DNA of 1,227 bases from Escherichia coli (lineage in GTDB: Bacteria > Pseudomonadota > Gammaproteobacteria > Enterobacterales > Enterobacteriaceae), in the NCBI RefSeq assembly GCF_003334815.1, contig NZ_QOWO01000103.1. One strand, 5' to 3'. This document shows, piece by piece, positions 1 to 1,227 of this stretch. Numbering within the stretch: the stretch's first letter is position 1; every line of letters begins with the position of its first letter. Made by a program: the position numbers and the translations under genes. The notes below the pieces were generated by a model that made no database searches, was not told the origin of the DNA, and saw nothing but the letters and a program-made list of their open reading frames with translations.

Positions 1-1038
1 CGCGTCGTAACGCGTCATCAGTTCGTTCAGGCGTTCTTCTTCCGCCTCCGTCAGCACCGCTTCCGGCTCCGGCAGACTGCGGTATGTTCCGGCATCCTCA
101 CGGCACTCACCGACAGGCTCCATGCGTCCGGCGCACCATTCCCAGCCTTCGGCTTCCCGAAGGTGTTCAGCGACAGCCTGGAGTTTTTCCAGCAGGGCAG
201 CATCGAGCGCAACACAGTCCACATAGCCACCCTCGTCGTCGCTGAACAAATCGGTGCGCAGTTCATCTGGCGAGAAGGCATCAGCCCCCACAAAGCGGAA
301 TTTAGTGTTCCCCGCCACCGCCACTTCACTTTCGGTCACCAGACGACGAATGGTCTGTACATCCGGTTTTCCGCCCCATCCCGACTGGCAGGCGGCTTCA
401 AACACCTGCACCTGACGCGCGGTGTCGTTCTCCAGCGCCAGCGCCTGACAGTGCTCTGTGGTGATGCGGTCTTCTGCCAGCGCATCGAGGATGACAGGCG
501 CAAGGTCTGCCAGTTTCAGCATTCGCTGAACGTGGCGGGGCGAATAGCCCAGCAAATCACCGATTTGTGCAGGCGTTTTGCCTTCCTGCGCCATCGCACG
601 GAATCCGGCAATCTGTTCGGCAGGGTGCATATCCCGACGATGACCGTTTTCAGTCATTGATGCGGCAGTCGCCAGCTCCTGCGGAATAACCTTCACGCGT
701 ACAGGCCAGTCAGCCGGAATGATGCCACGCTCTGCCAGCATGTTGAGTGCAGCCAGTCGGCGACCACCTGCGGCGACACCGTAACGGTCACCAGGCAGGG
801 TATGCACGACCAGATTCTGCAGCAGTCCGACGCCCTTAATGGACTCCGCCAGTTCGCTGACGGACTCCGCAGAATACGGCACCGTGCGCACATTCAGCGG
901 TGATTTAATCAGCGAGGCCAGCGGCACGCTCACTTCCTCCGTCTGCGCCAGCAGGGCAGACAGGACAGTTTCCTGCGTTTTTACAGATTTACGGCTTGCT
1001 TTGCGGGTGGTTTCTGGTTCACACTTCGTTACAGGCAT
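1..1038 (-). CDS. ParB-like nuclease-domain protein (ParB/Srx N-terminal domain plus HTH), N-terminal 346 codons; 3' end runs off the window
   Basis: Hand translation of the reverse complement in the frame whose codons occupy + positions 1-3, 4-6, and so on. That + frame has no TTA, CTA or TCA triplet from 1 to 1131, so the minus frame is open from the in-frame stop at 1134..1132 down to the window edge. The first in-frame ATGs are at 1044..1042 and 1038..1036. An AAGGGG Shine-Dalgarno at 1050..1045 sits 6 nt before the ATG at 1038 and directly abuts the ATG at 1044, so 1038 is preferred. The protein has a GGRRLAA motif (residues 91-97, nt 748..768) resembling ParB box II GERRxRA, preceded by LLQNLVVH, and an HTH-like segment TPAQIGDLLGYSPRHVQRMLKL (about nt 511..576). 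The family assignment is from memory of ParB-family motifs, not a database search. Confidence 0.85.
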   Translation of the reverse strand, partial: MPVTKCEPETTRKASRKSVKTQETVLSALLAQTEEVSVPLASLIKSPLNVRTVPYSAESVSELAESIKGVGLLQNLVVHTLPGDRYGVAAGGRRLAALNMLAERGIIPADWPVRVKVIPQELATAASMTENGHRRDMHPAEQIAGFRAMAQEGKTPAQIGDLLGYSPRHVQRMLKLADLAPVILDALAEDRITTEHCQALALENDTARQVQVFEAACQSGWGGKPDVQTIRRLVTESEVAVAGNTKFRFVGADAFSPDELRTDLFSDDEGGYVDCVALDAALLEKLQAVAEHLREAEGWEWCAGRMEPVGECREDAGTYRSLPEPEAVLTEAEEERLNELMTRYDA

Positions 1039-1044
1039 AATCAT

Positions 1045-1050
1045 CCCCTT
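1045..1050 (-). promoter_or_regulatory. Shine-Dalgarno (AAGGGG) for the ParB-like CDS
   Basis: The minus strand reads 5'-AAGGGG-ATGATT-ATG; the purine-rich hexamer lies 6 nt upstream of the ATG at 1038..1036. Confidence 0.5.
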
Positions 1051-1066
1051 ATAATTGCTTATGTCC

Positions 1067-1090
1067 TGCCGGACGTTCGCGCGTCCGGCA
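1067..1090. repeat. Perfect 9-bp inverted repeat TGCCGGACG-N6-CGTCCGGCA (potential stem-loop or operator) in the intergenic spacer
   Basis: Base-by-base check: + 1067-1075 (tgccggacg) is the exact reverse complement of + 1082-1090 (cgtccggca), with a 6-nt spacer ttcgcg. It lies 6 nt after the DUF905-like stop and about 16 nt before the SD of the ParB-like gene. No U/T tract follows it on either strand. Confidence 0.6.
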
Positions 1091-1096
1091 CCTCTC

Positions 1097-1227
1097 TTAC
1101 TTAAGAATCCCGAAATCCCTGATGTACTGGTTCATCCAGTACCCGGCACCGTCCTCAAAATTCCAGGAGCGCCAGATCAACGTGCCATCCTGACGGACAA
1201 CCAGGCGAAAATGCGTTCCCTGATCAT
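1097..1227 (-). CDS. Small DUF905/UPF0401-like protein, C-terminal 42 codons plus stop; 5' end lies outside the window
   Basis: The minus-strand frame with codons at 1225..1223 and onward translates to [42 protein letters not shown], then a TAA stop (+ strand 1097..1099). This resembles my recollection of the E. coli YkfF C-terminus (..DDQGSHFRLVVRD..WRAWNFE..NRYIR..GI..). It is co-directional with, and 58 nt upstream of, the ParB-like start. Only a partial sequence is visible and the family recall is from memory. Confidence 0.6.

Follow-up and report, generated by a model that had tools for sequence, protein, structure and literature searches.

The gene analysed here is closely related to yfjB of the F plasmid, whose product was renamed HerB in a preprint of 7 July 2026 (PMC13370423). 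According to that study, F HerB is a 652-aa homodimer, a CTP-binding ParB-like clamp with a helix-turn-helix (HTH) and a novel dimerisation domain. Its D1 domain (residues 1–136) binds CTPγS via Box II (G91–A97) and a Box III containing E130, with the N-terminal ∼20 residues forming a disordered tail in the structure. D2 (137–235) holds the HTH with R168, R172 and K175, and D3 (238–417) and D4 (418–652) are without known homologues, D4 being a V-shaped domain-swapped dimer; by cryo-EM, the dimerisation fold differs from the ParB C-terminal domain (PMC13370423). The protein forms nucleoid-associated foci that depend on R94, E130, the HTH (R168, R172, K175) and D4, and ChIP of F HerB revealed 156 peaks on the chromosome, which share no consensus motif, and not one on F. 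Ectopic expression alters hundreds of host genes. Deletion of herB in F leaves transfer normal and plasmid positioning unaltered, but raises the acquisition cost by ∼10%, and the mutant is progressively lost when conjugation competition is run serially. The same work counted 429 HerB homologues on plasmids of many MOB types; its criterion for membership is that each domain be covered to at least 80% (PMC13370423).

The timing of expression and the genetic surroundings of this gene have also been described. YfjB-sfGFP is seen transiently in transconjugants before double-strand conversion and is undetected in donors, and the single-strand promoter Frpo2 is needed for expression of the yfjB operon in F (PMC9849209). 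An ssb-parB2-psiB-psiA cluster is a conserved feature of plasmids that include the IncF and IncI types; a Cre fusion to ParB2 of pED208 passes the type IV secretion system (T4SS) to give up to 1e-3 recombinants per donor, and deletion of parB2 in pED208 leaves both transfer and SOS induction unchanged (PMC8406263). In the IncI1 plasmid pESBL, induction of the leading-region operons reaches as much as ∼500-fold at 15 min (PMC12672017), and leading regions are enriched in anti-defence genes (PMC11541004). We consider it highly probable that positions 1–1038 on the minus strand of the 1227-nt stretch of DNA analysed here (the window) are the 5′ half of a leading-region herB encoding a HerB-type clamp as in F.

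The coding frame and its start codon

Translation of the whole strand together with a listing of stops located two stop codons, at 1179–1177 and 1134–1132, in the minus frame that is in phase with plus-strand codons 1–3, 4–6 and so on. From 1131 down to position 1 this frame is open for 377 codons; from ATG 1038 to the window edge it comprises 346 codons (1038/3), with a further in-frame ATG at 1044–1042. The first-pass annotation had described the frame as stop-free over this distance and cut off by the window edge, in agreement with the stop listing, and no in-frame stop is present between 1 and 1038. It had also stated that the accompanying ORF track keeps only ORFs closed within the window, and this too matches the coordinates: the track has four entries of ≥60 aa, all of which overlap 1–1038 on the opposite strand or in other frames, and the main frame is absent from it because it has no stop within the window. 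The features of the window, apart from the protein domains, are:

1–1038, minus strand: herB (yfjB/parB2/yfhA), codons 1–346 of 652, from the open frame, RefSeq, identity to F and substitution bias
51–329, minus strand: shadow ORF from the track
163–660, plus strand: shadow ORF from the track, the largest, 165 aa
693–893, minus strand: shadow ORF from the track
839–1054, plus strand: shadow ORF from the track
1045–1050, minus strand: Shine–Dalgarno (SD) sequence AAGGGG, 6 nt before ATG 1038, by reading of the sequence
1067–1090, minus strand: G+C-rich hairpin with a stem of 8–9 bp and a 6-nt loop in the yfjA-herB gap, from RNA folding and plasmid alignments
1097–1227, minus strand: DUF905 gene (yfjA in F), last 42 codons and stop, from RefSeq, translation and PHROG 8779

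Extension to the left, which had been proposed as a check, was carried out in a plasmid that matches the window at 100% identity and placed the stop 921 nt past the edge, giving a 652-aa protein. The openness of the frame is by itself just moderately unusual for DNA of 58.6% G+C. When the sequence was shuffled 2000 times with its dinucleotides preserved, the longest run free of stops among the six frames had a mean length of 182 codons (sd 49), and 377 open codons were attained in 8 of the shuffles. Decisive for the main frame are homology and the substitution pattern, rather than openness.

For the substitution pattern, the gene was compared with six diverged plasmid copies of 90–95% nucleotide identity. 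Over the first 346 codons, the differences at codon positions 1/2/3 numbered 17/13/57, 16/8/54 and 14/9/47 in three of the copies and 12/8/32, 6/9/46 and 13/6/46 in the remaining three, and synonymous codon changes outnumbered non-synonymous ones in all six main-frame comparisons. There is hardly any chance that a shadow ORF such as 163–660 (+) is the real product, or that the region is non-coding, even though the shadow ORFs are the sole entries in the mechanical list and one plus-strand frame has a run of 219 codons free of stops between positions 1 and 657. Against a synonymous/non-synonymous ratio of 47/26 in the main frame, 163–660 (+) had 0/32 and two other shadow frames had 2/17 and 3/13, that is, mostly non-synonymous changes. 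The exception, 839–1038 (+) at 9/11, arises because this frame and the main frame share their third codon positions. Moreover, stops interrupt ORF 163–660 in three of the six relatives and ORF 51–329 in one.

Codon usage pointed the same way. In the comparison that had been suggested, using a log-likelihood trained on 23 neighbouring plasmid genes, the main frame scored +120 bits and the other five frames −16 to −127 bits; the four shadow ORFs themselves scored +3.3, −9.5, −14.5 and −10.4 bits. A search for significant Pfam or NCBIfam matches to the four shadow ORFs returned none. With no family match, mostly non-synonymous changes and the largest of them broken in half of the relatives, none of these ORFs behaves as the conserved product; had one done so, the reading would, by the terms set beforehand, have been overturned. 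The minus frame over 1–1038 is the true coding frame, and the four listed ORFs are its shadow ORFs. The earlier warning that annotation from the track alone would miscall the region was thus justified, as the shadow ORFs are listed and the real gene is missing. The finding is correct but unremarkable, since herB dropped out of the list for no other reason than that its stop codon falls outside the window. More generally, when a window is short, a track that demands an in-window stop hides the dominant gene and displays its shadow ORFs instead, so that edge-truncated frames need to be reported in ORF scans.

The start had initially been assigned to either ATG 1038 or ATG 1044, with an SD sequence. 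The distance from AAGGGG (1050–1045) to ATG 1044 is 0 nt, compared with 6 nt to ATG 1038. Among the 11 other plasmid copies aligned, F included, the ATG matching 1038 is kept in all 11, whereas ATG 1044 is confined to the window's sequence type, and a purine-rich SD sits at the same position in every spacer variant aligned. Furthermore, the RefSeq CDS begins exactly at window position 1038, and the residue numbering used for F HerB is consistent with a start there. The start codon of herB is therefore ATG 1038, supported by SD spacing, conservation and RefSeq, and not ATG 1044.

Upstream of this start, the hairpin at 1067–1090 has no U tract after it. Its stem is invariant and its loop variable in 12 of the 12 aligned plasmid copies (that of the window and 11 others); covariation was sought in the 11 other copies, which include four spacer types, and the stem was invariant everywhere. 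Throughout the ssb-yfjA-herB-psiB operon, stop codons are each followed by an invariant G+C-rich hairpin, the one in the window being that at 1067–1090. As a separate observation, the spacer, the ribosome-binding site (RBS) and the N-terminal tail form an interchangeable cassette with at least four sequence types, and the RBS, the spacer and the first ∼20 residues encoded in the window are of a different sequence type from those of F. It seems rather unlikely that the post-stop hairpins and the cassette near the herB start are both functional. The operon hairpins could be transcript-stabilising or processing signals, or they could, as single-stranded DNA structures, influence complementary-strand synthesis and hence the duration of zygotic expression; through the cassette, the amount of HerB or its T4SS translocation could be made to differ between plasmid lineages.

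Other scans of the window gave candidates at chance level. An RsmY match, obtained in Rfam at a permissive threshold, scored 14 bits against a gathering threshold of 57 (E 0.82). Weak plus-strand terminators at 961–975 and 994–1008 were no more than shuffles give, and a plus-strand promoter at 1028–1055 (one found, 0.4 expected by chance) was likewise treated as chance. A search of the window for repeats and palindromes gave nothing notable.

A leading-region gene of conjugative plasmids

The 1227-nt window is 100% identical to many conjugative plasmids of E. coli and Salmonella. At least 5000 plasmid records match ≥80% of the query, and 4221 plasmids among the matches listed are predicted to be conjugative. 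Within complete E. coli genomes, the match is present in 3359 out of 5426, and the 4736 matched places in these genomes are distributed over plasmids (4676) and chromosomes (60). One exact match is to pH2332-107, an IncK2/Z plasmid with MOBP and MPF_I.

In the locus analysed from pE2863-1, the full gene is CDS 8080–10038, encoding WP_001145479.1, 652 aa, which is named 'ParB/RepB/Spo0J family partition protein'. The gene order on one strand of this plasmid is ssb, DUF905 (yfjA), herB, psiB, psiA, a hypothetical gene and ardA. The DUF905 gene is WP_000006024.1 at 10097–10330 of the same locus and is cut by the right edge of the window; ssb is annotated as frameshifted in this context plasmid. 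The arrangement ssb-DUF905-herB-psiB-psiA-ardA is a conjugative plasmid leading region. All seven full-length copies with annotated neighbours have herB flanked by DUF905 and psiB, as does F. Upstream of ssb, the window's plasmid has segments resembling the Frpo2 region of F, and a stretch of 331 nt there folds as a single-strand hairpin at −97 kcal/mol (z = −7.8).

Comparison with F YfjB/HerB (WP_000117173.1, NC_002483.1 59538–61496) was made over the entire protein. Both are 652 aa long and 611 of the 652 residues are identical (94%), with 0 gaps; the 41 substitutions are scattered and are densest in the first ∼20 residues. Box II (G91–A97), R94, E130, R168, R172 and K175 are all identical, and the neighbours are the same, with ssb and DUF905/yfjA upstream and psiB downstream. 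Collinearity with D1–D4 holds over the full length of the gene in the plasmid that is 100% identical to the window; the window itself spans D1, D2 and ∼60% of D3. The Box II and Box III motifs, an HTH with R168, R172 and K175, and the leading-region location in ssb-yfjA-herB-psiB-psiA were likewise found. Judged from these sequence comparisons, the window gene is orthologous to F herB.

The two alleles differ in their plasmid backbone, which is MOBF/MPF_F for F and MOBP/MPF_I (I-complex, e.g. IncK2/Z) for the window allele. A near-identical herB allele on I-complex plasmids means that the results obtained with F probably hold for a further major group of resistance plasmids as well, and experiments with the F orthologue suggest that HerB helps newly transferred resistance plasmids to establish. 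Biologically, nothing about the gene is new: thousands of plasmid records already carry an annotation of herB, and the F orthologue has been functionally characterised. Some plasmids carry herB deletions, and the 3′ half of the source copy lies outside the window; one plasmid chosen as a diverged copy (H58) proved to be a deletion derivative in which just 204 nt of herB are left. The name yubM, considered for the herB ORF, led in a literature search to unrelated neuroscience and physics only and is wrong or unused.

Domains and role of the encoded protein

The part of the protein encoded in the window contains the following elements, all on the minus strand:

631–1038, minus strand: D1, residues 1–136, disordered N-terminal tail and ParB N-terminal CTP-binding domain, from Pfam, the Spo0J alignment and the limits of PMC13370423
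748–768, minus strand: Box II GGRRLAA, G91–A97 including R94, phosphate-binding GxRR motif, by reading of the sequence and the Spo0J alignment
643–657, minus strand: Box III MTENG, M128–G132 including E130, ENxxR motif for Mg2+/CTP hydrolysis, by reading of the sequence and the Spo0J alignment
334–630, minus strand: D2, residues 137–235, ParB-type HTH for DNA binding, from Pfam HTH_ParB
514–537, minus strand: R168, R172 and K175 of D2, identical in F HerB
1–327, minus strand: first ∼60% of D3, residues 238–346 of 238–417, with limits from PMC13370423

The Pfam search that had been advised matched ParB_N (PF02195) at residues 41–131 (E 1e-7) and HTH_ParB (PF17762) at residues 136–222 (E 2e-8), and the NCBIfam model TIGR00180 was above its cutoff (64.2 versus 58.45 bits). 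By sequence, the best match among solved structures was Spo0J (1vz0, E 2.6e-17), with ParB and Noc following to E 2e-7. The Spo0J alignment pairs GGRRLAA with GERRYRA in Box II and ENGHRRD with ENLQRED in Box III. The GxRR and ENxxR motifs are intact in the ParB-type CTP-binding domain, and CTP binding is predicted. By contrast, Pfam, NCBIfam and PDB sequence searches beyond about residue 240 (240–652) gave no match, nor did they find a ParB-type C-terminal domain in the 652-aa protein. PHROG 7783, a family of unknown function, matches residues 37–644 (E 7.9e-256).

The RefSeq name would make the protein a genuine partition ParB, one that recognises a centromere on the plasmid carrying it and has a ParA ATPase as its partner. 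The Pfam ParB_N and HTH_ParB matches, the 'partition protein' domain model TIGR00180 and the nearest solved structures, Spo0J and ParB, are in keeping with this, yet we regard it as very improbable for several reasons. No parA adjoins the gene, the neighbours being DUF905 and psiB, and the ParA gene of pE2863-1 is >9 kb away; F already has its own SopAB. The protein lacks the ParB C-terminal domain, and its residues 240–652 match nothing characterised. The full-length models of this group also stayed under their cutoffs, namely Noc (62.5 versus 315 bits), PRTRC_parB (71.3 versus 278.6), PRK13832 (41.9 versus 640) and RepB (20 versus 201.5). In addition, a search of the 1.2-kb window for the chromosomal-type (Spo0J-type) parS consensus with up to three mismatches found none. 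Finally, positioning of F is the same with and without herB, and ChIP showed no enrichment on F (PMC13370423). The HerB protein is not a partition ParB, and 'partition protein', as RefSeq calls it, is a misleading label. The original assignment to the ParB family therefore stands as far as the ParB_N and HTH_ParB motifs are concerned, with the refinement that the protein is to be placed in the leading-region HerB/YfjB/ParB2 family and not among the partition ParBs.

It is also possible to imagine a HerB-type clamp with another main role, in protection or processing of the incoming DNA, in anti-host-defence or as an effector translocated by the T4SS. The region around herB is rich in ardA, psi genes, antirestriction genes and a methylase (cf. 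PMC11541004), ParB2 of pED208 is translocated with the efficiency given above (PMC8406263), the effect on fitness has been reported as small, and the transcriptome was measured under ectopic expression. We nevertheless hold such a role to be improbable. Deletion of parB2 in pED208 alters neither transfer nor SOS, and F without herB transfers normally; the ChIP peaks are chromosomal, with none on the plasmid (PMC8406263, PMC13370423). The PADLOC defence models gave no match to the protein, in a library that omits anti-defence proteins.

For the preferred reading, a HerB-type clamp as in F, we infer the function of herB from what was found experimentally for its counterpart in F (PMC13370423, PMC9849209). 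The operon would be transcribed from an Frpo2-type hairpin acting as a single-strand promoter while the incoming strand is still single-stranded, and HerB would consequently be made transiently in new transconjugants. There it would dimerise via the C-terminal D4, which lies outside the window, and CTP binding together with the HTH may let it build clamp-like complexes on the chromosome of the recipient, with no need for a parS-like site. [quoted passage not shown] The proposed clamp mechanism comes from one recent preprint and concerns the F orthologue rather than the window allele (PMC13370423). The reported fitness effect of HerB is small (∼10% in acquisition cost), and the large transcriptome shifts are those of ectopic expression.

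HerB among ParB-fold proteins

Outside F, a counterpart by position is ParB2 of pED208, which occupies the same place in an ssb-parB2-psiB-psiA cluster (PMC8406263). In sequence, the CTP-binding and HTH domains align over ∼175 residues, GxRR and ENxxR included, with Spo0J of T. thermophilus (1vz0) and ParB of C. crescentus (6t1f). Beyond this shared module, the HerB family differs from canonical ParB in being without a partner ParA and the ParB C-terminal domain, in whose place it has ∼415 unrelated residues (D3 and D4); a Spo0J-type parS was not found in the 1.2-kb window.

The use of a ParB N-terminal/HTH module in a role other than segregation likens HerB to Noc and, in this use of the fold, to KorB, BisD, PadC and Osa. 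Noc structures (7nfu, 7ol9) match at E ∼1e-10, although the protein is far below the cutoff of the Noc model, as given above. KorB is a CTP-dependent clamp that regulates transcription. Compared with these repurposed ParB-fold CTPases, HerB would be distinguished by acting on the recipient chromosome, by a different dimerisation domain and by having no identified loading site.

Reading frames around herB and their database names

Besides herB, the minus-strand ParB-like gene of which the window holds codons 1–346 of 652, a second gene is misrepresented by the mechanical list of ORFs with a stop inside the window, namely the upstream DUF905 gene (yfjA in F), which is likewise cut by the window edge and appears in that list solely as a 27-aa TTG fragment (1097–1180). 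The part of it inside the window is:

window 1097–1227, minus strand, 3′ part of the DUF905 gene

On the plus strand, the frame beginning at position 1 has 219 codons without a stop (window 1–657) and is likewise cut by the left edge; this frame is an antisense shadow of herB, and it is interrupted by stops in relatives.

RefSeq lists herB as "ParB/RepB/Spo0J family partition protein", and the record LC567059.1 calls it "yfhA: Type II plasmid partioning protein"; in view of the data on F HerB, the 94% identical orthologue, both names mislead as to function. The match H56 is annotated merely as "ParB/Srx family N-terminal domain-containing protein" and falls in two pieces. Sixty matched places lie on E. 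coli chromosomes.

A variable patch at the herB start and divergence along the gene

Window positions about 975–1066, comprising the spacer, the ribosome-binding site and the first ∼20 herB codons, fall, among plasmids, into four or more sequence types that look unrelated to one another, all of them flanked by highly conserved DNA:

Sequence types of the patch (window about 975–1066)
the window and the diverged herB copy L006
the copies L004 and L005 with the plasmid loci L013 and L014
F and pO157
the plasmid loci L011 and L012

The patch coincides with the stretch coding for HerB's disordered N-terminal tail, and it resembles a recombination or hypervariable cassette. Within it lies a sigma-70-like site on the plus strand (window 1028–1055; GTTACA-16 nt-TATAAT, 10/12 matches), antisense to the operon. 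Given this location and the fact that it is not kept in the other spacer types, the site is probably due to chance.

Across full-length herB, the N- and C-terminal halves of the six diverged copies (L002–L007) differ discordantly from the reference plasmid pE2863-1 (L001), which is 100% identical to the window. For instance, L003 carries 78 nucleotide differences in codons 1–346 and 28 in codons 347–652, and L006 carries 61 and 78, respectively. This discordance suggests that herB copies may be mosaics generated by intragenic recombination.

Intercistronic hairpins and neighboring genes

Within the ssb-yfjA-herB-psiB operon, each of the three intercistronic spacers contains a perfect, G+C-rich hairpin of 7–9 bp directly 3′ of the preceding stop codon, and none of these three hairpins is followed by a U run:

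window 1067–1090, intercistronic hairpin
L001 about 10350–10370, intercistronic hairpin
L001 about 8045–8067, intercistronic hairpin

Taken singly, their z-scores are weak (−0.6 to −2.4). The stem of the window hairpin is invariant in 12 of 12 aligned plasmid copies, leaving no covariation to count; among the same copies, the loop of this hairpin differs, as does the spacer on its 3′ side.

The ssb gene directly upstream in pE2863-1 (L001 10388–10914) is annotated as frameshifted, and an intact ssb is present in further plasmids that share this herB allele, e.g. the IncK2/Z plasmid pH2332-107. In another plasmid locus (L010, NZ_OW968278.1), herB is cut down to a 204-nt 3′ remnant (2403–2606) flanked by psiB and a DUF905 gene that is intact, a natural deletion consistent with herB being dispensable for maintenance.

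Frpo2-like segments in the leading region

Three sets of segments resembling the region of Frpo2, the F-plasmid single-strand promoter, are dispersed across the leading region of pE2863-1:

L001 11075–11349, Frpo2-like segment set
L001 4939–5006, Frpo2-like segment set
L001 1351–1588, Frpo2-like segment set

The set upstream of ssb folds as a long single-strand hairpin (z = −7.8). These findings fit multiple putative single-strand promoters, such as those reported for IncI1 and F plasmids.

Follow-up and report, generated by a model that had tools for sequence, protein, structure and literature searches.

An Escherichia coli locus that very probably carries the 5΄ part of an IncI/K-type herB allele, encoding a CTP-binding, clamp-like relative of ParB

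INTRODUCTION

The closest described relative of the gene studied here encodes HerB, the YfjB protein of plasmid F, which was renamed by Virolle et al. (bioRxiv 10.64898/2026.07.07.736705, 7 July 2026; PMC13370423). The functional evidence comes from this one preprint, which is not yet peer-reviewed and deals with the F allele. The D1-D2 part of F HerB, which is the part encoded in the DNA analysed here, was crystallized with CTPγS and Mg2+ and solved at 2.6 Å; the protein in the crystal is monomeric and its conformation is unusual. The nucleotide is bound by the C-motif/Box I, by Box II ('G91-A97') and by Box III ('M128-L132'), and E130 coordinates the Mg2+ (PMC13370423). The R94A and E130A substitutions abolish the foci formed by F HerB, and the R168A, R172A and K175A substitutions in the helix-turn-helix (HTH) abolish or strongly reduce them. 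The protein is a homodimer, as measured by MALS, and its C-terminal domain, D4, which is new, is seen in cryo-EM as a V-shaped domain-swapped dimer and mediates nucleoid association; the cryo-EM classes 'occasionally' show closed, ring-like shapes (PMC13370423).

HerB is made only in fresh transconjugants and is undetectable in established donors (PMC13370423; PMC9849209). The single-strand promoter Frpo2 drives its early, short-lived production (PMC9849209), and a HerB-sfGFP signal is still detectable ~7 h post transfer. ChIP-seq during conjugation gave 156 chromosomal regions of 346–2971 bp, in which neither a consensus nor a parS-like repeat was found, and no region on F; HerB foci appear without F being present (PMC13370423). 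Ectopic expression of HerB alters hundreds of transcripts (PMC13370423), a response much of which may be indirect. Deletion of herB leaves transfer frequency and plasmid positioning unchanged, and yet it raises the acquisition cost by ~10% and the mutant plasmid loses a multi-day repeated-transfer competition (PMC13370423). The available part of the preprint text describes no CTP hydrolysis, ring-closure, crosslinking or sliding assay, nor does it discuss the Gly-for-Glu substitution in Box II. No HerB structure is present in the 2026 copy of the PDB sequences, which holds only the ParB, Spo0J and Noc relatives.

In the F-like plasmid pED208, the protein called ParB2 is encoded in the same ssb-parB2-psiB-psiA cluster, a likeness that refers to gene position. 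ParB2 is translocated by the T4SS, its fusion to Cre yielding up to 1e-3 recombinants per donor (PMC8406263), and a parB2 deletion had no phenotype in transfer or SOS assays (mBio 2021, PMC8406263). Other recent work on leading regions does not deal with this gene: in a bioRxiv 2026-01 paper on leading-region DNA processing 'ParB' is a parS/ParB imaging tool only, with nothing on the herB-type gene; a Nature 2024 paper on leading-region anti-defence mentions parB in its reference list only; and a survey of the ParB-CTPase fold in PNAS (2025) makes no mention of YfjB or of leading regions.

The catalytic residues of this fold have been defined in partition proteins. In Myxococcus ParB they are Q52 and E93, and their replacement by alanine leaves nucleotide binding normal and makes CTP hydrolysis very poor; the Q52A and E93A rings form without parS, exit DNA 7- to 60-fold more slowly and spread 4–5 times further in vivo (Osorio-Valeriano et al.). 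The E102A mutant of Caulobacter ParB binds CTP without hydrolysing it and is described as 'clamp-locked'; since E102 directly precedes R103 and R104, it is the Box II Glu. Nucleotide specificity is not predictable from sequence alone in the ParB-CTPase fold (PMC12704722). Here we analyse an E. coli locus that had been described, from its letters alone, as encoding a ParB/Srx-type protein with a variant Box II.

RESULTS

Layout of the window

The window, by which we mean the whole 1,227-nt stretch of E. coli DNA that was analysed (RefSeq assembly GCF_003334815.1, contig NZ_QOWO01000103.1), carries on its minus strand a frame of 346 codons that begins with the ATG at nt 1038 and is still open at the left edge (Table 1). 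In plasmids with 100% identical DNA, the annotation at this locus is a 652-aa 'ParB/RepB/Spo0J family partition protein'. These annotations start at ATG 1038, which is also the only ATG shared in the alignment of the start region with F, and the protein begins MPVTKCEPETT. An in-frame ATG at nt 1044 (MIMPVTK) was rejected as the start because it lies 1 nt past the Shine-Dalgarno sequence and is missing in F.

The spacer between herB and the DUF905 gene contains a perfect 9-bp hairpin at nt 1067–1090 (RNA fold z = −2.66), and in the alignment with F its stems are kept and its loop is changed. An Rfam scan of the window (E <= 1) returned RsmY as its sole match, at a chance-level 14 bits, and thus no RNA gene. 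We also noted a promoter-like site at nt 1028–1055 on the plus strand, antisense to the herB start, and two weak terminator-like sites; the counts from the promoter and terminator scan are about those that shuffled sequence yields. The plus-strand ORFs lying over herB (e.g. nt 163–660, 165 aa) were discarded as by-products of a GC-rich antisense strand.

Table 1. Features of the 1,227-nt window and of the protein that it encodes (nt positions of the window; residues counted from ATG 1038)
Feature	Position (nt)	Strand	Remarks
herB/yfjB-type gene, 5΄ part	1..1038	-	codons 1–346 of a 652-codon CDS, which continues past the left edge
D1, residues 1–136	631..1038	-	flexible N-terminal tail, then ParB CTP-binding domain; limits from PMC13370423
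N49-V50-R51	886..894	-	counterpart of canonical Q-P-R, phosphate motif 1; aligns with QPR of Thermus Spo0J and Myxococcus ParB
Box I / C-motif ELAESIKGVGLLQNLVV, residues 62–78	805..855	-	aligns on ELAxSIxxxGLLQP
Box II / phosphate motif 2, G91-G92-R93-R94-L95-A96-A97	748..768	-	aligns with GERRxRA of Spo0J, ParB and Noc
Box III / phosphate motif 3 SMTENGHRRDMHPAE, residues 127–141	616..660	-	aligns with ENLQRxDLxPxE
D2, residues 137–235	334..630	-	ParB-type HTH DNA-binding domain; Pfam HTH_ParB, helical in the model
D3, first part, residues 238–346	1..327	-	no known homology; D3 as defined in PMC13370423
Spacer between DUF905 gene and herB	1039..1096	-	58 nt; Shine-Dalgarno AAGGGG, 7 nt ahead of ATG 1038
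DUF905 gene (yfjA in F), 3΄ end	1097..1227	-	visible frame and annotation of an identical plasmid; upstream of herB

Plasmid context and identity of the gene

Many plasmids of E. coli and Salmonella contain the DNA of the window at 100% identity, and at least 5000 PLSDB records match it at 90% identity or more; conjugative plasmids from Escherichia, Klebsiella, Salmonella and Shigella make up most of these records. In an IncI-gamma/K1 plasmid (MOBP, MPF_I) with 100% identical DNA, the gene order is ssb, DUF905, the herB-type gene, psiB and psiA, with ardA and nikA further on. The same order occurs in F, and the site, between ssb/DUF905 and psiB, is the conjugative leading region. There is no parA gene next to herB in either the IncI-gamma/K1 plasmid or F, where the neighbours are ssb, DUF905, psiB and psiA, and the former carries a separate partitioning/stability gene elsewhere.

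The full-length window-type protein and F YfjB/HerB (UniProt Q9S4W2) are 94% identical over 652 aa, gap-free, in plasmids of different backbones (IncI-gamma/K1 versus IncF). Their 42 substitutions fall mostly in the N-terminal tail, in residues 105–108 and in D3/D4. The residues of Boxes I, II and III and of the HTH are identical, and R94, E130, R168, R172 and K175 carry the same numbers in both proteins. The four-domain architecture of the ~650-aa HerB is seen in the full-length protein of the identical plasmids; the window itself covers D1, D2 and part of D3.

The full-length protein also matches phrog_7783 over residues 37–644. A tblastn search of phage genomes returned a single remote match, of 32% identity, in an unannotated human faecal contig. 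The HerB-type protein is thus a plasmid and not a phage protein, essentially absent from phage genomes.

Domains and motifs of the encoded protein

The preliminary description placed a ParB N-terminal domain at nt 649–921, which corresponds to residues 40–130 counted from the MPVTK start, and this was borne out at the levels of profile, sequence and predicted fold. Pfam ParB_N matches residues 41–131 (E 1.1e-7 with the window fragment, 3e-7 with the full-length protein) and is followed by HTH_ParB at residues 136–222 (E 2e-8). The N-terminal 240 residues score 64.2 bits against NCBIfam TIGR00180 (parB_part), for which the cut-off is 58.45. With phmmer against all PDB sequences the best match was Thermus Spo0J (E 2.6e-17), with GGRR aligned on GERR, and Helicobacter Spo0J, Noc and the Myxococcus, Bacillus and Caulobacter ParB proteins were also matched (E 1e-7 to 3e-17). 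Past about residue 240 the full-length protein gave no Pfam or PDB sequence match.

The fold evidence for the window allele comes from a predicted model and not from an experimental structure. The AlphaFold2 model of residues 1–240, built with 81 family homologues, has a mean pLDDT of 92.9, is confident from about residue 30, and has the ParB N-domain fold. In Foldseek searches against the PDB its best matches were Noc, ParB, Spo0J and KorB (E 5e-12 to 5e-8), led by Noc 7nfu (E 4.7e-12, TM 0.57–0.62), and the TM-scores peaked (0.5–0.6) on open, DNA-bound or apo conformers. Sulfiredoxin is also found among the weak matches, at ranks 43–47. Taken together, the profiles, the PDB sequences, the predicted fold and the at least 5000 plasmid records confirm that the match to the ParB/Srx N-domain is not due to chance.

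The motifs can be aligned one by one. L-N-V-R falls on x-Q-P-R, ELAESIKGVGLLQN on ELAxSIxxxGLLQP, with GLLQN (residues 71–75) opposite GLLQP, and AAGGRRLAA on xAGERRxRA; ENGHRRDMHPAE falls on ENLQRxDLxPxE, with E130-N131-G-H-R134 opposite ENLQR. The codons of G92 and E130 are nt 763–765 and 649–651, both on the minus strand. The HTH lies at about residues 156–176 (nt 511–573) and includes R168, R172 and K175. The peptide quoted in the preliminary description, LLQNLVVHTLPGDRYGVAAGGRRLAALNMLAERG, corresponds to residues 72–105. Its GGRRLAA is found at residues 91–97, with the arginine pair (residues 93–94) exactly at nt 757–762, and profiles, sequence alignments and predicted fold all support its reading as a variant of Box II.

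Box II and the catalytic positions across the family

A search of 1.84 billion representative proteins returned at least 1261 representatives at E <= 1e-30, and 107 full-length representatives, together with the query, made up an alignment of 108 sequences. G91 and R94 occur in every one of them (108/108). S127 and N131 are each present in 107 of the 108 sequences and E130 in 106, A97 is nearly invariant, and so are G71, L76 and I67 of Box I. At the first phosphate motif, N49, which replaces the Gln of the canonical Q-P-R, is found in 106/108, as is R51.

Position 92 varies: 68 of the 108 sequences (63%) have Gly there, 11 have Glu, 10 each have Gln and Arg, and 5 have Ser. Where Glu is present the motif mostly reads G-E-G-R, and the canonical G-E-R-R occurs in only 2/107 representatives. 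For this reason, as far as the aligned sequences go, the HerB family as a whole typically lacks the Box II glutamate, and Gly is its majority state and not its signature. The preliminary description had proposed that the Gly-for-Glu change may mark a functionally divergent subfamily. The divergence itself is well founded, since HerB is described as reprogramming the host and not as a partition protein (PMC13370423) and G-E-R-R is so rare, but the glycine is a family tendency (Glu, Gln and Arg occur at ~10% each) and does not hold as a strict signature.

In the alignments with PDB sequences G92 faces E93 of Myxococcus ParB and N49 faces Q52; the PDB chains 7o0n (E93A) and 7bnr (Q52A) differ from the wild type, 7bnk, exactly at these two columns. 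The window protein therefore lacks both the canonical catalytic Gln (Mx Q52 / Cc Q58) and the canonical catalytic Glu (Mx E93 / Cc E102).

DISCUSSION

In this work, we have used sequence profiles, structure prediction, plasmid comparisons and a family-wide alignment to identify the gene in the window. We consider it very likely that the 346 codons in the window are the start of an IncI/K-type herB allele (yfjB in F; parB2 in pED208), and that this allele encodes a CTP-binding, clamp-like relative of ParB. The feature is already known: the gene is annotated and very common on plasmids, the window holding one allele of it, and for the F ortholog the domain's structure in complex with a CTP analogue has been reported. 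Whether the protein is a clamp, a nuclease or something else, which the preliminary description left undecided, has since largely been answered for the F ortholog by published, not peer-reviewed work (PMC13370423): that ortholog binds CTPγS in the crystal and has the behaviour of a DNA-associated dimer that depends on CTP. We infer that the window allele would behave as the F allele does.

The comparison with better known members of the fold shows what is shared and what is not. With canonical ParB/Spo0J proteins (Thermus 1vz0, Myxococcus 7bnk, Bacillus 6sdk, Caulobacter 6t1f) the window protein shares the CTP-binding domain and the HTH, with all motifs alignable, at ~22–29% identity in the Foldseek structural alignments. 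It differs from them in having N49 in place of the catalytic Gln, G92 in place of the catalytic Glu and A96 in place of the third Arg of GERRxRA. HerB differs further in having no ParA partner, no parS found in F, and an unrelated C-terminal half with the new D3 and D4 domains. KorB of RK2 (8qa8, 8qa9) and Noc (7nfu), which are among the top structural matches, extend the ParB-CTPase fold beyond segregation, to gene regulation and nucleoid occlusion; unlike HerB, for which no consensus site was found, they have defined DNA sites, and they have C-terminal or membrane-binding parts of their own. The PRTRC ParB (TIGR03734), likewise long, ParB-like and encoded on mobile elements, gives the best-scoring NCBIfam model (residues 48–205), but only the N-terminal region matches and the 73.6 bits are far under the curated cut-off of 278.6, so this assignment was rejected.

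PadC of Myxococcus (6ryk, Foldseek rank 31) resembles HerB in that the catalytic Gln and Glu are absent (F308 and F348 in PadC), and it is a ParB-like CTP binder with no noticeable CTPase activity (PMC8367383). Unlike HerB, PadC is a bactofilin-ParA adaptor, has no such HTH DNA-binding domain and has low sequence identity to the window protein.

Since both catalytic positions are replaced (N49 and G92), we suggest tentatively, and with more doubt than belief, that HerB-type proteins may be natural 'clamp-locked' relatives of ParB, which would bind CTP, hydrolyse it very slowly or never, and not need parS. A clamp of this kind would fit the parS-independent loading on the chromosome, the broad ChIP peaks, the bright foci and the signal at ~7 h, and its removal would depend on dilution or proteolysis and not on a CTPase timer. 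On the other hand, the Asn may partly replace the Gln, other residues may compensate, and within this fold the sequence is a weak guide to function.

Three other readings of the locus were weighed against that of a CTP-binding clamp acting on the host chromosome. The one that survives best, though we regard it as improbable, is that the protein is mainly a factor, translocated by the T4SS or made early, whose target is the incoming plasmid DNA, for instance one that coats or organises the T-strand or the new duplex, or a KorB-like repressor of plasmid genes; the effects on host transcription would then be a by-product of ectopic expression. The translocation of the pED208 ParB2-Cre fusion speaks for it, as do the presence of KorB, a ParB-family CTP clamp that represses plasmid genes, among the structural matches and the position of the gene within a conserved ssb-parB2-psiB-psiA cluster devoted to incoming ssDNA. 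However, the ChIP-seq peaks obtained during conjugation are chromosomal, with none on F, the foci form without F, and deletion of parB2 or herB alters neither transfer frequency nor SOS induction.

We give very little credence to the reading that the database product name implies, a true centromere-binding ParB that segregates the plasmid. The N-terminal 240 residues do pass the TIGR00180 cut-off and resemble chromosomal Spo0J/ParB in sequence and in predicted fold. Against it, there is no adjacent parA, the plasmid has its separate partitioning/stability gene, and the C-terminal 400 residues contain nothing that matches a ParB dimerisation domain, the preprint describing a different, domain-swapped D4 dimer. 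The data on F point the same way: plasmid positioning is unchanged by the herB deletion, F shows no ChIP enrichment, and the protein is undetectable in established donors.

The ParB/Srx fold also serves nucleases and ATPases. It is just as hard to credit, however, that the protein is an Osa-like or ParB-nuclease-like nuclease or NTPase acting on recipient DNA, for instance in anti-defence or fertility inhibition. Such enzymes do use this fold, Osa is named as a member of the ParB family, sulfiredoxin appears weakly among the Foldseek matches, and anti-defence genes are reported to abound in leading regions (PMC11541004). Yet the complete set of ParB-CTPase motifs, including Box III, and the ParB HTH are present and conserved, the best structural matches are the CTP-switch proteins ParB, Noc and KorB and not Srx or nucleases, and the F ortholog was crystallised with CTPγS-Mg2+. 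Nothing points to a nuclease for the HerB-type protein. A component of a known defence system was likewise rejected, the PADLOC models having given only marginal matches to PD-Lambda-5_A (E ~5e-3).

Returning to the CTP-binding clamp, we propose that the mechanism described for F HerB applies to the IncI/K allele, because the two proteins are near-identical. Transient synthesis of the protein, driven by a single-strand promoter, would follow directly upon entry of the plasmid into the recipient. D1, which has the ParB-CTPase fold, would bind CTP-Mg2+ through N49-V50-R51, the GLLQN C-motif, Box II and Box III (E130-N131-x-x-R134), with R94, by analogy with the F ortholog, as an essential residue of Box II. 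Dimerisation would take place through the C-terminal D4, encoded outside the window. CTP binding and the HTH would together lead to clamp-like complexes on the host chromosome with no need for a parS site, with ring closure and sliding as the presumed mode of DNA association. The resulting change in host transcription would make the acquisition of the plasmid less costly.

What does this mean for the plasmids that carry the gene? [quoted passage not shown] It represents a ParB CTP switch that has been reused for a purpose other than DNA segregation. To this the window adds another allele, along with the finding that the canonical catalytic Gln and Glu are missing as a pair from the family. If HerB-type proteins indeed hydrolyse little or no CTP, they would show how evolution can tune the timer of a CTP clamp.

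HerB departs from canonical ParB at both catalytic positions

In the window protein the canonical Q-P-R phosphate motif is replaced by N-V-R (coordinates of this and the other features are collected in the table). N49 is nearly invariant, being Asn in 106 of the 108 aligned HerB-family sequences, and in the alignment it corresponds to Q52, the catalytic Gln of the Myxococcus ParB protein. Thus both catalytic positions, this one in addition to the Box II Glu, differ from canonical ParB. These residue numbers count from the second of the two in-frame ATGs (1038), the only one that has a well-spaced Shine-Dalgarno sequence and is conserved in the F plasmid, and they shift by 2 if an ORF caller uses the first ATG of MIMPVTK.

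Features of herB and its upstream spacer
Feature	Sequence	Coordinates	Strand	Description
Phosphate motif	window	886-894		N49-V50-R51; N-V-R in place of Q-P-R
Start codons	window	1036-1044	minus	Two in-frame ATGs (MIMPVTK)
Hairpin	window	1067-1090	minus	GC-rich, perfect, 9 bp; stems TGCCGGACG / CGTCCGGCA, 6-nt loop
Promoter match	window	1028-1055	plus	Sigma-70-like; GTTACA, 16 nt, TATAAT; 10/12
herB, full length	L001 (NC_019097)	9190-11148		Named 'ParB/RepB/Spo0J family partition protein'

Elements around the herB start

On the minus strand, the spacer between the stop codon of the upstream DUF905 gene (1097) and the herB start contains a hairpin (z-score of −2.66 in RNA folding), with no U-tract 3′ of it. 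Its stems are kept in F despite a differing loop sequence, a sequence comparison which suggests that the structure is under selection. The hairpin could act in the processing or stability of the mRNA, or it could fold in the single strand that is transferred. A promoter-like match runs antisense across the herB start codon; since shuffled sequence contains a mean of 0.4 such sites, this match may be due to chance.

Relatives of HerB and its product name

Among the proteins recovered with a HerB-type query from 1.84 billion representative proteins, P0018 (643 aa) and P0019 (592 aa) carry the F-type HerB domains D1 (CTP-binding) and D2 (HTH), beyond which their sequences are unrelated. The match of P0018 to F HerB spans residues 1-227; the rest of this protein comes from the C-terminal region of TraI, the relaxase/helicase (Pfam TraI_C, E 8e-42). 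P0018 probably arose when a deletion that extended from herB across oriT and the greater part of the tra operon joined the two genes in frame, probably in a non-conjugative F-like plasmid.

The phage protein family phrog_7783, of unknown function, matches residues 37-644 of the full-length protein encoded by L001 9190-11145 (E 1e-255), and tblastn against 50,697 phage records gave a single remote match (32% identity) in an unannotated faecal contig; the family probably originates from plasmid-like or prophage-region sequences.

The automatic product name of herB, 'ParB/RepB/Spo0J family partition protein', is attached to thousands of plasmid records and is misleading, because herB has no ParA partner and no partition role in F. 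The top NCBIfam model for the full-length protein was the PRTRC-system ParB (TIGR03734; residues 48-205, far under the cut-off), followed by NF010406, a 578-aa 'plasmid partitioning protein'. The long ParB-like proteins that mobile elements encode and that lack a ParA partner may be distantly related to one another.

Follow-up and report, generated by a model that had tools for sequence, protein, structure and literature searches.

The closest described relative of the gene analysed here is HerB of the F plasmid (also called YfjB, YubM or 'ParB2'; UniProt Q9S4W2), a 652-residue protein with domains D1 to D4. YfjB received the name HerB in a July 2026 preprint that is not peer reviewed (PMC13370423). 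According to that study, F HerB is produced from a single-strand promoter soon after the plasmid has entered; it has a ParB-type CTP-binding fold and binds CTPgammaS; by ChIP it occupies about 156 chromosomal regions and none on F, with no binding motif, and in plasmid-free cells it forms chromosomal foci and alters about 870 host transcripts. The foci are lost upon mutation of R94 and also need R168, R172 and K175. Deletion of herB from F raises the acquisition cost by about 10% and the plasmid loses in competition; conjugation frequency and plasmid positioning are unchanged (PMC13370423). Both YfjB and YfjA, which is co-expressed with it from Frpo2, are made transiently in transconjugants in a Frpo2-dependent manner; yfjB is silent in established donors, and deletion of Frpo2 in F leaves the conjugation frequency unchanged (PMC9849209). 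For the IncI1 plasmid pESBL, leading operons have been found to be induced early, up to approximately 500-fold (PMC12672017), and ParB-family and DUF905 proteins are among the commonest leading-region families (supplement of PMC11541004).

The window, that is, the whole stretch of E. coli DNA analysed here, is 1,227 nt long. Six-frame translation and Pfam bear out what had been seen by the sequence-only reading: a ParB-like gene with a small, co-directional DUF905-like gene directly upstream, and no ATPase. Both genes lie on the minus strand with 58 nt between them, and since both run past the window ends they are missing from the program-made list of open reading frames and were recovered by six-frame translation. 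The window comprises the last 42 codons and the TAA of the DUF905/UPF0401 gene (1097..1227, minus strand) and codons 1-346 of a 652-residue ParB-like gene, yfhA (1..1038, minus strand; RefSeq CDS WP_001145479.1). No open reading frame for a Walker ATPase is present in the 1,227 nt, which is uninformative because the two genes occupy all of them; a statement about ParA becomes meaningful only via the flanks. Full-length genes and flanks were taken from a plasmid identical to the window. In a promoter and terminator scan, the window gave chance-level matches only, all on the non-coding plus strand. It holds no parS-like repeat array, and the only palindrome in it is an inverted repeat of 8-9 bp at 1068-1089.

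The ParB-like gene starts with an ATG at 1038, which matches the start codon of F HerB in alignment and lies 6 bases after the Shine-Dalgarno sequence AAGGGG (1045..1050, minus strand); a second ATG is found at 1044, and the reading frame is open to base 1. The features that follow are all on the minus strand. D1 (residues 1-136; 631..1038) consists of a disordered N-terminal tail and then a ParB N-terminal CTP-binding fold, with Box II, GGRRLAA (residues 91-97; 748..768), containing the CTP-binding R94, and Box III, MTENG (residues 128-132; 643..657), containing the Mg2+-coordinating E130. The segment between D1 and D3 (334..630) carries the HTH recognition segment RHVQRMLK (residues 168-175; 514..537) with R168, R172 and K175. 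Of D3, the family-specific middle domain, the first 109 residues (238-346; 1..327) are encoded in the window; the rest of D3, like the whole D4 dimerisation domain, is encoded beyond it. Pfam matches ParB_N at residues 41-131 (E=3e-7) and HTH_ParB at 136-222 (E=6e-8). AF2 gives a confident monomer model in which a linker break falls at 414-422, and the architecture read from it is a predicted four-domain fold, D1-D4. The C-terminal 415 residues, D3-D4, show no relationship to any C-terminal domain of ParB proteins by Pfam, PDB and fold search, and the fold search found no other fold relative of this module.

The ParB-like protein was compared with F HerB. The two proteins are of equal length and align without gaps at 611 of 652 identical residues (93.7%), with 89% identity in D1, 96% in D2, 93% in D3 and 96% in D4. 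The GGRRLAA and MTENG boxes, R94, E130, R168, R172 and K175 are the same in both, and all residues mutated in the study of F HerB (PMC13370423) are kept in the IncI1 protein. Across 45 members of the family, the most distant at 29% identity, G91, R94 and N131 never vary and E130 is kept in at least 90%; the divergent members came from a search of representatives clustered at 50%, as tblastn against plasmids and a word-indexed protein search were saturated by relatives of at least 90% identity. Selection on the gene is purifying, with a dN/dS of 0.14 overall and 0.09-0.20 per domain. From the alignment we conclude that the ParB-like gene corresponds to yfhA, the IncI1 orthologue of F yfjB/herB. 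Its CTP pocket is predicted to be intact, with R94 of Box II and E130 of Box III conserved, and the HTH, in which R168, R172 and K175 are all conserved, is likewise a probable DNA-binding element.

The locus is a plasmid locus. More than 50 E. coli plasmids are 100% identical to the window, many of them IncI1. At least 5000 plasmid records are at least 90% identical to it, 4221 of which are typed as conjugative. Of 4736 places in E. coli, 4676 are on plasmids, and the one chromosomal copy inspected is an integrated F-like plasmid, not a location in the chromosomal core. A HerB-type copy is found in 3359 of 5426 complete E. coli genomes, and 429 HerB homologues have been reported for PLSDB. The expected setting, a conjugative leading region with ssb, psiB and anti-restriction genes, is what the flanks of the identical IncI1 plasmid contain: the gene order is ssb - DUF905 - ParB-like - psiB - psiA - (hypothetical) - ardA, an order shared with F. 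Upstream are an antirestriction gene of KlcA/ArdB type and a gene for a DNA methylase, nikA/nikB (MobA/relaxase) and oriT lie approximately 10 kb downstream, and the genes are all transcribed toward oriT. The ssb gene is annotated as frameshifted in the record used for this context. Judged by these matches, the window is part of the leading region of an IncI1-type conjugative plasmid. No parA is adjacent. The only ParA of this plasmid is encoded on the other strand, approximately 9 kb upstream, with its own 100-aa downstream partner overlapping it by 4 nt; the two make up a self-contained small par locus.

The operon ssb-DUF905-herB-psiB-psiA corresponds to the 'ssi3 operon' of IncI plasmids and to the Frpo2 operon of F. 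There are three ssi-type repeats in the leading region; one is upstream of ssb, and its core is conserved with the region upstream of ssb in F. The template strand of this copy folds into a long hairpin homologous to F Frpo2 (-107 kcal/mol, z=-9.9); Rfam gave no match in the 18-kb leading region. Homology to F, together with older ColIb-P9 work cited in PMC12672017, suggests that the IncI1 hairpin acts as a promoter. At a divergent HerB locus without ssb upstream (L006), many small stems precede the gene (z=-2.8), with no clear single long hairpin.

We therefore favour, at a probability of about 80% and by analogy with F, the reading that the ParB-like protein is a HerB-type early establishment factor of the IncI1 leading region. 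The plus strand of the window would be part of the transferred strand and would serve as template. The single-strand hairpin upstream of ssb would act as a promoter and give a burst of operon expression before the complementary strand is made, and the operon would be silenced after the DNA turns double-stranded. The 652-residue protein would dimerise via the C-terminal D4 domain, bind CTP via the ParB-type Box II/III pocket and bind DNA via the HTH, so as to assemble a clamp-like complex on the recipient chromosome, not on the plasmid. Host transcription and metabolism would thereby be altered for a few generations and the plasmid acquisition cost lowered. HerB would do this without a ParA partner and without parS, and would take no part in plasmid segregation. 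In induction, CTP binding, chromosome binding, effect on the transcriptome and effect on cost, the IncI1 protein would thus be expected to behave like F HerB. It should be noted that this mechanism rests on one preprint, on the F protein.

Where does the small upstream gene fit? The full-length DUF905 protein of the identical plasmid has 77 residues and matches Pfam DUF905/PF06006 over model positions 2-69 of 70 (E=7.8e-36) as well as PDB 2HJJ, the E. coli YkfF protein (E=4e-22). It is identical to F YfjA at 63 of 77 residues (82%), and the gene goes under yfjA or yubL in F; annotations of IncI plasmids list it as ykfF. The sequence-only reading had the DUF905 gene standing in place of ParA; this is correct as to position only. 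DUF905 adjoins the HerB gene in F, in IncI1 and at one locus of 55% identity, and is missing beside HerB homologues at 42%, 38%, 33% and 29% identity; a locus of 31% identity starts at the HerB homologue, so that its upstream side is uninformative for this count. We considered DUF905 as an obligate partner of HerB and rejected it, given its absence beside divergent homologues and given that plasmid-free HerB alone forms foci (PMC13370423). On this distribution, DUF905 appears to be just a clade-specific neighbour of HerB.

In the spacer that separates the stop codon of DUF905 from the start codon of herB, RNA folding predicts a stem-loop, GCCGGACG-CGCGAA-CGTCCGGC (1068..1089, minus strand), which has no T-run after it. 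Its arms, forming a stem of approximately 9 bp, are invariant in four loci, which have four different loops and diverged flanks, and it is found once per locus, solely at the DUF905-herB junction. An 'unidentified loading partner' of HerB has been raised (PMC13370423), and an interaction between ykfF and yfhA has been suspected (PMC10104558). It is conceivable, if rather doubtful, that DUF905, the invariant stem and herB work together as one unit within the enterobacterial clade, in which DUF905 might modulate HerB, for example as that loading partner or by way of that interaction, or the stem might set the HerB dose relative to SSB and DUF905. If the latter were true, it could explain a benefit in some hosts and a cost in others.

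Three other roles were weighed against that of a HerB-type establishment factor. The first is that of a negative modulator of transfer or transfer competence, like Osa (fertility inhibition) or BisD (ICE). It draws on the sole IncI genetics, in which loss-of-function mutations in yfhA arose repeatedly and were selected during experimental evolution, and in which clean yfhA deletion in the IncI plasmids p1ESBL and p15ESBL led to a higher transfer rate in one clinical host, strain 15 (PMC10104558). This host-dependent effect is opposite in sign to the F HerB picture. However, deletion had no effect in another host, and yfhA expressed in trans in recipients led to more transfer of wild-type plasmids (PMC10104558). 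F lacking either herB or Frpo2 conjugates at an unchanged frequency (PMC13370423, PMC9849209), and donors, in which transfer competence is determined, do not express the gene. Furthermore, a host-dependent cost of chromosome-wide reprogramming fits the strain 15 result equally well. Given these mixed outcomes, we consider the benefit of the gene to be host-dependent and the gene capable of being costly, and a dedicated role in restraining transfer to be unlikely.

The second is that of an anti-defence or anti-SOS factor shielding the incoming DNA, for instance against restriction, CRISPR or RecA activation. The neighbourhood invites this view: ardA, the KlcA/ArdB-like gene, the methylase and psiB/psiA are all close by, linkage of psiB/psiA to HerB homologues persists down to 38% identity, the abundance of ParB and DUF905 families in leading regions is on record (PMC11541004), and a yfhA homologue has been mentioned as maybe related to anti-defence (PMC10104558). 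Nevertheless, the SOS response induced by mating is no higher when pED208 lacks parB2 (PMC8406263), herB-deleted F transfers at wild-type frequency (PMC13370423), and the reshaping of host transcripts by plasmid-free HerB points to a host-directed regulatory role. The homology seen in Pfam, NCBIfam, PHROGs and PDB is of ParB type only, PADLOC matches are at chance level (E of about 0.005, from a library that covers defence and not anti-defence proteins), and a literature search found no published anti-defence activity of the ParB-like protein. We judge this role to be improbable. Hence, of the two functions that the sequence-only reading had offered in place of segregation, early establishment agrees with the experiments on F HerB (PMC13370423), and anti-defence finds no direct support (PMC8406263, PMC13370423).

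The third, a genuine centromere-binding ParB working with the ParA elsewhere on the plasmid, has in its favour the ParB_N and HTH_ParB matches, a score above the cut-off of the NCBIfam parB_part domain model, the RefSeq name and the presence of that ParA, but is largely refuted and highly improbable, as the ParA is distant, on the opposite strand and paired with its own partner, F has SopA/SopB besides HerB, the window lacks a repeat array, the C-terminal 415 residues are unrelated to the C-terminal domains of ParB proteins, herB deletion leaves the positioning of F unchanged with no HerB on F by ChIP (PMC13370423), and a gene silent in established donors (PMC9849209) is incompatible with a role in segregation.

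The idea put forward by the sequence-only reading is correct but already known. The window flags no new system, and its sole addition is an IncI1 copy that keeps every functional residue. In Enterobacteriaceae, a large proportion of the resistance and virulence plasmids of the IncF and IncI groups encode a HerB-type protein, and such proteins appear to let an incoming plasmid reset the physiology of its new host, an effect of biological importance that has been described before. The practical use lies in annotation. RefSeq names the gene 'ParB/RepB/Spo0J family partition protein', and the label 'partition protein' is misleading.

Set beside known systems, the IncI1 protein has in common with canonical ParB/Spo0J/SopB proteins of ParABS the N-terminal CTPase domain and the HTH. 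It differs in that ParA is adjacent in the ParABS operon, whereas the IncI1 gene adjoins DUF905 and psiB instead, and in that canonical ParB has a short C-terminal dimerisation/DNA-binding domain in place of the 415-residue D3-D4 module. Canonical ParB binds its own replicon; HerB does not, and is expressed just transiently after transfer. KorB (RK2), Noc, VirB, PadC and BisD have defined loading sites on the replicon or chromosome to which they belong, unlike HerB with its motif-free set of host regions, and their dimerisation modules are unrelated to that of HerB. The best NCBIfam match is the PRTRC-system ParB (TIGR03734), a ParB-like mobile-element protein of approximately 555 aa without an adjacent ParA; membership was rejected, with a score of 71 bits where the cut-off is 279 and an alignment limited to the N-terminal 160 residues. 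The small upstream protein is homologous to YkfF/YubL (UPF0401, DUF905; PDB 2HJJ). With F HerB, finally, the IncI1 protein shares its length and predicted D1-D4 domains, and the locus shares the order ssb-DUF905-herB-psiB, the homologous hairpin region upstream of ssb and the stem-loop in the DUF905-herB spacer. The IncI1 copy departs from it at 41 residues, most densely in the disordered N-terminal tail, in lacking the in-frame upstream ATG behind the 682-aa annotation of F-like copies, and in its backbone, which is IncI1 with a MOBP nikB relaxase and not IncF.

Six-frame translation of the window reveals two genes on the minus strand, namely the 3′ end of a DUF905 ORF (last 42 codons and TAA, 1227 to 1097) and, after a 58-nt spacer, a ParB-like ORF whose 346 codons run stop-free from ATG 1038 to base 1, with the Shine-Dalgarno sequence AAGGGG six bases before the ATG. 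Both are absent from the mechanical ORF list because they extend beyond the window edges. Read at full length from the identical IncI1 plasmid pE2863-1 (L001), the small ORF encodes 77 aa and matches Pfam DUF905 (E=7.8e-36) and 2HJJ, the NMR structure of E. coli YkfF (E=4e-22). The large ORF encodes 652 aa, with Pfam matches to ParB_N at residues 41-131 and HTH_ParB at 136-222; its PDB matches (Spo0J, ParB and Noc) are confined to residues ~26-220. Translation and Pfam thus bear out the sequence-only reading of a ParB-like gene preceded by a DUF905 ORF. There is indeed no ATPase gene within the window, which carries no weight by itself, since the two genes occupy all of it.

A second ATG lies at 1044, two codons upstream of ATG 1038. 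In copies of the F and p1ESBL types a further ATG, in frame and 30 codons upstream (at about 11449 in the comparison locus L002), overlaps the DUF905 end and explains the 682-aa annotations in many database entries. The corresponding codon in the window (1126-1128, minus strand) is AGT, and the window's gene can therefore produce the 652-aa form alone. This absence supports ATG 1038 as the probable real and conserved start.

The F counterpart of the large gene, YfjB, was characterised and renamed HerB in a preprint of 7 July 2026 (PMC13370423), and a function for it has thus already been reported. Two 652-aa chains make up the HerB dimer. Of their domains, D1 is of the ParB type and binds CTP, D2 is an HTH domain, and D3 and D4 are new, with D4 forming a V-shaped dimer core; the crystal structure of D1-D2 with CTPγS has been solved (PMC13370423). 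Its nucleoid foci depend on R94, E130, R168, R172, K175 and D4, and ChIP detected 156 chromosomal regions, without a motif, and gave no signal on F (PMC13370423). HerB alters the expression of about 870 host genes; a herB deletion affects neither conjugation frequency nor plasmid positioning, raises the acquisition cost by about 10%, and yields a plasmid that is outcompeted over multiple days (PMC13370423).

The IncI1 protein has the same length as F HerB and aligns with it gap-free, with 611 of the 652 residues identical (D1 89%, D2 96%, D3 93%, D4 96%). Box II (GGRRLAA, 91-97), Box III (MTENG, 128-132) and the five mutated residues are all the same, their window positions having been verified by translation. 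Given that dN/dS against F herB is 0.14 overall and 0.09-0.20 in each domain, all four domains are under purifying selection. On every sequence-level comparison, the large gene belongs to the HerB family; it scores 71 bits with the PRTRC ParB model, whose cut-off is 279, and is thus not a member of that family.

When a 50%-clustered protein library was searched with the HerB-specific half (residues 238-652), 2209 cluster representatives were retrieved at E≤1e-3, of which 1081 reached E≤1e-10; many are 600-720 aa long and 29-55% identical. Across 45 aligned HerB-family proteins, the residues G91, R94 and N131 never vary and at least 90% keep E130, a conservation that indicates a CTP switch common to the whole family. 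An AlphaFold2 model from the same 45-protein alignment has a mean pLDDT of 85.6, and its low-confidence segments (1-20, 414-422 and 639-652) coincide with the published tail, D3-D4 linker and C-terminal tail of HerB. As for phages, PHROGs contains a full-length HerB-matching family of unknown function (phrog_7783, E=8e-256), and the D3-D4 module has a single match among 50,697 phage records, at 10092-11288 of MT836029.1; this match covers 93% of the query at 28.5% identity and lies on a 13.7-kb contig from human faeces that is titled 'Bacteriophage sp.' and has no annotation.

The leading-region location of the gene has been known since the 1990s. On pE2863-1, one strand carries in order a DNA methylase gene, a KlcA/ArdB-type antirestriction gene, ssb, DUF905, the ParB-like gene, psiB, psiA, a hypothetical gene and ardA, with nikA (MobA), the relaxase gene nikB and trbA-C farther downstream. 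This is the classical IncI1 leading region, and all of its genes are oriented towards oriT, as expected if their template is the transferred strand. The ssb-DUF905-ParB-like-psiB block also occurs on F, between SopAB and oriT/traM. Hence the context proposed from the sequence alone is present in both plasmids, and in the flanks examined neither adjoining canonical parA/parS nor a chromosomal core location, either of which would have spoken against it, was found. The ssb at the operon head is annotated as frameshifted in pE2863-1 (L001 19314-19840), DUF905, herB, psiB and psiA being intact. In the integrated F-like plasmid L003, two short RefSeq pseudogenes labelled 'single-stranded DNA-binding protein, frameshifted' (14084-14289 and 19480-19685) lie just upstream of ssb and about 5.4 kb downstream, at places expected for repeats of the Frpo type; they give the impression of annotation artefacts caused by these repeats, not of gene remnants.

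Over its whole length the window is 100% identical to more than 50 plasmids from E. coli, Salmonella and E. fergusonii, and PLSDB has at least 5000 records with ≥90% identity to it, 4221 of them typed as conjugative. Among 5426 complete E. coli genomes, 3359 hold a copy, in 4676 plasmid and 60 chromosomal places; one of the rare chromosomal copies lies in an F-like plasmid that has integrated, next to the complete tra operon.

The DUF905-herB pair is constant over the spread of E. coli matches, and DUF905 also adjoins a HerB only 55% identical. It is absent upstream of members at 42%, 38%, 33% and 29% identity (the 31% locus starts at the gene itself, its upstream side lying outside the data). 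Given this absence, and that HerB expressed alone makes foci (PMC13370423), DUF905 is a clade-specific neighbour. The suggestion that it stands in place of a ParA therefore holds as to position and fails as to substitution. DUF905 and ParB-like families were already among the most abundant leading-region families (Samuel et al. 2024 supplement, PMC11541004). Downstream, psiB or psiA is kept as far as 38% identity, below which the members lie in other mobile elements with integrase, ArdC or reverse transcriptase. The 33%-identity member (L007 7001-14504) belongs to an element that also encodes a tyrosine integrase and an HTH_3 repressor; its neighbours, a reverse transcriptase (RVT_1), a KAP NTPase and an STM3845-family gene, give it a defence-island-like setting, with no ssb, psiB or DUF905 nearby.

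The DUF905-herB spacer contains an inverted repeat, GCCGGACG-N6-CGTCCGGC (window 1068-1089, minus strand), which recurs at L001 20139-20160, L002 11481-11502, L003 15139-15160 and L004 302-322. All four loci, one of them with proteins only about 55-64% identical, have the same arms, TGCCGGACG and CGTCCGGCA; the loop sequence differs in each, and the flanks have diverged. The stem occurs once per locus, at this junction only, and no T-run follows it. It could be an mRNA-stabilising or processing element setting the HerB dose, or a protein-binding palindrome.

A repeat of as much as ~500 nt (in-register blocks of 137-290 nt were found) occurs three times in the IncI1 leading region, once upstream of ssb, once downstream of ardA and once near oriT, in agreement with the ssi3, ssi2, ssi1 layout described for IncI plasmids (PMC10104558). 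The ssb-upstream copy has its apical core in common with the F region upstream of ssb, named Frpo2 by Couturier et al. (PMC9849209), and its template (transferred) strand folds into a long imperfect hairpin (-107 kcal/mol, z=-9.9 versus shuffles). In F, Ssb and YfjA are no longer transiently made in transconjugants once Frpo2 is deleted, and YfjB is made in the same burst, ahead of the plasmid becoming double-stranded (PMC9849209); on the IncI1 plasmid pESBL the leading operons are strongly induced early (PMC12672017). The IncI1 hairpin is thus likely to have promoter activity. A second repeat of 300 nt, 96% identical between its copies and unlike the ssi repeats, lies at L001 17125-17424 and 24072-24371, directly upstream of the KlcA/ArdB-like gene (17463) and ardA (24409). 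For its first copy, too, the template strand is predicted to form a long hairpin (-87.8 kcal/mol, z=-4.0). According to PMC12672017, no promoter had been assigned to the KlcA and M.EcoGIX operons, where new classes of single-strand promoters were being sought.

For the IncI1 copy, then, we establish orthology, synteny, a conserved pocket and HTH, the fold, purifying selection and a template-strand hairpin, and we infer that its protein acts as F HerB does. On the model drawn from experiments with the F orthologue, the operon would be expressed in a burst off single-stranded DNA, and HerB would bind CTP as a clamp-like dimer and occupy the recipient chromosome, leaving the plasmid unbound; host transcription and metabolism would change and the acquisition cost would fall. 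The proposal of an early-acting establishment factor, and not a segregation protein, agrees with these experiments. The main caveat comes from Benz and Hall, who provide the only direct IncI data: loss-of-function alleles of yfhA, the same gene, were repeatedly selected, and its deletion increased the transfer rate in one clinical host and not in another (PMC10104558). The net effect of the gene is therefore host-dependent and sometimes negative. Their result would favour a transfer inhibitor akin to Osa or BisD, a role that fits poorly with expression in recipients only and with the neutral F phenotypes. The anti-defence role also raised by the sequence-only reading derives from the neighbourhood; neither homology in Pfam, NCBIfam, PHROGs and PDB nor any published activity supports it, and the SOS and transfer-frequency data speak against it. 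For pED208, deletion of parB2 does not alter the SOS response that mating induces, and T4SS translocation of Cre-ParB2 is possible, at about 1e-3 per donor (PMC8406263), which is compatible with the model above.

A true partition role is contradicted by a separate ParA locus, a window free of parS-like repeat arrays, a C-terminal half foreign to ParB, a gene that is silent in donors and ChIP that finds no HerB on F. The sole ParA of the IncI1 plasmid is encoded on the other strand, some 9 kb upstream; this 207-aa protein scores just below the cut-off of NCBIfam ParA_partition (E=1e-45), and its gene overlaps by 4 nt a downstream 100-aa ORF, the overlap pointing to a separate small par locus (L001 10083-11008, minus strand). 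The 100-aa product matches no Pfam or NCBIfam family and is presumably an uncharacterised small centromere-binding protein.

On the plasmid-like contig L006, a ParA and KorB pair (1735-3754) is followed 3 kb on by a 38%-identity HerB homologue and then psiB-psiA (7001-10177), and hence two ParB-fold proteins with separate roles share one replicon, as do SopB and HerB on F. KorB, Noc and VirB, which belong to different families, likewise put a ParB-fold CTP switch to non-segregation use.

Follow-up and report, generated by a model that had tools for sequence, protein, structure and literature searches.

The Lys/Arg-rich stretch near the start of the ParB-like protein encoded here is a genuine, translated N-terminal tail, and comparison across its relatives shows that it is the charge of this tail, rather than its sequence, that is under selection. 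The tail is situated where partition ParBs have their ParA-binding peptide, yet it does not look like one, and its occurrence does not depend on a plasmid ParA.

The window, by which we mean the whole 1,227-nucleotide stretch of Escherichia coli DNA that was analysed, carries on its minus strand a ParB-like open reading frame of 346 codons, which begins with an ATG at 1038-1036 and is open through the left end of the window (Table 1). The coding sequence is a 100% match to that of an annotated 652-aa “ParB/RepB/Spo0J family partition protein” in NZ_AP017613. This is an IncK2/Z plasmid in which the gene order is ssb, DUF905, the ParB-like gene, psiB and psiA, followed further along by ardA and then mobA/relaxase, so ordered that the ParB-like gene is located in the leading region adjoining oriT. 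Gene order is the same on plasmid F, where the members of the cluster are named ssbF, yfjA, yfjB, psiB and psiA (PMC9849209). The pED208 name for the ParB-like gene is parB2 (PMC8406263), and in UniRef a 97%-identical protein carries the name “Uncharacterized protein YubM”. The protein is the YfjB/YubM/ParB2 orthologue of the leading-region ssb-DUF905-parB-psiB-psiA cluster. The window as a whole is 100% identical to many plasmids and is matched at 90% identity or more in over 5,000 PLSDB records, mostly conjugative plasmids of Escherichia, Klebsiella, Salmonella and Shigella. [quoted passage not shown]

Table 1. Features of the window, with positions counted from its first nucleotide.
Feature	Position	Strand	Basis
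Leading-region ParB-like gene (F yfjB/yubM, pED208 parB2), 5' part, codons 1-346 of 652	1..1038	-	Translation
ParB helix-turn-helix DNA-binding domain, residues 136-222	373..633	-	Pfam PF17762 (HTH_ParB), E=2e-8
ParB/Srx N-terminal domain, residues 41-131	646..918	-	Pfam PF02195 (ParB_N), E=1e-7
Helix alpha-0, residues 23-32 (ETVLSALLAQ), between tail and domain	943..972	-	AF2, mean pLDDT 87 for residues 21-30
Basic stretch, residues 10-22, TTRKASRKSVKTQ	973..1011	-	Translation of reverse complement
Predicted disordered N-terminal tail, residues 1-22 (1-11 hypervariable; 12-22 conserved basic core)	973..1038	-	AF2 and allele identity
Basic core R12-K20 (RKASRKSVK)	979..1005	-	Allele comparison; R12, K13, S15, R16, K17 and K20 invariant in F/I-complex alleles
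Shine-Dalgarno-like AAGGGG, 6 nt upstream of start codon	1045..1050	-	Read from sequence
8-bp G+C-rich hairpin, intergenic between yfjA (DUF905) and ParB-like gene	1068..1089	-	RNA fold
DUF905 gene (F yfjA), 3' end, upstream of ParB-like gene	1097..1227	-	NZ_AP017613 annotation and sequence

YfjB/YubM/ParB2 is a member of the ParB/RepB/Spo0J superfamily, with a ParB/Srx domain followed by a ParB helix-turn-helix. It scores 64.2 bits against TIGR00180, where the cut-off is 58.45, and in a Foldseek comparison with the PDB its first ~210 residues, alone in the protein, match ParB, Noc, Spo0J and KorB with a probability of 1.00. It also matches phrog_7783 (E=9e-256 over residues 37-644), and representatives at 31-57% identity align over their full length. 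For residues 221-652 there is no Pfam match, and for the C-terminal ~430 residues no PDB fold match was found with Foldseek. The nucleotide pocket of the ParB/Srx domain is represented by the motifs LNVR, GGRRLxA and ENGHR (compared with xPR, GxxRxxA and ENxxR), as read from an alignment to Spo0J; within the clade of close relatives described below, R51, G91, R94 and E130 do not vary, and N131 is also a conserved pocket residue. Three positions are substituted: N49 replaces Gln, G92 replaces Glu and A96 replaces the third Arg, and the Gln at the position equivalent to N49 is the residue that was mutated in the hydrolysis-deficient M. xanthus ParB structure. Given pocket motifs that are recognisable and carry these three substitutions, we infer that CTP binding and clamp behaviour are probable.

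The domain start lies near residue 36-41, and the basic stretch is ahead of it as the earlier note had described, Pfam placing the start of ParB_N at residue 41 and that of HTH_ParB at 136. The AlphaFold2 model, built from a 106-sequence alignment, has a mean pLDDT of 91.8, and everything after helix 23-32 is confident. Residues 1-22 are predicted as coil; pLDDT averages 46 over the first ten residues and 63 over residues 11-20. The suggestion of a disordered region thus agrees with the prediction.

Several observations establish the ATG at 1038 as the true start, and therefore that the tail is translated. In an alignment of six alleles, whose divergence over this part reaches about 18%, the codon never changes, and a purine-rich, Shine-Dalgarno-like run precedes it in each of the six, the variability of the spacer notwithstanding. 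The spacer between the hairpin and the ATG has 43% identity and many indels among these alleles, compared with zero indels from codon 1 on. The RefSeq annotation uses the same ATG. The earlier note had allowed that the true start might lie further downstream, and the invariance of this codon, together with the confinement of indels to the upstream spacer, speaks against that. An in-frame ATG at 1044 (MIM..., two codons upstream) was rejected as a start; it is unique to the query allele and abuts the Shine-Dalgarno-like run. Database versions of 678 and 682 aa were likewise rejected as having mis-called starts, because their reading frame would have to extend across the end of yfjA, the hairpin and the spacer with its many indels.

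It is highly improbable that translation begins instead at an internal GTG, codon 38, with a GGAGG 8 nt upstream, in which case the tail would not be made or not always be made. The arrangement GGAGGAAGTGAGCGTG does occur in the query allele, and distant homologs begin 2-10 residues ahead of the PLxxL strand; however, the GGAGG is absent from one allele and is unconserved in the clade, and the upstream ATG keeps its Shine-Dalgarno-like run and its indel-free reading frame in every allele. The basic residues and L30 are moreover conserved at the amino-acid level, which indicates that the tail region is translated.

Translation of the minus strand at 973-1011 gives exactly TTRKASRKSVKTQ, confirming the Lys/Arg-rich tail that the earlier note had read at residues 10-22. 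These 13 residues include five K/R and no D/E (net charge +5), and form the most basic window of that length in the 652-aa protein, the charge of which is -28 overall. When the protein was shuffled, an equally basic window occurred somewhere in the protein in 38% of shuffles but at exactly residues 10-22 in 0.27%. What is unusual is thus the N-terminal placement of the stretch and its conservation, and not the mere presence of a basic patch.

Among F-, I- and K-type alleles, R12, K13, S15, R16, K17, K20 and Q22 are invariant, and residues 2-11, 14, 18, 19 and 21 vary; at R12 the alleles differ by a synonymous change between CGC and CGT. Nucleotide identity among the alleles rises from 76% in codons 1-11 to 88% in codons 12-22 and 95% in codons 23-52. 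The F protein, YfjB/YubM, belongs to the same family and shares synteny with the query; its tail reads MSVTESKAKTERKSSRKPAKTQ and is followed by a helix and domain start identical to those of the query. It is in residues 2-11 that the F-type allele differs from the IncK/I-type query allele.

For comparison at greater distances, 1.84 billion cluster representatives were searched for homologs, returning 1,266 proteins with E<1e-30, and 108 of the full-length matches (at least 590 aa) among the 150 best listed were aligned. The query and 27 relatives (identity of 31-57%, and of at least about 35% in the body) make up a tail clade of 28 sequences. In nearly all members of the clade a tail is present, 17-54 residues long, and leads into a helix with a single well-conserved Leu, the equivalent of L30, which is conserved at 90% or above. 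The column of K17 is conserved at the 70% level or above in the clade alignment, and reading by eye gives K or R in about 25 of the 28. Otherwise the tails are hardly alignable, their pairwise identity being 26%, where the domain reaches 44%. They consist of 25% K/R, 5% D/E, 56% small or polar and 14% hydrophobic residues, and their net charge lies between +3 and +7 in 27 of the 28. In 24 of the 28 members, no more than 5% of the equal-length windows elsewhere in the protein are equally basic. The proteins as a whole are strongly negative: net charges of ten clade proteins run from -20 to -38, with the exception of one chimeric representative at +6. That charge is kept while the tail sequence diverges points to selection acting on charge rather than on sequence. 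The alignment thus bears out, for close and mid-distance homologs, the conservation of basic character on which the earlier note had made its reading of the tail depend.

When identity drops below about 34%, most of the relatives lack a tail and begin just 2-10 residues ahead of the first strand of the domain; the PHROG family profile likewise begins at query residue 37. Due to its absence from most of these homologs, the tail is a clade-specific addition and not a property of the family as a whole. Arg-rich basic tails are nevertheless found on some distant homologs, such as P0187, P0200 and P0238.

In the earlier note the tail was compared with the basic peptide of partition ParBs that stimulates the ATPase of a partner ParA, and a different partner, nucleic acid or simple disorder was left as an alternative. 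The description of the tail as a disordered, conserved segment upstream of the domain holds, but the analogy with ParA stimulation does not. The ParA-binding element is made of large hydrophobic residues around a central Arg or Lys, in an unstructured N-terminus, and acts on a cognate ParA (PMC12462528). What the tail has in common with the ParA-binding motifs of Spo0J and of M. xanthus ParB (residues 11-19) is an unstructured, positively charged extreme N-terminus before the ParB/Srx domain. In contrast to chromosomal ParBs such as Spo0J and to type Ia ParBs, the query tail has neither the motif of hydrophobic residues around a central R/K nor a cognate ParA. The defining motif, of the LG(R/K)GL type, occurs in none of the 28 clade sequences, L30 alone being conserved at the corresponding place. 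Furthermore, the hydrophobic residues of the query are situated in a helix that is confidently predicted by AF2, as opposed to the free peptide of Spo0J and type Ia ParBs.

With the query allele, phmmer did align LSALLAQTE with LEALLPKTG of T. thermophilus Spo0J. We rejected the LSALL/LEALL resemblance as homology of ParA-binding motifs: it is lost at the level of the clade profile, the peptide finds no ParB, and the basic residue at the centre of the motif is lacking, its place being taken by T24 in the query and by an acidic residue in the relatives P0122 and P0124 (checked by eye). When the profile of the 28 clade N-termini was compared with solved ParBs including Spo0J, the alignment began at the domain (profile position 37). 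A search with the isolated 37-residue peptide gave zero ParB matches, its best match being to a ribosomal protein at E=5.5.

The distribution of the tail relative to partition ATPases leads to the same result. An identical basic core is found alongside SopA/SopB on F, alongside a type Ib ParA and its 100-aa partner on the IncK plasmid, and on a plasmid with ParM/ParR only. On F and on the IncK plasmid the par pairs are separate and complete, and the ParB-like gene itself lies between DUF905 and psiB. In the complete IncFII plasmid of the pMccB17 type, where parM/parR are the sole partition genes, no KGGxxK[ST] (deviant Walker A) sequence was found in six frames. Conversely, a homolog without a tail is located a few kb from a ParA. 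The remark in the earlier note that no ParA is visible is correct within the window, but on the source-type plasmid a ParA, paired with a small partner protein of its own, is encoded about 9 kb away. As the tests for the motif and for a cognate ATPase are both negative, and the core is identical regardless of the type of par system, the ParA analogy fails. That the tail is nonetheless an activating peptide of the ParA/MinD type, directed at a Walker-type ATPase of the plasmid or the host, is very unlikely on these grounds, even with its position and make-up in mind, i.e. an unstructured N-terminus before ParB/Srx with positive and aliphatic residues (PMC12462528), and with the Spo0J alignment counted in its favour.

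Two other classes of protein can be compared with the query. Noc is, like the query, an orphan ParB-family protein without ParA, and Noc chains are the best profile and fold matches to the N-terminal half of the query. The N-terminal peptide of Noc binds the membrane, a job unrelated to ParA. Residues 1-22 of the query differ from it in being polar and basic and predicted as coil, with V3 and V19 as the only hydrophobic residues. With so few hydrophobic residues in the clade tails, and two in that of the query, the tail is not an amphipathic membrane helix of the Noc type. Small type Ib centromere-binding proteins (the ParG class) resemble the query as plasmid DNA-binding proteins whose N-terminal tail is disordered and rich in Lys, Arg and Ser, and the 100-aa partition partner of the IncK plasmid itself has such a tail (...NTKKSSDKSSVVSKAKP...). 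However, tails of the ParG class act on an adjacent ParA/ParF, and the query is a 652-aa protein of ParB fold encoded in the leading region, outside a par operon.

The genomic neighbours of tailed and tail-less homologs differ. psiB and/or psiA adjoin all five of the long-tailed loci examined (the query, P0125, P0145, P0164 and P0155), which usually also carry ssb, anti-restriction and methylase genes. psi genes were found at none of eight loci encoding tail-less or atypical homologs; these loci lie beside Fic or an MPTase-PolyVal gene, in a prophage, on a plasmid with KorA/ParA, or in other islands of conjugative elements. The co-occurrence of the tail with psiB/psiA fits a role in the early establishment module. 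It is confounded by phylogeny, since the tailed proteins are each other's closest relatives and descent alone could suffice, and it would fit a protein partner as well as it would an electrostatic arm.

Published experiments describe the behaviour of the gene and its product. In transconjugants, F YfjB is expressed from the single-strand promoter Frpo2 for a short time early on, before ssDNA has been converted to dsDNA (PMC9849209). Since deletion of Frpo2, ssbF or psiB had no significant effect, those authors consider the genes downstream of Frpo2, yfjB among them, to be dispensable for the overall frequency of transfer (PMC9849209). Of six fusions tested in 20-h matings, Cre-ParB2 was translocated most frequently through the pED208 T4SS, at about 1e-3 per donor; Cre is at the N-terminus of ParB2 in this assay, which makes the tail internal (PMC8406263). 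In pED208 lacking parB2, neither transfer nor SOS induction was detectably altered (PMC8406263). In addition, the copy of the ParB-like gene on R100 is interrupted by Tn10, from which it follows that any contribution of the protein is subtle or conditional. Three studies (PMC9849209, PMC8406263 and PMC12672017) report no function for YfjB/ParB2, and we found no description of the tail in them.

The reading that we tentatively put forward, which is possible rather than likely, is that the tail is a putative electrostatic arm for a nucleic acid or an acidic partner, mounted on a probable CTP clamp. The tail (residues ~1-22) is a positively charged N-terminal arm, predicted to be disordered, that was added together with helix 23-32 in the psiB/psiA-linked clade of the orphan ParB-family proteins YfjB/YubM/ParB2. 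The body to which it is attached is strongly acidic and consists of a ParB/Srx domain with most of the CTP-pocket residues, a ParB HTH and an uncharacterised C-terminal domain of ~430 aa. The arm would act electrostatically, as a polycationic tether that raises the contact of an acidic protein with nucleic acid or an acidic surface, the candidate nucleic acids being incoming ssDNA or newly made dsDNA. In ParBs the N-terminal copies are juxtaposed on clamp closure (PMC12462528), and if N-domain engagement in the query follows the pattern of other ParB clamps, a dimer would hold its two arms side by side. Against an electrostatic arm can be set the lack of a detectable effect of the parB2 deletion (PMC8406263) and the split R100 copy, and also that most of the distant members of the family work without a tail. 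The conservation of composition could also reflect a need of solubility or expression, and the correlation with psiB/psiA (five of five loci compared with none of eight) could mark a partner protein instead.

The last two of these objections each lead to an alternative. The tail may be a docking peptide for a partner other than a plasmid ParA. Candidates are products of the same early module, namely SSB of plasmid or host with its acidic C-terminal tail, PsiB and PsiA, and also the T4SS coupling protein; with the coupling protein, the tail would be part of the signal for translocation of ParB2 to recipients. The co-occurrence of long basic tails with psiB/psiA speaks for such a peptide, but descent confounds it, and a specific interface is hard to reconcile with how little of the tail's sequence is conserved. 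Positive charge is a feature of some T4SS signals, but the known ones are C-terminal. The transfer of Cre-ParB2 suits a putative signal somewhere in the protein; it is, however, reported for Cre-ParB2 as a whole protein only, with the tail lying behind an N-terminal Cre (PMC8406263). On balance we consider a docking peptide unlikely. Much the same estimate is given to the opposite extreme, that the tail has no specific molecular function and is a tolerated disordered leader, the composition of which is kept for expression or solubility (A-rich early codons, charge balance). The hypervariability of codons 2-11 and of the upstream spacer, the distant homologs that do without any tail, the loss of the gene without a measured phenotype and the exclusive use of AAA for Lys are all in keeping with a leader of this kind. 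It does not readily account for five basic positions that are invariant while the positions between them change, for Arg codons that are CGC/CGT and not A-rich, for tails that, in 27 of 28 lineages, still carry a net charge of +3 to +7 at ~26% identity, or for the Arg-rich basic tails of distant homologs such as P0187, P0200 and P0238.

A more ambitious form of the proposal, which we regard as doubtful and less probable than either of these alternatives, is that the tail and helix alpha-0 are a dedicated module, gained as an orphan ParB clamp joined the ssb-psiB-psiA establishment operon and coupling the clamp to a specific partner. With similar doubt, the candidates for this partner would be SSB-coated incoming ssDNA, the acidic tail of SSB, PsiB/PsiA, a host MinD/ParA-like ATPase or the T4SS coupling protein, the tail in the last case being a translocation signal. 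Such a module would act in the first minutes after DNA entry, and the tail would, if this is true, be a handle on the function of a protein found on thousands of resistance plasmids. A disordered basic N-terminus on a DNA-binding protein is otherwise an unremarkable feature, and the parent protein is the more interesting of the two. As a charge-conserved, clade-specific segment, the tail nevertheless is a small and cheap experimental entry point to YfjB/YubM/ParB2.

In the window, an Rfam search returned nothing above noise, and a promoter and terminator scan gave just weak antisense consensus matches. The intergenic hairpin between yfjA and the ParB-like gene has stems that are invariant across alleles and a loop that is variable; it belongs to the context of the gene and is no part of the basic tail.

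On the IncK2/Z plasmid L001 (NZ_AP017613), which carries the same ParB-like gene, a separate partition pair is present, comprising a 208-aa type Ib ParA with the Walker A motif KGGVGKS and a 100-aa protein that bears its own Lys/Ser-rich N-terminal tail (NTKKSSDKSSVVSKAKP). On this replicon the tail of the 100-aa partition protein is a likelier ParA-activating tail than that of the ParB-like protein. Long basic tails and psi genes tend to be found together: psiB/psiA are neighbours at all five long-basic-tail loci and at none of eight tail-less or atypical loci (loci compared: L010-L012 and L021 versus L014-L020 and L024-L026). Tail-less homologs are encoded beside Fic, in a prophage tail/holin region, beside an MPTase-PolyVal gene, and on a KorA/ParA/RPA plasmid.

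Features of the ParB-like gene and its surroundings (window coordinates unless a locus is named)
Feature	Position	Strand	Basis or remark
C-terminal part, roughly 430 residues (221-652)	L001 12850-14145; residues 221-346 = 1-378		
CTP-pocket motifs, kept but altered	637-894 (residues 49-134)	minus	sequence
SD-like GGAGG and in-frame GTG, GGAGGAAGTGAGCGTG	925-940 (codons 33-38)	minus	sequence
Hypervariable patch with sharp edges	1006-1067	minus	allele comparison
Sigma-70-like GTTACA-16-TATAAT	1028-1055	plus	10/12 consensus matches
G+C-rich hairpin, 8 bp	1068-1089	minus	between yfjA (DUF905) stop codon and ParB-like start codon
Partition pair of IncK2/Z plasmid	L001 2082-3007	minus (in locus)	type Ib ParA and 100-aa protein
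ParB-like gene split by Tn10	L007 (R100, NC_002134) 34745-45937		between DUF905 and psiB

Alternative starts bear on the extent of the tail. Initiation at GTG codon 38, 8 nt downstream of a strong SD-like GGAGG, could give a tail-less isoform resembling the distant homologs. This internal site is missing in one allele and is not kept across the clade, so the GGAGG is probably a by-product of Glu-Glu codons. In the other direction, many public records annotate the protein at 678 or 682 aa (e.g. P0004 and P0038). The 26-30 residues added in these versions are read-through of the intergenic hairpin and overlap with the yfjA end (window 1039-1130, minus strand), and since the extension crosses the hairpin into yfjA, the longer starts were rejected as mis-called.

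The hairpin itself has arms GCCGGACG and CGTCCGGC, which are identical in all six alleles aligned, and a variable loop (CGCGAA, GGGGATCA, GGGGACA or GGGAACG); the 81-nt region containing it has a fold energy of -24.1 kcal/mol (z = -2.15). No T-run follows it in the window sequence, which rules it out as a classical terminator. Between hairpin and ATG, allele identity is only 43%, with indels, and it is 76% over codons 1-11; the flanks of this patch are far better kept, at 95% for codons 23-52 and 90% for the yfjA end plus hairpin. F-type and I/K-type alleles may meet in this patch at a recombination or mosaic boundary. The sigma-70-like element lies antisense to the ParB-like start region and is directed into yfjA; it is probably a chance match, because its TATAAT falls in the allele-specific spacer.

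Beyond the tail, N49 stands where the QPR box has its catalytic Gln, GGRRLxA is found in place of GERRxRA (G91 and R94 invariant, third Arg missing), and E130 and N131 of the CTP pocket are retained. Motifs retained yet altered in this way suggest that the protein may bind nucleotide with changed hydrolysis. Residues 221-652 are a large uncharacterised domain that matches no Pfam family or PDB fold, although the pLDDT of its prediction exceeds 90 over most of its length; more than 1,000 cluster representatives conserve it.

In R100, Tn10 (tetR/tetB with IS10 copies on both sides) splits the ParB-like gene, yet leaves the N-terminus, including the tail, uninterrupted. R100 is a functional conjugative plasmid, so the ParB-like gene would be dispensable for basic transfer.

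Follow-up and report, generated by a model that had tools for sequence, protein, structure and literature searches.

The ParB-like plasmid gene yfhA very probably starts at the second of two tandem in-frame ATG codons

Considering the register in which its mRNA pairs with 16S rRNA, the conservation of its start region among alleles and the N-termini of its homologues, it is very probable that the ParB-like plasmid gene yfhA uses the second of two tandem ATG codons (ATG2) as its main start, with an N-terminus that we infer from the sequence. The same three lines of evidence support the claim of an earlier first-pass annotation that translation more likely begins at the second ATG. ATG2 is favored over the first codon (ATG1) because it lies at the optimal aligned distance from the Shine-Dalgarno (SD) sequence, DtoStart 13, as opposed to DtoStart 7 for ATG1, and because it is conserved in all of the alleles compared, while ATG1 is absent from five of them. 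DtoStart is counted from the mRNA base facing the 16S rRNA 3′-terminal nucleotide up to the start codon (PMC9841429). The whole stretch of DNA analyzed, hereafter the window, is 1,227 nucleotides long and contains the following features, in the order of transcription:

1097-1227, minus strand: 3′ part of a DUF905-family gene (ykfF in IncI nomenclature), ending in ...RDFGILK with its TAA stop codon at 1099-1097
1068-1089, minus strand: GC-rich hairpin GCCGGACG-CGCGAA-CGTCCGGC, a predicted fold with an 8-bp stem
1045-1051, minus strand: SD sequence UAAGGGG, 7 bp with the 16S rRNA 3′ end, −8.4 kcal/mol
1042-1044, minus strand: ATG1, in frame within the spacer between SD and start and most likely unused; DtoStart 7; ATA or another non-start sequence in five other alleles
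1036-1038, minus strand: ATG2, the conserved yfhA start codon; DtoStart 13; annotated start in 15/15 annotated records
1-1038, minus strand: first 346 of the 652 codons of yfhA/parB2, encoding the ParB/Srx-domain protein YfhA/ParB2 (WP_096488312.1)

Judged by its sequence and its neighbors, the window gene is the ParB-like yfhA/parB2 of the leading-region operon. The yfhA reading frame remains open past position 1, at the window edge, and its 346 codons are counted from ATG2. Upstream of it, the window holds the last 131 nt of the DUF905 gene (1227-1097; the annotated CDS 5898-6131 of L001 maps to window position 1097), followed by an intergenic region of 58 nt that contains both the hairpin and the SD sequence. 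Over its whole length, the window matched the IncK2/Z plasmid pMRY16-002_3 (NZ_AP017613.1) with 100% identity, and at least 5000 Enterobacteriaceae plasmids, the majority of which are conjugative, matched it with 90-99% identity. In the annotated record the genes are ordered ssb - DUF905 - yfhA - psiB - psiA, with antirestriction genes on the flanks, and no ParA gene was found next to yfhA in the annotated operon. This leading-region operon is carried by IncI, IncK and IncF conjugative plasmids. The gene is named yfhA in IncI plasmids and parB2 in pED208 and is a member of the ssi3/Frpo2 operon (PMC10104558, PMC8406263); the gene and context described there are identical to those of the window gene, with no difference. 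The annotated product name of WP_096488312.1 (652 aa) is "ParB/RepB/Spo0J family partition protein". The NCBIfam model TIGR00180 (parB_part) matched YfhA residues 38-212 with 64.2 bits, above its cut-off of 58.45, and precomputed PF02195 and PF17762 matches on YfhA homologues correspond to a ParB/Srx N-terminal domain plus a helix-turn-helix (HTH). Full-length equivalog models scored far under their cut-offs on YfhA (for example, 71.6 versus 278.6 for TIGR03734).

The first-pass annotation had read the minus strand at the yfhA start as AAGGGG-ATG-ATT-ATG-CCT, and this order was an exact match, with AAGGGG at 1050-1045, ATG1 at 1044-1042, ATT at 1041-1039, ATG2 at 1038-1036 and CCT at 1035-1033. 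It had also described the two ATG codons as in frame, and both indeed share the frame of the long open reading frame that leaves the window at position 1. As for the spacing, the distances of 0 nt from SD to ATG1 and 6 nt from SD to ATG2 held, but the SD sequence had been written one base too short: the U at 1051 pairs as well, so that the SD is UAAGGGG (1051-1045). One of its 7 pairs with the anti-SD is a G-U pair, and the 5′ region has no other strong anti-SD site. The tandem ATG is within chance expectation, because ATGNNNATG occurs once in the window versus 0.76 copies expected, and at least one copy was present in 104 of 200 shuffled sequences. The SD sequence is non-random, because 0.03 copies of TAAGGGG were expected versus the single copy in the window, and it was seen in only 6 of 200 shuffles. 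Between the upstream stop codon and ATG1, the window holds no in-frame ATG, GTG or TTG.

To place the start codons relative to the ribosome, the 3′ end of 16S rRNA was slid along the mRNA as anti-SD over positions 1074-1033. For a start site, at least 4 nt of complementarity to the 16S 3′ end are expected, and UAAGGGG provides 7 pairs at −8.4 kcal/mol. In this register ATG2 (DtoStart 13) falls within the range of functional aligned spacing, about DtoStart 12-16, and ATG1 (DtoStart 7) falls outside it. Chen and colleagues are said to have placed the optimal aligned SD spacing in E. coli, in 1994, at a DtoStart of about 13-14. E. coli genes also cluster at DtoStart 13-14, which is the experimental optimum too (PMC9841429). 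No alternative SD sequence was found at a suitable distance from ATG1 anywhere in the stretch over which the anti-SD was slid, and the 9-mers positioned to serve ATG1 (1057-1056) gave values from +2.5 to −0.3 kcal/mol. The only other weak site, AGGA at 1067-1064, was rejected as an SD for ATG1, being 25 nt away from it and lying partly beside the hairpin. With a Salis-type spacing penalty, the predicted rate at ATG1 was about 240-fold lower. With its strong SD (7 bp, −8.4 kcal/mol) and an AUG at DtoStart 13, the yfhA start thus has no essential difference from canonical SD-led initiation in E. coli, its one oddity being an extra in-frame AUG within the 6-nt spacer.

Experimental precedents for such a choice are the AUGUG and GUGUG sites of hdhA, secF and nagZ, which share with yfhA two close start codons served by one strong SD, the 5′ codon being too near the SD and excluded and the 3′ codon being used (PMC9841429). 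When a 5′ AUG was placed at DtoStart 10 or 11 behind a strong SD, reporter activity and toeprint were both zero and the 3′ codon was used exclusively (PMC9841429). ATG1 of yfhA, at DtoStart 7, is 3 positions shorter than the inactive DtoStart 10 and lies outside the range of DtoStart 10-16 that was assayed for these sites (PMC9841429). The two cases differ in their geometry: the AUGUG and GUGUG starts overlap and are out of frame, whereas the yfhA ATG codons share a frame and start 6 nt from each other. Choosing wrongly would add 2 residues at yfhA but lead to another reading frame at the AUGUG and GUGUG sites.

Comparison of start positions among homologues, a check proposed in the first-pass annotation, bore out its choice of codon, the ATG2 column being conserved and ATG1 being allele-specific. 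We fetched 18 related loci, whose start regions span identities of 80-100% and among which are ColIb-P9 and the F plasmid (NC_002483.1); together with the window they gave 19 sequences. These fell into six allele classes:

UAAGGGG-AUGAUU-AUG, DtoStart 13: window type, also ColIb-P9
UAAGGGG-AUAGUU-AUG, DtoStart 13: L008 (ATA GTT ATG)
UAAGGGG-AUAGUC-AUG, DtoStart 13: L010 and L011 (ATA GTC ATG)
UAAGGGG-AAUAAUC-AUG, DtoStart 14: L009 and L012 (AATAATC ATG)
AAGGAG-AAAUAU-AUG, DtoStart 13: L014 and L015 (AAATAT ATG)
GGGAGGU-ACUAACU-AUG, DtoStart 16: L003, L013, L016 and the F plasmid (TACTAACT ATG)

ATG2 was kept in 19/19 sequences and 6/6 allele classes, at DtoStart 13-16. ATG1 was present in a single class, the window type, and missing from the other five, that of the F plasmid included. 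Among the alleles the spacer is 6, 7 or 8 nt long, so that the reading frame is broken upstream of ATG2, while the alignment downstream of ATG2 is gapless and in frame. It follows that the sequence upstream of ATG2 evolves as non-coding DNA. Consistent with this arrangement, homologue N-termini align at the ATG2 position, with the pattern M-[S/P]-[V/A]-[T/V]. A single substitution separates ATG1 from the ATA found in the most similar TAAGGGG alleles; ATG1 probably arose from this ATA, which parsimony favors as the ancestral state. The 51 nt around the start are identical in the window and ColIb-P9. We also observed that the ribosome-binding site and roughly the first twelve yfhA codons (window positions of about 1000-1067, in L003, L008-L016 and L018) form a mosaic of at least six allele classes, including MPVTKCEP, MSVTKSEP, MSVVKSEP and MSVTESKA, between conserved flanks comprising the DUF905 end and the hairpin stem on one side and ...SRKPAKTQE onward on the other. 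This mosaic suggests recombination or a relaxed constraint on the N-terminal tail.

The allele that carries both ATG codons is widespread. Its exact 51-nt sequence was found in 2119 PLSDB plasmids, and 1437 out of 5426 complete genomes of E. coli, about a quarter, had a match to the 51 nt (at least 80% coverage). Identity was at least 99% in 1631 of 1643 matching E. coli records, and the matches were almost always plasmid-borne. As a separate observation, chromosomes rather than plasmids carried 19 of the 1662 matches that the 51-nt start region had in complete E. coli genomes; these are presumably integrated plasmid segments.

The first-pass annotation had warned that automated annotators may take ATG1 as the start. 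This risk did not materialize: 15/15 annotated records start at ATG2, ColIb-P9 and F among them, an agreement that is not independent evidence for the start because gene callers share the logic of SD spacing. Records with the tandem-ATG allele itself, in a sample of 7, all start at ATG2; inferring the pipelines from naming style, five of them carry RefSeq/PGAP-style names, and the other two are named "Chromosome-partitioning protein Spo0J" (OW848878) and "yfhA" (LC567070). In a collection of 15 billion proteins, the exact 652-aa form beginning with MPV was present and belonged to a cluster of 15,292 proteins, most of them with a length of 652 aa. The 654-aa form beginning with MIMPV had no exact counterpart in this collection. 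Likewise, none of the 135 family proteins retrieved begins with MIMPV, their N-termini being MSVTESKA (36), MPVTKCEP (27), MSVTESKT (14), MSATESKV (11), MSVTKSEP (5) and others. A few calls deviate (P0007, 682 aa, and P0026); they begin about 28 codons upstream, with MSSGISAF... and MPSVISGF..., and carry ...KGMIMPVTK internally, an error of another type than a start at ATG1. Because these calls run across the hairpin and into the 3′ end of the DUF905 gene, we judge them to be probably over-extended, in variants with an upstream ATG. A start further upstream of this kind was rejected for the window, which has no in-frame start codon there. The yfhA start is already correctly annotated at ATG2 and is an ordinary start site.

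In the sequence of events that we propose, the 16S rRNA 3′ end of the 30S subunit would pair with UAAGGGG (1051-1045), and the register of this pairing would bring ATG2 (1038-1036) into the P site, with an aligned spacing that is optimal. ATG1 (1044-1042), which begins right after the SD duplex on its 3′ side, would be out of reach of the P site as long as the SD is paired. It would therefore never be offered to the initiator tRNA and would be silent, as one triplet of a spacer that is non-coding. YfhA would thus begin with MPVTKCEP... Methionine aminopeptidase clips the initiator Met when the second residue is small, as Pro is, and because residue 2 of YfhA is Pro, the initiator Met would then be removed to leave PVTK...

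Alternatively, both ATG codons could be used, giving isoforms that begin with MIMPV... and MPV... and are 2 residues apart. The two AUG codons do share one frame, ATG1 lies in a predicted loop (probability of being unpaired 0.48, versus 0.33 for ATG2), and a low level of SD-independent initiation at ATG1 is conceivable. Ambiguous choice between neighboring E. coli start codons has moreover been documented at intermediate spacing, DtoStart 12/14 (PMC9841429), but ATG1, at DtoStart 7, lies five positions under this ambiguity window and also below the inactive DtoStart 10 and 11. Its absence from the five other alleles means that a longer isoform is no conserved feature, and the 2 additional residues would extend a poorly conserved Lys/Arg/Ser/Thr-rich tail, ahead of a ParB domain that starts near residue 38, with no obvious consequence. 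In E. coli, infB (the IF2 forms) and cheA (the long and short forms) are known to have true tandem in-frame starts and to yield two isoforms; both starts of such a gene are conserved, and each is served by a workable ribosome-binding site of its own. Although yfhA resembles them in that its open reading frame has a second in-frame start codon, its ATG1 is allele-specific and lacks a usable SD spacing, which sets it apart from dual-start genes. Considering these points together, we regard dual initiation as improbable.

A different question is whether the base that creates ATG1 has an effect of its own. UAAGGGGAUGAUU (window 1039-1051, minus strand) forms 12 pairs and 1 mismatch with the 3′-terminal 13 nt of 16S rRNA, at −12.8 kcal/mol, and the same 13-nt duplex gave −8.4 kcal/mol for L008 and −9.7 kcal/mol for L010, both of which are ATA alleles. 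The spacer GAUGAUU of the window allele thereby adds five pairs to the 16S tail (−12.8 versus −8.4 kcal/mol). This added pairing may be coincidental, or it may have a slight tuning effect. There is a slim chance that the change from ATA to ATG is non-neutral, such that either the 12-pair SD helix or a trickle of initiation at ATG1 would tune the burst of YfhA made from the single-stranded leading region of IncI1/IncK-type plasmids; if so, spacer tuning would be one contributor to the host-specific effects on transfer that yfhA is reported to have. The preprint on leading-region translation (10.1101/2025.04.03.647016) contains nothing on SD sequences or start codons.

A stricter proposal, that the ATG1-creating base was selected for regulation because the longer 16S complementarity tunes yfhA translation, seems slighter still. 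The mRNA UGAUU would pair with the 16S GAUCA, a run of five residues on the 5′ flank of the anti-SD that we take to be nucleotides 1530-1534, and the resulting duplex has the −12.8 kcal/mol mentioned above; in addition, this is a very frequent allele (2119 plasmids; 1437/5426 complete E. coli genomes). However, pairing so deep in the 16S tail would have to coexist with a P-site codon only 1 nt downstream, and the other alleles do without it. The abundance of the allele may instead mirror the success of IncI1 and IncF plasmids. Drift is sufficient to supply one substitution. Least credible of all is a start at ATG1 only (protein MIMPV...), which a longest-ORF rule would pick, ATG1 being the first ATG of the open reading frame with no in-frame start codon upstream, but which is opposed by the 0-nt distance to a single SD with no second SD in range, by the loss of ATG1 in homologous alleles that retain ATG2 and by the lack of any annotated or database protein beginning with MIMPV.

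Start at ATG2 remains our preferred reading, and the predicted mRNA structure does not alter it. A weak stem is predicted between 1059-1067 and 1033-1040 (minus strand), in which ATG2 pairs with ACAU just 3′ of the hairpin. In this fold ATG2 is mostly paired (probability of being unpaired 0.14-0.33), and the SD and ATG1 are in the loop. The stem is thermodynamically marginal, and an analogous GACAU/AUGUC pairing was predicted in L009, L011, L012 and L014/L015, but not in the F-type allele, L008 or L010. Structure was therefore rejected as a discriminator between the two codons, since the weak stem is not found in all alleles and must melt for either codon, so that it gives ATG1 no advantage.

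The 8-bp stem of the upstream hairpin was invariant in 19/19 sequences, and its loop varied in sequence and in length (6-8 nt). The hairpin was rejected as an intrinsic terminator, with no T-run following the stem and no call in a terminator scan. In an Rfam E-value search the hairpin had no match, the single hit being to RsmY at another place and at chance level (E = 0.82). The hairpin may serve mRNA processing or stability, or else it may be a structure formed by the single strand that is transferred.

The practical value of these results is small, as re-annotation of the widespread yfhA start is not needed. For expression or knock-out constructs of yfhA, the N-terminus to be used would be MPVTK..., and UAAGGGG should be retained together with its 6-nt spacer. 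More generally, yfhA offers what appears to be a clean natural example of a start set by aligned SD spacing and not by the first ATG.

Finally, a σ70-like promoter match (GTTACA-16 nt-TATAAT, 10/12) was observed on the plus strand at window positions 1028-1055. This predicted promoter is antisense to yfhA, lies over its start region and is directed into the DUF905 gene; 0.2 matches this good were expected in shuffled sequences.

Follow-up and report, generated by a model that had tools for sequence, protein, structure and literature searches.

Related systems and identity of the gene

The leading region of a conjugative plasmid is the DNA that enters the recipient first in conjugation. KorB of RK2, one of the proteins with which the product described here can be compared, works together with KorA at operator sites of its own plasmid. 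The closest described system is a leading-region gene of the F plasmid, yfjB (YubM; ParB2 of pED208), recently renamed herB, and functional work on the leading region and HerB is available (PMC9849209, PMC8406263, PMC12672017, PMC13370423). The statements on HerB function come from an un-reviewed preprint and concern the F copy, not the allele analysed here. F HerB is reported to be synthesised transiently, right after plasmid entry, from single-strand promoters (PMC9849209, PMC13370423). It is described as a CTP-dependent DNA clamp-like dimer that is found on many regions of the host chromosome and rewires host transcription, so lowering the cost of plasmid acquisition (PMC13370423). Neither a parS-like consensus nor ChIP enrichment on plasmid F was reported, and HerB is reported to act on the host chromosome (PMC13370423), in contrast to KorB. 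Focus formation by the F protein requires R94 and also R168, R172 and K175, a phenotype has been reported for E130A, residues 1–23 are unresolved in the crystal structure, and dimerisation is assigned to a novel C-terminal module, D4 (PMC13370423).

We analysed a stretch of 1,227 nt from Escherichia coli (the window), which ends before D4. Many conjugative plasmids of enterobacteria match it at 100%, in agreement with the enterobacterial host that had been assumed in an earlier note on this DNA; those identical copies that have been typed have an IncI-gamma/K1 backbone and not, as in F, an IncF one. The minus strand of 1–1038 is a single open frame of 346 codons, read from an ATG at 1038–1036 that is also the start annotated for herB in identical plasmid records, where the CDS is called ParB/RepB/Spo0J family. 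Its product is 92.5% identical to YfjB of plasmid F over 346 aa, and the product of the full gene from an identical plasmid aligns with it over 652 aa without gaps, at 93.6% identity. This frame is thus the 5' half of herB, a known gene that is conserved in the leading region of F-like and I-complex enterobacterial plasmids (Table 1). The only other in-frame ATG, at 1044–1042, is an unlikely start because it overlaps the Shine-Dalgarno sequence. An upstream start giving a 682-aa product was rejected, as a start codon is absent from the window where the 682-aa forms begin.

Table 1. Features of the window (1,227 nt), in order of position.
Feature	Position	Strand	Remarks
herB (yfjB / parB2 / YubM), codons 1–346 of 652	1–1038	minus	cut by left window end
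Domain D3, first part (residues 238–346 of 238–417), acidic	1–327	minus	
Domain D2, residues 137–235, ParB helix-turn-helix, DNA-binding	334–630	minus	Pfam PF17762
Recognition-helix residues R168, R172, K175 of the helix-turn-helix	514–537	minus	all present in window copy
Domain D1, residues 24–136, ParB N-terminal, sulfiredoxin-fold nucleotide (CTP) binding	631–969	minus	
Box III, M128-T-E-N-G132, E130 for Mg2+ coordination	643–657	minus	identical to F HerB
Box II, G91-G-R-R-L-A-A97, arginine patch, phosphate binding	748–768	minus	identical to F HerB
Codons 1–23, flexible, poorly conserved N-terminal extension, low-GC start zone	970–1038	minus	
yfjA-herB intergenic spacer, 58 nt	1039–1096	minus	limits are annotated CDS ends
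Shine-Dalgarno sequence AAGGGGA	1044–1050	minus	5 nt upstream of ATG 1038 (6 nt from last G)
GC-rich hairpin, 8-bp stem GCCGGACG/CGTCCGGC, 6-nt loop, no U-tract	1068–1089	minus	
yfjA 3' end (DUF905 family, 77 aa), stop codon 1097–1099	1097–1227	minus	cut by right window end; basis: frame translation, DUF905 annotation in identical records, phrog_8779 match

The HerB protein

Of the four-domain architecture (D1–D4), the window encodes D1, D2 and 109 residues of D3. ParB_N (PF02195) is matched with E 3e-7 and HTH_ParB (PF17762) over residues 136–222 with E 5.9e-8, and TIGR00180 reaches 66 bits, above its cutoff of 58.45. Both nucleotide-binding motifs are present, GxxRxxA (GGRRLAA, 91–97) and ENxxR (E130-N131-x-x-R134), and the functional residues R94, E130, R168, R172 and K175 are all at the same positions as in the F protein, from which the helix-turn-helix stretch 156–178 also does not differ. 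In a set of 96 diverse family members G91, R94 and N131 are invariant, and E130 is found in 94. The N-terminal extension is different in character: 10 of residues 1–23 differ from F HerB, and in the model the block-mean pLDDT is 45–56 over residues 1–20 and 84 over residues 21–30. The gene has a dN/dS of 0.14–0.23.

For the full-length gene from identical plasmids, phrog_7783 covers residues 37–644 and a confident model (pLDDT 91.5) was obtained over 652 residues. In this respect the modelled protein of these plasmids resembles F HerB, sharing a confident fold over 652 residues, a ParB-like N-terminal third and a C-terminal part without a solved relative, in addition to a common synteny and identical Box II, Box III and helix-turn-helix. 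Structural matches are restricted to ParB, KorB and Srx proteins and to the N-terminal third; neither a Pfam family nor a solved relative was found for domain D3.

With the canonical CTP-dependent clamps ParB, Spo0J and Noc, HerB shares the ParB_N and HTH_ParB domains, the GxxR arginine patch and ENxxR, and both sequence and fold match the structures 1vz0, 6sdk, 7bnk, 6t1f and 7nfu. Several features set it apart from them. It carries GGRR instead of GERR, with a Glu at position 92 in only 10 of the 96 family members, and the product has 652 aa as compared to about 280–350 aa in canonical ParB, its ~420 C-terminal residues being unrelated; searches of Pfam, of PDB sequences and of folds gave nothing that resembles a ParB C-terminal domain from residue ~236 onward. 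Also, a ParA gene is not adjacent. The neighbours of herB are DUF905/yfjA and psiB, and the plasmid's partition genes (ParM, MipZ-like) are located ~10 kb away. KorB of RK2 has an identity of only 19–21% and a different C-terminal part. A PADLOC search returned two marginal PD-Lambda-5_A matches (E ~0.005) at residues 53–116, which correspond to the generic ParB_N domain and are no evidence of a defence function.

Base composition of the gene

The part of herB in the window has 59.7% GC (620 of 1038 nt; GC1 71.4, GC2 45.7, GC3 62.1), which is in excess of the 49.1% of the plasmid (binomial p 9e-12). Whole herB has 58.6% GC, while its plasmid has 49.1% and E. coli ~51%, so that a whole-gene GC close to the replicon average, named in the earlier note as the observation that speaks against its reading, was not seen. 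Among the 111 CDS of the plasmid herB ranks 6th in GC, and 2nd among the 53 genes of at least 600 nt; only 3.7% of 1038-nt plasmid windows have at least 59.7% GC. The host baseline is a single 50-kb sample of K-12, with 51.2% GC overall and 51.9 +/- 3.0% for its CDS, against which herB has a z of 2.2.

The claim that the gene is compositionally atypical holds for total GC, which is ~7–9 points above host and replicon, but not for codon usage. The GC3 of herB (0.63) is well above that of the plasmid CDS (0.49) and only 1.2 SD above that of host genes, 5 of 46 of which are higher; its CAI is 0.449, above the mean of ordinary K-12 genes (0.391). A "foreign" codon signature is thus absent. GC1 (0.67–0.71) supplies much of the excess over host genes, as the protein is rich in Ala (12.6%), Leu and Glu.

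The leading region as a GC-rich block

Plasmid windows of at least 58% GC fall nearly all into one block, at 21–33 kb. This is the leading region, ~12–14 kb with ~20 genes, nearly every one of which has 54–64% GC and a GC3 of 0.53–0.68. The neighbours of herB are no exception (ssb 59.5%, psiB 54.5%, psiA 56.0%, methylase 57.6%). GC3 is 0.62 in leading genes and 0.47 in the rest of the plasmid (p 7e-9). High GC extends to block spacers without annotation (55–68%) and to the non-coding repeats that lie where Frpo has been described in the literature (63–65%). The leading block has 58.1% GC as compared to 47.6% for the rest in Plm (I-complex), and 56.9% as compared to 47.0% in F, while in the Salmonella IncFII plasmid pSG4021 it has 57.6% and the tra block next to it 52.9%. 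In four F-type contexts the leading region exceeds the adjacent tra block by 5.0, 4.7, 2.8 and 1.4 points, and in an AT-rich lineage the excess has nearly gone (41.2% vs 39.8%). We found no statement in the searched literature that the leading region is GC-richer than the remainder of the plasmid or its tra block. The GC excess is a property of the leading-region module and not an anomaly of herB alone.

The leading block resembles GC-deviant genomic islands in being contiguous and ~10 GC points off the rest of its replicon. It is unlike them in being a core module of the plasmid, and its codon usage is nearer to that of the host than is the rest of the plasmid. In the annotated plasmid context, herB is bordered by neither an IS element nor an integrase or tRNA. 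Among the features by which compositional islands are recognised, herB thus shows a deviating GC content, and neither an atypical codon usage or GC3 nor a gene-bounded anomaly with flanking mobility signatures. Of the horizontal acquisition proposed in the earlier note, what stands is that this is mobile DNA, carried by conjugative plasmids and subject to exchange as a module; the anomaly, however, comprises a region of ~14 kb and not the gene.

The spacer and the translation start zone

The earlier note had also contrasted the gene with an "AT-richer intergenic spacer", based on hand counts of G+C in three 60-nt stretches. These counts are exact (37/60 at 1–60, 37/60 at 481–540, 28/60 at 1021–1080), but the differences between them are not significant (Fisher p 0.14), and the spacer has 55.2% GC, not significantly different from the value of the ORF (p 0.50). 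Two unlike parts make up the spacer, 29 nt with 34.5% GC, which include the Shine-Dalgarno sequence, and the 22-nt hairpin with 81.8% GC. The hairpin begins 7 nt past the yfjA stop codon; its stem is identical to that in F and its loop is different. Folding of the RNA from 1030–1105 gave -22.5 kcal/mol (z -2.26). A promoter and terminator scan of the window returned no minus-strand terminator and did not call this hairpin.

There is a real dip in GC at 970–1067 (p ~0.02 vs the rest), which consists of the ribosome-binding segment and the first 23 codons, the latter with 46.4% GC and a GC3 of 0.39 as compared to 0.64 for the remainder (p 0.025). Such dips are common on this plasmid, where gene starts (-30 to +45) have 44.7% GC and gene bodies 49.5% (85 genes, p 1.5e-8). 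The dip near 1021–1080 is an ordinary AT-rich translation-start zone beside a GC-rich inter-cistronic hairpin.

Two further candidates in the window were dismissed. A promoter-like site on the plus strand (1028–1055), antisense to both genes, is treated as a chance match because one such site was found where 0.4 would be expected, and the sole match in an Rfam scan of the window, to RsmY, is also due to chance (14.4 bits with a gathering threshold of 57, E 0.82).

Distribution and evolution

The gene is common: among 5,426 E. coli genomes that are complete, 3,359 (about 60%) have it, and plasmids account for 4,676 of its 4,736 locations. At 90% or more, the window has matches in over 5,000 plasmid records. 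A word-index protein search returned only copies of 90–99% identity, and a tblastn search over plasmids, swamped by the more than 5,000 close copies, had one divergent record among its matches; the divergent relatives considered here came from a representative search.

The order ssb-yfjA-herB-psiB-psiA places herB between ssb/yfjA and psiB, and the arrangement ssb-DUF905-ParB-like-psiB-psiA-...-ardA-...-nikA (NC_019097.1) is found in F likewise. A ParB-like gene followed by psiB is still present in relatives of 35–56% protein identity. Twelve close copies from IncF, IncI1/B/O, IncK2/Z, IncI-gamma/K1 and Klebsiella IncFIB/HI1B plasmids all have 58.0–59.3% GC, and their gene tree is incongruent with replicon type, so that the module moves between backbones. 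A 71%-identical Salmonella copy is located in a leading region of like composition, and a GC3 of 0.63–0.67 has been retained in these two lineages, which are separated by dS ~1.1. More distant members of the family, with synteny kept, adopt the GC of their own replicon (gene/contig GC of 41.3/40.8, 53.6/52.8, 54.3/55.3 and 57.1/53.7). In all relatives GC1 is the highest of the three codon positions; it is still 0.52 in the AT-rich orthologue with 41.3% GC, whose product shares the architecture of HerB.

Tree-based parsimony on the 12 close copies gave 155 S-to-W and 105 W-to-S changes (p 0.002), implying an equilibrium GC3 of 0.58 as compared to the current 0.67; this result is ambiguous, because the universal AT bias of mutation and the bias of parsimony itself have the same sign. 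Polarisation with the Salmonella copy as outgroup (60 S-to-W, 35 W-to-S) was rejected as uninformative, because at dS ~1.1 a randomised outgroup with a GC3 of 0.67 gives that same ratio.

Origin of the GC excess

We favour an explanation that combines the identity of the gene as herB, a GC-rich module at the level of the block and an ordinary dip at the start zone, and consider it very probably correct. Part of the herB excess comes from the composition of the protein (GC1) and part from a block-wide surplus of G/C-ending codons (GC3 ~0.63). As to the cause of the high GC of the block, for which no donor lineage was identified, we infer that the block is probably a compositionally distinct recombining module with a history of its own, swapped between plasmid backbones. 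On this reading the GC of herB reflects neither a recent import of the single gene nor codon adaptation. Retention of GC3 across dS ~1.1 is not what a recent import, not yet ameliorated, predicts, and is compatible with selection or with a long stay in hosts of higher GC.

A recent import of herB alone from a GC-rich donor into a replicon of ~50% GC is extremely unlikely and is contradicted by the present data. Its distance from the plasmid average and its rank among the longer genes are as such an import would have it, but ssb, psiB, psiA and the methylase gene are equally GC-rich, relatives with as little as 35% protein identity still have a ParB-like gene followed by psiB, the Salmonella copy is of like composition, and elements that could have mediated an import do not adjoin the gene. 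Hardly more credible is that GC is set only by the codons for Ala, Gly, Arg, Glu, Val and Asp which the fold requires. The high GC1, its first rank among codon positions in every relative and the Ala content fit such an artefact; GC3, which is largely free of this constraint, is nevertheless raised relative to the plasmid CDS, unannotated spacers of the block share the high GC, and the 41.3% GC orthologue has the same architecture. Immediate translation in a naive host could also have selected for host-preferred codons and thereby raised GC3, as the CAI of leading genes (0.413) exceeds that of the rest of the plasmid (0.315, p 2e-6) as well as that of ordinary K-12 genes. We judge this codon-adaptation account highly improbable and reject it on the codon-ending and CAI data: the reference set of ribosomal and elongation-factor genes has a GC3 of only 0.50 and prefers T/C endings, while the herB surplus is in G-ending codons (0.371 vs 0.23 in the ribosomal-gene reference), and the CAI of herB is far below that of the highly expressed ompA (0.81). 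The better CAI may just reflect a GC3 that is nearer to that of the host (0.55) than is the GC3 of the AT-rich backbone.

Selection for GC may also act on the region as a whole, be it through entry as ssDNA, stable hairpin (Frpo-type) promoters, late synthesis of the complementary strand and a need for immediate expression, where high GC would stabilise single-strand structure, or through escape from the silencing that affects AT-rich DNA. We consider this unlikely, and it is equally doubtful that the composition of herB is, as would follow, a by-product and not a trace of ancestry. The repeats at the Frpo positions, GC-richer than the coding sequence (~57%), the higher GC of the leading region than of the adjacent tra block in all 4 F-type contexts and the retention of GC3 over dS ~1.1 are in its favour. 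Yet the excess is almost lost in the AT-rich lineage, the synonymous changes among close copies are net S-to-W, towards the equilibrium GC3 given above, and the contexts amount to only four or five and are non-independent.

Implications

As herB is a known gene of a uniformly GC-rich leading region, the GC signal, although genuine, is ordinary and has its explanation already. A deviation in GC on a plasmid marks here a functional module that is conserved, and does not mark a gene of recent acquisition. What the current study adds is small: the leading block is sharply GC-richer than the whole of the remaining plasmid in F and Plm, and it is GC-richer than the tra block in the Salmonella IncFII plasmid. 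The gene is of current interest, and the work on its function is independent of the compositional observation; herB is reported to aid the establishment of incoming resistance plasmids via reprogramming of the host (PMC13370423).

Identity of the locus

The minus strand of positions 1-1038 is a single open frame of 346 codons, which starts with the ATG at 1038-1036 and continues past the left edge of the window. Many enterobacterial plasmids carry the DNA of the window at 100% identity, and more than 5,000 plasmid records match it at 90% identity or above. It is present in 3,359 of the 5,426 complete genomes of E. coli, with 4,676 of the 4,736 matching places on plasmids. The 60 chromosomal places are presumably integrated F-type plasmids; one of them (NZ_CP018801.1, 3407288-3408504, in a laboratory tolC- strain) is F-like and 90% identical.

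The gene order in NC_019097.1, a 98.8-kb IncI-gamma/K1 plasmid, is ssb - DUF905 - ParB-like - psiB - psiA - ... - ardA - ... - nikA/oriT, and the locus is the plasmid leading region. The F plasmid possesses the same arrangement, its first three genes being named ssbF, yfjA and yfjB (PMC9849209), while yfjB has an orthologue in pED208 under the name parB2 (PMC8406263) and YfjB has been renamed HerB in a preprint of July 2026 (PMC13370423). Both the gene and the region are already known. The protein encoded in the window shares 92.5% identity with YfjB of F, and pairwise dN/dS values of 0.14-0.23 indicate purifying selection on herB.

Features of the window, of the HerB protein and of the leading region of plasmid NC_019097.1 (L002)
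Feature	Location	Strand	Basis or remark
First 346 codons of the 652-codon 'ParB/RepB/Spo0J family' gene (herB)	window 1-1038	minus	NC_019097.1 annotation
Spacer, 58 nt	window 1039-1096		NC_019097.1 annotation
Last 43 codons of the DUF905 gene (yfjA)			NC_019097.1 annotation
Hairpin, 8-bp stem, 6-nt loop	window 1068-1089	minus	no U-tract
Sigma-70-like site	window 1028-1055	plus	GTTACA, 16 nt, TATAAT; 10/12 matches
ParB_N domain	HerB residues 41-131		domain match
HTH_ParB domain	HerB residues 136-222		domain match
Repeat pair, 300 nt, 97%	L002 24679-24978 / 31627-31926		upstream of two antirestriction genes (klcA-like, ardA)
Repeat pair, ~500 nt, 85-98% identity	L002 26302-26798 / 32646-33139		upstream of ssb and of the gene at 33193

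A GC-rich leading region

An earlier note on this DNA had contrasted a GC-rich coding sequence with an AT-richer spacer and considered the gene, if the host was an enterobacterium of roughly 50% GC, atypical in composition and consistent with horizontal acquisition. The full herB gene has 58.6% GC (GC3 0.628) and its part in the window 59.7% (GC1 71.4, GC2 45.7, GC3 62.1), which is not close to the 49.1% of the replicon NC_019097.1 (49.2 +/- 6.5% for its 111 annotated CDS), so that the compositional observation stands. herB ranks 6th among these 111 CDS and 2nd among the 53 genes of at least 600 nt. Against the host baseline, one 50-kb K-12 chromosomal sample (51.2% GC; CDS 51.9 +/- 3.0%; GC3 0.553 +/- 0.063), it deviates by z = 2.2 for GC and by only 1.2 for GC3.

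herB is not an isolated GC outlier. Nearly all genes between 21 and 35 kb of the plasmid have 54-64% GC (GC3 0.53-0.68), and the leading block has 58.1% GC vs 47.6% for the remainder of NC_019097.1 (leading vs other plasmid genes, p about 7e-9 for GC and for GC3). Corresponding values are 56.9% vs 47.0% in F, where tra alone has 51.9%. In an IncFII plasmid from Salmonella, whose herB DNA is only 71% identical, the block has 57.6% GC and the neighbouring tra genes have 52.9%. Of the proposed horizontal acquisition, mobile and compositionally distinct DNA is borne out, but not an anomaly of the single gene beside a meaningfully AT-rich spacer. At block level the expectation of AT-richer non-coding DNA is even reversed, with 63.4% GC in non-coding and 56.7% in coding sequence. 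Four large unannotated gaps in the leading region (63-65% GC) are two repeat pairs, and the placement of the ~500-nt pair fits the published arrangement of the single-strand promoters Frpo2/Frpo1.

The gene start and the spacer

The hand counts behind the supposed spacer contrast (37/60, 37/60 and 28/60 G+C) are exact, but show no significant difference among themselves (Fisher p 0.14), and the true spacer, at 55.2% GC, is indistinguishable from the ORF (p 0.50); the coding sequence is significantly GC-rich, the contrast is not significant. The spacer is composite, with 29 nt of 34.5% GC that hold the Shine-Dalgarno sequence AAGGGGA, and the 22-nt hairpin of 81.8% GC. The real GC dip lies at 970-1067, comprising the ribosome-binding segment and the first 23 codons (46.4% GC, GC3 0.39; p about 0.02). 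Gene starts on this plasmid generally show the same dip, with 44.7% GC in the zone from -30 to +45 vs 49.5% in gene bodies (85 genes; p 1.5e-8).

The hairpin begins 7 nt past the yfjA stop codon. Its stem is the same in F while the loop differs (CGCGAA vs GGAACG) and the spacer downstream diverges, which suggests that a structure is conserved in the inter-cistronic RNA between yfjA and herB, or in the single strand that is transferred. The sigma-70-like site, antisense to herB and yfjA and overlapping the herB start, is probably due to chance, as one was found where 0.4 would be expected from shuffled sequences. Many database entries list a form of 678 or 682 aa that starts about 30 codons upstream, within the 3' end of yfjA, and spans the hairpin. 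Window 1039-1131 has no start codon where these longer forms begin (TSTSGISGF... vs MPSVISGF... in the entries; protein P0011), so that the gene calls behind them, in other alleles, look over-extended.

The HerB protein

HerB scores above the TIGR00180 cutoff, phmmer finds structures of Spo0J, ParB and Noc as matches, and AlphaFold2 models the full-length protein with confidence throughout (pLDDT 91.5). The family is large, with 1,261 representative clusters at E <= 1e-30, of which many span the full length. Across an alignment of 96 members, G91, R94 and N131 never vary and E130 hardly does. Position 92 (window 763-765) is Gly in 61 and Glu in only 10 sequences, so that the canonical ParB motif GERR corresponds to GGRR. 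The Glu of GERR is implicated in CTP hydrolysis by Caulobacter ParB, and HerB-family proteins may therefore hydrolyse CTP differently or slowly. The protein encoded at L002:27745-29700 has a full-length match to phrog_7783, of unknown function (residues 37-644, E 1e-255), showing that phages or phage-plasmids, too, have HerB-type proteins, in line with a report of a few phage homologues (PMC13370423).

These sequence and structure results agree with the preprint, which describes a D1-D2 crystal structure with bound CTPgammaS, and D4 as a novel dimerisation core of a V-shaped, clamp-like dimer (PMC13370423). Foci require R94, E130 and R168/R172/K175 (PMC13370423), all of which the window copy has. 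ChIP-seq of HerB gave 156 regions on the host chromosome but neither a parS-like motif nor binding to F; hundreds of host genes change in expression, and plasmid acquisition becomes less costly (PMC13370423). Expression is early and transient, from the single-strand promoter Frpo2 (PMC9849209, PMC12672017). Cre-ParB2 is translocated by the T4SS, and deletion of parB2 had no effect on transfer or the SOS response (PMC8406263). The mechanism that would apply to the window copy is taken from these papers. Base composition is not discussed in PMC13370423.

Origin of the composition

Protein composition contributes to the high GC, with a GC1 of 0.67-0.71 and many Ala, Leu and Glu residues, but it cannot account for a GC3 of 0.63, nor for spacers of 55-68% GC. 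Codon adaptation was considered as well: with 28 ribosomal-protein and elongation-factor genes as reference, the CAI is 0.449 for herB and averages 0.413 for the leading genes of NC_019097.1, against 0.315 for the 91 remaining genes of the plasmid (p 2e-6) and 0.391 for ordinary K-12 genes, which the leading genes slightly exceed. However, the reference set has a GC3 of only 0.50, the excess in herB concerns G-ending codons (0.37 vs 0.23), and ompA, which is truly highly expressed, reaches 0.81; adaptation is therefore not the source of the herB GC3. If anything, the AT-rich backbone looks more 'foreign' to E. coli than the leading block does. High GC as an intrinsic property of the family was rejected, since in relatives of 35-56% identity, which retain the ParB-like -> psiB synteny beside F-type tra genes, the GC follows that of their own contigs (41.3/40.8, 53.6/52.8, 54.3/55.3 and 57.1/53.7).

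A further alternative is a recent import that is still ameliorating. A tree-based count over 12 close copies gave 155 S->W vs 105 W->S changes (p 0.002), with an implied equilibrium GC3 of 0.58 vs the current 0.67, and this fits a slow decay towards host composition; AT-biased mutation among recent variants and parsimony bias would, however, equally produce it, so that the count is ambiguous. GC3 is 0.63-0.67 in lineages about 1.1 apart in dS, so the GC-rich state is old. A polarisation of synonymous changes with a Salmonella outgroup was discarded, as saturation alone gives the observed ratio.

The 12 close copies (L014-L023, Plm, i.e. NC_019097.1, and F) derive from IncF, IncI1/B/O, IncK2/Z, IncI-gamma/K1 and Klebsiella IncFIB/HI1B plasmids, and their GC content lies at 58.0-59.3% throughout. 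The herB tree of these copies is not ordered by replicon type: the IncK2/Z copy clusters with the IncF copies, the Klebsiella copy with that of IncI-gamma/K1, and the most distant one is IncI1/B/O. This pattern fits, and points to, an exchange of the leading-region module among plasmid backbones. On the best reading, the leading region is a module that differs in composition, has a history of its own and would recombine between plasmids, and the GC content of herB would be that of the module as a whole.

Follow-up and report, generated by a model that had tools for sequence, protein, structure and literature searches.

What does a perfect palindrome do in the short gap between two genes of a conjugative plasmid, and does it act as RNA or as DNA? 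The preliminary description of this window (the whole 1,227-nt stretch of DNA that was analysed) offered three roles: an mRNA stem-loop, an inefficient terminator, or a dyad-symmetric site for the ParB-like product of the adjacent gene. Its account of the site itself holds. Window positions 1067-1090 read TGCCGGACG-TTCGCG-CGTCCGGCA, with perfect 9-bp arms and a 6-nt loop, exactly as described. The sense RNA, from the minus strand, is UGCCGGACG-CGCGAA-CGUCCGGCA, a stem of 9 bp closed by a 6-nt loop. As the description had also stated, the element is GC-rich, with G-C in seven of the nine pairs, and no T tract follows it.

The palindrome lies between two minus-strand genes. Upstream is the 3' part of a DUF905 gene (yfjA/yubL homolog; 1097-1227, minus strand), whose translation ends ...YIRDFGILK* and whose homologs match PF06006; its reading frame closes with the stop codon TAA at 1099-1097. 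From this stop, a purine-rich SD-like GAGAGG runs on into the GUG of the stem (1091-1099, minus strand). The intercistronic stem-loop follows (1067-1090, minus strand), a feature that we define by sequence, fold, homolog comparison and compensatory changes. Next comes an A/U-rich, presumably single-stranded spacer that is marked by its fast divergence among homologs (1051-1066, minus strand). Outside the hairpin, the RBS AAGGGG (1050-1045) and the ATG (1038-1036) of yfjB/herB occupy 1036-1050 of the minus strand. The yfjB/herB ORF begins at this ATG and then leaves the window, which holds the first 346 codons of the ParB-like YfjB/HerB (1-1038, minus strand; 652 aa in full; WP_001145479.1; PMC13370423). 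The expectation that the downstream gene encodes an HTH-containing ParB-family protein is confirmed by the Pfam domains ParB_N and HTH_ParB. The intergenic position was also correctly given, about 16 nt upstream of the SD: the gap between DUF905 and ParB is 58 nt, the hairpin starts 6 nt past the stop and ends 16 nt ahead of AAGGGG, and the distance from the stem to the next same-strand start codon is 28 nt (about 30).

Sequence matches and annotation place the window in the leading region of IncI1/IncF conjugative plasmids. Many IncI1-type plasmids are 100% identical to it, and thousands of IncF, IncI and IncK plasmids from Escherichia, Klebsiella, Salmonella and Shigella are 90-99% identical. 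On the minus strand the order is ssb, DUF905 (yfjA), the palindrome, the ParB-like yfjB/herB, psiB and psiA. In plasmid pE2863-1, a single strand carries ssb, DUF905, the ParB/RepB/Spo0J-family protein (652 aa), psiB, psiA and, further on, ardA, and the ssb-to-ardA genes are all oriented toward nikA/nikB and oriT. The F homologs ssb, yfjA, yfjB, psiB and psiA are driven by the single-stranded-DNA promoter Frpo2, and Ssb, YfjA, YfjB and PsiB are made synchronously, transiently and early in new F transconjugants (PMC9849209). The IncI1 plasmid pESBL shows the same ssDNA-promoter early expression of the ssb-psiA homologs (PMC12672017). Since the genes are transcribed from the incoming strand, and given their orientation relative to nikA/nikB-oriT, we take the window plus strand to be the template for the zygotically induced genes and therefore the transferred strand (T-strand). 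In pE2863-1, which is identical to the window, ssb is annotated as a frameshifted pseudogene (L001 13388-13914). In NZ_CP085077.1 (L017 20408-26911), two genes for group II intron reverse transcriptases, at 21277-22998 and at 24462-25970, are inserted between a long Frpo/ssi-like inverted repeat and ssb, and ~6 kb separate the putative ssDNA promoter from the operon.

How exceptional is the palindrome in its own right? No other close inverted repeat in the window matches its strength, and the description of it as the sole strong palindrome there is borne out, the runner-up having only 7 bp. Taken alone, the palindrome is only modestly unusual: of 1000 versions of the whole window with shuffled dinucleotides, 4.2% contained a perfect repeat with arms of 9 bp or more and a loop of 3-12 nt. 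The local fold at the hairpin is an outlier against shuffles. The preliminary description had proposed an RNA folding calculation, and on the sense strand this gives -17.8 kcal/mol (z -4.0, 0/200 shuffles). The local DNA fold of the plus strand reaches -12 kcal/mol (z -4.9, 0/200 shuffles). A search of the replicon for further copies had been proposed as well, and it returned a single copy only. Even when as many as 3 mismatches were tolerated and the loop could be 3-12 nt long, no second site was found in the 25 kb of pE2863-1, in the complete 56.8-kb plasmid, whose one copy is identical, or in 15 kb of F, each of which has one. For the 3.6 kb around the operon, no Rfam covariance model matched at E<=1.

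Several other features of the sequence were considered at this stage. In the whole 25 kb of L001, 26 copies of the 9-mer TGCCGGACG were counted with one mismatch allowed, versus 7.5 expected. These copies are mostly on the gene-sense strand within coding regions, for example in DUF905 LPDG codons, and the excess is likely a codon or composition effect. An antisense promoter-like match, GTTACA-16 nt-TATAAT (10/12), lies at 1028-1055 of the plus strand and is aimed into the hairpin; we dropped it, as the underlying spacer is not conserved in homologs and the match is probably due to chance. A mini-ORF from a GTG in the 5' arm was dropped as well, its frame not being conserved in homologs with loops of another length. 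An RNase III site would need a longer stem. An attC, IS200/IS605 or REP-type ssDNA recombination site was likewise discarded, the element being single-copy and free of the motifs of these families.

Lack of conservation in homologous loci would have spoken against the palindrome, according to the preliminary description. Instead, among ~170 homologous loci, the hairpin is kept in every DUF905-ParB gap examined. The close set consisted of 14 plasmids spread across the identity range of the matches (IncI, IncK, IncB/O/K/Z and several IncF types). All 14 carry the arms GGTGCCGGACG / CGTCCGGCAG without change, whereas the spacer from the hairpin to the SD has almost wholly diverged. The loops of these plasmids are 6-7 nt long and read CGCGAA, CGCAAA, GGGATGA, GGAACG, GGGATCA, GGAACA or GGGACA. 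F has the same arms, in the form TGCCGGACG-GGAACG-CGTCCGGCA, between yfjA and yfjB.

The distant set came from a DUF905 profile scan with one genome per species, which yielded 61 loci. Wherever DUF905 is followed by a ParB-like gene in these loci, the gap contains a strong hairpin, with stems that differ: TGCCGGACG/CGTCCGGCA, TGCCGGATG/CATCCGGCA, TGCCGGATGC/GCATCCGGCA, TGCCGGACAG/CTGTCCGGCA and TGCCGGGCAGA/TCTGCCCGGCA. A second stem family occupies the same position, with GCCCTG(C)CGGAG/CTCCGCAGGGC in DNA and GCCCUG(C)CGGAG/CUCCGCAGGGC in RNA. This family has a one-sided bulge, and its stem in L029 is a perfect 11 bp. Over the homologous gaps as a whole, loops measure 4-8 nt and the element 23-29 nt. 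In L078, where ParB is a truncated remnant, the hairpin has decayed.

Some of the homologous loci are unusual in other respects. In pFORC82_2 (L016 1500-1530, NZ_CP026643.1), nearly the entire ParB-like gene is deleted. The junction of this deletion (...GTGCCCGACGCGCGAACGTCCG|CCGCAGATTATCGC...) falls within the 3' hairpin arm, which raises the possibility that the hairpin is a hotspot for deletions. Enterobacterial DUF905 loci also occur on contigs labelled Oscillospiraceae, Oscillibacter, Acinetobacter, Streptomyces and Chryseobacterium (L020-L023, L040, L051, L075). In L020-L023, DUF905 is 84-88% identical to that of the window and ParB, where present, 94-97% identical. These odd-taxon contigs are probably contamination or mis-binning.

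Is the conserved feature the sequence or the fold? A metagenome scan with the outer pattern GAGGTGCCGG-N11-21-CCGGCAGACA added 120 loci. All of its ParB-linked variants have at least 9 contiguous pairs, whereas in 12 of the 14 variants from truly unrelated pattern matches, pairing stops at the six pairs that the pattern itself imposes. The hairpin-forming matches are all in DUF905-ParB context except one, L115, which is unrelated and has 9 pairs. Pair counting was confined to family 1 (TGCCGG...CCGGCA); the MAFFT alignment of both stem families was not structure-consistent. In the 27 distinct family-1 variants, 100% of cells are paired, compared with 23-42% in slid controls. The variable pairs (7-9) change on both sides in three of three cases (A-U/G-C, C-G/U-A and G-C/A-U; 15 cells), and the covariation score was reached by 0/500 shuffles. 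Since six of the nine core pairs never vary, and in the metagenome loci those six are fixed by the query, the evidence for covariation comes from three pairs and from a restricted number of independent events. Within this range, the pairing patterns show that the hairpin is real and, as judged by its compensatory changes, under selection as a structure.

A stable GC-rich hairpin directly after a cistron could interrupt transcription. It might be a weak or conditional attenuator between DUF905 and herB, lowering herB-psiB-psiA relative to ssb-yfjA. However, a T tract (at least 5 T in the 8 nt after the stem) occurs in 0 of 71 distinct ParB-linked gaps; the window tail 3' of the stem is GGACAUAA. 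In addition, a consensus terminator scan did not call the site on either strand. True T-tract terminators are instead found where DUF905 ends a transcription unit, as DUF905 genes of chromosomal islands, which have no downstream ParB, mostly end in a canonical hairpin with a T tract. The hairpin of the window does not end a transcription unit: a same-strand gene starts 28 nt on, and the downstream proteins are co-induced from Frpo2, YfjB and PsiB being produced in step with Ssb and YfjA (PMC9849209). With no T tract in 71 gaps and with the downstream genes co-expressed, the inefficient terminator of the preliminary description is poorly supported, and attenuation at this hairpin seems to us a remote prospect.

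The dyad symmetry adjoins the gene for a protein with ParB_N and HTH_ParB domains, which makes an operator or parS-like site for YfjB/HerB, used for autoregulation or loading, an obvious candidate. The stems also differ between lineages whose ParB is 42-56% identical to that of the window, and on sequence alone the protein and its site could have co-evolved. Work on the protein speaks against this. In a July 2026 preprint, YfjB was renamed HerB and described as a ParB-like dimer that contains an HTH and binds CTP. It binds 156 regions of the chromosome, for which motif searches gave no consensus and no parS-like inverted repeat (PMC13370423). ChIP-seq of YfjB/HerB showed no enrichment on F (PMC13370423), even though F has the same arms. 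Furthermore, dsDNA donors do not express herB, whose promoter is active in ssDNA only (PMC13370423). The site itself lacks the fixed half-site geometry of parS: the element is 23-29 nt long with loops of 4-8 nt, the spacing of the outer half-sites ranges over 6 bp, and family 2 carries its asymmetric, one-sided bulge. Nor are there repeated or clustered sites, with one copy each in the 56.8-kb plasmid as a whole, in the 25 kb of pE2863-1 and in the 15 kb of F. Because the palindrome gives no ChIP signal or motif despite the same arms in F, is present once and is variably spaced and bulged, a HerB operator here is very unlikely, and the proposed dyad site for the ParB-like protein is left unsupported. 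Discounting the palindrome as the missing HerB site removes a tempting wrong lead, and it is in line with the published searches, which turned up no parS-like motif.

The neighbouring gaps of the operon contain similar elements. The gap between ssb and DUF905 has the hairpin GCCCCG(C/U)-5 nt-(G/A)CGGGGC (L001 13355-13371, minus strand), and the gap between ParB and psiB has CCGCCCCG-7 nt-CGGGGCGG (L017 29717-29739). Both are conserved and GC in composition, have no T tracts and show compensatory variants, for example CGCCGCCC/GGGCGGCG versus CGCUGCCC/GGGCAGCG. The DUF905-ParB hairpin is, by this comparison of gaps, one of three consecutive predicted intercistronic GC hairpins in the operon. 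Elsewhere, the klcA-DUF1380 gap holds GGGGCGGC-AAT-GCCGCCCC, and the density of GC-rich short inverted repeats in the leading region is ~4x that of the remainder of the complete plasmid.

The pair types in these hairpins bear on which nucleic acid is active. Non-Watson-Crick pairs in the target hairpin are G·U on the sense strand (internal in L180; terminal in L143, L046 and L055), and none is A·C. In counts from anchored patterns, which comprise related sequences and few independent events, the loop-proximal position 7 of the ssb-DUF905 hairpin holds U·G in 44 loci, C-G in 21 and U-A in 5, with C·A in none, and the ParB-psiB hairpin has the U·G variant in 10 loci versus C·A variants in 3. On the transferred strand, each sense-strand G·U pair would become an A·C mismatch, and this asymmetry is suggestive of RNA, rather than DNA, as the active form.

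The alternative is that the hairpin works on the T-strand (window plus strand) in the recipient, where its effect would be on complementary-strand synthesis, SSB coating, priming or the progress of RNA polymerase on ssDNA. Gene orientation and transcription from ssDNA promoters (PMC9849209, PMC12672017) indicate that the plus strand is the transferred one, and the folding energy of its DNA (-12 kcal/mol, z -4.9) and the roughly 4-fold density of GC-rich short inverted repeats in the leading region fit such an activity. A large ssDNA promoter hairpin in F has also been found to stall conversion (bioRxiv 10.64898/2026.01.09.698686). However, a hairpin of 9-12 bp is far smaller than the Frpo/ssi structures that have been shown to act in ssDNA, its placement right after each stop codon fits mRNA logic, and the tolerated sense-strand G·U pairs would be mismatched on the T-strand. 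We therefore consider an ssDNA element rather improbable. A wider idea, which we find highly doubtful, is that the post-stop GC hairpins (three in ssb-psiA, with similar ones elsewhere in the leading region) are an adaptation to the single-stranded template. Hairpins in the nascent RNA and in the T-strand at cistron boundaries might help to peel the transcript off the ssDNA. They might also limit extension of the RNA-DNA hybrid so that the mRNA is translatable, or time the passage of complementary-strand synthesis. If true, the hairpins would be structural punctuation specific to zygotically induced operons.

If the active form is RNA, translation could be its target. The stem-loop together with the AGGUG before it might control herB translation, by insulating herB from ribosomes that terminate at DUF905, by shortening the re-initiation distance, or as a site for an RNA-binding protein, for which the GGA loops suggest CsrA. 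Because the hairpin begins 6 nt past the stop, a terminating ribosome must melt the 5' arm. The (A/G)AGGUG motif 5' of the hairpin (DNA (A/G)AGGTG, window 1091-1096) is conserved in all stem families, and it is retained where the DUF905 stop lies further upstream (e.g. L047, L044). No start codon was found at SD distance after this motif in the window or its homologs. GGA is present in 14 of the 27 distinct family-1 loops, and the herB SD also holds a GGA-like sequence. On the other hand, the SD and start codon of herB are never within the hairpin, and the spacer from the hairpin to the SD varies in both length and sequence. GGA is missing from the loop of the window and from most family-2 loops, and analogous hairpins are present in the two neighbouring gaps. 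Translational control of herB is thus possible but, in our judgement, somewhat unlikely. The loci with GGA loops are L004-L015, L077, L083, L102, L143, L145, L153, L176, L180 and L201; the window variant has no GGA in its loop but carries AGGACA just 3' of the stem. Judging by these motifs, a CsrA-type site at the hairpin would be conceivable.

The reading that we prefer, and in which we have about even confidence, is that of a non-terminating intercistronic mRNA stem-loop in the ssb-psiA operon, probably a 3'-exonuclease barrier or processing element. Of the three roles in the preliminary description, the mRNA stem-loop is the best supported, by the covariation, the free loop, the sense-strand wobbles and the neighbouring hairpins, while its function is assigned by analogy. 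We infer the decay-barrier or processing role from known protective stem-loops. As in those, a stable hairpin lies within a polycistronic transcript (operon status from PMC9849209 and PMC12672017), is followed by no U tract and is conserved in structure. In E. coli, protective 3' hairpins are found at internal operon boundaries, sometimes several per operon (PMC5927463).

In the proposed mechanism, the polycistronic mRNA ssb-yfjA(DUF905)-yfjB/herB(ParB-like)-psiB-psiA is transcribed from the ssDNA promoter right after conjugative entry, and the stem-loop would form in it just 3' of the DUF905 cistron. An endonucleolytic cut might then fall in the A/U-rich spacer (1051-1066), a candidate endonuclease-accessible segment. 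The hairpin would subsequently block 3'->5' exonucleases. As an outcome, the relative stability or dosage of the upstream ssb-yfjA and downstream herB-psiB-psiA segments would be set. Three observations do not fit a decay barrier easily. The hairpin forms on the transferred DNA strand too (-12 kcal/mol), a strand that the recipient receives in physically single-stranded form. IncF/I plasmids share a strikingly invariant stem in spite of their diverged flanks, which could mean sequence-specific recognition by some factor. Finally, a model in which the hairpin is an exonuclease barrier and nothing else leaves the conserved SD-like AGGUG 5' of the stem unexplained.

We found no description of the DUF905-ParB hairpin in the literature searched, and Rfam has no model for it. 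The operon in which it lies, ssb-yfjA-herB-psiB-psiA, is expressed for minutes from incoming ssDNA and contributes to the establishment of resistance plasmids in new hosts. With a conserved hairpin behind every cistron, the relative dosage and the lifetime of these early proteins could be set by simple means. The hairpin arms are also clean mutational targets, in which disrupting and compensatory changes can be set against each other, for post-transcriptional control in the early burst.

The hairpin resembles several known systems in part. Like intrinsic (Rho-independent) terminators, it is a GC-rich stem-loop right after a stop codon; unlike them, it has no U tract in 71 variants and is followed by a co-transcribed gene, whereas DUF905 paralogs that end a unit carry real terminators. 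With parS and KorB-type operators it shares an inverted repeat beside a ParB-family gene. It differs from these in its variable 4-8-nt loop, its single copy and the unrelated stems that replace the arms in relatives, and HerB ChIP-seq gives no plasmid signal (PMC13370423). The Frpo/ssi ssDNA promoters are also hairpin-forming sequences of the IncF/IncI leading region. However, they are long imperfect hairpins (screened below -75 kcal/mol, PMC12672017) that rebuild -35/-10 boxes upstream of operons, and the Frpo-like long repeat is located upstream of ssb. The window hairpin is instead 24 nt long, operon-internal and devoid of promoter boxes. Protective intercistronic stem-loops, such as the malE-malF REP hairpin and the operon-internal structures mapped by Dar & Sorek (2018, PMC5927463), provide the remaining comparison. 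Unlike these precedents, the window hairpin is not a dispersed REP copy, being present once per plasmid where REP/BIME elements have many dispersed copies; it is set in transient ssDNA transcription after conjugation, and an SD-like motif abuts its stem. It shares with them a stable GC hairpin that has no U tract and lies 3' of a cistron inside an operon, a structure conserved in relatives, and consecutive hairpins in one operon, as in menBCE (PMC5927463). The hairpin itself belongs to a well-known kind of element.

Follow-up and report, generated by a model that had tools for sequence, protein, structure and literature searches.

The small gene whose 3' end lies in the Escherichia coli sequence analysed here is very probably the second gene of the leading-region operon of an IncK/IncI-complex plasmid, which runs ssb, DUF905, parB-like, psiB, psiA; that degree of confidence is a joint one, covering the identity of the gene, its placement in the operon, its proposed transcription from single-stranded DNA and the proposed role of a hairpin behind its stop codon. 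For identity and operon placement, as shown here or published, there is no contradicting evidence. The window, by which is meant the whole stretch of 1,227 nt (contig NZ_QOWO01000103.1), is coding only on its minus strand, where the last 42 codons of the DUF905 gene and its TAA (1097..1227) are followed by a 58-nt intercistronic spacer (1039..1096) and the first 346 codons of a 652 aa ParB-like gene (1..1038). The original prediction had thus picked out the 3' end of a known and routinely annotated small gene, a call that is correct but ordinary. The gene, its operon and the unusual promoter were already known, and a possible link to ParB has been raised in the literature; the additions of the present analysis are modest and consist of a U-less hairpin after the stop codon, the recognition of ssb as the steadier plasmid neighbour and the near absence of the family from phages.

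Identity of the DUF905 Gene

Translation of the minus strand from 1225 to 1097 gives 42 residues that contain the string quoted in the original prediction exactly, ending at a TAA codon (1099-1097); bases 1226-1227 belong to an incomplete codon, the ORF being truncated by the right edge of the window. The 42 aa fragment alone matches the Pfam family DUF905 (PF06006) with E=2.3e-20 over model positions 28-69 of 70, so the resemblance is not a chance one. The full gene, a homologue of ykfF/yfjA/yubL, was recovered from plasmids identical to the window (pE2863-1, locus L001), where it has 77 codons and is annotated as a 'DUF905 domain-containing protein'. Its 77 aa product matches DUF905 with E=7.8e-36 (model positions 2-69 of 70) and phrog_8779 with E=2.4e-35. 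The likeness of the C-terminal residues to the UPF0401/DUF905 family, which had been put forward with an HMM search and recovery of the whole ORF as its checks, was therefore borne out by fragment and full-length protein alike, the match being significant over most of the model length. The product also has the size (~70-90 aa), single domain and alpha-beta3-alpha fold of YkfF (PDB 2HJJ), and the gene is real and under purifying selection (dN/dS 0.13-0.48). Inside the coding sequence lies a 7-bp inverted repeat, GTACTGG / CCAGTAC with a 5-nt gap, at window positions 1124-1142; it may be fortuitous.

Plasmid Source and Order of the Leading Region

Many E. coli plasmids of the IncK/IncI complex carry the window with 100% identity. 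Of 5426 complete E. coli genomes, 3359 contain matches to it (4599 records), nearly all of the places being on plasmids, and DUF905 DNA occurs at 4525 plasmid places in this species; at least 5000 plasmids in PLSDB carry DUF905, most of them conjugative. Carriers of the window allele type as IncK2/Z or IncI-gamma/K1, with a MOBP relaxase and MPF_I mating-pair formation, and IncF plasmids hold the cassette at 84-90% identity.

In pE2863-1 the order of genes is DNA methylase, DUF1380, antirestriction, ssb, DUF905, the 652 aa ParB-like gene, psiB, psiA and ardA, with mobA/relaxase genes, and hence oriT, ~10 kb downstream of the DUF905 region. The F plasmid has the same order of ssb, DUF905 (77 aa), ParB-like gene (652 aa) and psiB. 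The run from ssb to psiA is transcribed towards oriT, as is expected of a leading-region operon, so that, given the known direction of transfer, the plus strand of the window would be both the transferred strand and the template. The ssb gene of pE2863-1, which lies beyond the window at L001 5314-5840, is marked as frameshifted in the annotation. In this lineage the gap from the ssb stop to the DUF905 start is 57 nt and in frame, and database entries that read as SSB-DUF905 fusions exist, such as A0A220SXH4 (274 aa); this entry and the noisy fused calls P0177 and P0183 look like stop-loss or frameshift artefacts.

The closest described counterparts are YfjA (YubL, UPF0401) of F and YkfF of IncI-gamma ESBL plasmids, which hold the same position between ssb and the 652 aa ParB-like gene. 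The F copy shares 82% amino-acid identity with the DUF905 protein of the window, and the copies of F and IncI-gamma plasmids have the same stem in the hairpin after the stop codon and the same Frpo-type element upstream of ssb. Differences from these plasmid copies are only allelic and fall in three patches (residues 37-40, 47-52 and 68-69); compared to the IncF copies, the window allele resides on different backbones, namely IncK2/Z and IncI-gamma/K1 (MOBP, MPF_I). The YkfF protein of E. coli K-12 (CP4-6 island, PDB 2HJJ) shares the fold, but is a chromosomal-island paralogue in a context of DUF905, DUF932, antirestriction, RadC and CbtA/YeeU genes, with no ssb, ParB or psiB.

Co-transcription and a Predicted Single-Stranded Promoter

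The leading-region operon is named 'ssi3' in IncI plasmids and 'Frpo2' in F. In the IncI-gamma plasmids its members are SSB, ykfF, yfhA (ParB-like), PsiB and PsiA (Benz et al. 2023, PMC10104558). The ssb, yfjA, yfjB, psiB and psiA genes of the F leading region are expressed transiently in new transconjugants from the single-stranded DNA promoter Frpo2 (PMC9849209); judged by gene order and position, yfjA would be the DUF905 gene and yfjB the ParB-like gene. The same study describes YfjA-, YfjB-, PsiB- and Ssb-sfGFP fusions that appear synchronously in transconjugants before the plasmid is double-stranded and then fade, and a deletion of Frpo2 that abolishes the Ssb and YfjA signals, as shown directly for those two fusions, while leaving the frequency of transfer between K-12 strains unchanged (Couturier et al., PMC9849209). 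RNA-seq after elimination of the donor found the same operons induced in F and in the IncI plasmid pESBL (PMC12672017).

The window and its surroundings agree with this arrangement. The 58-nt spacer, whose length had been read correctly in the original prediction, has neither a sigma-70-like promoter nor a hairpin-plus-U-run terminator, and neither was found on the coding strand from the ssDNA element to beyond psiA (L001 4900 to 10400). Upstream of ssb, the minus strand of L001 4940-5300 folded as ssDNA has a dG of -104 kcal/mol (z=-8.5 against shuffles) and contains on the transferred strand a Frpo-like hairpin ~240 nt long, the core of which can be aligned with the sequence ahead of ssb in F (Frpo2). 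A long imperfect hairpin of the Frpo/ssi type is what is expected ahead of such an operon, and it is the predicted promoter here; a search of Rfam with L001 4500-10500, window included, returned no match. Extension of the window to the right had been proposed as a way to recover the promoter of the ORF; the promoter is predicted not just beyond that edge but further away, ahead of ssb.

Co-transcription of the DUF905 and ParB-like genes is therefore supported, both by the lack of a sigma-70 promoter or terminator between them and by the published F data, and it was already in print; the proposal stands with the qualification that these are two of at least five co-transcribed genes. An intervening promoter or terminator, which would have spoken against the proposal, was looked for on the coding strand and none was found. 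In the plasmid of the window, the incoming single strand would thus serve as template for DUF905 along with ssb, the ParB-like gene and psiB/psiA; transient zygotic expression has been demonstrated in F and pESBL and, by homology, would extend to this plasmid. A sigma-70-like sequence (GTTACA, 16 nt, TATAAT; 10/12 matches) is present on the plus strand at window positions 1028-1055, antisense over the start codon and RBS of the ParB-like gene; it is probably fortuitous, since chance alone would put ~0.4 sites of this kind in the window.

A U-less GC Hairpin after the DUF905 Stop Codon

The original prediction was right that the spacer has no U-tract terminator on the coding strand, but overlooked a GC-rich hairpin (1067..1090, minus strand) that starts 6 nt after the DUF905 stop codon. 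The hairpin has a perfect 9-bp stem, UGCCGGACG / CGUCCGGCA, with its plus-strand arms at 1067-1075 and 1082-1090, and a 6-nt loop; as RNA it reads UGCCGGACG-CGCGAA-CGUCCGGCA, with an energy of about -17 kcal/mol, and it occurs once per locus. The stem is invariant across 10 plasmids in which the dS of DUF905 reaches about 0.3-0.4, so that there is no covariation within the window/F lineage, while loop and remaining spacer are free to vary. Diverged lineages have hairpins with different stems at the same place, GCCUGACGGAG / CUCCGUCAGGC in L020, GCCCUG(U)CGGAG / CUCCGCAGGGC in L022 and GCCCUGCCGGAG / CUCCGCAGGGC in L018, which argues that the structure is kept through paired changes. The case for conservation is built on folding of individual sequences, inspection and recurrence at the same position. 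Shuffle tests on single sequences were modest (0-84 of 1000 shuffles reach the observed energy of the hairpin), and MAFFT followed by RNAalifold across the hairpin lineages returned no structure, the lineages being misaligned in that alignment.

GC-rich hairpins lacking a U-tract are found in each intercistronic gap of the run ssb, DUF905, ParB-like gene and psiB, with comparable ones following ssb and the ParB-like gene (also L001 5861-5879 and ~8163-8185). The structure after DUF905 is probably an intercistronic element of the RNA, or of the T-strand DNA, and a role in the incoming DNA strand is conceivable. It would not be expected to terminate transcription and is more likely to be an RNA stabiliser or attenuator, which may set the ratio of the upstream products (SSB, DUF905) to the downstream ones (ParB-like, PsiB). 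A reading of the hairpin as a parS-like site is unlikely, because it is kept in L020 where the full ParB-like gene has been deleted, because it is single at each locus and because comparable hairpins with a different sequence come after ssb and after the ParB-like gene.

The hairpin could also be taken to uncouple the two genes, with most transcripts terminated after DUF905 and the ParB-like gene expressed separately. A stable structure (about -17 kcal/mol) only 6 nt past the stop codon would suit this, as would the chromosomal DUF905 copies examined (L008, L009 and L021), in which a terminator-type hairpin follows the gene, with a U run in L008 and L009. In the plasmid hairpin, however, the 8 nt that come after the stem contain no more than 2 U; the ParB-like gene has no promoter in front of it; and U-less hairpins of a similar kind also stand behind ssb and behind the ParB-like gene itself. 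In F, the YfjB and PsiB fusions are synchronous with those of YfjA and Ssb (PMC9849209). Uncoupling is accordingly a quite improbable explanation.

The ParB-like Gene and Its Link to DUF905

The start codon of the ParB-like gene (a homologue of yfhA/yfjB/parB2) is the minus-strand ATG at 1038-1036, and its reading frame is still open where the window ends on the left. The start codon is preceded by a Shine-Dalgarno-like AAGGGG (1045..1050, minus strand), read from the sequence, part of which, an AGG/GGGG purine run, is conserved among the aligned sequences. The product matches Pfam ParB_N at residues 41-131 (3e-7) and HTH_ParB at 136-222 (6e-8), and NCBIfam TIGR00180 with 64.2 bits against a cut-off of 58.45; with ParB_N followed by the ParB HTH, it belongs to the ParB/Srx superfamily. 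Only the first ~220 of its 652 residues match these known domains, ahead of an uncharacterised C-terminal region; none of the other 430 residues is matched by Pfam, yet 44% identity is retained there in a distant orthologue.

A functional link between the two genes had been proposed from their adjacency. In E. coli plasmids both of its junctions are almost universal, that of DUF905 with ParB being intact in 3985 records and that of ssb with DUF905 in 4360. In L022 (56% identity), DUF905, ParB, PsiB and PsiA are all retained. The order in L020 is SSB, DUF905, a 93 aa ORF (L020 5300-5581), PsiB and PsiA; the ORF begins with MSVTES as do the ParB-like genes of other plasmids and matches residues 590-634 of the ParB-like protein of the window plasmid (E=3e-9), and therefore looks like an internally deleted, in-frame ParB remnant. 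In L015-L017, SSB overlaps DUF905 by 8 nt and PsiB comes next; the ParB-like gene beside DUF905 is reduced in L015 to a few codons (~5287-5335), and a 648 aa ParB orthologue (44% identity) is located 3.5 kb upstream (1518-3464). L024 has SSB, DUF905 and Ral, so the SSB-DUF905 order is kept there as in L015 and L020; in L024, DUF905 overlaps by 4 nt a gene (837-1037) that matches the Ral antirestriction family (PF11058). Chromosomal-island copies of DUF905 have DUF932, antirestriction, RadC/JAB and CbtA/YeeU genes as neighbours, with neither ssb, psiB nor ParB beside them.

As the ParB gene has been deleted or moved in diverged lineages and is missing at the chromosomal copies, its adjacency is a lineage feature; ssb is the steadier plasmid neighbour of DUF905, and the common denominator of all the neighbours is a set of establishment and anti-restriction genes of conjugative and integrative elements. 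Of the proposed link, what stands is the adjacency in most E. coli plasmid copies, but a specific tie between DUF905 and ParB is weak; likewise, the co-conservation indicated by the intact junctions fails in L020, L015, L024 and the chromosomal copies.

A stronger version, a dedicated module of two proteins in which DUF905 serves the ParB-like DNA-binding protein (YfhA/YfjB/ParB2) as cofactor or regulator, is unlikely. The number of intact junctions is high relative to the 4525 plasmid places, adjacency extends to the diverged metagenomic L022, and an interaction between yfhA and ykfF was suggested by Benz et al., as yfhA supplied in trans had different effects on wild-type plasmids and on knockouts, ykfF being truncated in either case (PMC10104558). 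The same study reported repeated loss-of-function mutations in yfhA that raised the transfer rate in one host strain (PMC10104558). A dedicated module is hard to reconcile, however, with L020, where SSB, DUF905, PsiB and PsiA are kept and the ParB-like gene is a 93 aa remnant, with L015, where SSB, DUF905 and PsiB stand 3.5 kb from the ParB orthologue, with L024, where Ral follows DUF905, or with the chromosomal copies, where DUF932, an antirestriction gene and RadC follow instead of ParB; moreover, an operon shared by at least five genes does not single out ParB as the partner. The reduction of the ParB gene in L020 and L015 echoes the repeated yfhA loss of function in the evolution experiments.

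Family, Variation and Fold of DUF905

The DUF905 family is small: it comprises 383 clusters at 90% identity, and a set of 1.84 billion clusters at 50% identity contains 163 representatives of it. All named representatives come from Enterobacterales, to which the family is confined. Among 50,697 phage records only one partial match was found, and DUF905 is thus tied to conjugation rather than to phages. A 2026 survey found DUF905 usually near psiB/psiA and enriched in plasmids of narrow host range (PMC12826799).

Sequence variation is concentrated in the three patches at residues 37-40, 47-52 and 68-69. The alleles observed there (L001-L012) are QGTH/HGEQ/HGEH, QDGTLI/NNGAMV/NNSGLV and QY/HV/HA/RY, respectively; they look mosaic, the patches recombining in varied combinations across IncF and IncI/K plasmids with the rest nearly invariant. 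No invariant catalytic residue is present; in a cleaner alignment F41 is invariant, and W53, R46, N57 and G74 nearly so. Family members have net charges between -7 and +2, which speaks against a basic RNA-binding surface and equally against DNA mimicry of the ArdA kind.

Searches for relatives remained within the family. NCBIfam and PADLOC gave no match for DUF905; among the matches listed by Foldseek against AFDB50 essentially all were Enterobacterales DUF905 proteins, with no annotated distant relative, and no informative structural neighbour was found beyond the family itself. A scan of those DUF905 proteins that extend further at the N- or C-terminus revealed no fused domain. Of the long proteins in the representative search, the one checked (P0242) has Ig-like I-set repeats and shares the strand motif 'W.FRDGNG.WR' as a chance match. 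Weak phmmer matches to PLC-gamma1 suggested an SH2 domain, which was rejected, an SH2 fold with the FLVRES phosphotyrosine pocket not being present. No report of a biochemical function was found in the literature.

Possible Function of DUF905

Of the functions that could be ascribed to the protein, a non-enzymatic binding module that helps establishment in a host-dependent, non-essential manner, with a protein or nucleic-acid partner at the ssDNA/SSB stage rather than as a dedicated partner of ParB, is put forward as a tentative suggestion only. A more specific proposal makes DUF905 an establishment factor coupled to SSB and specific to conjugation, a small binding protein produced within the first minutes of entry that would act on the ssDNA/SSB/RecA stage or on a host barrier directed specifically at incoming single strands. 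This proposal, in which the U-less hairpin would be a cis element tuning relative gene dosage within the operon, is rather doubtful; the chromosomal copies, with no ssb or psiB alongside, weaken any model centred on SSB.

That DUF905 is an anti-defence protein, for example an anti-restriction protein, directly inhibiting a recipient immune system is an unlikely explanation despite the company it keeps, which includes SSB, PsiB, ArdA, antirestriction genes of the ArdB/KlcA type, Ral and orphan methylases. Leading regions are enriched in anti-defence genes, uncharacterised families there being candidates for the same role (PMC11541004), and the clustering of variation in patches 37-40, 47-52 and 68-69 would fit such a role. 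However, anti-defence genes are as a rule shared with phages, which have next to none of this family, and the family is restricted to Enterobacterales; the proteins are mildly acidic to neutral (net charge -7 to +2), which does not resemble a DNA mimic such as ArdA, and no experimental phenotype has been reported. It is very improbable that DUF905 is an RNA-binding protein or an mRNA interferase of the HicA kind, built on a dsRBD-like fold. The 'dsRBD-like' superfamily of HicA and YcfA-nrd intein proteins resembles DUF905 at the level of the fold only, with no sequence relationship, and DUF905 has neither the catalytic His/Gly and basic RNA-binding surface of HicA (YcfA) nor an adjacent HicB partner.

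DUF905 belongs to a cassette whose expression falls within the first minutes of plasmid entry into a new cell and which is among the most widely shared of enterobacterial resistance and virulence plasmids, being present in ~60% of the complete E. coli genomes in the collection. If the SSB-coupled proposal were true, adaptation to different hosts would account for the variable surface patches. The function of DUF905, once known, would fill a gap in the establishment programme of these plasmids and might explain host-specific rates of transfer.
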